The notes below the pieces were generated by a model. That model was not told where the DNA came from. It saw only the letters and a list, made by a program, of their open reading frames with translations, and ran no database searches. A DNA stretch of 64,000 nucleotides from Spirochaetia bacterium (lineage in GTDB: Bacteria; Spirochaetota; Spirochaetia; UBA9216): the NCBI GenBank assembly GCA_965140585.1, contig OZ223272.1:352001-416000 (forward strand), read 5' to 3'. The first letter of the stretch is position 1. Each line of letters opens with the position of its first letter. The position numbers and the translations under genes are program-made. Below are positions 1 to 64,000 of the stretch, piece after piece.

Positions 1-2
1 CT

Positions 3-455
3 TCACTCATACCTGACATGAAAATAGGCGTGACACCCCAGCAGCTTATAAGTTTGTTTGATGCATATAAAACAGATGGAACTGTCACTTACAGAATTAT
101 TAGATCAATAGATTTTCTTTTTCCGGCAGTATATGCATTAATGCTTTCTATTATTCTAAATTTTATTTATCGTATAAAATACAGCGAACCGGCAAATTAC
201 CGCTGGATTCTTCTTACTCCGTTATTCGGTGCAATCTTTGACTATACCGAAAATGTAACGCTGATAATATTAAATTTTTCACATAATTTAATCAATAATT
301 ACAGTGCGATTATTCTAGGCGTATTCACAGCTTTAAAATTCATTCTGCTTGGCCTAAGTATATTTCTTGCTGTTACCGGCGCGATTTCCAACTTTAAAGG
401 CAGCGACAGCGCCTTTTTGACTATGAATCCTTTCAGGAGAAATAAAAAAGATTGA
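3..455 (+). CDS. Hypothetical multi-pass membrane protein, 5'-truncated by the window edge
   Basis: The frame is open upstream of the ATG at 18 (SLIPD-MKIG). Three hydrophobic segments with 'DFLFPAVY' and 'FDYTEN' motifs. Confidence 0.7.
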   Translation, partial: SLIPDMKIGVTPQQLISLFDAYKTDGTVTYRIIRSIDFLFPAVYALMLSIILNFIYRIKYSEPANYRWILLTPLFGAIFDYTENVTLIILNFSHNLINNYSAIILGVFTALKFILLGLSIFLAVTGAISNFKGSDSAFLTMNPFRRNKKD

Positions 456-1357
456 ATAGCAGTGTTTTATTTTTTAAAGCCGAGGATAATACTGAAATCT
501 GTTATCACCTCTGTAAACCATCATTCCCGGTTAAAGCCCGCGGACTTATGATAATACTTCACGGTATGGGCGAATATAAGGAAAGATATCTATATACAGC
601 ACAATATCTGTGCTCAAGAGGATTCATCTGTATAATTCCCGACTTAAGAGGTCATGGTGATTCAAAAGCAGAAAACACCTCTATTTCGAGTATTGTAAAT
701 GATGTATATATTCTTCACACTCTAATAAAAAGCGAGTATCCCAAACTTACATTGCATATTCTCGGACACAGTTTTGGTTCTTTTATCACACTTCAGTATG
801 CCGTCAATTACGGTACATCTTTAAACGGGATAATACTTTCCGGAACAGGCGGTATTTCCCAGTTAAAGACTTTCGCCGGACTGTTTATAGCCGGTCTGAC
901 TGGCGGATGGTATAAGAGTAAAAAAAACAGTTTGCTCGTAAATTTTTTAAGCTTTGCTGATTTTAACCGCAGAATCAAACATCCGAAAACTTTTTTCGAT
1001 TGGATATGCTCCGATGAAAAGGTAGTTGAAGATTTTATTGAAAATCGCGGTCGGGGACTCGCAATGTACAGCTCTTCATTCTATTTGGACCTTATAGAAC
1101 TGATGAAAGAAATACATTCTTCAAAAAATCTGAAAAGAATCCCGGAGAATACATCAATCCTGCTTATATCCGGAACAGAAGACCCAGTAGGAAGATATGG
1201 TAAAGAGGTTAAAAAATTAGGCGACAGTCTACGTTCATCAGGAAACAATGATGTAACTATAAAAGTCTACAAAGGCGCCCGCCACGAAATACTGAATGAA
1301 CCTTTAAAAGATGAGGTTTTGGCTGATATTCAGGACTGGCTTAATATCCGCCTGTGA
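452..1357 (+). CDS. Alpha/beta hydrolase, lysophospholipase/monoacylglycerol lipase family
   Basis: HGMGE, DLRGHG, GHSFG nucleophile elbow, GTEDP and ARHE. TTG start overlaps the previous stop. Confidence 0.85.
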   Translation: MNSSVLFFKAEDNTEICYHLCKPSFPVKARGLMIILHGMGEYKERYLYTAQYLCSRGFICIIPDLRGHGDSKAENTSISSIVNDVYILHTLIKSEYPKLTLHILGHSFGSFITLQYAVNYGTSLNGIILSGTGGISQLKTFAGLFIAGLTGGWYKSKKNSLLVNFLSFADFNRRIKHPKTFFDWICSDEKVVEDFIENRGRGLAMYSSSFYLDLIELMKEIHSSKNLKRIPENTSILLISGTEDPVGRYGKEVKKLGDSLRSSGNNDVTIKVYKGARHEILNEPLKDEVLADIQDWLNIRL

Positions 1358-1362
1358 ATATT

Positions 1363-1701
1363 CTACTCCTCTGTAAATCTGACCGTTAGTGGCCATAAGA
1401 TAGTTCCAGGCAGCTGGTTTACATCAATATCAACACCTTCATCTGTCCATGCACCAGAGTATAATAACTCTTTTTCAGATCCAATACCCCATAGTTCGAC
1501 ATCATCCAGGGTTAAATCAGATTCTGCAGCTATTTCAGCTGTCACCATATTATCTGCACCATTATCTTTAGAGCCGTCACGGTATTCGAAAAATACAGTA
1601 TATTCAGTTTCATTAATTAAAAGAATTGAATTACCGGATAAATTGCATCCAAATAAAATAAATGATATAAGGATAAGAATTAATAAATTTAACTTTTTCA
1701 T
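1363..1701 (-). CDS. Hypothetical lipoprotein
   Basis: MKK plus hydrophobic core plus LFGC lipobox. GGAG RBS upstream. Confidence 0.7.
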   Translation of the reverse strand: MKKLNLLILILISFILFGCNLSGNSILLINETEYTVFFEYRDGSKDNGADNMVTAEIAAESDLTLDDVELWGIGSEKELLYSGAWTDEGVDIDVNQLPGTILWPLTVRFTEE

Positions 1702-1848
1702 ATTTTTTCTCCAGGAATTATTTTAACTTCAATTAATAAATAAGTACAGTTCATTTTAGCGGTATTCAAATTCTAAGAATGATAGTCTCTTTTTTACTTT
1801 AACAGATCACAAAACTAAGCTACCAACTTTTTATTAAATATAAAAAAA

Positions 1849-1930
1849 GCCTGGCAGAGACGCCGAAGGCTTCTCCAATGACCGGAGAAAGTAGCGTTGC
1901 TACTATTTATTCTCAGCCATCCTTCCAGAC
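1849..1930 (-). ncRNA. Candidate structured RNA: miniature 5S-like three-way-junction element followed by a U7 tract
   Basis: Ends GTCTGG...CCAGGC-TTTTTTTAT are identical to the ends of the real 5S gene. The interior folds by eye into two helical arms (see findings). Confidence 0.4.
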
Positions 1931-1974
1931 TATCTATTATCTCTAAGCACTCAATTTTACTTGAGAACTTTCTC

Positions 1975-2057
1975 TGAAGTTTGGTGTTACCAAACTTCAA
2001 GTTCTTCTTAGGTCTTATATTTTATTTTCGCAGAACAGAAGTTCTGTGAAAATAAAA
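1975..2057. repeat. Two long inverted repeats in the rrn trailer
   Basis: TGAAGTTTGGT-gtt-ACCAAACTTCA (1975-1999) and TTTTATTTTCGCAGAAC-agaa-GTTCTGTGAAAATAAAA (2020-2057). Neither is followed by a U-run on the rRNA strand. Confidence 0.7.
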
Positions 2058-2060
2058 AAA

Positions 2061-2170
<110 letters not shown>

Positions 2171-2352
2171 TAATTATTCAAAAATAATTTATCGAAATGG
2201 ATGTTTTACTCGCAGAGTAAAACTCCATTATGATTTTACAAAGTAAAATCATACAGGGATTGAGTATTGGGCACGATAGGTTGCTATTCACAGGACTCTA
2301 TAGTCCATGCAGCCTATTGGCTCAATTCTCTGGGAATTGATTAAGGGGAAAT

Positions 2353-5343
<2,991 letters not shown>

Positions 5344-5431
5344 ATTACCTCTTAACCCTTCCCTATACTTATCCACTCCCTGTTATATGGATAAGTTTTC
5401 AAAACTGTATTATTTCAACAGTCTTTATCTA

Positions 5432-5443
5432 TTTTAAAGAACA
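5432..5443 (-). promoter_or_regulatory. Spacer boxA antitermination element
   Basis: TGTTCTTTAAAA upstream of 23S. The 11-mer TTCATTGTTCT is shared with the 16S leader (7494-7504). Confidence 0.6.
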
Positions 5444-5530
5444 ATGAAAACATAAGGTTTTCAGTATCTTGCCTACTTAAAGGCCCGAAAAAATCAGCTA
5501 TTACTTATAGAAGCAATAGCCTACTTAAAT

Positions 5531-5604
<74 letters not shown>

Positions 5605-5821
5605 ATTAAAGTACCAAAGCACTTTAAAGTATAAAAAAGGAAGAAAGAGAACGGAGATGCAGCAAGCTGCATCTCGGAAATATAGCAAGCTATATTTCGC
5701 TGTGTTGTTTTTGCCTAACAGGCTGTTTTTCCATGACTATTAAAGCGTTAAAGCTTGTAAACAAACTCTAAGCTAAGTTTTAAACCGAAGTTTTCTAACT
5801 TAGTCACGTTCCTTTCACATT

Positions 5822-7360
<1,539 letters not shown>

Positions 7361-7488
7361 ATAATTTGCTAAACATAAAGTTCAGCAATTTTAATCCTAA
7401 CAATTGACGGTTCGCACTATCTACTATATTTCAAGTAGCTCAGTATCAAACCTACTTAACACAGGCTCTCTTTCCTTCCCTAATATCT

Positions 7489-7499
7489 GTTTTAGAACA
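7489..7499 (-). promoter_or_regulatory. Leader boxA-like element
   Basis: TGTTCTAAAAC between P2 and 16S, in the same TTCATTGTTCT context as the spacer boxA. Confidence 0.5.
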
Positions 7500-7540
7500 A
7501 TGAACGCGACAATAACTCATCATTATCAGCGCGGAGGTAC

Positions 7541-7569
7541 ATACTACCAATTACCGTTATTTGTGTCAA
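7541..7569 (-). promoter_or_regulatory. rrn promoter P2 (sigma70-type)
   Basis: TTGACA-17 nt-TAGTAT, with TGG before the -10 (extended -10). Confidence 0.75.
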
Positions 7570-7641
7570 GAAACGAAACCGTTATTCTCTGACTTTTCTC
7601 AGTCAGTTTCAAACAATTTGTTGTTCTGACGTGTGATGATG

Positions 7642-7670
7642 AATATATAGAAAAGGCCTTTTTATGTCAA
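7642..7670 (-). promoter_or_regulatory. rrn promoter P1 (sigma70-type)
   Basis: TTGACA-17 nt-TATATT, with AT-rich upstream sequence. Confidence 0.7.
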
Positions 7671-7837
7671 CAGAATCCTAAAAAATCTTTGATAAAATTC
7701 ACGAATTTATCAGTTTTTCTATTAAATTAAATTCTTTCAAAATAACCAGTTAGCTAAACACGAAAAAGCTAAAGTATGCTCAAAACTATGCCGAAATACA
7801 AGAATTTATGACCATATCACTTTGATAAAAATACCTG

Positions 7838-8332
7838 TCAAAATTCAGCATGAAGAGGGAGCTGCCAGTACCCTACATCTATCCACTTGCCAAACTTATA
7901 GCCGACTTCATAAATATGGCCGACTTTTTTAAAACCGTAACGTTCATGAAGTTTAACACTCTTTTCATTCGGTAAAGCAATAATTCCGGTAGCCGAATGA
8001 AAGTTCCGATGCTTCAGTTCTTCAAGCAGAGACTGCATAAGCGCAGAACCTGCACCCTGCCGCTGACGATCCTTATCAACATAAATTGAAAGTTCAACCG
8101 TAAACCGGTAAGCCTCACGGGGACGAAAACGGGCAGCATAAGCATAGCCGATAACCTCACCTTCATGTTCGTACACAAAATAAGGAAAGGTCTCTGAGAT
8201 ACCTGCTATCCTCGCCTGCATCTCATCGACTGTCAAAGATAGTTCTTCAAAGGTAATTACCGTATTTTCAACATAGTAATTATAAATACTGCAGATTCGT
8301 TCAGAATCTGCAGAAGTAACAGGTCGTATCAT
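7838..8332 (-). CDS. GNAT N-acetyltransferase, phosphinothricin/methionine-sulfoximine acetyltransferase-like
   Basis: IYNYYVENTVITFEE, R.AY..TVE.SIYV, QRQGAG and GYKFGKWID motifs. Confidence 0.85.
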   Translation of the reverse strand: MIRPVTSADSERICSIYNYYVENTVITFEELSLTVDEMQARIAGISETFPYFVYEHEGEVIGYAYAARFRPREAYRFTVELSIYVDKDRQRQGAGSALMQSLLEELKHRNFHSATGIIALPNEKSVKLHERYGFKKVGHIYEVGYKFGKWIDVGYWQLPLHAEF

Positions 8333-9028
8333 TTACTTTTTCTGTCCGTAATAGGCACCGGGACCATGCTTCCTGAGGTAATGCTTATCAAGCAGCACCT
8401 GCTGCATCGGCTCAATACCGCCTTCGGTAAACAATGTGCAATGCCAGGCCATCATGGCGACTTCCTCAAGTACAACAGCATTTTCAACTGCATTCTTTGG
8501 TGATTTCCCCCATGTAAAGGGGCCGTGACTGTTCACAAGAACAGCGGGAATCTGATTAGGGTCAAGATCTTTAAATCTTTCTATAATTACGGTACCTGTA
8601 TTCTTTTCGTACTCAGTTTTAATTTCTTCAGAAGTCATTTTTCGTGTGCAGGGGATCTCACCGTAATAATAATCAGCATGAGTTGTTCCAAGGGCGGGAA
8701 CGCCTGCTCCGCACTGTGAAAAAATAGTCGCCCACCGGCTGTGTGTATGCACTATACCGCTGATATCACTGAATTCCTTGTACAGCTCAACGTGAGTCGG
8801 GGTGTCGGATGATGGATTAAGATCTCCTTCAACCTTTTTCCCGTCAAGATCCACAACAACCATGTCTGAAGCTTTCATATCAGAATAACTGACACCGGAC
8901 GGTTTTATAACAACAAGGCCTTTTTCCCGATCAATTCCGGAAACATTTCCCCATGTAAAGGTGATTAATTTATATTCAGGCAGCTCAAGGTTTGCCCTGA
9001 ACACTTCTTCTTTAAGTTCTTCTAACAT
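8333..9028 (-). CDS. araD: L-ribulose-5-phosphate 4-epimerase
   Basis: [30 protein letters not shown] and HYLRKHG..AYYGQ. True start MLEELKEEV with a GGAG RBS. Confidence 0.95.
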
Positions 9029-9069
9029 AAGCACTACTCCTGTATTTTTTCCGAGTATAACATATTTCC

Positions 9070-9116
9070 TTGCCTTATAGATACTATCAGGGTTAGAATA
9101 TGTTAACGTACACGCA
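9070..9116 (+). promoter_or_regulatory. Promoter and LacI-type operator ahead of the sensor operon
   Basis: TTGCCT-18-TAGAAT directly followed by ATGTTAACGTACACGCA. Its reverse complement TGCGTGTACGTTAACAT matches the operators at 20767 and 20849. Confidence 0.55.
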
Positions 9117-9131
9117 AGGAACAGCTTCTCA

Positions 9132-10142
9132 ATGCCGAAAAAATTTGCATATATCGCATCAGCAATAATCGCCGCATTTATAATCATTAGTATCATACAG
9201 TGCAGAACTCTGACCGGAGTCCCGGAAACCGTTGATAACAGCGACGGCATAATTCTGGGCTTTTCACAGATTGGAGCTGAAAGCGCCTGGCGGAAATGCA
9301 ACACAGAATCAATTAAAAATGCAGCCGGAGAAAGCGGCGTCCAGCTGCTTTTTGAAAACGCCGAACAAAAGCAGGAGAACCAGATAAAGGCACTGCGCTC
9401 ATTTATTGCCTACCAGGTTGATGTAATAGCCTTCGTACCGATAGTTGCAACCGGATGGGATAATATTCTGATTGAAGCCAGGGATGCAGGCATTCCTGTT
9501 CTTATTACAGACAGAAAGATCAAAACCGCAGATGAAAATCTTTATGCCGGGTTTATCGGCACAGATAGTGAACAGGAAGGTCGGAATGCAGCTGCTTTTC
9601 TGATTAAAAAATTCGGACTGTATATAGAAGGAAACCGCACATCCGGGAAAAAGATCCGGGTTATTGAAATAACAGGAACCGAAGGTTCATCAGTAGCTAC
9701 CGGAAGAGCTTCCGGATTCAGAGACGGGATTTCAGAGCATCCTGAAATTGAGATTATCTACAGCATATCAGGAGACTTTCTTCGATCAAAGGGTTATGAA
9801 TTAATGGTTCAGATTCTTGAAAACATCGAGGACATAGACGTCCTGTACTCCCACAATGACGGCATGGCTCTGGGGGCCATCGATTCTATGCATGAGCGGG
9901 GAATTAAACCCGGAACGGATATTGTCATTATCAGCATAGACGCGGAACAGGCGGCCATAGATGCACTGGAACGAGGTGAAATCAACTGTGTTATTGAATG
10001 CAACCCTAAAACAGGCCCCGAAATTATATCACTTAGCCGGCAGCTGGCAAGGGGAGAAACAATTCCAAGGCTGATACATGTAAAAGAAGAGGTTTTTACC
10101 GAATGGGATGATTTATCCGCGCTTGTCCCAAGGGGTTACTGA
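9132..10142 (+). CDS. Sugar-binding protein (YtfQ-like), sensor-associated
   Basis: [29 protein letters not shown] and HNDGMALGA. Co-operonic with the kinase rather than with permeases. Confidence 0.85.
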
Positions 10143-10143
10143 G

Positions 10144-11610
10144 ATGAAACCCCCATCTGAAGCAGCAATATCAGCCGGAAAAAGAAAAACCGCAAGCATA
10201 AGACAGATACTGCAGAGCTCATACATCGTAATTATCTGCCTTATGCTCATAGCCCCGGTAATAAGCATTGCCTCAAGCTGGCTTCAGATTGCACGATATG
10301 ACAGAACTATAACAAACGTAAGCCAGACGAACAGACTGAACCAGATTGTAAAAACAGAGATTTCCAACGAAATATGGGATATCGTTGCAGGCAGCCGGGG
10401 ATTCGATGAAGGCAGGCAGTATGAAATACTCTACGACATAAGCCGCCGGCTTGATTTAATATTTAAAAATACAGAAATTACCGAAAACAGGAGAATGCTT
10501 GAAGTAGCAGGCCGGGCTCTGGATACACTGACCAGATACGTTGACAGGCTGGGGTACCAGATACAGGAGCAATATCCCGTAACCGAAAACGAAGAGATTC
10601 TGGATGAAATACGGGGCGTATCAGAGCTTATATCCGACATACTGCAGGAGTTCATAGTACTGGAAATTGAAGCAGCTTCAATTACAAATGAAAACATAAA
10701 GCAGATATCGGTTATGCTTTCCATCCTGCAAATAATGATAGTAATTTTTGTAATGCTTTTTTCCATTTTTACTCAGCGCTATGTATCAACAACCATAAAC
10801 CTTCCGATAAGAGAGCTCGAAAATTTATCCAGTGAGATTGCATCGGGAAACCTGGCCGCAAGAGCAGATCAGCCGCACGTAGAGGAACTGGATAACCTGA
10901 CTGAAAACCTGAATATCATGGCAGAGAAGATTAAGAAACTTATAGAAGCCAATATCGAGGAACAGAAAAACTTTCAGAAATCTGAAATGAAAGCGCTTCA
11001 GGCACAGATTACTCCGCATTTCCTCTATAATACTCTTGATACAATAGTCTGGCTGGCTGAAGGCCGCAGGCATGATGAGGTTATCGATGTTGCCAGAAAT
11101 TTTTCAAGCTTCTTCCGGACCACACTTAATAAAGGACGCGACTGGACCTCAGTCAAAAACGAATATGAACATGCCTGTAACTATCTTAGCATACAAAAGG
11201 TCCGTTACCGGGACATTCTGAACTATGAGATAGAATTCGATGAATCCATGATGCAGGAATCTATGCTGAAACTGCTTCTTCAACCCATAGTCGAGAATGC
11301 CCTGTACCATGGAATAAAAAACAAAAGAGGTCGCGGAAATCTTCTGGTCAAAGGATGGCGTGAAAACGGATTTCTACGCTTTCGGGTTGATGACGACGGT
11401 ATTGGAATACAGCCTGAGCGGCTTGAGGATATCAAGCATCAAATGAACAGCGAGGCGGATCATTCGGCCGTAGGTGATGTTTACGGGCTTTATAACGTGA
11501 ACAAGCGTCTTGAGCTTTACTACAATGGACGGGCGGCACTTGAAATTCAAAGTGAGTATTTAAAAGGGACTTCTGTTACTTTCAGGGTTCCGGAGGTTGA
11601 AAATGTATAG
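10144..11610 (+). CDS. YesM/LytS-family sensor histidine kinase
   Basis: Two TM segments, HAMP, LQAQITPHFLYNTL, LQPIVENA..HG, DDGIG and GL.NV..RL. Confidence 0.92.
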   Translation: MKPPSEAAISAGKRKTASIRQILQSSYIVIICLMLIAPVISIASSWLQIARYDRTITNVSQTNRLNQIVKTEISNEIWDIVAGSRGFDEGRQYEILYDISRRLDLIFKNTEITENRRMLEVAGRALDTLTRYVDRLGYQIQEQYPVTENEEILDEIRGVSELISDILQEFIVLEIEAASITNENIKQISVMLSILQIMIVIFVMLFSIFTQRYVSTTINLPIRELENLSSEIASGNLAARADQPHVEELDNLTENLNIMAEKIKKLIEANIEEQKNFQKSEMKALQAQITPHFLYNTLDTIVWLAEGRRHDEVIDVARNFSSFFRTTLNKGRDWTSVKNEYEHACNYLSIQKVRYRDILNYEIEFDESMMQESMLKLLLQPIVENALYHGIKNKRGRGNLLVKGWRENGFLRFRVDDDGIGIQPERLEDIKHQMNSEADHSAVGDVYGLYNVNKRLELYYNGRAALEIQSEYLKGTSVTFRVPEVENV

Positions 11611-13195
11611 TGTATTTCTTGTTGAGGATGAGATAGTCACACGGGAAGGAATTAGAAACAGCATCCCTTGGGAAAATACCCGCTACACCCTTGCGGGAGA
11701 GGCCCCGGACGGAGAAATGGCCCTGCATGCGCTTAGAGACATCAAACCCGACATTCTGATCACCGACATTAAAATGCCATTTATGGACGGTCTGACCCTT
11801 GCCAGAATAATCAAAAAAGATCAGCCCTGGCTTAAAATAATCATTCTTTCCGGACATGATGAATTCCAGTACGCAAAGGAAGCAATCTCTATAGGGATTG
11901 AGGAATATCTCTTAAAACCCATATCTGCCGCGGAAATGATATCCACACTGGACAGAGTCGCAGACAGACTTACCGAGGAAAGACGAAGGCTGAATGATCT
12001 TGAAAATCTAAAAAAGAAAGTCAGTACAACAGAAGAGCTGATGAAAGAAAAATGGCTGAGTAGACTGGTCACAGGCCAGACCGATTCAGTCAATGCTATT
12101 GAAACTGCAATGGAATACGGGATAGACCTTATCAGCAGGGGATATGTATGCATGATAACCGAGTTTTATCCGGCCGGAGATGATTATTCAAAATACAGTC
12201 TTGCCCGAGAGGTCATAAATGCTACCCTCAATGGCCGATCCGATGTAATTTCATTTCCTCTGAGCCAGGCAAAGCAGATACTTCTGGTGAAAACAGCGGC
12301 TGAAACCCCGGATGACGGCCTCTATACACTGGCACAGGCGGTTAAGTTCGAAACTGAAAGAAAGACCGGATGCCCGGTTTCCATCGGCATAGGGACCAGA
12401 GCAGAGCACATCAGTGAAATAGTTTATTCCTACACTTCTGCAGACAGGCTGATCCGCTATATGAATATTTCAGGCAAGAGGAACATACTCGGGACAGATG
12501 ATTTAAACTGGGCAATGACTGTAAAGAAGCTTCAGGTAGAGAACGGACATCTCACCGGACAGCTTAAAAGCATCGATTTCGGGGATATTGAAGATTTCAC
12601 GCAATCGTACCTGAAGCTGACAGGAAACAGCGATAACCCTGATACTAACCGGAATTTTCTTTTCCTGCTTCTTAAGGATCTCATCGATTCAGTCTGCGAA
12701 CTGACAAAAGAAATTGGCGGCAGCCCGGCCGGGATAATCACGGAGCTTGATACACATGAAAAAATGCTTGAAGCTTCGGCTTCCGAATCAATTTTCAGGG
12801 GACAGATAAAATCGATGCTCGAGAGATGGATCAATTTCAGGAATTCGATTATCGGGAAAAAGCACAATATCCGGATCCAGGAAGCCAAGCAGTACATTAA
12901 AAAGAATTTCATGAGTCAGGACATCTCGCTTAACTCTGTCGCCTCTTTCGTAAATGTCAGCCCAAATCATTTCAGCACTATATTCTCACAGGAGGTCGGA
13001 AAAACCTTCATTGAGTACCTCACCGCCATCCGGATGGAACACGCCTGCAGGCTTCTTCTTGAAAGCAGTATGAAATGTTCCGACATTGCCTATGAAGCAG
13101 GATACAGCGACCCGCACTACTTCAGCTTTATCTTCAAGAAGAATATGGGAATCTCCCCAAAGGAGTACCGGTCATCCGCGGCAGTAAGAACCTGA
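11603..13195 (+). CDS. YesN-family response regulator (receiver plus AraC HTH)
   Basis: VEDE...TDIKMP...YLLKP receiver and C-terminal AraC domain (GYSDPHYFS..FKK..G.SP..YR). GGAGG RBS. Confidence 0.92.
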   Translation: MYSVFLVEDEIVTREGIRNSIPWENTRYTLAGEAPDGEMALHALRDIKPDILITDIKMPFMDGLTLARIIKKDQPWLKIIILSGHDEFQYAKEAISIGIEEYLLKPISAAEMISTLDRVADRLTEERRRLNDLENLKKKVSTTEELMKEKWLSRLVTGQTDSVNAIETAMEYGIDLISRGYVCMITEFYPAGDDYSKYSLAREVINATLNGRSDVISFPLSQAKQILLVKTAAETPDDGLYTLAQAVKFETERKTGCPVSIGIGTRAEHISEIVYSYTSADRLIRYMNISGKRNILGTDDLNWAMTVKKLQVENGHLTGQLKSIDFGDIEDFTQSYLKLTGNSDNPDTNRNFLFLLLKDLIDSVCELTKEIGGSPAGIITELDTHEKMLEASASESIFRGQIKSMLERWINFRNSIIGKKHNIRIQEAKQYIKKNFMSQDISLNSVASFVNVSPNHFSTIFSQEVGKTFIEYLTAIRMEHACRLLLESSMKCSDIAYEAGYSDPHYFSFIFKKNMGISPKEYRSSAAVRT

Positions 13196-13220
13196 ATTTT
13201 AGCAAATGGTTCAACTTCTA

Positions 13221-14270
13221 CTAACCCGTCCAGCCTGCACCGGCTTTCTTCCGGACAGCAAGAATTACGCTTTGAAGCAGGATAAAAAAGCACAGCATAA
13301 GCCCTATAGTAATACTCTGCCAGTAGGGCTCTCTTAAACCCGAGGCAATAACTATATTGCTTATAGTCTTCAGTGAAAGAACCCCGAACAGTGTACCGAC
13401 AACACTCCCCACTCCGCCGGTAAGCAGAGTCCCGCCGATAATTGATGAGGCTATAGCCTGAATTTCAGCCTGAGTGGCATTTGCGGCATTACCGGCACCA
13501 GTGTGCAGCAGATAAATATAGCCGCCTATACCGGCAAGCAGACCGCTGAGCAGGTATGCGAAAAATCTTGTGCGCTTCACATTGATACCCAGCATAAGGG
13601 CGCTCTGGCTGTTTCCGCCTACAGCGTATAGATTGCGTCCGAATCTGGTCCACCTCAGAGCGGCCCATATCAGCACAACTATCAAAACGGCCACAATTAC
13701 TCCGGGCTCCACCCTTACAGGTATAAAGTTACCCGTTTTTCCATAGGAACCGATCCCCGGAACTATCAGCCTGAAATTCTTGAGGGCGAGAAACGCCTCA
13801 TTGGTCACGGTTCTGGGAACCTTGCTTACAATTGTGGTAAGGCCCTTGGTAAAAAACATCCCCCCGAGAGTAACAATAAACGGCTGAATTTCCAGATAGG
13901 AGATCAGAAACCCCTGAATTCCTCCGATTGCAAGCCCCATTCCAAGTGCGAGAACAATCGACCCTGCAATTCCGAAACCGAAATCTTCTATACAGACAAC
14001 GCTGGTCATTGTGACCAGGGCAATCATTCCTCCTACCGAAATATCTATGCCCGCGGCTATCATTACAACAGTAAGCCCGCAGGAGACAATTATAAGATAG
14101 GCATTATTATTGAACATATCAAAAAACTGCTGAGGATTAAGAAACCCGCCGCCCCAGATTATCATTGCAAGGACATACATCGCGACAAAAGCGCTTATTG
14201 TGATTGTAAGCAGCAACGCGGTGTTAGAGACAGGCTCTTTAAGTTTTTTACCGGATTTTTTATTCAGCAT
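13221..14270 (-). CDS. Sugar ABC permease, YjfF-like
   Basis: GIDISVG, QPFIVTL and T.FGR.LYAVGGN..SA.MLGI motifs. Confidence 0.9.
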   Translation of the reverse strand: MLNKKSGKKLKEPVSNTALLLTITISAFVAMYVLAMIIWGGGFLNPQQFFDMFNNNAYLIIVSCGLTVVMIAAGIDISVGGMIALVTMTSVVCIEDFGFGIAGSIVLALGMGLAIGGIQGFLISYLEIQPFIVTLGGMFFTKGLTTIVSKVPRTVTNEAFLALKNFRLIVPGIGSYGKTGNFIPVRVEPGVIVAVLIVVLIWAALRWTRFGRNLYAVGGNSQSALMLGINVKRTRFFAYLLSGLLAGIGGYIYLLHTGAGNAANATQAEIQAIASSIIGGTLLTGGVGSVVGTLFGVLSLKTISNIVIASGLREPYWQSITIGLMLCFFILLQSVILAVRKKAGAGWTG

Positions 14271-14271
14271 A

Positions 14272-15336
14272 TCAGTTACCCTCCGTCAGCTTCATTGATT
14301 TTGTGAACAGCCTTTCTCGCAGCTGCTTTGCATATTTCTGAACTACAGGCGAACCGATAATTACTATAGCAATGATAACTACAGCCTTGTAGGCTTTTAC
14401 GGCTGTGGAGGAAACCTTCATGGCATACAGTGTGATAGTGAGTGCCTGAATGATATAAGCGCCGATTACCGAACCGGCCAGCCTGAATTTACCCCCGCTT
14501 AAGGCATTACCGCCTATCGCAACAGCAAGTATGGCATCCATTTCAATATCCAGGAGGATGGTTTCATGGTTAATCAATCCTATTCGGCTCACATTAATGG
14601 CCCCGGCGAAGGCAACACAGACTCCGAGAATCATGAATGACAGGAGTTTTATCATCACAGGGTTAATACCGTTCAGGCGGGCAGCCTTTTCATTTATACC
14701 GACAGACTGAGTGTACAGCCCAAGATTTGTAAATTTCAGCGCAAGAGTCACAAGTATTCCGAATACCGCGACAATCAGGATTGGACTGGGGATAGGGATC
14801 CCCGGAATAAAACTGCCTATGTAGCCAAGCAGAGGACTTTCAACGTTCGGCGTCGCCCCTCCGTTTATCCAGTAGGCAATAGGCCGGCCGGCAGTAAACA
14901 GAATCAGGGATGCGATCATTGGCTGGATATTGAAAAAGGATACAAGTGAACCGGTAAAAAGGGCAAAAAGAATTGCTACAATGCAGGCCGCAAGAAGGGC
15001 CAGAAGAATAACCGGCATTGTAATTTCGTTTGCGCGCAGGACCTTCACAAAGACACTGCCTGCAATTGCGGCTGCGGCTCCGACACTGATATCCTGCCCC
15101 TTTGTTGCTGAGGTAACCATAGTCATTGCAATTGCCAGAATAGCCAGCTCGGAAGCACCGTTAAGGATACTGATAAGGTTTCCGGAAAGTACTGTATTTC
15201 CATAGTTATTTGTGATAACTCTTATCGAAAAGAAACTAACATCCCTGAATAAATTAAAAATGACAATCAGAAAGAGGGCAAACAGAGGAATAGCCAGCTG
15301 CGACCGGGTAAGTTTTTTAAACAGGCTCTTAATCAT
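14272..15336 (-). CDS. Sugar ABC permease, YtfT-like
   Basis: GQDISVG, SVGIN..AARL.GI and EMDAILAVAIGG. Confidence 0.9.
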   Translation of the reverse strand: MIKSLFKKLTRSQLAIPLFALFLIVIFNLFRDVSFFSIRVITNNYGNTVLSGNLISILNGASELAILAIAMTMVTSATKGQDISVGAAAAIAGSVFVKVLRANEITMPVILLALLAACIVAILFALFTGSLVSFFNIQPMIASLILFTAGRPIAYWINGGATPNVESPLLGYIGSFIPGIPIPSPILIVAVFGILVTLALKFTNLGLYTQSVGINEKAARLNGINPVMIKLLSFMILGVCVAFAGAINVSRIGLINHETILLDIEMDAILAVAIGGNALSGGKFRLAGSVIGAYIIQALTITLYAMKVSSTAVKAYKAVVIIAIVIIGSPVVQKYAKQLRERLFTKSMKLTEGN

Positions 15337-16849
15337 TCCGGTCAGCCTCCCCCGCAATTGTATGCATAATACTGGTCTGAGTCATATCCTCTCCGTATAG
15401 TTCACCTACTATGTTTCTGTCTCTCATAACAATCAACCTGGAGCAGGTGGCGAGCATTTCCTCAATTTCAGACGAAATAAAAGTGACGCTTACCCCCTCT
15501 TCCGCCAGCTGAAGAACGAGTTTCTGGATCTCGATCTTGGTTCCTACATCAATTCCACGGGTTGGTTCATCAAGGATGAGATACTGCGGATTTGTCAGAA
15601 GCCAGCGTGCAAGAATAGCCTTCTGCTGATTCCCCCCTGACAGAGATTTAATAGGAGTATCTGTTGAGGCGGTTTTTATTCCCAGCATTTTGATATATTT
15701 ATCCGCGAAGTTTTCGGCCTCGGCTCTCGAAAAGGGCCGGAAAAAACCTTTTAAAACCTGCAGGGCAAGTATGATATTCTCACGGACTGACAGGTCTTCA
15801 ATGATACCGTCAAGTTTACGGTCTTCCGGCAGATAGCCGATTCCGTGTTTCATTGAATCCTTTGGTTTTGAAATCCTTGCATCCTTCCCGTTGATTTTTA
15901 TCCTGCCGCCGGTAATGCGATCTGCACCGAATATGGCCCGTACGCTTTCGCTTCGGCCGGATCCGAGCAATCCGGTAAAACCGTTCACCTCACCTTTGCG
16001 AATTTTAAAGTCAAAAGGCTTTGTACCTTCTGCACTGGACAGCCCTTCAGCCTCGTACACGACCGGTATATCTTCTGAAGCGACCGCTTTCCTGCGTTCC
16101 TGCAGCTCTGATATATCATCAAGATCCTTACCCATCATCGCAGATATAAGTTCAATACGCGGCAGGTCCTTTATATTGTAGGCGCCGACCAGCTCGCCGT
16201 TTCTAAGCACCGTTATTCTGTCACAGACTTCATACACCTGCTCAAGAAAATGCGTAATAAAAATTATTCCGACACCGCGCTTCTTAAGATCCCGCATCAG
16301 CGAAAACAGAAGTTCAACTTCCTGCTCATCAAGCGAGGATGTAGGCTCATCAAGGATAAGAATTTTACAGTCCATATCAACAGCGCGGGCAACCGCCACC
16401 ATCTGCTGCACAGCAAGTGAGCAGGCCCCGAGCTGCCTGGATCCATTAGCGGGAATATTAAGCCGCTTGAGAATTGCATCGGCCTTTTTCTCCATTAAAC
16501 GCCAGTTCACAAAACGATAATTACCCCGTCCGATAAACATGTTTTCAGCTACAGTAAGATTCGGACACAGGGTTATCTCCTGATAAACAGTACTGATGCC
16601 CAGATTCTGGGCATCCTGCGGAGATTTAATCGTCAGATCCCGTTCAATTCCGGCCATCCTTATCTGCCCGGAATCTTTCTGGTAAACACCGGTAAGAACC
16701 TTTACCAGCGTTGATTTACCGGCACCGTTCTCTCCCATTAAAGCATGAATTTCTCCCCGGCACAGGGTAAAATCCACATTATGCAAAGCCCTTACACCCG
16801 GAAAGCGCTTTCCGATTCCGCGCATGGACAATACGATGTCATTATTCAT
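15329..16849 (-). CDS. Sugar ABC ATPase with two NBDs, YtfR-like
   Basis: [13 protein letters not shown] twice, LSGGNQQK. Start at MNNDIV. Confidence 0.92.
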   Translation of the reverse strand: MNNDIVLSMRGIGKRFPGVRALHNVDFTLCRGEIHALMGENGAGKSTLVKVLTGVYQKDSGQIRMAGIERDLTIKSPQDAQNLGISTVYQEITLCPNLTVAENMFIGRGNYRFVNWRLMEKKADAILKRLNIPANGSRQLGACSLAVQQMVAVARAVDMDCKILILDEPTSSLDEQEVELLFSLMRDLKKRGVGIIFITHFLEQVYEVCDRITVLRNGELVGAYNIKDLPRIELISAMMGKDLDDISELQERRKAVASEDIPVVYEAEGLSSAEGTKPFDFKIRKGEVNGFTGLLGSGRSESVRAIFGADRITGGRIKINGKDARISKPKDSMKHGIGYLPEDRKLDGIIEDLSVRENIILALQVLKGFFRPFSRAEAENFADKYIKMLGIKTASTDTPIKSLSGGNQQKAILARWLLTNPQYLILDEPTRGIDVGTKIEIQKLVLQLAEEGVSVTFISSEIEEMLATCSRLIVMRDRNIVGELYGEDMTQTSIMHTIAGEADRND

Positions 16850-16876
16850 TAGTCTCAACCCGCCTTTAAAAATAAC

Positions 16877-16915
16877 GGCGCGGAGCATGCCTGAAATTCA
16901 TGCATACTTCGCGCC
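16877..16915 (-). other. Intercistronic stem-loop after the binding-protein gene
   Basis: GGCGCGGAG...CTTCGCGCC inverted repeat, at the typical position for an mRNA-stabilising hairpin. Confidence 0.45.
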
Positions 16916-16950
16916 CCAATCAGCATCCGTCCTTAGAATGCCTTCAGCAA

Positions 16951-17919
16951 TCAGTCACCCAGACCGTATGTATCTATATCTTTCTGAGTAATTGTCTTTG
17001 CATCAAATCCCTTTTCTTCTGAGATAACTTTCTTTGAAGGAAGTGTTCCGCCGCCTTCAATTTTTTTAATCATTCCATCAATTACCGAGGCCTGAAACGG
17101 ACTGCACTGTCCATCATAATTCCAGTTGCCTGCAAGCAGTTCGCGAAGGGCCCACTTGTTGCAGTCAAAACCCATAACAACAACATCCTTGTCAACACCG
17201 TGAGTGATACCGGCATCATCAAGAGCAGCTACTGCACCTTTTGCCATGCCGTCATTTTCAGCATATATAACATTGAATGCTTCGCCTGAGTTTATTACTG
17301 ATTCAACGATTTTCTTTGCCTCAGCTTCATCCCAGGTTGCAGTCTGCTGGGCAACCTTGTTCATCTTTCCGGCTTTAAATTCTGCCTCAAGAGCATTTGT
17401 ACGGCCGATCTGGGCATCACTTCCCATTGCGCCCTGAATGTGAATAACGTTGTATTCAGAGAGTTTCTGAGTCTTGAGCCACTTAACAGCAGTATCACCC
17501 TGGTTTGCCATGTCTGAAACTACAGCAGCCTCATAAAGGTCGGGACTGGCGTTGAGCATCCGGTCAAACAGAAACACTCTGATACCTGCTTCTTTTGCAT
17601 TTGCAAGGACTGAATCCCAGCCGTCAGTTGCAGCTGCAGAAAGAAGAATATAGTCAACCTTGTCGTTTATGAACTGACTTGCGGCATTCAGCTGCTCATC
17701 ATTTTTAAGGCTGTAAAAGCTTGAAACTTCGTACCCGTTTGCCTCGGTGAATACCTTTTCAAAATCTGCTACATTTGCAGCACGGTATCCTGATTCGGAC
17801 GGCGGGTTGTTTATGATTCCGACTTTAATAAGACCTGAATCCTGCTGGCCTCCTGCAAAAAGCGCAAACGGGCTTAATACAAGAAGTATGCCCAAAACAC
17901 ATAAAATTTTTCTGTTCAT
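16951..17919 (-). CDS. Sugar ABC substrate-binding protein, YtfQ-like
   Basis: Signal peptide ending LFAGGQQ. Motifs ESGYRAAN, GWDSVL..AKEAGI and ENDGMAKGA. Confidence 0.88.
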   Translation of the reverse strand: MNRKILCVLGILLVLSPFALFAGGQQDSGLIKVGIINNPPSESGYRAANVADFEKVFTEANGYEVSSFYSLKNDEQLNAASQFINDKVDYILLSAAATDGWDSVLANAKEAGIRVFLFDRMLNASPDLYEAAVVSDMANQGDTAVKWLKTQKLSEYNVIHIQGAMGSDAQIGRTNALEAEFKAGKMNKVAQQTATWDEAEAKKIVESVINSGEAFNVIYAENDGMAKGAVAALDDAGITHGVDKDVVVMGFDCNKWALRELLAGNWNYDGQCSPFQASVIDGMIKKIEGGGTLPSKKVISEEKGFDAKTITQKDIDTYGLGD

Positions 17920-18044
17920 AGAACCTCCTGAGTTTTATATGATTTTAGGACTGCATCGACCGGAAGTACATGAACTATCTTATCGACTTTGTTTGGACAT
18001 TTTACGGCAGGTCCCCCGCGTCAGGCTATTCCGTCGAAAAAGTT

Positions 18045-18075
18045 GATTTTTTTATGCTGAACCTGGATTTTTTTA
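18045..18075 (-). promoter_or_regulatory. Candidate YesN/AraC-type activator site
   Basis: GATTTTTTTA direct repeat at 18045 and 18066 (21-bp period), upstream of the transporter operon. Confidence 0.45.
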
Positions 18076-18124
18076 CGGTTTTTATAACTGCGCAAAAAAT
18101 CCTGAATATATCTCATGAGTCCAT

Positions 18125-18157
18125 AAAAAAAGCCCCGGACCTATTCAGCCCGGGGCT
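18125..18157 (-). terminator. Intrinsic terminator of lacI-araA
   Basis: AGCCCCGGGC...GTCCGGGGCT stem followed by a T-run on the minus strand. Confidence 0.85.
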
Positions 18158-18175
18158 CTGATTATTCTATGTTGA

Positions 18176-19693
18176 TTACACTCCGCCTGAAAAAGCTCTC
18201 ATCGTGTAATACAGGTCATTCCATTTCAGTTCATTCCTGAAGCTGCCTATTTCTGTTCCCTTCTTTATTACAGCTATTTCAATTCCAAGCATTTCAGAAT
18301 AATCGGTCAGCATTTCTGTTGTTACATCTTTGCTGAAGGCAGTATGATGGGCACCTCCGCCGAGAATCCAGGCTTCTGCGGCTGTTGAAAGGTCAGGAAG
18401 AGGTTTCCACATAGCTCTTGCAACCGGCAGTTTCGGAAAACTGCTTTCAGGTTTAACAGCCTCAACCTCGTTTACCAGAAGCCTGAAGCGGTTTCCCATA
18501 TCCATCAGCGACGCATTAAGTGCGGCGCCTGCAGGGACATCAAAAACCATTCTTACAGGATCATCCTTTCCCCCGATATCAAGCGGATGACATTCAATTC
18601 TTACATCGCTTTTTCCTGCGATAGTCGGGCAGACTTCAAGCATGTGGGCGCCGAGCACCATCTGGTTTGCGGGATCCATATGATAGGTGTAATCTTCCAT
18701 AAAGGAAGTACCGCCGGTAAGTCCATTTCCCATAACCTTCATGCTGTGAACCAGAGCAGAGGTTTTCCAGTCGCCCTCGGCTCCAAATCCGTAGCCCTTC
18801 TCCATCGCCCGCTGGCAGGCAAGCCCCGGAAGCTGGCTTACTCCGGTCAGATCCTCGAAGGTGGTGGTGAAAGCGGAAAACCCGCCCTTCACAAGAAAGT
18901 TATCCAGGCCGGCATCAAGCTTTGCAGCATCACGAAGCATACCTGCCTGAGAACCGCCGGGCAGAAGTTCTTTTGCAATTTTATAGCTTCCGCTGTATTC
19001 GGAAACCAGCTCATCAATCCTGCTTTCAGGGACGGCATCAACCTCAGCGGCAAGTTCGGCTATTCCGTATCCGTAGACATCGTATCCAAGAGATATCTGG
19101 GCAGCAACCTTGTCGCCCTCGGTAACCGCAACATCGCGCATATTGTCCCCGAACCTGGCTACCTTCATGCTCTTTTGATCGCTTACCGCGGCAGCGGCTC
19201 TAATCCAGGCATCAACACGCTTTAAAACCTTTTCATCCTTCCAGTAACCTGCAACAACCTTTCTTGCTATTTTCATTCTGGTATTGATGAAACCGTGCTC
19301 CCTTCCGCCGTGAGCAGACTGGTTTAGATTCATAAAATCCATATCGATCTCATTCCAGGGGATGTCTCGGTTGTACTGGGTATGCAGATGCAGCATGGGC
19401 TTTGTCATTACATTAAGACCATTAATCCACATCTTTGATGGCGAGAATGTGTGCATCCACAGAACAACACCCGCACACTGCGCATCTGCACTGGCTTCAA
19501 CACAAAACTTTGTAATCTCTGCCGGTGTGGTCAGTATTCCCCTGAACTCCACAGGCGCGGAAAGAAGCGGACTGTCATTCAGGCTGCCTGCAATCTCCTT
19601 TGTATGCCTCTCAACTTCCCGGAGAGTCTCTTCTCCGTAGAGGTGCTGACTTCCAGACACCATCCATATTTTGATATTTTCATACGCTTTCAT
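18176..19693 (-). CDS. araA: L-arabinose isomerase
   Basis: GSQHLYG, WMHTFSP, MNLNQSAHG, GFGAEGDWK, SFMEDY, HMLE and GGAHH. Confidence 0.97.
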   Translation of the reverse strand: MKAYENIKIWMVSGSQHLYGEETLREVERHTKEIAGSLNDSPLLSAPVEFRGILTTPAEITKFCVEASADAQCAGVVLWMHTFSPSKMWINGLNVMTKPMLHLHTQYNRDIPWNEIDMDFMNLNQSAHGGREHGFINTRMKIARKVVAGYWKDEKVLKRVDAWIRAAAAVSDQKSMKVARFGDNMRDVAVTEGDKVAAQISLGYDVYGYGIAELAAEVDAVPESRIDELVSEYSGSYKIAKELLPGGSQAGMLRDAAKLDAGLDNFLVKGGFSAFTTTFEDLTGVSQLPGLACQRAMEKGYGFGAEGDWKTSALVHSMKVMGNGLTGGTSFMEDYTYHMDPANQMVLGAHMLEVCPTIAGKSDVRIECHPLDIGGKDDPVRMVFDVPAGAALNASLMDMGNRFRLLVNEVEAVKPESSFPKLPVARAMWKPLPDLSTAAEAWILGGGAHHTAFSKDVTTEMLTDYSEMLGIEIAVIKKGTEIGSFRNELKWNDLYYTMRAFSGGV

Positions 19694-19721
19694 ATCATCC
19701 CTCCATATTCCATATGAAACC

Positions 19722-20756
19722 TTAAAAGGTATTAAGATTCTCTTTTGTTATTATATTCATTGGAAGATACACCTCTCCCGGAGCAGAACCGCCCAGAACC
19801 ACTGCATCATAAAGGAGCTTCATGCCCCTGTAAGCCTGCTCTTCCGGCTGCTGGGTTATGATGAAATTGATAACTTCCTCGTCAATCAGATTCCGCCTTT
19901 CAGAAATCAGATCATATCCGATAAGCGGAATTGAGCTGAATTGCTCACCGCGGGATTTGAGCCAGGAGCCGAAATAGTATACCGATGAATCAGGAACAAA
20001 AATTCCGGCGGGAAGATTTTTCTCTGTTTTAAAAAAACGATCCAGATGCCGATGATAATCTGCTTCATCATCGGAGCCCGTATTAATGGTTTTAATTCTG
20101 CAGGACAATCCCTTTGTTTCAAGGAACGTCCTGAACCCCTCAACCCTGCCGCGGATATGTTCGTTGTGACCCGGCGGCTCCGCGATCAGCAGATATCCCT
20201 CTAAATCGACTGCAATCATATGCATAAGCTTTGCCGAAAGAGCTCCGCTGCTTCGGGAGTCCTGTCCTATATAAGTGAGCCGTCTGCCGAAATCCCGGTT
20301 GTCAGTATCTATCAGGACACAGGCGGGTTTTATATCATCAGCGGAAATGCTGCAGTTATCATGAAAGACCGGCGCAATCAGAAATCCGTTTGACTGCAGG
20401 TGCTTAATCCGGTCAATAACCTCATTGCAGGAGGCTTCAGAATACCTGTCAAACCTGATAATCTCGATTTCACGGCAGAGGGACCCCAGCTCCTGTACAG
20501 CCTTTGCAATCCCGCTGTATACTGTTTTCCAGTACCCTGCATCCTGATGATCCTGCGGCAAAATAACAGTCAGCGAGATATTCCCTGCCTTTTTCAGCCC
20601 CCGCGCATGCATATTCGGAGAGTATTCAAGTTCCTGCATCACAAGCCGGACCTTCTCTGCAGTGGAGTCTGAAAAGCGCCCCCTGTTGTGAATAATCCGG
20701 TCAACTGTGCCTATAGAGACTCCTGCAGCATCTGCAACATCTTTTATCGTAGCCAT
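19722..20756 (-). CDS. LacI-family transcriptional regulator (probable arabinose repressor)
   Basis: MATIKDVADAAGVSIGTVDR HTH, hinge Y.PN..AR.L, and a sugar-binding domain. Confidence 0.92.
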   Translation of the reverse strand: MATIKDVADAAGVSIGTVDRIIHNRGRFSDSTAEKVRLVMQELEYSPNMHARGLKKAGNISLTVILPQDHQDAGYWKTVYSGIAKAVQELGSLCREIEIIRFDRYSEASCNEVIDRIKHLQSNGFLIAPVFHDNCSISADDIKPACVLIDTDNRDFGRRLTYIGQDSRSSGALSAKLMHMIAVDLEGYLLIAEPPGHNEHIRGRVEGFRTFLETKGLSCRIKTINTGSDDEADYHRHLDRFFKTEKNLPAGIFVPDSSVYYFGSWLKSRGEQFSSIPLIGYDLISERRNLIDEEVINFIITQQPEEQAYRGMKLLYDAVVLGGSAPGEVYLPMNIITKENLNTF

Positions 20757-20766
20757 GAAAACATCC

Positions 20767-20865
20767 TGCGTTATCGTTAACGCAATTTTAAGACATAAAA
20801 ACATGGATGTCAAATTAAATTTGACTTATGATTAAGAAGATATTAGAATGCGTTCTCGTTAACGC
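20767..20865. promoter_or_regulatory. Divergent promoter pair, each followed by a LacI-type operator
   Basis: Minus strand: TTGACA(20813-20808)-17-TAAAAT, then operator TGCGTTATCGTTAACGCA (20767-20784). Plus strand: TTGACT(20821)-17-TAGAAT, then TGCGTTCTCGTTAACGC (20849-20865). Confidence 0.8.
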
Positions 20866-20881
20866 TATTAGGGAGGAAATA

Positions 20882-22480
20882 ATGAATAATTCCGAAATTT
20901 CAAAGCTGATCAGTGAAGGCAGAGCCTTCCTTGGCATAGAACTAGGTTCAACCCGAATCAAGGCCGTACTCATTTCAGAAGACGGAACACCTCTTGCAGC
21001 CGGAACTCACGGCTGGGAAAACACACTTACAGACGGAATATGGTCCTACCCTCTGGAGGAGGTAATCAGCGGCCTTCAGTCATGTTACGCAGACTTAAAG
21101 CGGGATGTAAAAGAACAATACGGAACCATACTTAAATCTGCGGCGGCAATGGGCATAAGCGCCATGATGCACGGATACATTGCACTTGACAAAAACAACA
21201 GGCTTCTGGTTCCTTTCAGAACGTGGAGAAATAATATTACACAGCAGGCTTCAGAAGAGTTGACCGAACTTTTTCAGTACCCTATTCCCCAGAGATGGAG
21301 CATCGCCCATCTTTATCAGGCCATACTGAAGGGGGAGTCTCATCTTCCCGAACTTAATTCAATAAACACACTTGCCGGCTGGGTGCATGAACAGCTGACA
21401 GGAAAAAGAGTTCTCGGCGTCGGCGACGCTTCAGGAATGTTTCCAATTGATACTGCAGAATGCAATTTCAATGCTTCAATGATTGCTGCCTTTGACTCAA
21501 AGGTTTCTGACAGGGGGTTCAGCTGGAAACTCGGCGGAATTCTTCCCGAGGTTCTTCCCGCAGGTACTAATGCAGGAATGCTGACAGCCGATGGAGCTGC
21601 AATACTTGATCCTTCTGGAGCTCTTCAAGCAGGAATCCCCCTTTGCCCGCCCGAGGGAGACGCAGGAACCGGAATGGTTGCAACAAACAGTGTTAAAGCC
21701 AGAACAGGAAACGTATCGGCAGGAACCTCTGTATTTGCAATGATTGTTCTTGAGAAGGACCTTGCCAAACTTCACCATGAACTTGATCTGATCACAACTC
21801 CGTCCGGAGACCTTGTGGCAATGGCTCATTCCAACAACTGCAGTACTGAATACAGCGCCTGGATAGACTTCCTTGGTGAAGCAGCCGGCATACTGGGCGC
21901 CGAGATTGACGGCGGAAAGCTGTATGACACCATGATGAAGCTTGCGCTTACCGGCGATCGTGACTGCGGTGGGCTTCTGGCTTACGGCTATCACTCAGGT
22001 GAACATGTAACCGGCTTCTCTGAGGGCCGGCCGCTTTTCGTCCGGAACCCGGAAAGCAAATTTACCGTAGCTAACTTTGTCCGAGCCCAGCTTTTTACAT
22101 CACTCTGTGCACTCAGGACAGGGCTTAATATACTGTTCAACGAAGAGAACGTGACTGTTAGTGAAATTAAGGGGCACGGAGGATTCTTCAAAACTGAGGG
22201 AGTCGGAGAACGGATAATGGCCGCAGCATGCGGAACTCCAGTTTCTGTGCTTAAAACTGCCGGGGAAGGCGGTGCCTGGGGCATAGCGCTTCTAGCGGCC
22301 TACCTCAAGCAGAAGGAAAACAGTACCGGTCTTTCAGATTTTCTTGAGAAGGTTTTCGCAGACGACAGCAGTACGGCGGTCAGCCCCGATCCGGAAGATG
22401 TAGAGGGCTTTAATGAATTTTTTAAACGCTATACGGCCGGCCTGCCTATAGAACAGGCTGCAGTTGATAATCTGAAATAA
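20882..22480 (+). CDS. araB: FGGY-family kinase, probable L-ribulokinase
   Basis: GIELGSTRIK, SAMMHG, PQRWS, EGDAGTGM, SAGTS and GHGG. The araA/araD context supplies the substrate call. GGGAGG RBS. Confidence 0.85.
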   Translation: MNNSEISKLISEGRAFLGIELGSTRIKAVLISEDGTPLAAGTHGWENTLTDGIWSYPLEEVISGLQSCYADLKRDVKEQYGTILKSAAAMGISAMMHGYIALDKNNRLLVPFRTWRNNITQQASEELTELFQYPIPQRWSIAHLYQAILKGESHLPELNSINTLAGWVHEQLTGKRVLGVGDASGMFPIDTAECNFNASMIAAFDSKVSDRGFSWKLGGILPEVLPAGTNAGMLTADGAAILDPSGALQAGIPLCPPEGDAGTGMVATNSVKARTGNVSAGTSVFAMIVLEKDLAKLHHELDLITTPSGDLVAMAHSNNCSTEYSAWIDFLGEAAGILGAEIDGGKLYDTMMKLALTGDRDCGGLLAYGYHSGEHVTGFSEGRPLFVRNPESKFTVANFVRAQLFTSLCALRTGLNILFNEENVTVSEIKGHGGFFKTEGVGERIMAAACGTPVSVLKTAGEGGAWGIALLAAYLKQKENSTGLSDFLEKVFADDSSTAVSPDPEDVEGFNEFFKRYTAGLPIEQAAVDNLK

Positions 22481-22523
22481 GCTCTGCCGCTGCAGGAACA
22501 GCCCCCTGCCGCCTTACAGCCTG

Positions 22524-23096
22524 TCAGTTTTTAACAAAGACTGACAGGTAGTAGGTATCCGAAATCTCTTCAAATGAAGTTTTGCTGAAACCTCCCGAAT
22601 TAAAATAGGAAGCAAGAGCGTCAGAGCTTACCCGGTGTTCCAGGGGAGGCCCCTCCGCAGTTTCTTTTTTCTGAAACTCCACAACAGCCGCCCGCCCGCC
22701 GGGCTTTAAAAGCCTTGCTATTTCCTGAATCCAGCTCTCAGGGTTTTCAAACTCATGGAACACAAAGGATATAAAAACAAGATCAGCACAGTGGCTTTCA
22801 ACCGGAACATTATCCTCTGAAGACATCACTATTTTCAGATTTCCCTTGTATCCGTCCGCTCTTTTGGCAAGCTCATCAAGCATATCCTGTGCTATATCAG
22901 CAGCAATCACTCTTCCCGAATCACCGGTAAGCGCTGCAGCCGGTATTGAGAAATAGCCTATACCTGCACCTACATCAATCATGGTATCACCGGACTTCAA
23001 TCCGACCTTTTCAAGAATAAGTTCCGGCGGAAGTTTTTTACGCCTGTCTGCGTTATCGAGTTTATGAAATGCTTTGGAATTAATTTTATACGCCAT
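22524..23096 (-). CDS. Class I SAM-dependent methyltransferase
   Basis: DVGAGIG motif I, VFHE, LKPGG and GPP..HR. Confidence 0.88.
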   Translation of the reverse strand: MAYKINSKAFHKLDNADRRKKLPPELILEKVGLKSGDTMIDVGAGIGYFSIPAAALTGDSGRVIAADIAQDMLDELAKRADGYKGNLKIVMSSEDNVPVESHCADLVFISFVFHEFENPESWIQEIARLLKPGGRAAVVEFQKKETAEGPPLEHRVSSDALASYFNSGGFSKTSFEEISDTYYLSVFVKN

Positions 23097-23098
23097 AT

Positions 23099-23545
23099 CT
23101 ATTCTCCCTGGACCTGATACCAGAGCTTTCTAGTCCGGGGTCCTGTATCACATTCAACGAGAAAAACATTCTGCCATGGTCCAAGCAGTACTTCGCCGTT
23201 CAGAACAGGAATCGAAAGTGAGTGCTGAAGCAGAAGCGAACGCAGATGACTTGAACCGTTGTCATCGTGCCAGGTTTCGTGATGGCGGTAGGGTGTACCG
23301 TCAGCGAATCCTTCGCCATACGGCATATTCATAGCAGAATCAAACATGTACTGCAGATCGTGATTCAGAATCCCAGGCTCATCCTCAGTGACAATGAGAG
23401 CGGCAACACAGCCTGCTACAAAAATCATTGCATAACCCTCGGTTATTCCGCTTTCAGCAACTGCAGCTCTAATATCAGCATCAATTTTAATGGTGGACAT
23501 CCGGCCCTTCAAACCGTAATCTTTATCCTTTGTAAAAACAGCCAT
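23099..23545 (-). CDS. yjbQ: YjbQ/UPF0047 family protein
   Basis: E.EPG, Y.H...NG.SH.R and LG.WQ....E.D.GPR.R. Confidence 0.8.
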   Translation of the reverse strand: MAVFTKDKDYGLKGRMSTIKIDADIRAAVAESGITEGYAMIFVAGCVAALIVTEDEPGILNHDLQYMFDSAMNMPYGEGFADGTPYRHHETWHDDNGSSHLRSLLLQHSLSIPVLNGEVLLGPWQNVFLVECDTGPRTRKLWYQVQGE

Positions 23546-23563
23546 ATATAAAATATATTGTAA

Positions 23564-23971
23564 TCAATTCTTTGCGGCAATCAATGTTTCGGCAATTGTC
23601 AGCAGAATTACCTTGCGGCTGTAAGTGGCGCCGGAGACTGCATCAATATCAAGTCCCTGTTTTTCCAGAACCATAGCAGGTACAGCATCGGCAGCGCCGC
23701 CCTGCCCGTTCCGGTGCTTGAGCAGCTTAATATCTGTAACCCTGCCGCTTTCTGCCACAGCCTCAATCTCAACAACTATGGGAAATGCGTTTTTGCTTCC
23801 ATGATAGGTGCCGTCGGGTATCTGTGAAAAATCAACTTCAGGAACCTCCTGTACAACCAGATACTCAAGGTTCTTTTCCATTGAACTTATTATCACTCTT
23901 CCCGTAATGACTGCAGCCAGCACAATTACTATTATGACTGCCGGAATTATAATAATCCTTTTCTTCATCAT
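23564..23971 (-). CDS. Membrane-anchored FMN-binding domain protein
   Basis: N-terminal TM, DGTY.G, and the flavinylation motif DAVSGATYS. Confidence 0.85.
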   Translation of the reverse strand: MMKKRIIIIPAVIIVIVLAAVITGRVIISSMEKNLEYLVVQEVPEVDFSQIPDGTYHGSKNAFPIVVEIEAVAESGRVTDIKLLKHRNGQGGAADAVPAMVLEKQGLDIDAVSGATYSRKVILLTIAETLIAAKN

Positions 23972-24918
23972 TTATCTCCTGAAATTCTGCTCTGAAGCCA
24001 GTCTGCAATAGCCGCCTCAGCCATTATTACCGTCATTTTACCATGAGGTCCGTCGGTTACAGTCAAAAATGTTTTATCAGGGCATTTCCACCTGTTGAAT
24101 ATTTCCATACAGCTGCTCTTTTCAATTATACTGTCCGCGCTTCCGTATACAAGCAGGAGCGGCAGATCAATATCCTCAGCACGCTCCGCCATTGTGTCCA
24201 TCATCTTTTTTGACTGCAGCATCATATACATACTGAAATATTTCACGAGCAGCGGATCTTCAGAGCGTTCAACTGCTTCGCGGCGCTCCTCCGGGTTTTC
24301 AATAAGCGAGGGGTCTCCGGCCATGTTTACAACAGGTTTATGCGGCGCAAAAATCATATAAGAGGCATACTTTATATATTCAAAAAAAGACGGGGTCATA
24401 CCCTTTGAGGCTTTCATCCTCAGAGGCGGATTTACAAGAATTATGCCGCTTACCTGCGGCAGTCTCTGAGCAAGGAGCATGGCAACAGCACAGGACATGC
24501 TGTGACCATAGAAAAAAGCACGGTGACCGGGGGGCTGATGCCCAAGATCCGCAGCAACAGTCTCGGTATAATCGTCTATAAAAACATCAAAATTCCTGAG
24601 AGAACCTCTTGCGCCTTCTGAATATCCGGTACCGGTTGGATGGATAACAACAACACGGTATACACCGCCGCTTAAAAGCATGATGACATCCATTTCAGAA
24701 TTATGATTTATTCCGGTTATCCCGGAGAGGATATAAACAGTTGCGCAGGCAGTCCCGGATGGAAGATATTCATAACTGTAAATGAGATTTCCGCTGGATG
24801 CGGTATAAAAACTACCTCCGTCCTCAGGCGGAAACTCAGGAGTTCCGGAAGAAGGAATTCCGCTGCATGCGCACATAATCAATATCCCTGTTAGAATGAA
24901 ATAATACCTTGTTTTCAT
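23968..24918 (-). CDS. Alpha/beta hydrolase, probable lipoprotein
   Basis: Signal with CACS, G.GYSEGARG, GHSMS, G..D and GPH. Confidence 0.8.
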   Translation of the reverse strand: MKTRYYFILTGILIMCACSGIPSSGTPEFPPEDGGSFYTASSGNLIYSYEYLPSGTACATVYILSGITGINHNSEMDVIMLLSGGVYRVVVIHPTGTGYSEGARGSLRNFDVFIDDYTETVAADLGHQPPGHRAFFYGHSMSCAVAMLLAQRLPQVSGIILVNPPLRMKASKGMTPSFFEYIKYASYMIFAPHKPVVNMAGDPSLIENPEERREAVERSEDPLLVKYFSMYMMLQSKKMMDTMAERAEDIDLPLLLVYGSADSIIEKSSCMEIFNRWKCPDKTFLTVTDGPHGKMTVIMAEAAIADWLQSRISGDK

Positions 24919-24949
24919 AAAAAAAGCGGACTTTCATATCAAGCCCGCT
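24919..24949 (-). terminator. Intrinsic terminator after the Dabb gene
   Basis: AGCGGGCTT...AAGTCCGCT stem plus a T-run ending directly at the next ATG. Confidence 0.7.
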
Positions 24950-24992
24950 GTTTAAACACATCAGCCATAAGATACTGTCACTGCTGTATGAT

Positions 24993-25280
24993 TTATTCAA
25001 TAAAGTCGATGCTGGCCTTATCCTGAAGAAGAGGTACAACCCTTGCAAGTACGCCCTGGTGGTAGGGATGTTTCTGGTATTCTTCAAGTTTCGCGTAATT
25101 CTCGTGGCTTGTCATTAGAACAAAGTCTCTGCTGGAATAGGGAGAATCTACTGTCTCGCCTACTATGACATCAAGTACAGCCGGAATATTCCCCTTCATT
25201 CCAAGGAAGGTTTCCTTCAGGATCCCGATATTCTCAGCCTTCGGTTCTTTTACATTCCATACGACAACGTGTTTTAACAT
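24993..25280 (-). CDS. Dabb / stress-responsive A/B barrel protein
   Basis: MLKHVV.W, L..YQ.HP.H and C-terminal DF. Confidence 0.85.
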   Translation of the reverse strand: MLKHVVVWNVKEPKAENIGILKETFLGMKGNIPAVLDVIVGETVDSPYSSRDFVLMTSHENYAKLEEYQKHPYHQGVLARVVPLLQDKASIDFIE

Positions 25281-25419
25281 AATTCCCGCCTTAGTTAACT
25301 GCTATATTTATAAGTCTAATTCTGCGTCTTATATGACTTTATTGTAAAGACCTAACCCTTCAGTGTTCTGACAAAATCGGACATTTTTCAGCATTTCGGT
25401 TAATCCGTCTTAAGAAATC

Positions 25420-26184
25420 CTAATTTGAAAGTAATTTCAATTCCAGATAATTGCTTATGTAGGCAAGATAATCCATACCGGCGGTCAGCATTGAGGGGTG
25501 CTGGCAGTTTCTGAACATCTTTACATCACAGAGAGGGATTTTCTCTTTCAAACCTAGATAAATATCCCTTAAATTCGGGAGGTATTCATCTTCCACAGAA
25601 CCGGTAAACAAAACGGGTATTGAAAGCTGGGAAAGGTCTTTATGAAAAAAGCGGCGCAGGTTGCGGTGATGCTCGAGCGTTACAGCAGTATCATTTGTGA
25701 TGACATTGTTCCAGTTTTTTCCGTGCATAAGAAACCAGAAGAACCTGTTAAGAAGATTTCTTCTTGCTGTCAGCCTCTCATTTTCAAGGTTTTCTACATA
25801 AGCGTCCAGCGAAACTTCACCTTCAAAAGAATCAGCTATTACGCAGCTTATTGTATCCGGATGCTCAAGCGCAAGATTCAGTGCAATCAGAGCCCCTCCG
25901 CTGTAGCCGGATACAATCACCTTCTGAAGTTCAAGCTGAAGAATCAGATTATAAAGCGCCCTTGAGTTTTCAAACCAGAAATCTACCGGCCAGTTCTCCA
26001 GTTTTTCAGAACGTCCGTGTCCCGGAAGATCCGGTGAAATTACCCTGAAATTTTCCGAAAGTTTTTTAATAATCGGGCTGTGCATGCGTGAAGAAACAGA
26101 ATTTCCGTGAATAATCAGCAGCGGAGGTCCGTTGCCGCACTCGGAATAATAGACTTTCTTATTATGATATGTAAAAAATGCCAA
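25420..26184 (-). CDS. Alpha/beta hydrolase
   Basis: HG, DLPGHGRS, GYSGG, G..D and H. TTG start with a GAGGA RBS. Confidence 0.85.
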   Translation of the reverse strand: MAFFTYHNKKVYYSECGNGPPLLIIHGNSVSSRMHSPIIKKLSENFRVISPDLPGHGRSEKLENWPVDFWFENSRALYNLILQLELQKVIVSGYSGGALIALNLALEHPDTISCVIADSFEGEVSLDAYVENLENERLTARRNLLNRFFWFLMHGKNWNNVITNDTAVTLEHHRNLRRFFHKDLSQLSIPVLFTGSVEDEYLPNLRDIYLGLKEKIPLCDVKMFRNCQHPSMLTAGMDYLAYISNYLELKLLSN

Positions 26185-26264
26185 TCGATGTTTCCTCTTT
26201 TTTACATGAGTACGTCAGGTTGTAAATTATCGCCATTCTACCACATGATAATATCAGAGAGCAA

Positions 26265-27860
26265 CTAATCTCTGTTTTCATCTCCGGAATACAGACGGCT
26301 GCAGTTTTTTCCGGAAGCTTTGGCATCATAAAGGGCTGTATCGGCATGTGTATATGCTTCATCAAAGGTCGGTTCACAGGCGCCGTCCACAACAACACCG
26401 CCGAGTGAAATGGTTACAACGCTGTTTTTTTCACGGGGATGAGTTATACCCAGGCCGGCTACCGAATGTCTAATCATCTCCATTATTTCCATCAGCTGGG
26501 CATCAGTTTCAGAGAGGACAATTACCGCGAATTCCTCACCGCCTACCCTGAATACCTTATCAGTATTACGCTGCATGACAGACCGCACTGACTGGGATAT
26601 TTCCCTGAGGACCCGGTCGCCCTCCTGATGTCCATTCATATCATTAAGAAACTTAAACCAGTCAACATCAAAGAAAATCAGGGCAAATTTAGTCTGCTTA
26701 CGTTCCGCCCGGGAGAGCTCTTCATTCAGAACCTGATCAAAAACCCTGCGGTTCCATAAACCGGTAAGGGGGTCTTCGGTCGACAGAGTCTCAACTCTCC
26801 GGTATGCATGGAACAGTTGATTCAGAATTACAATACTGATAATCAGAAAGGCCGCAATCAAAAGAAAGGGCAAAGATTTAAGAAAGGCCTGCAGAATCAT
26901 TTCGCTTTTTGAAGCATAAACTGCCAGAAACCAGTCCGGATCTTCGAGTTTGGTATAGGACAGGAAAGTACTATCCTGCTCGTATGAGAACTTCGATTCA
27001 TCCAAAGCAGTAAAATCGGGAACAAAAGGCGGCTCATCCTCTTTAACTATAAGCGTGCCGTCTGAAGCAAAGAGAAAAACCTTTGAATGGGGTACATGAT
27101 AGCGGTTTATCAGCCAGTTAAGCCTGCTGACGCTGATATCAAGACTGATCGCGCCCATATATCTATCGCCTGCATAAACGGGTGTACTGAGAGTAACCAT
27201 ATAACCCTTTCCTGCTTCATCTAGATAGAGAGGCGTCCACACTACTCTTCGTTCGGGATTCTGTTCCGGCCTTGCATAAGTTACAAAATCCATATTCTGT
27301 ATCTTTTCTGAATAGAAAAAATCATCCGTTCCGACTCTCGGAAATAGATACATAAAACCGTTTTCTGAGGTGTAGTATATCCATGGAGTTTCAGGATCCC
27401 GCTCAATCACAGTCCTGAATATAGAGGTCAGCGACAAAGCCATATCCATTTCCGCAATTATGTCCGGATCGGTTATTTTTGAAACATCGAGACCTGTAAT
27501 ATTGCCTATTGTTTTTGAATTGTAGCCTGGAGGAATATCAAGGGTGAAGCCGTTCTTTCCATCAACAGGCCTCAGGAAAGGCCTGAGATCAGCTGACAGC
27601 TGCTGCTTACCGCTAAGGTAATCTTCGGCCATCCGCCTGAGAGCTTTTATAGTATGGGTACGGATACTGAACTCATGCTCAAATAAAAGTGACAGCCTTT
27701 CAGTATCTTCAAGAACAATCCACTTCTGGCGATCATATTCAGTATAAAAGGAATTGGCAGCAGCAATTACAGAAACCAGTATTGCAATACAGGCTGTTAC
27801 CAGTATCAATAGAATTTTCGGCCGTCCCTGCTTCTGTCGCATTTCGGAAACATTATCCAT
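26265..27860 (-). CDS. Membrane diguanylate cyclase with dCache sensor domain
   Basis: TM-Cache (WTPLYLD.AG.G...T.S.PV)-TM, then DPLTGL.NRR, D.D.FK..ND..GH..GD, RNTD I-site and GGEEF. Confidence 0.9.
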   Translation of the reverse strand: MDNVSEMRQKQGRPKILLILVTACIAILVSVIAAANSFYTEYDRQKWIVLEDTERLSLLFEHEFSIRTHTIKALRRMAEDYLSGKQQLSADLRPFLRPVDGKNGFTLDIPPGYNSKTIGNITGLDVSKITDPDIIAEMDMALSLTSIFRTVIERDPETPWIYYTSENGFMYLFPRVGTDDFFYSEKIQNMDFVTYARPEQNPERRVVWTPLYLDEAGKGYMVTLSTPVYAGDRYMGAISLDISVSRLNWLINRYHVPHSKVFLFASDGTLIVKEDEPPFVPDFTALDESKFSYEQDSTFLSYTKLEDPDWFLAVYASKSEMILQAFLKSLPFLLIAAFLIISIVILNQLFHAYRRVETLSTEDPLTGLWNRRVFDQVLNEELSRAERKQTKFALIFFDVDWFKFLNDMNGHQEGDRVLREISQSVRSVMQRNTDKVFRVGGEEFAVIVLSETDAQLMEIMEMIRHSVAGLGITHPREKNSVVTISLGGVVVDGACEPTFDEAYTHADTALYDAKASGKNCSRLYSGDENRD

Positions 27861-27913
27861 ATCTATAAGTATAATGATAAAAGATAAAAATCATAAGAAA
27901 TAATAATTTAAAG

Positions 27914-27944
27914 TTGACTATAACGTAAGGTGATAGTTTATTAT
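27914..27944 (+). promoter_or_regulatory. MerR-type promoter with 19-bp spacer and dyad operator
   Basis: TTGACT-19 nt-TATTAT. Imperfect dyad CTATAAC-gtaag-GTGATAG spans the spacer. Confidence 0.85.
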
Positions 27945-27962
27945 TTTTTCAGGAGCAGAAGA

Positions 27963-28736
27963 ATGAGTCTAAAAACCAAAGAAGCAGCTGTAATATCCGG
28001 AGTAAGCATACGGACACTTCATCATTATGATTATACAGGACTTCTGAAACCCTCGGGCCACACCGAAAAGGGATACAGACTTTATTCAGATTCTGATTTA
28101 GCTAGACTGCAGCAGATTCTGTTTTTCAGGGAACTTGATTTTCCACTGTCCGAGATTGGAGAAATACTCAACTCTGACGGTTCGAAGAGAATGGAAATAC
28201 TGAAAATGCAGAAACAGCTCCTTGAAATGAAGATGAATAGGCTGGCCGGCATCATCAGAAATATTGAGCAGACAATATCACTTGAATCAGAGGGAGAAAC
28301 TATGAACAGCAAAGACAGATTTGAGTCTTTCAGTATGAAAGAAATTGAAGAGCACCGAAGAAAATACACCGACGAAGTAAAAGAAAAATACGGCAGCACT
28401 GATGCATACCTGCAGAGCAGTATGAAAACAACCGGATATTCTGAAAAAGACTGGAAAGATATTATGACAAGAGGAAATACTATACTCAGAGAAATGAGTG
28501 AACTGATGAATCTGGACCCTGATGATGCTGATGTTCAGGCAGCAGTAAAGAAATGGCAGCAGCACATCACAGACAGCTATTATAACTGCAGCATTGAGAT
28601 TCTAAGAGGACTTGGGAAAATGTACATCGTGGATGAAAGATTTAAAAAGAATATCGATAAAACTGCAGAGGGTCTGGCAGATTTTATGAGCAGGGCCATA
28701 AAAGTGTACTGCTCAGATAATAAACAGAAGGTCTGA
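27963..28736 (+). CDS. MerR-family regulator, TipA/Mta type (HTH plus TipAS ligand domain)
   Basis: GVSIRTLHHYD..GLL.P...GYRLY and C-terminal LG.MY..DERF. AGGAG RBS. Confidence 0.92.
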   Translation: MSLKTKEAAVISGVSIRTLHHYDYTGLLKPSGHTEKGYRLYSDSDLARLQQILFFRELDFPLSEIGEILNSDGSKRMEILKMQKQLLEMKMNRLAGIIRNIEQTISLESEGETMNSKDRFESFSMKEIEEHRRKYTDEVKEKYGSTDAYLQSSMKTTGYSEKDWKDIMTRGNTILREMSELMNLDPDDADVQAAVKKWQQHITDSYYNCSIEILRGLGKMYIVDERFKKNIDKTAEGLADFMSRAIKVYCSDNKQKV

Positions 28737-28767
28737 GAATCTTTTCTTCAGTACCGAATTTGGGCTG

Positions 28768-29556
28768 TCAGCAGGGAACGGGCCGACAGCCGGCTTCCTG
28801 CTCTTTTCTTATCTGCATGATATCGTAGCTTGTAATTCTGTTCTTACCCTTTGATTTTGCGTCATAGAGGGCGTCATCAGCCTGATTGCAAAGCTCTTCA
28901 AACCCGGAATTATTTGATTCCGACAGCACAGTAATACCGATACTGATGGTAAATCTTATTTCCATTGCTCTGTATTCGATGATTTTACGGTGACTTATAA
29001 CCCGCAGTTCTTCAGCTATCTTAAATGCTCCCTTAAGGTCTGTCTCATCAAGCAGCAGGACAAACTCTTCACCGCCGACTCTTCCTGCTACATCGCTCTT
29101 TCGCAGACGCTGGTAGAGCAGCTCTCCGAATTCCTGCAGAACAAGATCTCCTGCAGCATGCCCGAAATTGTCGTTAATCTTTTTAAAATCATCAATATCA
29201 ATATAGACTACAGCCAGCTTTCTGAGATTCCTGGACGCGGAATTGTAAAGACTTTCAGCAACCCTCAAAAAAGCGCCCCGGTTATACAGACCTGTTAGTG
29301 AATCATACGTGGCAAGGTATCCCAGCTCCTCTTTAAGCCGGTTAATCTTCTGAAGCAAACCTATTGTAAACCACATGCTTATTGATGACAGAATTCCCGG
29401 AATCAAAATAGCCAGAGCCATACCGTAGAATGTGAGTTCATGACCAATGATAACTGAAACTGATGCCCAGATAAGAAGAGAAGCAGACATTGCTGTAGTT
29501 GAAATTATTCCTACGGCGACTTGCCGTTTTAGAGCAATTAATTTTTCTCCCAGCAT
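28768..29556 (-). CDS. Diguanylate cyclase with two N-terminal TM helices
   Basis: DSLTGLYNR, DIDDFKKIND.FGH..GD, RKSD I-site and GGEEF. Confidence 0.9.
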   Translation of the reverse strand: MLGEKLIALKRQVAVGIISTTAMSASLLIWASVSVIIGHELTFYGMALAILIPGILSSISMWFTIGLLQKINRLKEELGYLATYDSLTGLYNRGAFLRVAESLYNSASRNLRKLAVVYIDIDDFKKINDNFGHAAGDLVLQEFGELLYQRLRKSDVAGRVGGEEFVLLLDETDLKGAFKIAEELRVISHRKIIEYRAMEIRFTISIGITVLSESNNSGFEELCNQADDALYDAKSKGKNRITSYDIMQIRKEQEAGCRPVPC

Positions 29557-29613
29557 AGTTCCCCCCGGGACAGAATACTATGAATATTCCCCGGGGTCAA
29601 TTTGTATGAAAAC

Positions 29614-29949
29614 TCAAACCGTCAAAAGTTTCTTATTATCCTTTAAAATTCCGGTCAACGGCTGTCCCCAGTAGATAACCTCGACACCAAGGCCTTCAAG
29701 AATCTCTGTCACCCCAAGCTGGTCCGCGCAGGAACGGCAGGCCGACACGTGCACACCACCCTCTATCAGAAGCTTTATCTGCTCCTGTACGGCTGCTGAT
29801 TCAGATGTCAGCTTTGCCGTACTTCCCCAGATAATAATTGTAACCTTATCCCACCAGCCCTTGAGCAGTGCGTTTTTTGAATACATGCAGACCATTTTTT
29901 CAAATGCAAGTTCATCGGCATTCGTCCACAGAATAAATAATTCATCCAT
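29614..29949 (-). CDS. DsrE-family protein
   Basis: IIWG, AC..CA..LGV motif and size. Confidence 0.75.
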   Translation of the reverse strand: MDELFILWTNADELAFEKMVCMYSKNALLKGWWDKVTIIIWGSTAKLTSESAAVQEQIKLLIEGGVHVSACRSCADQLGVTEILEGLGVEVIYWGQPLTGILKDNKKLLTV

Positions 29950-30418
29950 GATTATTCTTACTCCTTTTATTCATTGATTTTTCGTAGATATAAATCCATT
30001 GTTCAACTGTGACTTTTGCACACAATTCTTCGATAAGTTTAAAAGGGATTTCATCAGGATATTTAAAACGTATACAGCTCTTCCCCATATTTATTTTGTG
30101 TCTGTAGCCGAGAGATTCGTATTCTCCGGTAAACCAGTCAAAAAGCTCTTTATCTGCATAAATTCCTGAATGATACAGGGCGAAGTAGCTGCTCTGAGCT
30201 GCAAGGTTGATGAACGGCAGGGGAAGCTCTCTACCGGTGTGATATCCCTTCGGATAGAGGGAAAGAGGAACAACCCAGCCTATCATTTTATATGACAGGC
30301 ATTCTTCGAATCCGGAAGGAATACCACGCCTAACAGCATCAGCTATCTGTATAAGCATGCTCCTTCGAGGTTCGGGGAAGCTTTCAATATATTCACTGAC
30401 TGTCTTAATTTCAGCCAA
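29942..30418 (-). CDS. DUF1801 (YdhG-like) protein
   Basis: V.EYI, M.G.VVP...YP.GYH and MGKSCIRF. TTG start. Confidence 0.8.
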   Translation of the reverse strand: MAEIKTVSEYIESFPEPRRSMLIQIADAVRRGIPSGFEECLSYKMIGWVVPLSLYPKGYHTGRELPLPFINLAAQSSYFALYHSGIYADKELFDWFTGEYESLGYRHKINMGKSCIRFKYPDEIPFKLIEELCAKVTVEQWIYIYEKSMNKRSKNNHG

Positions 30419-30466
30419 AGGATACTCCCGTTAAAAATTACCTATCATCAAATATAATATACATTA

Positions 30467-31558
30467 TCATTCCGGTAAACTTTTTGTTTTGACATATTCG
30501 ATATAATCTCCTGATTTAATTCGCTCGAGACATGAAACATCGCGGTTATAAATATAAATCCAGCAGAAATATTTCCGCCCGCTGTCGGAGAGGGCTGTAA
30601 TGGTTTTACGCAGATACTCCTTTGGATGTGGAAAATTATCGGTTATTTCCTCATATTCATCAAGAAATCCGAGAACTTCAGGATTAGTGCCGATATGGTA
30701 GATGTCTCCCCGGACTTTTTCTTCAGGATTAAAAGACTCAGTCATGGCGGGAAAAACCTTCACATTGTACAGCCGCCCGCAAACGGAGGCAGATCCTTCA
30801 TATTCAGACAGACCTTCAAGAATTGTATTTTTGTCAAAGCCCGGATACTTTCTCAGGGTTCCGTATACAAATACATATTCGGGATTTTTGTCAGCCGACA
30901 GAGTCTCACCCTTTACCAGCCAGGAGAAACCGAATGCAGCCAGAGCTGTGGTTTCAAGCCAGAATATCGGCCTGAACCGGGCGATTTTATCGAATACATA
31001 TGCAGGCAGAAGGTTGCAGACTGCGAGCAGCAGAAGCGACACAAAAATAAAAATTCCGCATGTACGGTAAATTCTGTTTCTGTTCAGTTTTGCTTTTAGA
31101 AGAGGCGCTTTCTGATTCGTTTTCACAAACAGAAAAAAGGAAATAATTGATAGAAGCAGAAAAAATACTGCCGCTGAGGTGAAATGCACTGCGGTAACGG
31201 CTGCAGGTGAAAGAAAACTGAAAAGATAGTTCACTTTGATACTGCTCTCATTCATTGCCGGAAAGACAGCAATAAGAAAAGCAGCGAACCCCGCAATTGA
31301 GCTTATTATATTATCAGCTTCGGAATATCCCTTATAGGTGATAAGAAATACCGAGAAGCTGCAGAGCACAGCAACAAGCAGGTCTCCCGAATTGGAAAAA
31401 TAGTAACTGCTTATTGAAGGACCCAGAGAGTAGACTCCTGACATCAGAGTGGACAGATACAGCATAAGCGGAAGCCCCATCCCGAGAATACCCAGTATCC
31501 TTCTAAGTGTCTTATAGGAAATAAGCATATTAGCATCGTTTTTTACATTCACAGACAT
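30467..31558 (-). CDS. Fusion of a multi-TM membrane domain and a gamma-glutamylcyclotransferase (AIG2-like) domain
   Basis: About six TM segments (ISY.TLRR..G.LG, SIS.YY, H...A..FF, E..AL.AFG.SW.VKG), then FVYGTLR...G.LY...FPA...LDEYE...WIY. Confidence 0.75.
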   Translation of the reverse strand: MSVNVKNDANMLISYKTLRRILGILGMGLPLMLYLSTLMSGVYSLGPSISSYYFSNSGDLLVAVLCSFSVFLITYKGYSEADNIISSIAGFAAFLIAVFPAMNESSIKVNYLFSFLSPAAVTAVHFTSAAVFFLLLSIISFFLFVKTNQKAPLLKAKLNRNRIYRTCGIFIFVSLLLLAVCNLLPAYVFDKIARFRPIFWLETTALAAFGFSWLVKGETLSADKNPEYVFVYGTLRKYPGFDKNTILEGLSEYEGSASVCGRLYNVKVFPAMTESFNPEEKVRGDIYHIGTNPEVLGFLDEYEEITDNFPHPKEYLRKTITALSDSGRKYFCWIYIYNRDVSCLERIKSGDYIEYVKTKSLPE

Positions 31559-31619
31559 TCACCCTGCCCCGTTTTTCTGTCAGTATAATACAGAAGATAT
31601 TTTTGAAAAAGGATACGCC

Positions 31620-32048
31620 ATGAGCAGCTATGAATATATTGTAAGCGCCTGTCTTGCAGGAATTAATTGCCGGTACGACGGAAGAAACACTCTCGATCCC
31701 GATGCGGCAAAACTGGTTGCTGAGGGGCGGGCATTACCGGTCTGCCCCGAACTTCTCGGAGGACTCCCCGCTCCTCGTGAATCATCGGAGATAGTTAGAA
31801 CACCCGAAGGAAGCAAAAAAGTTATGACGGCTTCCGGAGAAGATGTATCGGAAGCATTTATAAAGGGAGCGAGAGCAACCCTCGAAATATGCAGAACCTG
31901 CGGTATAACAAAGGCAATCCTGCAGCAGCGCAGCCCTTCCTGCGGATGCGGGACTGTTTACGACGGAAGCTTCAGCGGAAAAACAATTGAAGGAATGGGA
32001 GTCACTGCCTCACTGCTCTCCTCCGCAGGAATTGAGATTTTAAGCTGA
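31620..32048 (+). CDS. DUF523 / 2-thiouracil desulfurase (TudS)-family protein
   Basis: VSACL.G..CRYDG, VCPE..GGL..PR and SPSCG. Confidence 0.85.
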   Translation: MSSYEYIVSACLAGINCRYDGRNTLDPDAAKLVAEGRALPVCPELLGGLPAPRESSEIVRTPEGSKKVMTASGEDVSEAFIKGARATLEICRTCGITKAILQQRSPSCGCGTVYDGSFSGKTIEGMGVTASLLSSAGIEILS

Positions 32049-32066
32049 GCAGAGAGACTGTCTCTA

Positions 32067-33499
32067 TCAGGCAGTATCGATCTTAATCATATTGGCTTCC
32101 CTGCTGGTCAGCAGCGGAATGCCTGTAACATAAACAACCTTATCACCCGAAGTAATATATCCAAGTTTCAACGCCATGTCCCTGGCCATTCGAAGCGTTT
32201 CATCGGTATCAGCCACATCCTTAATGAGCTCGGCCTGAACGCCCCAGACAATATTGAGCCGGCGGAGTGTCTGCTCACTTTGAGAAAAGGCGACAATTGG
32301 AACATTCGGCCTGTACATTGACAGCATCTGGGCTGTCTTACCCGACTTGGTGATTGTGATTATTGCCTTGGCATCGGCTTCGGCTGCAATCAGACAGGCG
32401 GAATGACAGATGTTCTCTGCATCGGTATTGCCCCTGTGCATTCGCCGGAGTCTTGAGGGATCAAATTCAAGGGTTCGGCTTTCAGCGGCATGAATGATAT
32501 CATCCATAGTCCGAACTGCTCCCAGAGGATAGGCTCCGACCGAGGTTTCTCCGCTGAGCATTACCGTATCGGTTCCGTCAAATACGGCATTCGCAACATC
32601 ACTTGCTTCAGCCCTTGTGGGCCGAGGATTGTTTATCATGGATTCAAGCATCTGGGTCGCCGTTATTACAGGTTTGTTGGCGTCGATACACTTGCTGATT
32701 ATCATTTTCTGTAAAACCGGGACTTCCTGCGGCGGCATCTCAACCCCCAGGTCGCCTCTTGCCACCATTACCATGTCGGTTTCAGCAATAATTGCATCAA
32801 TATCCCTTATAGCTTCAGGCTTCTCAATTTGGCAATGATCGGCAGATTCCTGTTTCGTTCCTTAAGCAGCCATCTGAGCTCACGTATATCATTGGCATCC
32901 CTTACAAACGAGAGGGCAATGAAATCAACATCCTGCTTAACTATAAAATCAAGATCCTGGCGATCTTTCTCGGTTATAGCTGAAACGCTTACATTTACAT
33001 TAGGAAGATTCATTCCCTTTCTGGACTTTACCCTGCCGCCGTCGATAACCTGACAGATTACATCACTGCCGGAAGCTTCCTGCACAACAAGCTGAAGAAG
33101 TCCATCGTCAATAAGAATACGGTCAGCAGGTTTCACATCGGCAGCCAGCGAGGTAAAATCGGTAGGAATAACCTTGTGCGGGCCTGAGTAAGCTTCATGA
33201 CTGGTTGAAATAACAACAGTCTCACCTGTTTCAATATCAAACTCTTCATCGATCTTGCTTAAGCGGATCTTGGGACCGCACAGATCTGCAAGTATTGCAA
33301 CTGCATTGTCGGCAAGCTTTGCCCCTTCCTTAACTGCAGCAATACTGGCAGCATGCTCCTCATAGCTTCCGTGGCTGAAGTTTATCCTTATAACATCAAG
33401 CCCCGCCCTGATCATATCCGCAATTATTTCCGGCTTATTTGTGGCCGGACCGATCGTTCCGATTATTTTTGTTCTGGCGAAATGTGTATCTCTTTTCAT
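32067..33499 (-). pseudogene. pyk: Pyruvate kinase with a single-base frameshift (real lesion or sequencing error)
   Basis: TKII.TIGP, R.NFSHG and ALSFVR in one frame; MVARGDLG, TQMLESM and MLSGET in the next. Adding one A to the AAA at 32828-32830 restores IIAKIEKPEA. Confidence 0.88.
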
Positions 33500-33561
33500 A
33501 ACAACCTTATTCTAATAGATCACGAAGAAGAATGCAAAAATATTACTTTATTACTGAGAGC

Positions 33562-34377
33562 TCAGACTATCAGCAGATTACTTTTATGCCTGCTGTTCAT
33601 TCGGAGCATGGTTTTAACAAGAAAAGATTTCCTGTACTCGACAGCCCTTGCAGATCTCCTGCACTTTTTTACACAGGCAAAGCACCTCAGACAAAGAGCC
33701 TCATCAATTGAAAAATCTTCCCTGACAGCCCCCGCCGGGCAGACCTTCCTGCAGATGCCGCAGCTGTTGCAGAGCCTGTTAATAACCGGCGGCTTTGTGA
33801 ACATGGACGCGCTGCCCTCAGGCAGGATTCTGGCAGTAAGCGGAAGCCTTCCCGGAATCAGCGAAGAATCAAGTCCTGCTCCCGAACCGGCAGCAGCCTT
33901 CTGTATGAACACGCCGCCCAGTTCCCGGGCTTCTGCCAGATCAATATCAGACGGGCGCCCGGCCCCTGGAGCTATACTTCCTGAAGAAAAAGAATGCTCC
34001 CCGATAAACGCCCCGGCGGCATAAACACAGGCACCGGAAGTTACGCAGATTCCCTCAAGGTCTTTCAGGCTCATCCCGTAACCAACGTTTCCATATACAC
34101 TGATTATCAGCACAGGCCGTCCGTGCGCTTGAAGTAAGAAGAGACATTCAGCTGCTATTTTGGGAATGTGTTCCTCGTAGACAGGCATACCTATTATCAG
34201 AAGATCTTCAGATACTTTCGGAATAAATTCCGATCTTAACTCAGCCGTAGTGATATCCGAATACCTTATATCGGAAAGCCCTGTACCTTCTGCCGCGGCC
34301 ATTACAACCGCCCGGGTTGTTCCGGTAGGAGAAAAATAAACGGCTCTGACTGATCGATTGCGGTCGGTTACATCCAT
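33562..34377 (-). CDS. EFR1-type flavodoxin-fold plus 4Fe-4S ferredoxin protein
   Basis: YFSPTGTT, YGN and EHS, plus CNSCGIC...CP and CLRCFAC...C. Confidence 0.88.
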   Translation of the reverse strand: MDVTDRNRSVRAVYFSPTGTTRAVVMAAAEGTGLSDIRYSDITTAELRSEFIPKVSEDLLIIGMPVYEEHIPKIAAECLFLLQAHGRPVLIISVYGNVGYGMSLKDLEGICVTSGACVYAAGAFIGEHSFSSGSIAPGAGRPSDIDLAEARELGGVFIQKAAAGSGAGLDSSLIPGRLPLTARILPEGSASMFTKPPVINRLCNSCGICRKVCPAGAVREDFSIDEALCLRCFACVKKCRRSARAVEYRKSFLVKTMLRMNSRHKSNLLIV

Positions 34378-34820
34378 TTCTGAATCTCTATAATATTGCC
34401 TTCGGGATCACGGGCATAAACTACATGTATCTCACCGGCGCCCTTCACTCCGGTTCTGACAATATCACCCACAAGTGAACCTCCGTTTTCAATTATCAGA
34501 GCGGCGTACTTCTCAACATCATCAACGGAAAAAGCTATGTGGGCAAATCCGGGCATATTAATCTGCTTCACCGGATCTGAGGAATTACTGTCATACTGAA
34601 AAACTTCAAGGGTCGGACCTTCTGCTCCGCCGCCCGGGAGTTTAAGGTGTATTCCATTTATCCTGGCATTATCCAGCCCGGTGAGATAATCAAGCCATTC
34701 ACCGGATAGGTCCCGCTCCGGGGGCTTCGGGGTACAGCCTAGGACGTCTACATAAAAGCCGGCGAGTTTTTTCCAGTCTTCAGCAACTACATTAACATGG
34801 GTAAATTTTATTTCTGACAT
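34368..34820 (-). CDS. VOC/glyoxalase family protein
   Basis: H.N.V, FY..VLG, HIAF.VDD and RDPEGN.IE. Confidence 0.88.
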   Translation of the reverse strand: MSEIKFTHVNVVAEDWKKLAGFYVDVLGCTPKPPERDLSGEWLDYLTGLDNARINGIHLKLPGGGAEGPTLEVFQYDSNSSDPVKQINMPGFAHIAFSVDDVEKYAALIIENGGSLVGDIVRTGVKGAGEIHVVYARDPEGNIIEIQKWM

Positions 34821-34830
34821 CAGATATTTC

Positions 34831-35181
34831 CTATTTCTTAACTTTTTTCAGGTTTTCTTCCCTGCGGAATTTAACTATATCACTAATCAGCTGTTCCGGA
34901 AGGGGTTCGTCCAGGGGAAACTGTACTGAACCTTTGGCGTATTTGTATTCAGATATACGCTCCGGAAACCTTGAAATACCGCTGGGCGCCGGGTAAAAAC
35001 CGATATGCCCCTTGTAACCGGCAAAGTGAACCAGATTTCCATTAAGAAAAAAGGTGGGCATACCGTAGCTGATTTTTTCTGAAGCTTCCGGAGCGGCAGC
35101 CCTGATAAGCTCTCTCATCCTCACTAGCAGCTCCCTTGTTTCAGGCGGAAAACCGGAAATATAATCATCAATTTCACTCAT
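34831..35181 (-). CDS. DUF1801 (YdhG/iron-chaperone-like) protein
   Basis: MSEIDDYI, E.ISYGMP.F, HIGFYP and KGSVQFP. GGAGG RBS. Confidence 0.85.
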   Translation of the reverse strand: MSEIDDYISGFPPETRELLVRMRELIRAAAPEASEKISYGMPTFFLNGNLVHFAGYKGHIGFYPAPSGISRFPERISEYKYAKGSVQFPLDEPLPEQLISDIVKFRREENLKKVKK

Positions 35182-35197
35182 ACAGCGCCTCCGGAAC

Positions 35198-35896
35198 TTA
35201 TAGTTCCAGGTTAATAATACAGCTGCTGCACAGGTATTCAAAGCCATTTTTACGGTACATTTCAACAGCGCTGTTATCGCTGTCAACAATGATGAACATG
35301 TACTGGGCTCCTTTGTCCGCAGAGAATCCGGAAGCATATGCAAGAATTGTTGTCCCGCAGCCCTGGTGCTGAAATTCCTCAAGTACATCAAAATCTTCAA
35401 GGTTCGCAGCATTCCCGTGGATAAACAGGTCGCAGTTGCCTACATTTGCATCACCGGAAGTACAGACCAGATGATTAATTTCCGACTGGAAGTCCCGGTA
35501 GACAGGGAGTTTCCGGTCGAATCGGCGGCCGGCAAACCCGGCATATTCCGGTCCGAATGCAGCAATGTCGATATCTCTCCCACGCACATAATGTTCATTT
35601 GTATCGGCAAGCCTGCATAAAGCATCCGGATTACCTCCGGCAGCAGCAACCTTCTCAAGAGATGCATACATGACAAACTGTTCAGATATTTCAGCACCCG
35701 GCAGCTCTTCTTTAATATCAAAAGGAGATTTATCGAATAACTCAATCTGAAGCATAGCCTGCTCCATTGCCTTCCGGTAAGTCTGCTCCTCGTCATATGC
35801 TTTCTTTAGTTTTTCCTGCGGACCGTCAAACCAGAGGAAATTGTGGCAGAACATATCCGGAATATTTTTATCATTGAACCGGATGCCGTATTCCAG
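35198..35896 (-). CDS. GNAT acetyltransferase, apparently missing its native N-terminus
   Basis: C-terminal FQHQGCG...AVEMYRKNGF. The frame continues upstream of the ATG at 35854 as LEYGIRFNDKNIPD, with no start before an in-frame TAG. Confidence 0.6.
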   Translation of the reverse strand: MEYGIRFNDKNIPDMFCHNFLWFDGPQEKLKKAYDEEQTYRKAMEQAMLQIELFDKSPFDIKEELPGAEISEQFVMYASLEKVAAAGGNPDALCRLADTNEHYVRGRDIDIAAFGPEYAGFAGRRFDRKLPVYRDFQSEINHLVCTSGDANVGNCDLFIHGNAANLEDFDVLEEFQHQGCGTTILAYASGFSADKGAQYMFIIVDSDNSAVEMYRKNGFEYLCSSCIINLEL

Positions 35897-36403
35897 CCTT
35901 TTCGACGATTGAGCCTACAGAAATACACAAAGAATGAATACTGTAGGGAATAAACCAGCCACGGATCCTTCCCATCATTCCCACAGATGAGACAATAACA
36001 GTTCCCATCATGCTTTTTACTCTAAAAGGGTCGGAAAGCATGATACGCCAGATGACCAGACGCAGTCTCTGCGGAAGCATGGAAAAAAGCCTGACCGAAG
36101 CCTTCGAGCTGTCCTGCTTACCGAGAACAAAATCTCCTTCATCATTTATTTCAGTATTCCGGCGTCTTCTATTTCCTGATCTATCTGTGCGACTGTTTTT
36201 TCGTTAACTTTTCTCAGAACCATGGGGATTGGGACAGCCTGGCCGTCAACCAGCTTCTCCACCATGATAGATATATCCACATCGTCGAAGATCACAAGCT
36301 CTTTTTGTTTTTTTAAACAGGCATGTACTTCGGGGAACTTTGAGGCCGCAGCGGCAATACATTTAACGATCCATGAATTGAAAGTGAGGCTGAATTTCCT
36401 GCT
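35871..36403 (-). pseudogene. Relic of a stand-alone 2-oxoacid dehydrogenase E2-type acyltransferase catalytic domain
   Basis: Manual translation: LTFNSWIVKCIA...FPEVHA...VIFDDVDISIMVEK...P.VLRKVNEKT..QI..EI, a frameshift near 36160, then GTVIVSSVGMMG...GWFIP...SVGSIVEK. No start codon and no HxxxDG end. Confidence 0.7.
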
Positions 36404-37183
36404 TCATTTTTCCCAGTTTTTCAGAGCTTCACGGACCGAGCGGTTCATTTCAAGAGAAAACTCGCTTGCAAACTTCCGGCCGAAGATCCTGCACCCGAGA
36501 TTCCCTTCAGGATAGCTGTGTGGCTTATCTCCATGCTCCCACTTTTCCATATTATCCATCAGGTGAAGAAGCTTCTCTTTGTCTGTTTCCGGGTAGGAAT
36601 TTTCAAAAACAACAAAGTCCTGGTCATACCTGGGTACAAGCCTACGCTTTGAGGCGGCTTCAGTTGGATACCCGAAACAGAGCAGGGTAACAGGAAAGGT
36701 ATATTCGGGAAGCTTAAACAGATCACGGTGAAATTCATAGTTTTCCATGATATCGCCGATGTAGCATGAACCGATGCCTAGCGATTCGGCCGCCGCAACC
36801 GCGGTCTGGGCAGCAATCAGCGCATCGTTTACAGCCAGCAGAAGATCACCCTCCTGAGGTTTCCTGAAATCAAGGCCTTCAGCAGCGGCATAGTCTTCTG
36901 CTCCGCTGGCGATGAAGTAATCATATATCCGCTGATAATCAGCAAGAAAAAGCAGAACAAGGGGCGCTTTTGCAATGAAGGGCTGGTTATCACAGCTTAC
37001 GGCCAGCTTATCCTTAACAGCCTGATCACTTACATCAATTACTGAATACAACATCAAATTCCCGGCGGTAGGAGCCCGCATTGTACAATCCAGAATAAGC
37101 TGTCTGGTATCAGCATCTATGAGTTTATCTGAGTAACTTCGAACCGAATGGCGCTGCAGAAGCAGGTCTATTGTGTTTTTCAT
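36404..37183 (-). CDS. Nitroreductase, NfsA/NfrA/Frp family
   Basis: RHSVRSY, APT.GN...YS, AAESLGIG.CYIG and FGYP. Confidence 0.9.
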   Translation of the reverse strand: MKNTIDLLLQRHSVRSYSDKLIDADTRQLILDCTMRAPTAGNLMLYSVIDVSDQAVKDKLAVSCDNQPFIAKAPLVLLFLADYQRIYDYFIASGAEDYAAAEGLDFRKPQEGDLLLAVNDALIAAQTAVAAAESLGIGSCYIGDIMENYEFHRDLFKLPEYTFPVTLLCFGYPTEAASKRRLVPRYDQDFVVFENSYPETDKEKLLHLMDNMEKWEHGDKPHSYPEGNLGCRIFGRKFASEFSLEMNRSVREALKNWEK

Positions 37184-38520
37184 TTAAGAGCTCCTATTTC
37201 CTTAATAGCCTGATCTCTCTTCTGTTTTTCGCCCTTTCGAAAACTGAGAAAATCAGTACGGGTTACAATTCCCTTAAGTTTACGATCCTCCACTACAGGC
37301 AGGTGGCCGATGTTGTGTTCCAGCATAAGGTCGTCTATCTCGCGTACAGTGGTTCCAGGATCAGCACAGACTATCTTCTTTGTCATATAACCCTTTACCG
37401 GGGCATGCATCTGATCAGCTTTTCGGCCTTTCATAATATCTCTGAGTGTAAGAAAACCCACCACAAAGCCCTGTTCATCCAGCACCGGGGCGCCGGTATG
37501 GGAAATGGCTTCAAGGGTTCTGGATGCTTCAAGAAGGGAAACCTCCTGTTTCAGAGTTATTACATCTTCGGTCATTATATCAAGAGCAGTGTATGCAGGT
37601 ATCAGGCTGGTCTTAATAAGGGCAAGCATCTGGTTGTACACTTCCTGACCGTCCTCTGTTTTCACAACTCCTGAAGCAGCCTGGGTATGTCCTCCGCCGC
37701 CGAACCGGGAAAGAATTTCATTTATCTTGATGTTGGGCTTGCGGTTTCGGGCAACTATCAGAAGTTTCTTCCTTTTGGGAACATAGAAAAATGCAAAATA
37801 TACTTCCGCATTTTCAACCTCAAATATCTTTTCAACAACAGCATTTACACCTTCAGATTCCTGGTCGAGAACTGTATAGCTTGTGATAACAAAATGGCCG
37901 AGGATGTCATGGTATTCGATAGCATTGAGTACCTGATGAAAAAGGCTGACCTGAATTTTCTTTCGGAGCGGCTGAAGAAAATGAGAGACAAGTTTAAGCT
38001 CAGCACCGCAGTCAATCAGGTATGAGGCACAGCTGAAATCTTCGCAGCTGACATTCTGATGAGTGAAGTTGCCGGTATCAGCGTAAATCCCGGTCAGTGC
38101 AATGGTTGCATCTTCGGGAGAAATTTTGATGCCCCTTTTTATAACTTCCATGGCAAGAAGCGTTGTATTGGCACCATAGGGTTTATCATGAATCAAGGCA
38201 CCAACAATATCCTTATCATCAGCGGGATGATGATCGAAAACCTCGATTTCGAGTTCAGGGTTGGATATATACTGCATGTATTCCGCGATTCGGCCGGAAG
38301 TACGGGTATCAACGACAATCATCTTTTCAACATGCTCTTCCTTCAAATCAATCGGGTTGGCAAATGCCAGATGATTCTGATAGAGATTCTGCAGATTCTT
38401 TGCCACAGGATGAATCAGCCTGCTTTTAACCGGTACATAATCGGGATAAATATACCTTGCAAGCACAATCGATCCTATGCAGTCTAAATCCATATTGCTG
38501 TGACCAACGATAATCTTCAT
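37180..38520 (-). CDS. DHH/DHHA1 phosphoesterase with C-terminal CBS pair
   Basis: H.N.DLD, VDT, DHH, DTG.F, GGGH..AA, then two CBS repeats. Confidence 0.88.
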   Translation of the reverse strand: MKIIVGHSNMDLDCIGSIVLARYIYPDYVPVKSRLIHPVAKNLQNLYQNHLAFANPIDLKEEHVEKMIVVDTRTSGRIAEYMQYISNPELEIEVFDHHPADDKDIVGALIHDKPYGANTTLLAMEVIKRGIKISPEDATIALTGIYADTGNFTHQNVSCEDFSCASYLIDCGAELKLVSHFLQPLRKKIQVSLFHQVLNAIEYHDILGHFVITSYTVLDQESEGVNAVVEKIFEVENAEVYFAFFYVPKRKKLLIVARNRKPNIKINEILSRFGGGGHTQAASGVVKTEDGQEVYNQMLALIKTSLIPAYTALDIMTEDVITLKQEVSLLEASRTLEAISHTGAPVLDEQGFVVGFLTLRDIMKGRKADQMHAPVKGYMTKKIVCADPGTTVREIDDLMLEHNIGHLPVVEDRKLKGIVTRTDFLSFRKGEKQKRDQAIKEIGALK

Positions 38521-38585
38521 AATAACTCCGCAAATTTGATTTCAGATGACTATTTGAATAGGATTATATTACATAGGAACTGAAA

Positions 38586-40133
38586 ATGAAAATTATTTCA
38601 AAGATAATACTCATTATGATATTCGGATTTATTTTAATAATCGGAATTTCAGCGTTTCTGCTCGCATTGCACTATGCAGAATGTGTTAAAAAGGCTCTTA
38701 TAGACCCGGAACAAAATATATTCTCAGAACCGACAATCATTTTTATTATTAAACTTATAATCTTTTGGCTGGTCAGCACTATTCTGATGTCACTCACGAT
38801 AACCTTTCTGGTAAGCAGGAATATAATCTATCCGCTTAAGATCATCGGAGCGGCAATCAGGACAAAAAGAAGCATCCGGGAAGAGAAGGTCAGAAACAAT
38901 CCTGATTTTGCTGAAATAACCCAGTTGTTCAATGAGGGAGTTCTAAATGAGAGAGCCCTTAGGGAAGCCCAGATTCAGGGTGAGATAGGCCACTGCTTTT
39001 ATAATATTGATAAAAAAGAGTTTTATGACTATTCGGATCAGCTGAAAGAGATATTTGAAACGAAAAATCTTAAAGAAAGTAAATACCAGGAAGTAGAGAA
39101 CCTTTTCAGCATGATGCTTCCCTCAAACCAGGAAGAACTCACCATCAGACTTAGCAGCAATGAGAAGGTACTGGAATTTGATTTTGAAGTGGAAATAAAT
39201 AAAAAAATCAAATCTCTTCATTCAAAGATCAAACCTATTTCATGGTCCAAGGAAGGCATTCCGCTGGTACTCTTTGCAACTATCCAGGACATCTCCAAAA
39301 GAGTTCAGACAGAGAAGGATTTGAGAAGATTCAACCAGGAACTCAGTGACAAGGAAAATCAGCTTGCCAGAGCCGAAAGAATGGCAACAATAGGTAGAAT
39401 ATCGGCCGGGGTTGCACATGAAATAAACAATCCTGTAAGTTTTATTCAGAATAACCTGACTGCCATGCAGGGCTATTTTGAAGTAGTAAAAAAACTGAAA
39501 AGAATGGCCGAAAGCGGCTGTACCGAGGGTGACTATGAAAGCCTGGACAACGATGAAGACGTCAACTTTGTTCTTGAGGATATAGATAAAAGCATTATTG
39601 AATCTCTTGACGGATGTTCGAGAATATCCTCAATTGTGAAAAGCCTTAAGACCTTTGCAAGACCGGACATGAAGGAAAAAATAAAGGCCGACATAAACGA
39701 AGCACTTCAAAGTACGCTCAATATCGCAAATAACGAGATTAAATACCACTGCACTGTAAAAACTGATTTCGGCAGACTTCCCGATCTGATATGCTATCCG
39801 GGCGAACTTAATCAGGTATTTCTGAACCTCATAGTAAACGCGTCACAGGCAATAAAGGAAAAAGGTATAATTGAAGTAAGCACCCTATACGATGCAGCGA
39901 GTGACGAGATAGTTATCAAAGTCTGTGATAACGGAGAGGGGATAAAAGAAGATAATATCAGCAAACTTTTTGATCCATTTTTTACAACAAAACCGCCTGG
40001 AAAGGGTTCAGGCCTCGGATTATCGATTTCCCAGCAGATAATTGAAAAACACAGGGGTACAATTTCAGCAGAAAACAGGAAGGATGGAGGGGCCTGTTTT
40101 ATTATCAGGCTTCCGGTTACTAATGCTGCCTGA
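38586..40133 (+). CDS. Membrane sensor histidine kinase (NtrB-like core)
   Basis: Two TM segments, PAS-like region, AHEINNP, QVFLNL..NA, DNGEG and FDPFFTTK..GKGSGLGL. Confidence 0.9.
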   Translation: MKIISKIILIMIFGFILIIGISAFLLALHYAECVKKALIDPEQNIFSEPTIIFIIKLIIFWLVSTILMSLTITFLVSRNIIYPLKIIGAAIRTKRSIREEKVRNNPDFAEITQLFNEGVLNERALREAQIQGEIGHCFYNIDKKEFYDYSDQLKEIFETKNLKESKYQEVENLFSMMLPSNQEELTIRLSSNEKVLEFDFEVEINKKIKSLHSKIKPISWSKEGIPLVLFATIQDISKRVQTEKDLRRFNQELSDKENQLARAERMATIGRISAGVAHEINNPVSFIQNNLTAMQGYFEVVKKLKRMAESGCTEGDYESLDNDEDVNFVLEDIDKSIIESLDGCSRISSIVKSLKTFARPDMKEKIKADINEALQSTLNIANNEIKYHCTVKTDFGRLPDLICYPGELNQVFLNLIVNASQAIKEKGIIEVSTLYDAASDEIVIKVCDNGEGIKEDNISKLFDPFFTTKPPGKGSGLGLSISQQIIEKHRGTISAENRKDGGACFIIRLPVTNAA

Positions 40134-41541
40134 GCTCTGACAAATCATTCTTCCGATGACGGCTTTTAAGCTCCTTTTTCATGATATACATCAGCTCATC
40201 AGCCTTCTTTATCAGCTCGTCATAGCCTTCACCATTTTCAGGACAGAATGCTACACCATAGCTGAAATAACAGGCAATTTTCTGCCCGTCCTGCATAACA
40301 AGCGGATTATCAACCAGACTACGCTGTATCTCCGACAGCCTCTCGATAAACTGGGCCGACTGTGAAGAAAAAAAGCAGATTGCAAACTCATCACCGCCCA
40401 GTCTTGCCAGAAGATCCGTTCCCCTGAGACTTGCCTTAAGTACAGAGATGAATTTTATTATCAGTTTGTCTCCGGCAGAATGTCCCCATAAATCATTAAC
40501 GGTTTTAAGATCATTGATATCCATCAGAACGATGCAGCACGATTCATATTCATATCTATTCTTCAGAAATTTACGGACCTGTTCCTCGAATGCTCCGCGG
40601 CTGGCGACATCTGTCATTGGATCATGATTGGCCTTATGTTCTATAGTGTTGTAAAGAAGCTGGTTCTCAAGGGCAATCTGAAGCTGAAGCCTGAAATACT
40701 CGATACTCTTTGCATCATCCTCTTCAAACACACTATCTTTACTGCTCATTATGATAATGACTCCGTAAAACTCTTCATTCACAAAAATTGGAGTCTCAAT
40801 CACTGATTTACATTCAATATCGGAACAGAACTGAAGAAGCCCGCGCCCGTCATAGTTGTGAAGGTTATTAATAATAGCCGTGCGGTCTATCATTCGTTTG
40901 TATTTCTGCCAGAAAAAAGTCTCGGCAGCCGGGACCCTTAGAATACTGGTGTTATCAATTCTGCAGCCGATTGAGGCCGCAGTTTCAAAGCCGTCTTCCC
41001 CGCTGTACCGCAGTATTATTCCGGATTCGGCGGAATCAATTGAAGCTATAGCAGCATCAAGAACAAGTGTATAGAAATTCTGCAGATCCTTGAGCTGTGA
41101 CAGATTGAGGCTGATATCCAGCAGGTAATCCTTCAGCTTGTAAAGCTTGTTGTTATAATCCATACCGCTCATGAATACCGACATCTCCAGCACCTGATAA
41201 ATCCAGAAAGCATCCACACATTCTGCCGGCGGGATAATCAGGATAAGAACAGCAATACATCGTCCGTCGGATCTAATCAGATTTGCTTTAAGAAATTTAT
41301 CATGATTTCTGATAGTAAGAGCCTCACAGCGGTTTTTGAGTATTCGTTTTTTACTGTAGATAAGTTCATTGTAGGATTCAGCTGTAAAGAGGTTCTCAAT
41401 TCCAAGATATTTTACCGATTCAGAATCATATCCGGTAAGTTCGAGAAAAGACTGATTGGAATCTATAACAATCCCGTTTTCTTCAACAAACAGGCCGCCT
41501 GGAGATTCACTGATAAACTGTTGATAAAGAGACTCTTTCAT
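40120..41541 (-). CDS. PAS-GAF diguanylate cyclase
   Basis: PAS (N.SF.ELTGY), GAF-like middle, D.NDLK.VND.WGH..GD, RGTD I-site and GGDEF. Start uncertain. Confidence 0.85.
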   Translation of the reverse strand: MKESLYQQFISESPGGLFVEENGIVIDSNQSFLELTGYDSESVKYLGIENLFTAESYNELIYSKKRILKNRCEALTIRNHDKFLKANLIRSDGRCIAVLILIIPPAECVDAFWIYQVLEMSVFMSGMDYNNKLYKLKDYLLDISLNLSQLKDLQNFYTLVLDAAIASIDSAESGIILRYSGEDGFETAASIGCRIDNTSILRVPAAETFFWQKYKRMIDRTAIINNLHNYDGRGLLQFCSDIECKSVIETPIFVNEEFYGVIIIMSSKDSVFEEDDAKSIEYFRLQLQIALENQLLYNTIEHKANHDPMTDVASRGAFEEQVRKFLKNRYEYESCCIVLMDINDLKTVNDLWGHSAGDKLIIKFISVLKASLRGTDLLARLGGDEFAICFFSSQSAQFIERLSEIQRSLVDNPLVMQDGQKIACYFSYGVAFCPENGEGYDELIKKADELMYIMKKELKSRHRKNDLSELRQH

Positions 41542-41646
41542 TAGATGTAATAAAATTATAAGATAGTCACCCGGACAATGCAAAAAAAACCATGTTTTTT
41601 CATGATTTTTGAACTATCTTGTATTGAATATCTTTTCGGAGGAATG

Positions 41647-44070
41647 ATGCGCAGAATTATCCCTGTTAACAGCGGCTGGAAATTTAAAAAAGATGAGTTT
41701 CCGGATGATGCCTTTACAATAGTTGACATACCCCATACTAATCTTGAACTTCCGCTCAACTGTTTCGATGAAGAAGATTATCAGTTTAAAAGCACATATC
41801 AAAAAGAACTTGCAATACTGCCCGAATACAGGGGCAAACGCCTGTTCCTCGATTTTGAGGGAGTTATGCTCACTGCTGAAGTTTTTATAAACGGAACTCA
41901 GGCGGGTGAACACAGGGGCGGATTCACTCCTTTCTCTGTTGAAATTACCGATCTTGTAGAATACGGAAAGGACAACATACTCATAGTAAAAACAGATGCG
42001 TCTGAAAATAAGGATATCCCCCCATTCGGCAAGGTCGTTGACTATCTGACATTCGGAGGCATTTACCGTGAAGTATTCCTTCGCGTTAACGAGTGCATCT
42101 ATGTTGAAGACACCTTTATCGTTACAGACCGTTTACTCGAGGAGACAAAGGATATCGCTGTAGAGCTGACAACACACAGCCTCAGAGCAGGAGATAATTT
42201 CGCTGTCAGCATTGTGGTTTTCCGCCGGGATGATCCCGCTGATGTTAAAATTACAAGAAAAACCATTCTGAAAGATGTTAAAGCCGGTCGAAACGTTCAC
42301 TATATACGGCTTGATGATATTGCCGGTATCGAATTATGGGATATTAAAAACCCTGTACTTTATAATTTTGAGATAATTTTGTCAGAGAATGATGCTGTGA
42401 TGGATGAAGTCCAGATCACTACCGGATTCAGACATGCGGTGTTCCGCCCGGACGGTTTCTATCTCAACGGACGCTTCCTCAGAATCAGGGGGCTGAACAG
42501 ACATCAGTCTTTTCCTTACGCAGGCTATGCAATGCCGGAACGGGTACAGAAGCAGGATGCCGATATACTGAAATATGAAATGGGTTTGAATCTTGTCCGA
42601 ACCTCTCACTATCCTCAATCCAGGCATTTTCACGATCGCTGCGATGAGATAGGACTGCTGGTCTTTGAAGAATTGCCTGGCTGGCAGTATATTGGCGGTG
42701 AAGTCTGGAAAGAAAACGCGGTAAACAGCCTGAAAGAGATGATTATCCGAGACAGGAACAGACCATCGGTTATCATCTGGGGAGTCAGAATCAATGAGTC
42801 GCAGGATGATCACGATTTTTACACCCGGACAAACAGCCTGGCAAGGGAACTTGACCCGACAAGACAGACCGGCGGTGTGAGATACATTGAAAACAGCGAG
42901 CTGCTGGAAGACGTGTATACCATGAACGATTTCGTCCACAGCGGAAATATCGATCCTGAGAAGATCCTGAGAACTCCCGAAAAAGTTACCAAACTCAAAA
43001 AGGGCGGAAAATGTCCTGTCCCCTATCTGGTCACTGAATACAACGGCCACATGTATCCAACCAAACGCTTTGACAATGAGGAACGTACAAGAGAGCACGC
43101 ACTGAGGCATCTGAGGGTAATCGACAGGGTTGGACTTGATAAGAGCATAAGCGGAACAATTGGCTGGTGCGCCTTTGATTATAATACCCACAGAGAATTC
43201 GGAAGCGGCGACAGAATATGCTATCACGGTGTTTCCGACATGTTCAGAATTCCGAAGACTGCTGCTGCAGTTTACTCAAGCCAGAAGGATCCATCGGAGG
43301 GGATTGTACTTGAACCGGCTACATTGTTTGCAAAAGGCGAACGAAGCGCGGCAAGTCTGCTTCCCATTGAGGTATATACAAACTGTGATTTTATTAAACT
43401 TTACAGAAACGGAAATGAAATAGGAAACTTCTATCCTGCCAGGGATGAGTTTCCCGGAATTGATCATCCGCCGATAATCATTAAAGACTTTGTAGGCAAG
43501 CAGCTTGATAATTCAGATTTTTCAGAAAAAGATGTTGCCTTGATCAGAAAAATGATCAGTTATGTAATGCTCAACGGAGAGGAGGCTCTAAAACCTTCCC
43601 ACATGCTGAAGCTCGGCATATTCATGAAGAAATACAATCTTAAATATGAAGATATTGTTTCACTCTTTCTTAAGTTCAGTGCAGGATGGGGAGACAGCGA
43701 AGACGTATTCGAGATTGCAGGATATGTAAAGCAGGAAGAGGTTGTCCGCAGACGCTTCGGTTCCGGAAGCCTCCATCAGCTTTATATCAAAGCCGATTCA
43801 GACACCCTTGAGTCAAACCGCTCAAGCTGGGATGCAGTCAGGCTTGAGTTCCGGCTGCTCGATCAGTTCGAAAACATACTGCCCTTCTGTTCAGACTACC
43901 TGAAGTTAGAGATATCCGGACCTGCAGAGATAATCGGCCCGAAACTCACATCATTTACCGGCGGAGTTGCCGCTGCATGGATAAGGACAACAGGCAGCCC
44001 CGGAACCGTCACCGTTAAAGCTGAATGTTCAAGGATGACATCGGAAGAGATTACAATAACCGTTTTGTAG
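41647..44070 (+). CDS. Glycoside hydrolase family 2 (beta-galactosidase-like)
   Basis: DFEGV, GGIYR.V, GLNRHQ, RTSHYP, RINES (acid/base), TEY (nucleophile) and W.AFDY. Confidence 0.92.
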   Translation: MRRIIPVNSGWKFKKDEFPDDAFTIVDIPHTNLELPLNCFDEEDYQFKSTYQKELAILPEYRGKRLFLDFEGVMLTAEVFINGTQAGEHRGGFTPFSVEITDLVEYGKDNILIVKTDASENKDIPPFGKVVDYLTFGGIYREVFLRVNECIYVEDTFIVTDRLLEETKDIAVELTTHSLRAGDNFAVSIVVFRRDDPADVKITRKTILKDVKAGRNVHYIRLDDIAGIELWDIKNPVLYNFEIILSENDAVMDEVQITTGFRHAVFRPDGFYLNGRFLRIRGLNRHQSFPYAGYAMPERVQKQDADILKYEMGLNLVRTSHYPQSRHFHDRCDEIGLLVFEELPGWQYIGGEVWKENAVNSLKEMIIRDRNRPSVIIWGVRINESQDDHDFYTRTNSLARELDPTRQTGGVRYIENSELLEDVYTMNDFVHSGNIDPEKILRTPEKVTKLKKGGKCPVPYLVTEYNGHMYPTKRFDNEERTREHALRHLRVIDRVGLDKSISGTIGWCAFDYNTHREFGSGDRICYHGVSDMFRIPKTAAAVYSSQKDPSEGIVLEPATLFAKGERSAASLLPIEVYTNCDFIKLYRNGNEIGNFYPARDEFPGIDHPPIIIKDFVGKQLDNSDFSEKDVALIRKMISYVMLNGEEALKPSHMLKLGIFMKKYNLKYEDIVSLFLKFSAGWGDSEDVFEIAGYVKQEEVVRRRFGSGSLHQLYIKADSDTLESNRSSWDAVRLEFRLLDQFENILPFCSDYLKLEISGPAEIIGPKLTSFTGGVAAAWIRTTGSPGTVTVKAECSRMTSEEITITVL

Positions 44071-44089
44071 CCGACCTTATGATGAAGAA

Positions 44090-45583
44090 TCAGGCTTCTG
44101 AATAGAAATCCTCAAGATCCTTATAAAATTCCAGCCTGCTGTCTGTTCTGGCATAGAACATATGCCCTCCGCTGTAATGTTTTACGGTAAGATTTTTCTT
44201 CAGGTCTTCGGGCAGATTCATCTGCGCCGTAATACGATCGGTCGCAAAATATGGAGTGACCAGATCGAAAGTACCATGAGTAATAAAGACCTTCATACCG
44301 GTATTCAGGCTGATCCCGTACCTTAGCTCATCAGCCGAACCTACCCGGCGCTCAAGGGCATGCTGCTTGGTATCAACATCCCAGCTTTCATTAACTTTCA
44401 TGCTCAGAAGCTCGTAGTCACGTTCGGTATCGAGACCGATTTCCTTGCGCAGCTGAGTATTAATACCGGCCGCAAAAACACGGTCGAGCATGTTCAGCGT
44501 CGGCTCCGGCCCCTCATACCCATCCTTTTCGGGCGTCGGGTCATCAACAGCAAGGCTGCTGTCATAAAGCCCAAGTATTTTCCGCTCGTTTCTAAGCAGA
44601 TTCCTGGCAAAGAAATCAAAACCAAGGCGTCCCCGGTTTCTTTCAAGTACTTCTGCCTGGATTCCGGTATATCGTGCAGCCTCGGCAATTATTTTTCTTC
44701 TTCTGGGAGCCGGAATCATGTCGCCTGAGACAAGATATGGCAGAAGCTCTGTAATGACAAAAGACTCAGCCTTTTTTCTGACGGCTCCAAGACTGTCCTG
44801 CTTTCCCATTTTTGCGGATTTTCCATGAGATGCGGCTGCTCCGGCCATAACCGGAAAGGTATCCACCCAGTGTAGAGCATCGTATGAAGACCCGCTGAGC
44901 AAATTAAACTCCAGAGCCGGTGAGATAAGAACAGCCCCCCTGATTCCAACACCGTAATCCTGCTGCAGCATTTTTACGAGCCTGGCTACCCGGAAACCTC
45001 CATAGCTTTCTCCTGCCAGATAAACAGGACTGTCCCATCTGCTGTATTTTGAAAGGTATTTTCTTACGAATTCACAAAGCGATTCAAGGTCTCGTACAAC
45101 TTTCCAGTATTCGTCCTTTTCTTCACCGCCGGGAAATTTTTCTCCGTTTTTAGCTGATTCAGCACCATCCTTCTCGATCAGACGGCTGAAGCCGGTTCCT
45201 ATCGGGTCGATGAAAACAAGATCGGTAAAATTCAGCCAGGTTTCCTCATTATCAGACAGTTTATAAGGGGGAGCCGCCGGAATTCCGTTATCCTGCAGCT
45301 CAACCCGTTTCGGACCTGCAGCTCCCATATGAAGATACACTGAGGAGGCTCCCGGACCGCCATTAAAAACAAAGGTCACAGGCCTGTCAGAAGTATCCTC
45401 TGCAACCTTGGAATAACGGACAAAGAACATCTCTGCACGTGGTTTTTCATCCTTTCGCAGTATTATCCAGTCCGCTTCAGCTTCATAGTCATAGCCGCCT
45501 GCAGATGTATTAATATTTTTAAGTATCCTGGCTCCTTTGAGCTGTGAATTTTTAACGTTGTTTTCTTTTGATTCTTCCTGCAA
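44090..45583 (-). CDS. Serine carboxypeptidase, peptidase S10
   Basis: FNGGPG.SS, DP.GTGFS, GESYGG, G.FDL.TP and GHM.Y. Confidence 0.92.
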   Translation of the reverse strand: MQEESKENNVKNSQLKGARILKNINTSAGGYDYEAEADWIILRKDEKPRAEMFFVRYSKVAEDTSDRPVTFVFNGGPGASSVYLHMGAAGPKRVELQDNGIPAAPPYKLSDNEETWLNFTDLVFIDPIGTGFSRLIEKDGAESAKNGEKFPGGEEKDEYWKVVRDLESLCEFVRKYLSKYSRWDSPVYLAGESYGGFRVARLVKMLQQDYGVGIRGAVLISPALEFNLLSGSSYDALHWVDTFPVMAGAAASHGKSAKMGKQDSLGAVRKKAESFVITELLPYLVSGDMIPAPRRRKIIAEAARYTGIQAEVLERNRGRLGFDFFARNLLRNERKILGLYDSSLAVDDPTPEKDGYEGPEPTLNMLDRVFAAGINTQLRKEIGLDTERDYELLSMKVNESWDVDTKQHALERRVGSADELRYGISLNTGMKVFITHGTFDLVTPYFATDRITAQMNLPEDLKKNLTVKHYSGGHMFYARTDSRLEFYKDLEDFYSEA

Positions 45584-45627
45584 AATTCTCTCCTAAAGTC
45601 GTTCCGCCGAAACAGCAGAATTTATTT

Positions 45628-46272
45628 TCAACCGGCAAGTCCCGGAAGGAGGCCTTTAAGCCCGTTTGTAAAGATTATGAATGCAAGGCTGATGAGTATA
45701 ATTCCGCCTATTCTTGTAACAACAGCACCGCTGCTTCCATGCATCCGAGCAGAAAGCGGGCTGGAGAAAAAGTAGGTGGCAAAAATGATTATACCATGAA
45801 TGATAATTACAACAGACATGGCCAGCCTGTCGGCGATGCTGACAACCATTCGGGCATGGGTTACAACCATGGAGATACTTCCCGCTCCCATTGTAAGCGG
45901 AAAAACAAGCGGTGAAATCACCAGAGTTTCCCAGCCCTCATCAGGGTTATCGTCAGTCTTAACCCTTTTTCTCGGGGAGCGCCCCTCCATGATCATCGGA
46001 AGCGATGTAAGAATAAGGATTAGTCCGCCTCCCGCGGCAAGGGCGTCCACGGAAATTCCCATGGCCTTAAGCAGAGCTTCACCCGCCCATGCAGTTACGA
46101 CAAGGAAAATGGCTGAATACAGCGCAATCCGGAAGGCCATCTTCTTCTGAATGCGCCGTGACATGCTTCCGGTAAGAGTCACATAAGGACCGATACATGC
46201 CATCGGACTGAAGATGGCAAACAGTGCAACCTGAAAAAGAGCGAGGTCGCGGATACTGAAACTTAATTCCAT
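45628..46272 (-). CDS. MarC-family membrane protein
   Basis: Six TM segments. G..LL..MGIS....AGG.IL, PL.FPL..G.G.I and TRI.G.IL. Confidence 0.88.
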   Translation of the reverse strand: MELSFSIRDLALFQVALFAIFSPMACIGPYVTLTGSMSRRIQKKMAFRIALYSAIFLVVTAWAGEALLKAMGISVDALAAGGGLILILTSLPMIMEGRSPRKRVKTDDNPDEGWETLVISPLVFPLTMGAGSISMVVTHARMVVSIADRLAMSVVIIIHGIIIFATYFFSSPLSARMHGSSGAVVTRIGGIILISLAFIIFTNGLKGLLPGLAG

Positions 46273-46297
46273 AGCCCGAATTATAATGCGTATTGTC

Positions 46298-46326
46298 TGG
46301 ACATTAAAGTGGTTTTTTGATATTCT
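46298..46326 (+). promoter_or_regulatory. Candidate promoter for tRNA-Cys
   Basis: TGGACA-17 nt-TATTCT. Confidence 0.45.
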
Positions 46327-46389
46327 CTTCCATACTTATCATATGGTGTTGTGCCTTTGGCGCGGCTCAGTTGAACAAGTAAGAAATAT

Positions 46390-46461
46390 GGCGCCGTACC
46401 CAAGTGGTAAGGGAGAGGTCTGCAAAACCTTGATGCAGCGGTTCGAATCCGCTCGGCGCCT
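46390..46461 (+). tRNA. tRNA-Cys(GCA), CCA not encoded
   Basis: GGCGCCG acceptor stem pairs with CGGCGCC. Anticodon loop CTGCAAA, GGTTCGAATCC T-arm, U discriminator. Confidence 0.96.
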
Positions 46462-46470
46462 CTAATATTC

Positions 46471-46507
46471 AAAAAATGGTCAGAAGTAACTTCTGACCAT
46501 TTTTTTT
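46471..46507 (+). terminator. Intrinsic (bidirectional-type) terminator after tRNA-Cys
   Basis: A6-TGGTCAGAAG-taa-CTTCTGACCA-T8. Confidence 0.9.
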
Positions 46508-46597
46508 CATCATTCGGCATTATAGGCAGTGTCTTTTTAATCATTGTTTTACAATTGATCTCTTGATTATTTTTCAAAATATAAATACCTTTAAATT

Positions 46598-47005
46598 ATG
46601 TTTAGCGAAGATTCTGACTGGAAAACTTTTTATAACGAAGCGAAAGGCTATCACAAAACCTTAAACGGCTGCCTTAAGCGCCCCAAAGTGTTTATTCCCG
46701 TGATTGTATCCAACATAGCGGCTATGTGCATCGAGAAGTATTTCATGGCAGCCTTCATGTACAGGGGCGTTCTGCCGGCAAACCATACCATGGCAGATTT
46801 TATTGAAACTGCAGCAGAAGTGAAGGAACTTTCTCCCGAACTTGTTGAAATTATGGAATACATGGATTCTATTCAGATGATCTGTTCATTTTTCAACGTA
46901 AAAACAGTTGAGCCGGAAGAAAAGGACATTCCCCGTTTTATCAAGGCTGCCGATATGGTTGCGGAATACGTTGACGGAATTATAGGTTCTGCGGTTCCTG
47001 TGTAG
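46598..47005 (+). CDS. Small helical protein resembling a HEPN domain
   Basis: AAMCIEKYFMA...RG..P.NHT...F matches the HEPN 'A.EK.LKA....G....TH.L..L' pattern. No R-x4-6-H motif. Confidence 0.55.
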   Translation: MFSEDSDWKTFYNEAKGYHKTLNGCLKRPKVFIPVIVSNIAAMCIEKYFMAAFMYRGVLPANHTMADFIETAAEVKELSPELVEIMEYMDSIQMICSFFNVKTVEPEEKDIPRFIKAADMVAEYVDGIIGSAVPV

Positions 47006-47010
47006 AAAGC

Positions 47011-48513
47011 TCAGACATCCATAGTTGCGGCTGTAAGAATTATCTCCTTTGTGGCCTCTTCTCTTTTCAGCTCCTTTGCTATCCGGCCTCCGGCCAGAAC
47101 AAGGATACGGTCCGACATCCCCAGAATTTCTTCAATCTCCGATGAGATAAAGATGATGGCAGCTCCCTTCGAAACTATTTCATTCATGACGTTATAAATA
47201 TCCACCTTTGAAGCTGCATCAACTCCGCGGGTAGGTTCATCCATGATGTAAATCGGGGAGCGGTTCATAAGCCACTTTCCAAGCATTACCTTCTGCTGAT
47301 TGCCTCCCGAATAATCGCCAATCAGATCATTCTGCTTTCCCGGTTTAATTTTCAGAATCTCAACATATTCATGGGTCAGCTGGCTCATAAAAAGCTTGTT
47401 CAGAAACAGCCTGTTTACAAAGCGCCTCAGGGTTGCGCTGGTCATATTACGCTGCAGATCATGCTTTGAAAAAATGCCGTTCTTTATCCGGTCTTCGGGA
47501 ATCAGTGAAATACCACAGGACATAGCCGCCTGCGGATGAGAAAAGTTCACAATACCGCCGCCAATTTTAATTTCCCCGCTGGTAGGCTGAACAGCACCGA
47601 AGAGGCAGTTTGCAAGCAGAGTCCGTCCCGATCCCATAAGCCCGGTCACCCCCAGGATTTCTCCCTGACGCAGATCAAAGTTAACACCTTTGAGAATCGG
47701 TTCAAACACAAGATCGGTTACAGAGAGGACTATTCTTCCCCTGGGACCGGAGATCTTCGGATACTTTTCCTGATGAACATCACCGGACATCATATTAATC
47801 AGACTTTCATTACGAACAGAATCACAGTCCGAAGTTGCAATTACCCGGCCACGGTGCATAACCGATACCCGATCTCCCACCTCTGCTATCTCATCAAGCC
47901 GGTGCGAGATGTAAAAGATTCCCTTGTTCATGGACTTCAGCTTACGGACAATATTAAAAAGGACTTCTCTTTCAGGCTGTGAAAGAGCGGAAGAGGGTTC
48001 ATCAAAGATGATTATATCAGCATCCGAAATATAACTCTTTACAACAAAAACCATCTGCCGTTCCGCGTATCCGAGTTTAAAGAACTTCTCCATCGGATCT
48101 ATAGAAAGGCCAAGCTCCCTGAAGACTTCACCGCATTTGAAAATCAGCTCATTTACATTAAAAATTCCCAGGCCCCTGCTTACCTTCGGAAGATCACCCA
48201 TAAAAAGGTTCTCGGCAACACTGAGATTTTCGAAATACTGAACTTCCTGATGGAGGTAGTAAATTCCCAGCTTCCGGGCATCCCTGATATCCCTGAAGAA
48301 AACCGGAGACCCGCTGATTTTGATTTCACCGCTGTCATGCGGAAACCATCCCGCAATCAGCTTCATCATCGTTGATTTACCGGAGCCGTTTTCTCCGACA
48401 AGTACGTGCACTTCTCCGCGGTACAGATCTATATCAATATTCTGAAGGTTGAACCCGTTGAATTCCTTTGAGATATTCTTCAGCTCAAGCAGCGGAGAAG
48501 ATTTTATATTCAT
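47011..48513 (-). CDS. Sugar ABC ATPase with two NBDs, no adjacent permease
   Basis: GENGSGKS, FDEPS, PEDR, SGGNQQK and DEPTRG.D. Confidence 0.9.
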   Translation of the reverse strand: MNIKSSPLLELKNISKEFNGFNLQNIDIDLYRGEVHVLVGENGSGKSTMMKLIAGWFPHDSGEIKISGSPVFFRDIRDARKLGIYYLHQEVQYFENLSVAENLFMGDLPKVSRGLGIFNVNELIFKCGEVFRELGLSIDPMEKFFKLGYAERQMVFVVKSYISDADIIIFDEPSSALSQPEREVLFNIVRKLKSMNKGIFYISHRLDEIAEVGDRVSVMHRGRVIATSDCDSVRNESLINMMSGDVHQEKYPKISGPRGRIVLSVTDLVFEPILKGVNFDLRQGEILGVTGLMGSGRTLLANCLFGAVQPTSGEIKIGGGIVNFSHPQAAMSCGISLIPEDRIKNGIFSKHDLQRNMTSATLRRFVNRLFLNKLFMSQLTHEYVEILKIKPGKQNDLIGDYSGGNQQKVMLGKWLMNRSPIYIMDEPTRGVDAASKVDIYNVMNEIVSKGAAIIFISSEIEEILGMSDRILVLAGGRIAKELKREEATKEIILTAATMDV

Positions 48514-49298
48514 TCGCAGCCTTCAAACGCCTCCATGGAAGTGTACATCGGAACTCCCGATGAAAATATCTGCGACTTGAAAGAATCTTCAAGATCCGGA
48601 TCTGAAACAAGCCCCTGGGCTATTCGGATATCTCCAAGTCTGAAAAACGCATTATGCGAGAAGCGTCCGGATGGACATACAATTATTGAATTGCCGGCCA
48701 TAGCTTTGGCTTCAAGGATAAAATCAGCCTTCTCCTGACTGCTCACAGACATGTGCATGTCGCTGCTTATACCGTCAACCTCTATAAAAAGCCTGTTAAC
48801 AAAAAACTTGTTGAGGTTGGAAATGGTCATCGAACCGAAAACGGCAAACTCCTCCTGATCAAGTGTCCCTCCCAGCAGTACAACCTTATTCTGCTGCTGC
48901 CCGGTAAGCAGGGCGGCGCAAGCAACATCATTGGTTAGAATTGTGAGGTTTGAGCGTTCATTCAGTCTTGAAGCAATACAACGGTTCACTTCACCATTTG
49001 TGAGCATTATCACATCACCATCGGCAATCATGCGCATTGCGATTGCAACAATTTCATCGTGAGTTTCGGATGCAGTACTTTTGGAAAGTATCTGGTTGAG
49101 ACTGGTGTCCGAATCGGGCCGGTTAATAACCGCCCCGCCGTGGGTTCTTGTAAGCCAGCCTTCGGCTTCAAGCCGTTCAAGATCACGCCTTACTGTTACT
49201 TCAGACACTCCAAGCAGGCTGCTTAGAGTCTGGACCTGAGCCTGTCCGTGTTCCTCAAGATGCATTTTAATAAGTCTAGTTCTTTCAATTGCGTACAC
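48510..49298 (-). CDS. DeoR/GlpR-family regulator
   Basis: VSEVTVRRDL..LE..G...RTHGGA and C-terminal LLGG domain. GTG start with GGAG RBS. Confidence 0.9.
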   Translation of the reverse strand: MYAIERTRLIKMHLEEHGQAQVQTLSSLLGVSEVTVRRDLERLEAEGWLTRTHGGAVINRPDSDTSLNQILSKSTASETHDEIVAIAMRMIADGDVIMLTNGEVNRCIASRLNERSNLTILTNDVACAALLTGQQQNKVVLLGGTLDQEEFAVFGSMTISNLNKFFVNRLFIEVDGISSDMHMSVSSQEKADFILEAKAMAGNSIIVCPSGRFSHNAFFRLGDIRIAQGLVSDPDLEDSFKSQIFSSGVPMYTSMEAFEGCE

Positions 49299-49332
49299 TT
49301 AAGCTCTCCAGTACCGGAATATTCTATCATGG

Positions 49333-49409
49333 AATCATATTCGCGCAAAATAATATACAGATTTTTCTTGACAGATAAAAAAACCGGTCCTATGATTTAA
49401 TCATATTCG
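49333..49409 (+). promoter_or_regulatory. chvE promoter bracketed by 11-bp direct repeats
   Basis: TTGACA(49368)-17-TATGAT(49391). AATCATATTCG at 49333 and 49399. Confidence 0.7.
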
Positions 49410-49481
49410 TAACCAAACGATTACGTTTTTATTACATTACAGACCGTTTGGTTGCTGAAATTATACCATTTGGAGGAAAAA

Positions 49482-50558
49482 ATGAAAAGGATTGTAACTA
49501 TCCTGACAGCAGCTCTTGTTTTGCTGACAGCAGTTATGCCGGTGTTTGCAGGAGGAGAACAGGAGAGCAAACAGCAAATCGTAGGTGTGGCAATGCCGAC
49601 ACAGTCATCACAGAGATGGATCCAGGACGGCGGATACATGAAAGAAATCCTGGAGGAAAGAGGCTACAAGGTAGACCTGCAGTACGCCGAGGATAATATC
49701 GATGCACAGGTAAACCAGATTGAGAACATGATAGTTAAAGGTGCCGACTGCCTGGTTATTGCCGCCATCGACGGTGCCGCTCTGTTCAATGTTCTTGAGC
49801 AGGCAGCAAAGAATGACGTAAAAGTTATTTCCTATGACAGACTTATCGTAAACTCACCCCACGTAAGCTACTACGCAACATTTGACAACTTCAAAGTAGG
49901 TGTTCTTCAGGGAGGATATATTGTAGACGCTCTGAACCTGAAATCCGGTGCAGGCCCATTCAATATTGAGCTTTTTGCGGGTTCTCCTGACGATACAAAC
50001 GCATATTACTTCTTTGACGGCGCAATGAGCCAGCTTCAGCCCTACATTGACAAGGGTCAGCTTAAAGTTGTTTCAGGCCAGACAAACTTCGACCAGGTTG
50101 CAACACTCAGATGGGACGGAATTGTCGCACAGCAGAGAATGGATAACCTGCTTGCCGCTTTTTACACAGATAAAAACGTTGATGCAGTTCTTTCTCCGTA
50201 TGACGGTCTGTCAATCGGTATCCTTTCAGCTCTTAAGTCCGTTGGATACGGAAAAACAAAAGATCTTCCTATTGTAACAGGACAGGACGCTGAAATCCCT
50301 TCAGTAAAATCAATACTCGCCGGAGAGCAGGCTTCAACAGTATTCAAGGACACAAGAACTCTCGCAAAACGCGCTTCAGATATGGTTGATGCTGTGCTGC
50401 AGGGAAAAGAACCTGAAATCAACGACAGAAAAACCTACGACAACGGAACCGGTATAGTTCCATCATTCCTTGAAACTCCGGTTTCTGTAGACATCAGCAA
50501 CTGGGAAGCAGCACTGATCGACACAGGCTACTATACCAAGGCAGATCTGGGGATGTGA
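49482..50558 (+). CDS. chvE: Multiple-monosaccharide ABC binding protein
   Basis: [43 protein letters not shown] and TGQDAE. Confidence 0.92.
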
Positions 50559-50611
50559 TTTTTCTTGAGTTTGATGTTTGGAGATTTTATAATTCAATAG
50601 AATGACAGTAT

Positions 50612-50639
50612 ATATCGCCGGTCATAAAGCCGGCGATAT
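50612..50639 (+). other. Intercistronic stem-loop after chvE
   Basis: ATATCGCCGG...CCGGCGATAT inverted repeat. Confidence 0.6.
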
Positions 50640-50672
50640 CCATCTGTACAGATCGGGAGAATCATAGGAACA

Positions 50673-52226
50673 ATGGCAAATACCATTCTGGAAATGCGCA
50701 ACATAACAAAAAAATTCTCAGGGGTAACTGCTCTTAATAATGTCGGACTTACAGTTATGGATGATGAAATCCATGCCCTGGTTGGAGAAAACGGTGCGGG
50801 TAAATCAACCCTGATGAAGGTACTTTCCGGAGTTCACCCGCATGGAAGTTATGAAGGCGAAATACTGCTTGAAGGCAGTGAATGCACTTTTAAGAATATT
50901 AAGGACAGTGAAAAACTGGGAATAGTTATTATTCATCAGGAACTGGCCCTTATACCATACCTGTCAATCGCTGAGAACATCTTCCTCGGGAACGAGGTGA
51001 ACAATGCCGGTGTTATCGATTGGAATCACACTATAAGCAAGGCGGCTGCCCTGCTAAGAAAAGTTGGACTGGATGAAAATCCTACCACTCTGATCGGGAA
51101 CATCGGAGTTGGAAAACAGCAGCTTGTTGAAATAGCGAAGGCTCTTTCCAAAGATGTAAAGCTGCTTATTCTTGATGAACCTACAGCAGCCCTGAACGAC
51201 GAGGAATCACAGAAACTTCTGAAACTGTTAATCGACTTAAAATCCCATGGGGTTACATCCATCCTGATAAGCCACAAGCTTAATGAGGTGGAACAGATTG
51301 CAGATCAGATTACCGTGATACGCGATGGAAAAGTTATCGAAACCCTGAACAGAAAAGAACACGACTTTAACGAGGACAGGATAATCAAAAGCATGGTCGG
51401 CCGGGAGATTACCGACCGCTGGCCTGAACGCAGCAATACAATCGGAGATGAAGTATTCAAGGTTGAAGACTGGACGGTATATCACCCTCAGCAGGAGGGC
51501 AGAAAAGTAGTCAACGCTGTATCATTCAACATCAAAGCCGGTGAGGTTGTCGGATTTGCCGGACTCATGGGAGCAGGAAGAACCGAAATAGCAATGAGCC
51601 TGTTCGGTAAATCATACGGACAGAAACACTCCGGAAGGATATTCAAGCAGGGCAGAGAAATAAGACTGAACACCGTCAATGAGTCTATAGACCAGGGGGT
51701 GGTTTACCTGACTGAAGACCGTAAGAATTATGGTCTTGTGCTGATTAACGATATAAAAACAAATATCTGCCTAGCAAATTTGAAACGGATCTCCCAGAAC
51801 GGAGTTCTGAATCTCAACGAGGAAATCGTTCAGTCGGACGATTACCGAAAAAAACTTGCCCTCCGCTGTACCGGCCTGGAACAGACTGTCGAGAGTCTTT
51901 CGGGAGGTAACCAGCAGAAGGTTGTACTGAGCAAGTGGCTTATGGCTCAGCCTGATGTACTTATGCTTGATGAACCGACAAGGGGCATCGATGTTGGAGC
52001 AAAATATGAAATCTACACTATCATCAATAAACTTGCCTCGGAAGGCAAATCAATACTCATGATAAGTTCCGAGCTTCCGGAGCTTCTGGGTATGTGCGAC
52101 AGAATCTATGTAATCAACGAAGGAGAGGTGGCTGACTGCATAGACAGGGAGAACGCTTCACAGGAGAGCATAATGAAGGCAATTATGGCTCACCAGAAAA
52201 TGAAAAGAAAAGGGGGAAATATTTAA
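50673..52226 (+). CDS. mmsA: Multiple-monosaccharide ABC ATPase (GguA/MmsA)
   Basis: [31 protein letters not shown] and LSGGNQQK. Confidence 0.9.
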
Positions 52227-53399
52227 ATGAACCAGTTAACAGCATACTTTAAGAACAACCTCCGGCAGAACGGAATGGTTATGGCTCTTATTTTTATAAT
52301 GATTCTGTTCCAGATCCTGACCGGCGGCATTCTGTTCAGATCAATGAACGTAAATAACCTTGTGCTTCAGAATGCATATGTAATGATACTGGCCACAGGA
52401 ATGCTTCTATGCATTCTGACCGGCAATATTGACCTGTCCATAGGTTCGGTAGTTGCTTTTGTCGGCGCCGTTGCGGCAGTAATGATGGTTGACTGGGGAT
52501 TTCCTGTTCCACTGACAATTCTCGTAGCACTGATTATCGGTATCCTTGTCGGGGCCTTTCACGGCTACTTTATTGCCTACATGCATATTCCCGCATTTAT
52601 TGTTACCCTTGCCGGAATGCTTATCTGGCGCGGACTGACCATGGTAATTCTGAAGGGTCAGACAAAATCACCATTTGAAACAAGCTTCCAGGCCCTTGCA
52701 GCAGGGTATCTGCCGGGAGGCAACCTGCACTTCGGCGGATTCAACGCTATTGCAATAATACTCGGTATTGTTGTTTCAATTCTCTTTATCATAAATCTGA
52801 TAGGTTCAAGAAAGAACAAGATAAAATACGGCTTCGAAGTCGTCTCATTCTGGATAGAGCTGATAAAAATCGGTTTTATAATTCTTGCTATAAACCTGCT
52901 CACCTTCAGCCTGGCAGACTACAACGGTATTCCAATTGTCCTTATACTTCTGGTAGGACTAATACTGCTGTACACATTCATTACCCAGAGGACCATAATC
53001 GGAAGACATATATATGCCCTTGGAGGAAACGAGAAGGCCGCAAGGCTTTCCGGGGTAAAGACCCAGAGAGTTATGTTCCTTGTTTATACAAATATGGGTC
53101 TGCTTTCTGCTCTTGCAGGTATAATCGTAGCCGGAAGACTCAACGCAGCCGGACCAAAAGCCGGAACCAATTTCGAGCTTGACGCTATTGCCTCCTGCTT
53201 TATAGGCGGTGCATCCGCATCCGGCGGAGTGGGAACCATTATAGGGGCCATTATCGGAGGTCTTGTTATGGGAATTCTCAACAACGGAATGTCCATCATG
53301 GGCGTCAGCGTAGACTGGCAGCAGACCATCAAGGGGGTTGTACTGCTTCTGGCAGTTATCTTTGATGTTGCGACAAAGAAGAAGAGTCTGGCAAGCTGA
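52227..53399 (+). CDS. mmsB: Multiple-monosaccharide ABC permease (GguB/MmsB)
   Basis: NIDLSIGS, PAFIVTLAGML.WRG, GGNEKAA.LSG and FELDAIA.CFIGG. Confidence 0.9.
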   Translation: MNQLTAYFKNNLRQNGMVMALIFIMILFQILTGGILFRSMNVNNLVLQNAYVMILATGMLLCILTGNIDLSIGSVVAFVGAVAAVMMVDWGFPVPLTILVALIIGILVGAFHGYFIAYMHIPAFIVTLAGMLIWRGLTMVILKGQTKSPFETSFQALAAGYLPGGNLHFGGFNAIAIILGIVVSILFIINLIGSRKNKIKYGFEVVSFWIELIKIGFIILAINLLTFSLADYNGIPIVLILLVGLILLYTFITQRTIIGRHIYALGGNEKAARLSGVKTQRVMFLVYTNMGLLSALAGIIVAGRLNAAGPKAGTNFELDAIASCFIGGASASGGVGTIIGAIIGGLVMGILNNGMSIMGVSVDWQQTIKGVVLLLAVIFDVATKKKSLAS

Positions 53400-53420
53400 T
53401 CATTGAATTTTGTTTTACAT

Positions 53421-53457
53421 AAAGAGCTGAGGCAGTGTGCGCTCAGCTCTTTTTTTA
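53421..53457 (+). terminator. Intrinsic terminator between convergent mmsB and xylB
   Basis: AAAGAGCTGAG...CTCAGCTCTTTTTTT. Confidence 0.85.
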
Positions 53458-53464
53458 TGCGATG

Positions 53465-54952
53465 TCAGCAGTGCATCAGCTCTTTATTGTTCTCATACAG
53501 CTTCCGGTATTTAAGAAACTGCTCTGCATAGAGTTCTGAATTTACGGGATTCGGAGAATATGTCTTATCAGAATACTTTACATGTCTTGAACAGGCTTCC
53601 TCTATCGATGAAAAGATCCCCGTTCCGCTTCCGGCAACAATACAGGCGCCCATACAAGACTGTTCCGGCGTTGTACATATCTCAATCTCAGTATTAAAGA
53701 TATCCGCCTGCATCTGCAGCCAGAGCGGACTTGCGGTTCCGCCTCCCGCAGCTATCAGTCTATCCGGTTTCACACCAATTTCCTTCAGGATTGCCAGGGA
53801 ATCATTAAGGCTGAAAACAACCCCCTCCATCACTGCGCGGCAGAGGGTATTCTGCTCATGTCCAAGCTTAAGGCCGAAAAACATGCCGCTTGCCGCCGGA
53901 TCCATATGAGGGGTTCGCTCCCCGGTAAGGTAGGGCAGAAATATGACGCCTCCGCTTCCCGGAGGCACTTCAGCGGCGGATCTAATCAGCTGTTCATAGG
54001 ATGCGGAGGTCCTTAGTATTCCGTTTTTAAGCCATTTCAGAGATATGCCTCCGCAGAGAATTGCCCCGAAGACCGAATATGCATCATCCACCGCATGGCA
54101 GAAGGTGTGGGTTCTAAGCTTAGGATCATAGATACCGCTTCTGCTGAGTGCGGCAACCTGGCCGGAAGTTCCGATATTAGAAGTGACTATACCTTCCTTC
54201 ACTGCACCGTTGCCTATACTCTGCGCCTGCTGATCTCCCGAGCCGTGGACAACAGGGATTCCCTCACGCAGTCCGGATTCTGCAGAAGCGACTTTAGTTA
54301 CCGTTCCTGCTGTCATGGAAGAAGCGGAGAGCGTCGGAAACATCGAACTGTCGATATCAAGCCTGTCCAGCAGATCAAAGGCCCAGTTTTTATCCGGCAT
54401 GGAAAATGCCGCCGAAGCAGAGGCATCGGAATATTCACAGCCGGCAATACTGGTCAGCCTGAACCGGATATAATCTTTGGGAAGCATAATTTTATCAATT
54501 TTTGAGTAGATTTCAGACCTGTTTCTTTTCATCCACAGTAAGGTCGGCAAGGCAAATCCGACAGGCACTGGATTACGGAATAGTTCAGCGGTTTTTTCAG
54601 GAGGATAGACCGATTCTATTTCCGCGGCTTCAGCAGCAGCACGCTGATCCAGCCATATAACCGCCGGATACAGAGGCCTTCCGTCCCGGCCGAGCATCAC
54701 TAAACCGTGCATCTGCGAGGCAAAGCCGATTGCAGACACTGCATCAAAGTCTTTTCTGAAACCGGCCTTAAGCTCGGCCAGACATTCCAGTATACGCCGC
54801 CACCACAGCTCGAGAGATTGCTCCGCCCAGCCGATTTGCGGAATAGCAACATCATAGCCCCGTGAGGCTGATGAAATGATCCCCCGGTCTGAGTCAAGCA
54901 GCATTGTTTTAACATTCGAGGTCCCTAGATCAATACCTAGTATCACAGCCAT
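53465..54952 (-). CDS. xylB: FGGY kinase, xylulokinase-like
   Basis: GIDLGTS, QMHG, WLDQR, PKDY, GDQ, GTSG, PYL.GERTP and GGG..S.LW.Q..AD. Confidence 0.8.
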   Translation of the reverse strand: MAVILGIDLGTSNVKTMLLDSDRGIISSASRGYDVAIPQIGWAEQSLELWWRRILECLAELKAGFRKDFDAVSAIGFASQMHGLVMLGRDGRPLYPAVIWLDQRAAAEAAEIESVYPPEKTAELFRNPVPVGFALPTLLWMKRNRSEIYSKIDKIMLPKDYIRFRLTSIAGCEYSDASASAAFSMPDKNWAFDLLDRLDIDSSMFPTLSASSMTAGTVTKVASAESGLREGIPVVHGSGDQQAQSIGNGAVKEGIVTSNIGTSGQVAALSRSGIYDPKLRTHTFCHAVDDAYSVFGAILCGGISLKWLKNGILRTSASYEQLIRSAAEVPPGSGGVIFLPYLTGERTPHMDPAASGMFFGLKLGHEQNTLCRAVMEGVVFSLNDSLAILKEIGVKPDRLIAAGGGTASPLWLQMQADIFNTEIEICTTPEQSCMGACIVAGSGTGIFSSIEEACSRHVKYSDKTYSPNPVNSELYAEQFLKYRKLYENNKELMHC

Positions 54953-55021
54953 AAGCAGTTCCTTATAGCAGAATATTAGCACTGCCGGATAGGGCGGTCA
55001 AATTTTTAATCAGATCCGGCT

Positions 55022-55618
55022 TCAGTCTATAATCTTAATCCCGAAGTCATTCAGAAGATTCAGAACCTCCGGCGCATCAAAGACAGCCTTTTTAATATTG
55101 TTGTTCAGAGGGCTTATCGCATATCCTGAAGCCTTAACAAAACTGCAGCGTTCAAGATTGGTATTATGGAACAGAGTTTCCCTGAAAGTCGACCCCGAAA
55201 AATCAGAACCGGTAAGCATAGTATCCTGAAAATAGCATTCACTTATCTCACATCCAATGAACTGGGTATCCCTGATTTTCATACCCGTAAAATTGCAGCT
55301 TACAAGCCGGCAGCCGGAAAAACTGACTTCAAATGCAAAGGGGTTTGAATTAAAAAAAGGCATCCCCATTAGCTTCGAATCAATGAATTTAACATCACAG
55401 AACTTGGCATCACTGATATTTACATTGGAAAGGTTGCATCCTGTAAAGCTGCATCTTTCAAACTCGCAGCCTCCGAAATCGGCGTTCGAAAAATCAATAT
55501 TCAGAAACTCACGGTTGTAATATGTCTCGCCGGGTACAACTGCCGGACTTTCTTCCGGAAGCTCGCCGGGGACGCCTTCCTCACTGTCCTCAGGCTCACT
55601 GAAAAGTTCGTTCTGCAT
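55022..55618 (-). CDS. Pentapeptide-repeat protein
   Basis: Five-residue periodicity (ADFGG CEFER CSFTG CNLSN ... SDFSG STFRE TLFHN TNLER) after an acidic N-terminal tail. Confidence 0.9.
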   Translation of the reverse strand: MQNELFSEPEDSEEGVPGELPEESPAVVPGETYYNREFLNIDFSNADFGGCEFERCSFTGCNLSNVNISDAKFCDVKFIDSKLMGMPFFNSNPFAFEVSFSGCRLVSCNFTGMKIRDTQFIGCEISECYFQDTMLTGSDFSGSTFRETLFHNTNLERCSFVKASGYAISPLNNNIKKAVFDAPEVLNLLNDFGIKIID

Positions 55619-55620
55619 CT

Positions 55621-56517
55621 CTACTCCTGTAAATCAACCGTTCCGGATGTGACCATAACGCAGTTTCCGCCTATATGCGCGGAGACAACCTTTCCCTCTT
55701 TTTTCAAAGCCCTGGCCTTTAGCAGACTGGGGCGGCCCATCTCAATCCCCTGCCCTATTCGAAAATCAATTCTGCAGCTGTCATTTGGTTCAAGGCTTGC
55801 AAGGTATGCGGCAAGTGCACAGTTGGCGCTTCCCGTTGCCGGGTCTTCAAATATACCATCAAGCGGGGCGAACATCCTGGTACGAAGATCGTATTCATCG
55901 TTGGAACGCACATAGAGATGGATATTCATATGTTCATCCACTGTCTTTAGCTCCTTCATGGCAGACAGATCCGGCTCGGCACGTCGGAGGGCATCAACTG
56001 AAACAAGCTCGGTCATCAGAAAAGGAAAACCAACCGAAGCCTGCTCAGGCATATGAACAGAGGTTTTTATATCGCCAGGCGACAGACCGACGGACTGAGC
56101 AACCTGTTCCGGAGCAAGCGTGATACCGGTGCTGAAAGCTTCAGGGGCTTCCAGTTCACATATATAACTTTCACCGCTTTTCCTGAATGAAACCGGGACC
56201 ATCCCGGCCGGCTCTTCAAAAAGAAGAGGCTTTGATTCATCAGCTTCCGCATAGCCTTCAGATAGCAGAACAAAGGCAGTTCCGACATTCGGATGGCCGG
56301 CAAAAGGGACCTCCCTCTCGGGAGTGAAGATTCTAACCCTCCTGCTACCGCCTTTTTCCGGAGGCAGGACAAAGGTGCATTCTGAAAAGTTGAACTCCCG
56401 CGTCAGCTGCTGCATCTGTGCGGAACTCAGGCCTCGAGCCTCGGGAAACACTGCAAGCTGGTTGCCTCCGAACATCCTGTCTGTAAATACATCACATGTA
56501 TGAAATCTGTATTTCAT
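55621..56517 (-). CDS. PhzF-family isomerase
   Basis: DVF....[31 protein letters not shown] and QG.EMGRPS. Confidence 0.92.
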
Positions 56518-56951
56518 TTTTTAATCCTCACAGCACCGGCCAGTTCGTAAACCGGCCACTGTTCCAGCCGGTAAATATAAAGAATACCGATTACAGCCTG
56601 GACAGCTCCGATAACAAAAAATATAACATGCAGCGAAACAATTCCCTGCAGAATTATACACTGAATAATGATCCAGAGAGCAAGTACTGCACCTATAGCG
56701 GCAGTGCCGTACCCTTTGAATTCAGGAAGCAGTCTGGTAAGAAAAATCACCAGCAGGTTTCCCAGCCCCAGGACTATAAACAGAAAAAGTCCGGGTACCA
56801 GAAAAGTTTCAAAGGGGCCAAGCTTAAGAGTCCCGGACGGCATCCCCATAGGATTAAACGGATCAGCAAGAGCTCCGAACCCGCCGCCGCATGCACCAAG
56901 ACCGACAAGAAGATGCAGAAAAATTCTCAGACCTTCAATTACTTTCATCAA
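56514..56951 (-). CDS. Hypothetical 4-TM membrane protein
   Basis: GA.GGG....DP, PF..F..PGL.L and WI..Q. Overlaps both neighbours by 4 nt. Confidence 0.75.
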   Translation of the reverse strand: MMKVIEGLRIFLHLLVGLGACGGGFGALADPFNPMGMPSGTLKLGPFETFLVPGLFLFIVLGLGNLLVIFLTRLLPEFKGYGTAAIGAVLALWIIIQCIILQGIVSLHVIFFVIGAVQAVIGILYIYRLEQWPVYELAGAVRIKK

Positions 56952-58294
56952 TCGCCTCCCAGGCGGCCTTCCGCCCTTAAATAATATGCAAGAGCAATCA
57001 TCATAGTACCATTGCCGTACTCTGAGCTTCCCATGCGGTTTATCACAGTTTCAGCCGGGACAAGATCAAAGTCAACAAATTCTGTTTCATCAAGTTCCTG
57101 CCCGCCTCTATGTACAAGCTCCTCCGCGAGGAATACAGTGAATTTATTCATAAAAAAGGCAGGATTAGGGTTAACGCTTCCCAGCCAGGTAAGTTTATCC
57201 GAACTGTAGCCGGTCTCCTCAAGAAGCTCTCTTGCCGCAGATGATTCAGGCTCCTCTCCCGGCTCAACGGTTCCTGCCGGGAACTCCGTGGTTATCTCTT
57301 TGGAGCCGTGCCGGTACTGTCTTACCATAAGAAAGTATTTACCGTCTGCCTTCTCAATAACCGGGATCACGGTTACCCAGCCGGGGGCTTCCAGCAGATA
57401 GGCCCTTGAGACATTCTTATCACTTGAGGTTCTCATGGAGGTATGTATCTTAAAAATCTTGCAGTCTACCATCTCCTCCCTGGAATTCTCAGTCCAGGTA
57501 AGATGTTTTTCATTTTCTATGGACTCAAATACTCCCAGACAGTCTTCACGCACCCGGAACCCGCGCTGTGTATCGGGAAGTTTTGCTGCAATATCATCAA
57601 GATATCCGCTTCTATGAATTATCCGCAGTGATTCCCGGTGGTTAAGATCCTTAATCCAGCTGAGCTGAACAAAAACAAAATCCTGGACACTCTGCAGGTT
57701 TTTAAAGGAGATTCTGCCGGTCTCTGTGTATTCATTGAAGACGGCATCGCATATATCATCAGCCTCGGGAAGAAAAAATGTGACCGACTGATCCTTATCA
57801 GGGTTGTTGTCGCCATAGTACTCACTCAGTACACGGTAGATATCAATCTTGTCGGCATCTCTTGTAAGCTCGGTGAAAAACAGCTGTTCGGGAGTAAGTC
57901 CGCCGGGAACAATCTTTGCATTATGATGGGCAACAGCGGTGTATATAACATCACGATCCTTTTCTTCAAGCCGTTCCAGAACTCCTTCCTGTTTCAGAAC
58001 CTTAACTCCCAGAGCACCGTGGTCCTCGGATTTTATATCCATGTATGTGCCGTATTTCTTAAACTGCTCAAATCGGCCGCAGTCATGAAGAAGCGAACAA
58101 AGGATGGCAAGCTGTCTCTGCCGTCCTTCAAGCTTCAGGGCATCAGCAAGCTTCTCAGCGGCATCAACAACCTTGTATGTGTGATTAATTTTGAGTCTGA
58201 TATTATGAACAAGGCTTTTATCGCCTGAGCAGAAGCTTTCAGAATATGTTTTAAACCAGTCCTCAATCTGCCGGATAAGAGTATTCTCTATCAT
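56948..58294 (-). CDS. HD-domain phosphohydrolase fused to a Nudix hydrolase
   Basis: H...LLHD.GRF.Q...DHG...HHN...RDADK, then the exact Nudix box GTVEPGEEPESSAARELLEETGY. Confidence 0.88.
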   Translation of the reverse strand: MIENTLIRQIEDWFKTYSESFCSGDKSLVHNIRLKINHTYKVVDAAEKLADALKLEGRQRQLAILCSLLHDCGRFEQFKKYGTYMDIKSEDHGALGVKVLKQEGVLERLEEKDRDVIYTAVAHHNAKIVPGGLTPEQLFFTELTRDADKIDIYRVLSEYYGDNNPDKDQSVTFFLPEADDICDAVFNEYTETGRISFKNLQSVQDFVFVQLSWIKDLNHRESLRIIHRSGYLDDIAAKLPDTQRGFRVREDCLGVFESIENEKHLTWTENSREEMVDCKIFKIHTSMRTSSDKNVSRAYLLEAPGWVTVIPVIEKADGKYFLMVRQYRHGSKEITTEFPAGTVEPGEEPESSAARELLEETGYSSDKLTWLGSVNPNPAFFMNKFTVFLAEELVHRGGQELDETEFVDFDLVPAETVINRMGSSEYGNGTMMIALAYYLRAEGRLGGD

Positions 58295-59393
58295 CTGTAC
58301 CCCTGAAATAGTAGTAGTTATCGTCCTTCCTTATAATCTCACATCCGTCGGGAAGTGTCACCTTCCCTCCGCCTCCGGGAAGATCAACAGCAAACTTAGG
58401 CATTGCCATTCCGGAAATCATCGTCCGCAGTTCAGATACTATCTTCAATGACTTTTTCAGAGGCACACGCAGATGAGAAGTCCCACCGGCAAGATCCCCC
58501 TGAAAAAGGTAATAGGGCTTCACTCCGGCTGCGAGAAGCGCTCTAAAAAGGCGGGCAAGCTGCTCCGGAGAATCATTTACACCGCGTAACAGCACAGTCT
58601 GGTTAAGAACCGGGACTCCGGCTTTAATCAATTCTTTAACAGCGGCGGCGGCTTCAGCTGTTACCTCGACAGCGGTATTGAAATGGGTAACCATCCAGAT
58701 TCCGCTGAAACCGCTTAGCATAGAAGTAAACTCCGGGGTGATTCGTGAAGGAAGCACCACAGGCATCCTGGAGCAGAGCCTGATGATCATGCCGGGACGG
58801 ACAGCCTTAATACTGTTTATTATCTCAAATAGCTTTTCATCTGAGAGTGTCAGCGGATCACCGCCTGAAAGCAGAATCTCGCCAATTTCAGAATGAGCGG
58901 CAATATATTCGCAGATGGTCTTAAGTTCCGTCGGCTTCAGAGCTCCGGATAACTGACCGGAAAACTCACGGCGAAAGCAGTGCCGGCAGAAGACTCCGCA
59001 GCTGTCGGCAGTCAGGATAAGCGCCCGGTCGGAATAGCGGTGTATGAATCTGCTGCAGGGAGAATATTTTTCTTCACCAAGGGGATCTTTCAGTTCATCC
59101 GGCGTGCTGCTGTATTCCGGCACGGACGGGATCGCCTGCCTGAGAACCGCCAGCCTGTCAGATTCCTGAAGTCCCTCTCTGAACGCGAGGCCAAGATAAT
59201 AGCGGGTGACCGCAAATGGAAGACAAGAACGCCCTCCTTCCGGTTTTACAGCAAGCCAGCGCTCAAGTTCTGATACAGGTGAGAAGGCATCTATTGAGAC
59301 GAATTCGTATTCTCTCAGTGCATCAATCAGTCCGGAAATATCGTTAATCCGGTTCTGCAGAGCTTTTTTCCAGTCGGAATATTCTTTAAGCAT
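58263..59393 (-). CDS. KamA-family radical SAM aminomutase (lysine 2,3-aminomutase/EpmB-like)
   Basis: DPL.E, HRY.DR, CGVFCRHCFRR, SGGDPL, NQ.VLLRGVND, PYYL and DLPGGGGK. Confidence 0.92.
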   Translation of the reverse strand: MLKEYSDWKKALQNRINDISGLIDALREYEFVSIDAFSPVSELERWLAVKPEGGRSCLPFAVTRYYLGLAFREGLQESDRLAVLRQAIPSVPEYSSTPDELKDPLGEEKYSPCSRFIHRYSDRALILTADSCGVFCRHCFRREFSGQLSGALKPTELKTICEYIAAHSEIGEILLSGGDPLTLSDEKLFEIINSIKAVRPGMIIRLCSRMPVVLPSRITPEFTSMLSGFSGIWMVTHFNTAVEVTAEAAAAVKELIKAGVPVLNQTVLLRGVNDSPEQLARLFRALLAAGVKPYYLFQGDLAGGTSHLRVPLKKSLKIVSELRTMISGMAMPKFAVDLPGGGGKVTLPDGCEIIRKDDNYYYFRGTDDREYSYPAD

Positions 59394-59512
59394 ATAAGGC
59401 AGATAATATCATAAAGGTGAATATTAACTCTATCCTAACCGCTTTAAAATCATTTCTTGACAAACCTTATCCATGGTTTTAAGGTTAATCATCATTTTAA
59501 AAGAAGGTAATT

Positions 59513-60853
59513 ATGGACAGTAAAAAAGAAGGAATGAAAGCCTATTACGGCATCACCTTTCTAATCGGCCTGGGATTTTTCACTATGGGCCTTATGGATC
59601 CCCTTTATGATACCTATGTTCCCATGTTCCTGCGGAACTACCTCTCATCCGACGGGCTTGTCGGCGGAATTATGGGAATTGATAACTTCTTCGCAATCCT
59701 GCTGATTCCCGTTTTCTCGGCTCTGTCCGACAGGACCAGGACACCGATAGGACGGAGGATGCCTTTCATCATTGTAACCCTGCCTGCAACTGCAATTCTG
59801 TTTTCACTGATGCCGACTGCGGCTCTTAAATCGATGATGTTTCTTATCATCTGTATATTCTTCCTGAACCTGTTCAAACAGGCGGCAAGAGGTCCTGTTG
59901 TAGCTCTTATGCCGGATATAATCCCGGGAGAATATCGGTCGGAGGCAAACGGCGTTATCAACACCATGGGCGGAATAGCAGCCATCGTGGGAACGGTCGC
60001 CCTTGCAAAGCTGTACGATGTAAAAGTACGAATACCGCTCTTCGGCGACAGCGTTGTCCCCTTTGAGACAACCGTAGCCGGCAGGGAGTCAACCTACATC
60101 GGAAAACTCCCCTTTGTGCTTGCAGGAGTTCTGGTAATTGTTGCGGTTCTTCTGCTTTTCTTCTTCGTAAAGGAAAAGAAAAACCCCGAGGGCTCGGAAG
60201 AGGAAAGTGCACCGGTATTTAAATCTCTTAAACTGATTCTTGCAGCGGAAGATAAGAGCGCGCTGTTCATACTCATATCACTGCTTCTGTGGTTCATTGG
60301 CTATCAGGGTGTGCTTCCCTGGGTCGGCATCTATTCAAAGGAATACCTCGGGCTTTCACCTGGAACAGCAGCACTTTCATCAGGAATGGTTGGAATAGCC
60401 TACGCCCTTTTCGCAATACCGTCAGGTGTTATAGCTCATAAAGTCGGCAGAAAAAAAGCTATCAGATTCTCACTTGTAGTAATTGCAGTTGTACTGCTTC
60501 TCTGCTTTCTACACCATCCGATTACAACAGCGCTGGGATTTTCACAGACAGCAAGCTATCTCAGTTTCTGGGTACTTCTCTTCCTTTTCGGAATGTTCTG
60601 GGTTTCAATTGTAACAAACTCATTCCCGATGCTCTGGCAGATGGCCACATACAAGGATATGGGGATTTACACAGGACTTTATTATTTCTTCTCACAGGCC
60701 GCAGGTATTGTAGCCCCTGTATTGACCGGAGGGCTCAGAGACCTCTTCGGAGACAGGATTATTTTTATCAATGCAGCTGTATTCATGGCCATTGCCTTCC
60801 TGGTTATGGGCAAGGTAAATAAGGGAGAACCCGAAACACTGAAAGATAAATGA
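59513..60853 (+). CDS. MFS transporter, maltose/sugar (SLC45/MalT-like)
   Basis: About twelve TM segments. SDRT.T.IGRR.PF, P..ALMPD, AN..IN and G.YTG.YY.FS. Confidence 0.85.
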   Translation: MDSKKEGMKAYYGITFLIGLGFFTMGLMDPLYDTYVPMFLRNYLSSDGLVGGIMGIDNFFAILLIPVFSALSDRTRTPIGRRMPFIIVTLPATAILFSLMPTAALKSMMFLIICIFFLNLFKQAARGPVVALMPDIIPGEYRSEANGVINTMGGIAAIVGTVALAKLYDVKVRIPLFGDSVVPFETTVAGRESTYIGKLPFVLAGVLVIVAVLLLFFFVKEKKNPEGSEEESAPVFKSLKLILAAEDKSALFILISLLLWFIGYQGVLPWVGIYSKEYLGLSPGTAALSSGMVGIAYALFAIPSGVIAHKVGRKKAIRFSLVVIAVVLLLCFLHHPITTALGFSQTASYLSFWVLLFLFGMFWVSIVTNSFPMLWQMATYKDMGIYTGLYYFFSQAAGIVAPVLTGGLRDLFGDRIIFINAAVFMAIAFLVMGKVNKGEPETLKDK

Positions 60854-61239
60854 GTCTATTAAGCAGACTTAAACAAAAGGCTTCTGACATTAAAAAAAAG
60901 ACTGCAGTGCTCTATATTGCACTGCAGTCTCCTGATACAGGGCTTCCTGCAAAAATAATGGCAGTAATCACAATAGCCTATGCAATGAGCCCTGTAGATC
61001 TGATTCCGGACTTCATACCGGTACTCGGCCTGCTTGATGATCTAATCCTGCTGCCTTTATTCATAATGCTTACAATAAAGCTGATTCCGGAGCATGTACT
61101 GGCTGAAGCTGAAAAGCAGGCTGATGAAAATCCGCCTGATCTTAAAAAAAACAAGACAGCCGCAACAGTAATAATACTGCTTTGGACTGCCCTGTTTGCA
61201 ATGCTTATATTTAGAATAATTTCACTGACTGCAGATTAA
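60850..61239 (+). CDS. YkvA/DUF1232 membrane protein
   Basis: YAMSPVDLIPDFIPVLGLLDD. Confidence 0.9.
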   Translation: MSLLSRLKQKASDIKKKTAVLYIALQSPDTGLPAKIMAVITIAYAMSPVDLIPDFIPVLGLLDDLILLPLFIMLTIKLIPEHVLAEAEKQADENPPDLKKNKTAATVIILLWTALFAMLIFRIISLTAD

Positions 61240-62180
61240 ATGCTTATTTCACCTTCGGTGTAGGTATTATTCAAATACCAGTTGGAAACCTTACTCATTG
61301 CCCAGGGTGAATAAATACCTATAGTGATGATACATAAAAGCCCCTGGCCCCAGAGCAGCAGAAAACCCTTTCCGGCTGTGCCTTCAAAGCCTCCGTTACC
61401 GACAAGCTCGCCCTCGCTGTTGTAGATATTCGAACCTGCCACTATATAACGGTAAATTTTAACAATTGCTGCAGGGTAGTAAATACCTGCTGTTATGATG
61501 GTTAAAAGTATCTGAGATACAAGGAAGCCGGCAAAGGAGCCCATTGACTTTTCAAATCGTACATTAAGACCGCTGTAGCGGATATTCACAATCCATGCGG
61601 CATAATAGTAGATAAAAGGAATCATTACCAGGAAGATGAATATTATAAACATAAAGGTTGAAACAGCTACAGTACCGCTGTAGAAATACGGGTCGTATGA
61701 GCGGGCCATGAAAAATACATAAATACCGGTCAGGACAAGAACCGGAAGCAGGAAAGCCAGGAGAAAATATTTTAAAAGTTTTCCCGGTCGACTAAGCAGT
61801 TCTCCGTCTTTTCCATTCAGATGTATGTTTGACAGGTAATAATTCATATAGCCCTTAAGATACCAGGGCGAATAGATTCCGAGAGTTATCATTGTGAGAA
61901 GCAGCCACTTTATCAGTTTGGGAGCAAACTCTCTGATGCTTCCGGAAAACTCAAACTCAGAGCCCAGAAATCTGACATGACTAACCGCATATGCCACAAA
62001 GGCAAAGCCTAAGAGTGCTGAAAGAAAGGAATAAATTATCTCCATAATAACCGACAGGGCAGGTACCGATTCATTCATTGCCGTCGAACCGACAGCCAGT
62101 ATCAGAATCGGAATATAAAACAGGATGAAGGTTTTAAAAAACCCCTTTCCCCTGATTTCCGCCTCGAAATTATTTTTCAT
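61236..62180 (-). CDS. DUF898/YjgN-like membrane protein with three internal repeats
   Basis: Repeats LLTMITLGIYSPW, LLTIITAGIYYPA and LLCIITIGIYSPW. AAGGAG RBS. Confidence 0.75.
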   Translation of the reverse strand: MKNNFEAEIRGKGFFKTFILFYIPILILAVGSTAMNESVPALSVIMEIIYSFLSALLGFAFVAYAVSHVRFLGSEFEFSGSIREFAPKLIKWLLLTMITLGIYSPWYLKGYMNYYLSNIHLNGKDGELLSRPGKLLKYFLLAFLLPVLVLTGIYVFFMARSYDPYFYSGTVAVSTFMFIIFIFLVMIPFIYYYAAWIVNIRYSGLNVRFEKSMGSFAGFLVSQILLTIITAGIYYPAAIVKIYRYIVAGSNIYNSEGELVGNGGFEGTAGKGFLLLWGQGLLCIITIGIYSPWAMSKVSNWYLNNTYTEGEISI

Positions 62181-62275
62181 AGTTAATCTCCTTATTGTTT
62201 CTATGATAGACAATATACAGCAATAAGTACAATCTTCAGGTACTTTTATTCAGGATTTCAGCTGACTACAAAAAC

Positions 62276-62307
62276 AAAAAAAATCGGCCCGCTTGCGCGG
62301 AACCGAT
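62276..62307 (-). terminator. Intrinsic terminator of polA-coaE-SPOR
   Basis: ATCGGTTCCGC-GCAA-GCGGGCCGAT plus a T-run on the minus strand. Confidence 0.8.
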
Positions 62308-62360
62308 AGAACCCAAATTTATGAGCCTCTGCGGCGGGTTACCGGCAGTGCCCTTTTTCC

Positions 62361-63068
62361 CTATTTAGTAACGTAAACCTCTGAAATGTAACTGCTTTCA
62401 AAGCCACGAATCCCCTTGATCCATTCAAGGAATTTACCGGCTTCCTGCTTTTCGGTGTAAGGTCCGAGCCTGACACGGTAATAACTGCTTCCGTTTACTT
62501 CAGTGGTAGTTATTGTGCAGGTTATACCTTCTTCAAAAAGCCGTTCCTTAACATCGGTAGCCTTTCCAAGTGAAGAAAATGAACCGGCCTGAATCCAGTA
62601 CTCGGTTGTTCTGACAGCCTGTCTCTCTGTTGTCTTCGTTTCGGGAGCCTTAACAGGAGCAGCTGCAGCAGGTGTACTGACAACCGGTCTTGCGGCGACA
62701 GCCTGCTTATCCTGAACAACCTGTGGAAGCTCAAGAGTAATTTCCCTGCTGGCTGCAGTTCCTTCAGAATTTCCTGAGTCTTCAGACCGTGTATTCTCCG
62801 GCATACCGTAAACAAGCTCTTCGGATGTTACAACGAAGTCTTCTGATGCATCCTTGTTTTCTTCAAGATCGGTAAAAACCTCATCCTTTCTGACCCACTC
62901 AACCGGATCAAAACCTGATTTGCCCGCTAAAGATGCATTATTATTGGCGGCACCAGCCCCGGCGGTTGCTCTGTCGTCAGGCAGAAACCAGAAGAATCCG
63001 ATTCCGACAACAACAAGTACCATTACACCAAGCGCAAAAATTATCCACAGGGTTTTTCTATCTTCCAT
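62361..63068 (-). CDS. SPOR-domain protein (FtsN-like architecture)
   Basis: N-terminal TM, low-complexity linker, then YWIQAGSF...A...YYRVRLGPY. Confidence 0.88.
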   Translation of the reverse strand: MEDRKTLWIIFALGVMVLVVVGIGFFWFLPDDRATAGAGAANNNASLAGKSGFDPVEWVRKDEVFTDLEENKDASEDFVVTSEELVYGMPENTRSEDSGNSEGTAASREITLELPQVVQDKQAVAARPVVSTPAAAAPVKAPETKTTERQAVRTTEYWIQAGSFSSLGKATDVKERLFEEGITCTITTTEVNGSSYYRVRLGPYTEKQEAGKFLEWIKGIRGFESSYISEVYVTK

Positions 63069-63666
63069 TTCGTCCCTTCTGTTCTATTTCCTCAAGCAGG
63101 GTTCTGACTTTACTGTCCAGAAGATCAGTTCCGTCAGAATTCCTTATAGTATAAGTATCGACATATTTCCTTAATGGTTGAGCTTTGAGTGAACGCTGTG
63201 ACCAAATTCTTTTAAGTACGGCCGACAGCCCCATATTATCACGCTTAAGGGCCCTGGAGATTCTGATAAGAAGCGGTGCATTAACCCAGATAACTGCCGA
63301 ACACAGTACATGCAGCTTCATATGAAGAAGGATTGCAGCATTGATAATCACATGCTCTATTCCATCAGCCTGATATTCTGATATAAGCTGCTGTGTCTTC
63401 TCGACCATCCACGGATGGCTGATTGATTCAAGCTTTGCGAGCATTGACGGATCAGAGAAAACTACAGCGCCGAGCTTCCGGCGGTTAACACTGCCGTCAG
63501 TATCAATGATATCAGCTCCGAAAGCCTCTACAATTTTTGAGCTGTTTTCAGCAAGGGCCTGATGTCCCAGCTTATCAACATCGATAACAGCAGCGCCTGT
63601 CGCTTCGAGAACTGCAGATACAGCATTTTTCCCAGCGCAGTATTTGCCGGTAAGTCCGATCACCAT
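63058..63666 (-). CDS. coaE: Dephospho-CoA kinase
   Basis: IGLTG...GK, D.D...H, R..LG..VF, LE.I.HP and RD. Follows polA. Confidence 0.92.
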   Translation of the reverse strand: MVIGLTGKYCAGKNAVSAVLEATGAAVIDVDKLGHQALAENSSKIVEAFGADIIDTDGSVNRRKLGAVVFSDPSMLAKLESISHPWMVEKTQQLISEYQADGIEHVIINAAILLHMKLHVLCSAVIWVNAPLLIRISRALKRDNMGLSAVLKRIWSQRSLKAQPLRKYVDTYTIRNSDGTDLLDSKVRTLLEEIEQKGRNGR

Positions 63667-64000
63667 TAATGCATGTCTCCCCAGCAGGCGCCGGTCTCAA
63701 CATTGACCCTCAGCGGAATATCCAGTTTGTAGACCGATTCCATAACTGATTTCACAAGGGTTTCCATCTCGGCAATCTCATCTTCGGGAACCTCAAATAT
63801 GAGTTCATCATGAACCTGAAGCAGCAGTCTGGATTTCAGCTTTCTCTGCTCGAGTTCCTTATCGAGTGCAAGCATTGCCATTTTGACGATATCGGCGGCA
63901 GAGCCCTGGATCGGGGTATTCAGCGCAATTCGCTCAGCACCTGCCCTCTCGGTGGCGTTTCTGCTGTTTATGCCGTGAATAAAGCGTTCATGCCCCATTA
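63666..64000 (-). CDS. polA: DNA polymerase I, C-terminal end (runs off the window)
   Basis: AER.A.N.PIQGSAADI.K.AM and LLQVHDELIFE. Confidence 0.95.
   Translation of the reverse strand, partial: MGHERFIHGINSRNATERAGAERIALNTPIQGSAADIVKMAMLALDKELEQRKLKSRLLLQVHDELIFEVPEDEIAEMETLVKSVMESVYKLDIPLRVNVETGACWGDMH

Follow-up and report, generated by a model that had tools for sequence, protein, structure and literature searches.

A non-coding module behind the 5S rRNA genes of a spirochaete closes with a copied 5S 3′ tail, a putative fail-safe terminator on a plan known from Escherichia coli

What is the short structured element that follows the 5S rRNA gene of a spirochaete rrn operon, and why does it end exactly as the 5S gene does? 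We analyzed this locus in a stretch of 64,000 nucleotides (the window, to which all positions refer unless stated otherwise). The operon lies on the minus strand, with 16S rRNA at 5823-7360, a spacer tRNA between 16S and 23S at 5531-5604, 23S rRNA at 2353-5341, and the 5S rRNA gene (rrf) at 2061-2169 (RF00001, 98.4 bits, E 5.9e-21). On the RNA strand, 5S ends in ...GGUCAUCGCCAGGC with U7 directly after it, and its last 7 nt, GCCAGGC (2061-2067, minus strand), are the tail that is copied downstream. The element occupies 1840-1932 of the minus strand and ends in ...GCCAGGC-U7-AU. A preliminary description, whose quoted letters agree with the window, had placed it about 130 nt behind rrf; the measured distance is 129 nt. 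No U-run follows either of the two hairpins between rrf and the element, as had also been stated. At gathering level, RF00001 and the rest of Rfam found only rRNA and tRNA in the window. We propose that the element forms the 3′ terminal domain of a module, conserved, non-coding, and about 215 nt long, in the rrn 3′ external spacer. The module is most likely a co-transcribed trailer with a fail-safe terminator, a reading that we favor with moderate confidence.

The link between the element and the 5S gene is a direct repeat. The 16-mer ATAAAAAAAGCCTGGC, which on the RNA strand corresponds to the 7-nt end of 5S or the element followed by U7 and AU, occurs at exactly two places in the 64-kb window (1840 and 2052), with 0 copies expected from 100 shuffles; this boundary copy is as exact as first reported. 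The 8-mer CCAGACTA, reported as the copy at the other boundary, is present at 1925 and 2165 and also at two unrelated places. Four matches compare with 1.28 expected, and 5 of 100 shuffles reach four, so this second copy is weak when taken alone. It carries little weight, since six of its eight bases are dictated by the need to pair with the tail copy, and relatives do not retain the additional TA. The stretch bounded by the repeat comprises 212 non-coding nt. An assembly artefact is unlikely as the origin of this layout: contigs from a DNA run span 1500-1882 and 1853-2060 with zero differences (the run is probably from the source sample and hence not independent), and the layout recurs at the genome's other two rrn copies and in five further genomes.

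All three 5S genes of the genome that contains the window (G000) are followed by the trailer, and a genome-wide search placed the tail plus T-run at these 5S genes and at the three elements and nowhere else. Both other rrn copies match the window from 2360 down to about 1837 at 99% (query positions 1-524 of 661) and then diverge. The sequence common to the three operons ends at 1837-1841 (minus strand), the identity stopping three bases past the U-run. The preliminary description suggested that the element could be co-transcribed and provide the operon's end; the stop of three-copy identity near 1837 and a closing helix directly before U7 place the element in the rrn unit and make it look like that end. 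Downstream genes are co-directional with rrn in all three copies, and the nearest in the window starts at 1701. The two other copies carry the tail GCCCGGC (an A to C change at window position 1852) followed by U9.

Five further genomes of the family were searched for 5S genes. G001, of the same genus as G000, has three, G007, of another genus, has two, and G005, of a third genus, has three; none was found in G004 and G006. At least one module stands behind each of the eight rrn operons of G000, G001, and G007, which hold 11 elements in total. In G001, up to three modules follow one 5S gene in tandem, intermixed with a second type of unit (X) that also ends in the 5S tail, and modules and X units together number two to four behind its three 5S genes. 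The element was not found behind the three 5S genes of G005, whose structured trailers end in ordinary hairpin terminators. We also considered and rejected a coding reading of the window module, a 61-codon open reading frame at 1815-2000 (minus strand), which is not kept in the modules of G001 or G007.

The minimum free energy (MFE) fold of the window element reaches −33.3 kcal/mol, compared with −23.3 ± 3.5 for shuffled sequences (z −2.85; 3 of 200 shuffles were as stable). This fold equals the one drawn by hand in the preliminary description with one correction, the apical hairpin of arm 1 having 6 bp instead of 5. The closing helix (helix I) has 7 bp, formed by the 5′ strand AGUCUGG (1925-1931) and the copied tail GCCAGGC (1849-1855), which is followed by U7 (1842-1848), all on the minus strand; tail and U-run constitute the proposed second intrinsic terminator. 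Its pairs are A-U, G-C, U.G, C-G, U-A, G-C, and G-C. The A-U pair uses the first U of the U-run, six unpaired U remain, and the helix encloses 69 nt. Arm 1 (1877-1921, minus strand) consists of 8 + 4 bp with a bulge, a 5-nt internal loop, and the 6-bp hairpin. Across the family, its 3′ strand (CUCCGGUCAU) hardly changes, and its apical hairpin varies in sequence and stays paired. Arm 2 (1856-1876, minus strand; 5 bp, a 1×1 mismatch, and 3 bp) is an optional hairpin between GGUCAU and the tail and is found in 5 of 11 family copies. As a side observation, it occurs in five of seven last modules versus one of six modules that precede another unit, the copies being few and related.

Because the arms shift register between copies, elements were folded singly. 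The 12 folded elements have z-scores from −1.54 to −5.66, and 10 are closed in the MFE fold by the tail helix directly before the U-run. The exceptions are the C4 copy of G000 and one G001 copy, which pair GGAGAAGCC with GGC plus the U-run. The GCCCGGC tail, present in two of the three copies of the genome, introduces a U.C mismatch into helix I. Alignment of the element alone (MAFFT and RNAalifold) recovered only helix I, with no two-sided changes.

Is the element, then, a relative of 5S rRNA? The preliminary description had suggested a 5S-derived RNA that kept the Y topology of 5S and might act as a decoy for uL18/uL5 or for the 5S maturase. The resemblance lies in the letters of helix I (GUCUGG/CCAGGC, 6 to 7 bp identical to 5S helix I), in the U-run that follows, and in the three-way junction of the window copy, a Y shape that is formed again with other arm sequences in G007 and in two genomes of the wider class, G061 and G072. 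What 5S and the element have in common, however, is limited to 7 to 14 nt at the 3′ end of 5S, the U-run, and the bases that follow it. The element lacks the CCGAAC motif of loop C, helix II/III, and the loop E region, and its interior is unrelated to 5S. The suggested check with the Rfam 5S model came out negative: RF00001 gave no match at E ≤ 10 in 1700-2060 (the family threshold is 38 bits), and in the trailers of relatives it found true 5S genes only and none of the elements. Nor can the Y be the inherited 5S junction, since arm 2 sits between GGUCAU and GCCAGGC and thus interrupts what in 5S is the 3′ strand of helix I. The remaining 6 of the 11 family copies lack arm 2 and are single interrupted hairpins; in other genera, arm 2 has unrelated sequences. 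The arms are not conserved between genera, and their number ranges from one to three among relatives. On these comparisons, the element is not a 5S relative.

The proposed titration of uL18/uL5 or of a 5S maturase also fares poorly, as the parts of 5S bound by those proteins are missing. Profile searches of the genome, which is 98.5% complete, did not find RNase M5, RNase E/G, or Hfq; RNase Y, RNase III, and CsrA (90.9 bits) are present. We regard a 5S mimic as extremely unlikely.

What the element does share with 5S is its 3′ end. The part of the original claim that stands is the tail (GGTCAT...GCCAGGC), the U-run, and the next bases, and this tail tracks the 5S of each species. In the short form, the tail reads GGUCAU-AU-GCCAGGC, compared with GGUCAU(C/U)GCCAGGC in 5S. 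At the variable position of GGUC[A/G]U, the element matches the 5S of its own species in each of the six species: G000 and G001 have A, whereas G007, G061, G072, and G107 have G. The base preceding GCCAGGC agrees with the own 5S in some copies only. The contiguous stretch common to the 5S tail and the element measures 8 to 13 nt among relatives (13 in G072 and 11 in G107). The 5′ partner strand takes the forms GUCUGG, GCUUGG, CCUGG, or, in G072, a 12-nt perfect complement, and all of these pair with the tail. A 5′ strand that varies yet always pairs with a fixed tail points to selection for the closing helix, and not to 5S descent of that strand.

The element is the last part of a larger arrangement. 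The order on the RNA strand is 5S helix I, U-run, hairpin A, linker, hairpin B, a variable part, and the branched stem-loop. The tail of 5S recurs there as one strand of the closing helix, with the same U-run after it. Hairpin A (2020-2060, minus strand) is AU-rich, has about 17 bp and the loop UUCU, and uses as its 5′ arm the U7 that follows 5S (2054-2060); the partner is an A-rich run (about 2020-2028). It falls within a 103.7-bit match to R1, a covariance model of the first 100 nt of the module. The single-stranded linker, ...AG-ACC-UAAGAAG... (2001-2019, minus strand), is conserved in alignments. Its AGACC (2011-2015) is predicted to pair with GGCU of the 5S tail, and we call it the antitail; in most relatives it reads AGUCU, the letters of the 5′ strand of the closing helix. 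Hairpin B (1976-1998, minus strand), formed by GAAGUUUGG and CCAAACUUC with the loop UAACA, is followed by a conserved AGAGA. From there, AGAGAAAG and a variable stretch with a possible hairpin C lead to the element (1933-1975, minus strand, as seen in the alignment).

RNAalifold analysis of the first ~100 nt of 10 module copies predicted 30 pairs, 14 of them with two-sided changes that keep the pair. Hairpin A contributes 16 pairs, 9 of which show two-sided changes, and hairpin B 10 pairs, 5 of which do; the tail-antitail pairing is predicted at alignment columns 5-61, 6-60, 7-57, and 8-56. The covariation that the preliminary description had asked for is seen in hairpins A and B, but not in the element alone, where helix I is without two-sided changes. 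The family consensus runs GCCAGGC, U7-9, hairpin A (U-run arm/A-run arm), AG(A/U)C(C/U)UAAGA, hairpin B with AGAGA, and the variable stretch; its 3′ part continues with AGUCUGGAA(G/A), arm 1 ending in CUCCGGUC(A/G)U, the optional arm 2, the tail, and U7-9. The unpaired motifs AG.CUAAGA and CAGAGA, and also CUCCGGUCAU, are conserved.

R1 matched 9 of 151 class genomes at E ≤ 0.01, G000 included: G000, G001, G007, and G010 (family f1), G029, G061, and G107 (f20), and G072 and G117 (f41). In a phylum sample, also of 151 genomes, only G000 matched. G061, G072, and G107 have the same succession of 5S, U-run, hairpin A, and a branched element; in each, the closing helix uses a copy of the tail of that genome's 5S, followed by a U-run. 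Of the two modules in G061, one has a plain 62-nt hairpin as its element and the other a 94-nt Y, in which arm 2 is unrelated in sequence and has the same position. The element of G072 is a 99-nt Y whose 12- to 13-bp closing helix consists of the exact tail of its own 5S and a perfect complement, and that of G107 is a 115-nt four-way junction. A class-wide pattern search matched 27 of 401 genomes. On reading the matches, we found true elements in G000 (three), G001 (six), G007 (two), and G061 (one); the remaining matches resemble ordinary terminators. In all, carriers amount to only about six species, mutually related. Among metagenomes, a first pattern gave 0 matches, and a second gave three stretches with no 5S or rRNA sequence that look by eye like GC-rich gene-like DNA. 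Separately, a loose pattern matched at least 119 stretches in public genome contigs, from many unrelated phyla by record title.

Repeats of a gene end can also be left behind by recombination. The modules could be non-functional leftovers of duplication or insertion at the 5S 3′ end, which would serve as a site for recombination or landing, and in which a displaced tail copy met a partner strand by chance. Further 5S fragments in the trailers give this reading genuine support. Unit X of G001 closes with 18 nt identical to the 5S tail and also contains, inverted, a 13-mer that matches 5S positions 78-91 exactly, with scores of 36 and 26 against a shuffle maximum of 22; the X copy at C4a of G000 is decayed, and the number of modules varies among the G001 operons. 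In G005, two small open reading frames lie between a 5S gene and a copy of about 52 nt of the 5S 3′ half. Template-switch correction of quasi-palindromes acts on DNA and can likewise produce covariation where palindromes have short loops, and such template switching can keep palindrome arms complementary without any RNA function. However, debris does not explain a module at all eight operons of three genomes, the same part order in two more families, or a 5′ partner strand that varies and always pairs with the tail. Palindrome correction leaves the conserved single-stranded motifs unexplained, and the module contains neither a conserved open reading frame nor an integrase. We judge this origin unlikely, though not negligible, and continue to favor a trailer that is transcribed with the rRNA.

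How might such a trailer work? According to our model, the tail helix together with the U-run would be an intrinsic terminator used twice, once at 5S and once at the element. The first of these, 5S helix I with its U-run, is probably leaky, since its helix is long range; it would act as a weak terminator that lets some RNA polymerase read through into the module. At the element, the partner strand is only 65 to 85 nt upstream and would be brought close by arm 1. There, the second tail and U-run would stop the read-through polymerase and so shield the co-directional downstream genes from rrn transcription. Owing to the copied tail, the trailer RNA would receive the same 3′ end formation as 5S, and the released RNA would be about 190 nt long. 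More speculatively, hairpin A and the tail-antitail pairing might serve processing by RNase III or a switch in which 5S helix I and the trailer alternate. We infer co-transcription, termination, and a role of the released ~190-nt RNA from sequence and predicted structure. If termination at the U-run after 5S were complete, the module would never be transcribed.

The position of the stem speaks for this model, as it stands directly before the U-run in 10 of the 12 folded elements, that of the window among them. Two predicted features count against a terminator, the copies with the GCCCGGC mismatch and the 69-nt interior. A compact terminator hairpin has a loop of 3 to 8 nt, and a simple terminator scan did not call the element. 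That neither RNase E/G nor RNase M5 was found in the genome fits 3′ ends made by termination at the U-run. Available RNA runs share 5 to 7% of words, and their contigs on 1500-2600 cover conserved 5S and 23S only, with none on 1833-2017; this is rRNA of other organisms. A fail-safe stop makes sense behind the cell's strongest promoters, and a tail helix that abuts a U-run offers a simple, testable mechanism. For annotators and small-RNA searches, our results mean that trailer modules are to be expected behind 5S genes and should not be labeled 5S pseudogenes.

The same ~190-nt product could in principle come from a small RNA gene of its own, with a promoter in or after hairpin A and termination at the element. 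Hairpin A is followed by a conserved AUAAAAUAU similar to a −10 box, and a transcript running from there to the U-run would measure about 190 nt and include several conserved hairpins. However, no sigma-70-like site was called on the minus strand in 1650-2400, the −35 region would coincide with the part of hairpin A that varies, pairing with the U-run accounts for the A-rich motif, and modules are found solely behind 5S genes. A stand-alone gene is, on balance, quite improbable, and we retain the view that the trailer is made by read-through of the rrn operon.

CUCCGGUCAU, which is almost invariant, and the motifs of the linker are hints of a function beyond termination. One proposal follows by analogy with RrB of E. 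coli, namely that the RNA titrates CsrA and thereby reports rrn transcription. The CsrA gene is present in the genome, the element has three GGA motifs, and all 10 aligned copies keep the junction UGGAA unchanged; CsrA binding is reported for the E. coli counterpart (PMC8144298). Three GGA in 93 nt are nevertheless near a rough base-composition estimate (about 1.6), and the invariant GG is paired in helix I and not placed in a hairpin loop. A CsrA sponge therefore appears very unlikely. A broader idea, which is doubtful and which we raise for its consequences, is that several spirochaete families possess a class of small RNAs made together with rRNA, independent of the enterobacterial repeats discussed below. 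Their copy of the 5S end would give them 5S-like end formation and perhaps stability, and their level would report rRNA synthesis. If true, such RNAs would provide a readout in real time, either to CsrA, as for RrB, or to 50S assembly or 5S quality control through tail-antitail competition. Copying the 3′ end of a stable RNA onto a trailer would then be a general bacterial device and not an oddity of E. coli.

How does the module compare with known systems? Of the Rfam families, the TD-1 motif (RF03155) was examined and rejected; it matched the two hairpins on the plus strand (1966-2060) at 22.2 bits and E 0.16, against a gathering threshold of 64.5, with the hit cut at the end of the searched stretch. 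The other Rfam matches at E ≤ 10 in 1700-2060 were chance-level hairpins of the miRNA type only, and the same held for relatives.

The 3′-end copies left by integrative elements, as in islands anchored at tRNA or tmRNA genes, are similar in that direct repeats bound units which may be in tandem. They differ from the present case, which concerns structured non-coding modules of about 200 nt in all rrn copies, without integrase or cargo and with a complementary 5′ strand that turns the copy into a stem. We accordingly rejected an att duplication: the 212 nt between the repeats hold no integrase or cargo, and the module is found in eight of eight operons of three genomes.

A second comparison is with the terminators T1 and T2 of E. 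coli rrnB. Here as there, two signals stand in series behind 5S, the distal one being fail-safe, and a stem lies directly before a U-run. In contrast to T1 and T2, the spirochaete stem is a copy of the 5S end and encloses 69 nt of branched structure, and its termination is putative.

The closest precedent is found in the tRNA-linked repeats (TLRs) of E. coli, and the earlier statement that no element like this had been described does not hold in view of rrA, rrB, and rrF. The relevant sections of Stenum et al. 2021 (PMC8144298), which cite Egan & Landy 1978 and Rudd 1999, describe 22 TLRs at ten loci, one to five per locus, each a copy of the 3′ end of the upstream gene, 18 to 19 bp in E. coli, and with "no known function" since 1978. 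According to the same sections, rrA, rrB, and rrF lie behind 5S in rrnA, rrnB, and rrnD, between T1 and T2, and are made by T1 read-through (T1 is cited as 87% and T2 as 100% efficient); the Discussion calls the presence of two terminators behind some rrn operons puzzling (PMC8144298). The RNAs measure 173 and 115 nt, with the 5′ end 3 nt past 5S and the 3′ end 3 nt past the repeat, bind Hfq and CsrA, and have a lifetime of about 2.5 min; the authors propose that the repeat is an RNase E signal, and the paper places RrB homologues in Enterobacteriales only (PMC8144298).

Set against these repeats, the spirochaete module shares the location directly behind 5S in the rrn unit, 129 nt behind rrf and within the stretch common to three rrn copies, and an end that is the exact 5S 3′ end plus a few trailer bases. 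In the sequence of E. coli K-12 rrnB, the repeat of 18 nt comprises 13 nt of 5S and 5 beyond; the exact spirochaete repeat is shorter, 16 nt, with 7 of 5S and 9 beyond. Tandem units are likewise common to both (one to five per locus in E. coli and one to four in G001), with one unit in G000, several in G001, and two in G061. Two termination signals, proposed ones in our case, bracket the unit, and the RNA body is branched and about 170 to 215 nt long. Folding the 173-nt RrB stretch gave a predicted structure in which a 5′ segment is the partner of the tail copy and the resulting helix encloses a multi-branch loop. Past a 9-nt tail core, we found no similarity between the module and rrB (local alignment score 18, against a shuffle mean of 16.2, a 95th percentile of 20, and a maximum of 29), and the two lineages probably reached the same plan independently. 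As described for E. coli, the tail copy precedes a separate hairpin terminator (T1, T2), whereas here the tail helix itself is the proposed terminator stem. The described RNase E signal and Hfq binding set the E. coli repeats apart as well, since neither gene was found in the spirochaete genome; the E. coli explanation is therefore not simply transferable, and an RNase E site as in enterobacteria cannot be the whole story. The recurrence of this plan on unrelated sequence, in a distant phylum, and, in several genera, at each rrn operon speaks for a functional role of the 3′-end copy, in end formation or termination, and against an accident. By its layout, the module belongs to the rRNA-linked-repeat plan described in E. 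coli, of which it represents a spirochaete variant, and what is new in it is the copied 5S tail as a putative terminator stem.

The trailer module, a stretch of about 215 nt behind the 5S gene, comprises hairpin A, a linker, hairpin B and an element closed by a copy of the 5S tail and a U-run. We compared arm 2, the optional hairpin of this element, in three genera (window positions 1856-1876 and the equivalent places in stretches L025 and L184). In each case the hairpin is inserted after GGUC(A/G)U and before the tail, and its sequence is unrelated among the three genera. Arm 2 was found in five of the seven last modules versus one of the six modules that have another unit after them, counts too small for any claim.

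A second type of trailer unit, unit X (about 202 nt), was observed behind 5S in G001, a genome of the same genus as the source genome (L023:1610-1811, with further copies in L026 and L027). The unit closes with 18 nt identical to the 5S 3' end, which form a compact hairpin followed by U8; near its 5' end, a 13-nt stretch of 5S (positions 78-91) recurs in inverted orientation without mismatch. All three 5S genes of G001 are followed by unit X. The source genome carries it behind one rrn copy only, C4a (L004, after about 1840), as a decayed copy whose tail has degenerated and which has an insertion inside. Two of the three rrn operons of this genome lie on contig C4 in the same orientation, with 8.8 kb between their 5S genes (197022-197130 and 205798-205906) and other sequence separating them.

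An additional repeated unit, UGGGAACCUC...GGAGAAGGC plus a U-run, stands in tandem behind the tail-capped element in the trailers of family f41 (L185:1500-1800 in G072; L188:40-200 in G117). In this family, the complete complement of the 5S tail (GCCUGG) comes after hairpin A; tail and antitail, the linker segment able to pair with the tail, therefore form one long palindrome.

Behind one 5S gene of G005, from a third genus of the source family (L028, about 1500-2400, reverse strand), a trailer with an ordinary terminator is followed by two small ORFs and then by a partial 5S copy, the 3' half of about 52 nt, with a T-run of its own. By size and layout alone, the ORF pair is toxin-antitoxin-like, and the arrangement is a gene cassette with 5S-end copies as borders. 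In G239, from another family, two contig ends (L049:1-90 and L056) share an identical first ~80 nt, in which AT-rich non-5S sequence precedes the 3'-terminal ~28 nt of a 5S gene and a T-run. This start represents either an insertion-bearing 5S or another tail-capped unit.

Within the window operon, R1, the covariance model built from the first 100 nt of the trailer module, matched a hairpin in the 16S-tRNA spacer (5670-5759, minus strand; 22.2 bits, E 0.0017). This hairpin, GAAAUAUAGC-UUGC-UAUAUUUC followed by CGAGAU, is similar to trailer hairpin B. Comparable positions upstream of 23S were weakly matched by R1 in G001 and in G007, from a second genus. Behind the spacer tRNA (5471-5537, minus strand), we detected GGCCCA-A-UUUAAGUAGGC after the tRNA 3' end and, 48 nt on, a second occurrence as GGGCC-UUUAAGUAGGC, with a hairpin and then a U-run between the two. 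This arrangement within the 16S-23S spacer is a small layout resembling tRNA-linked repeats.
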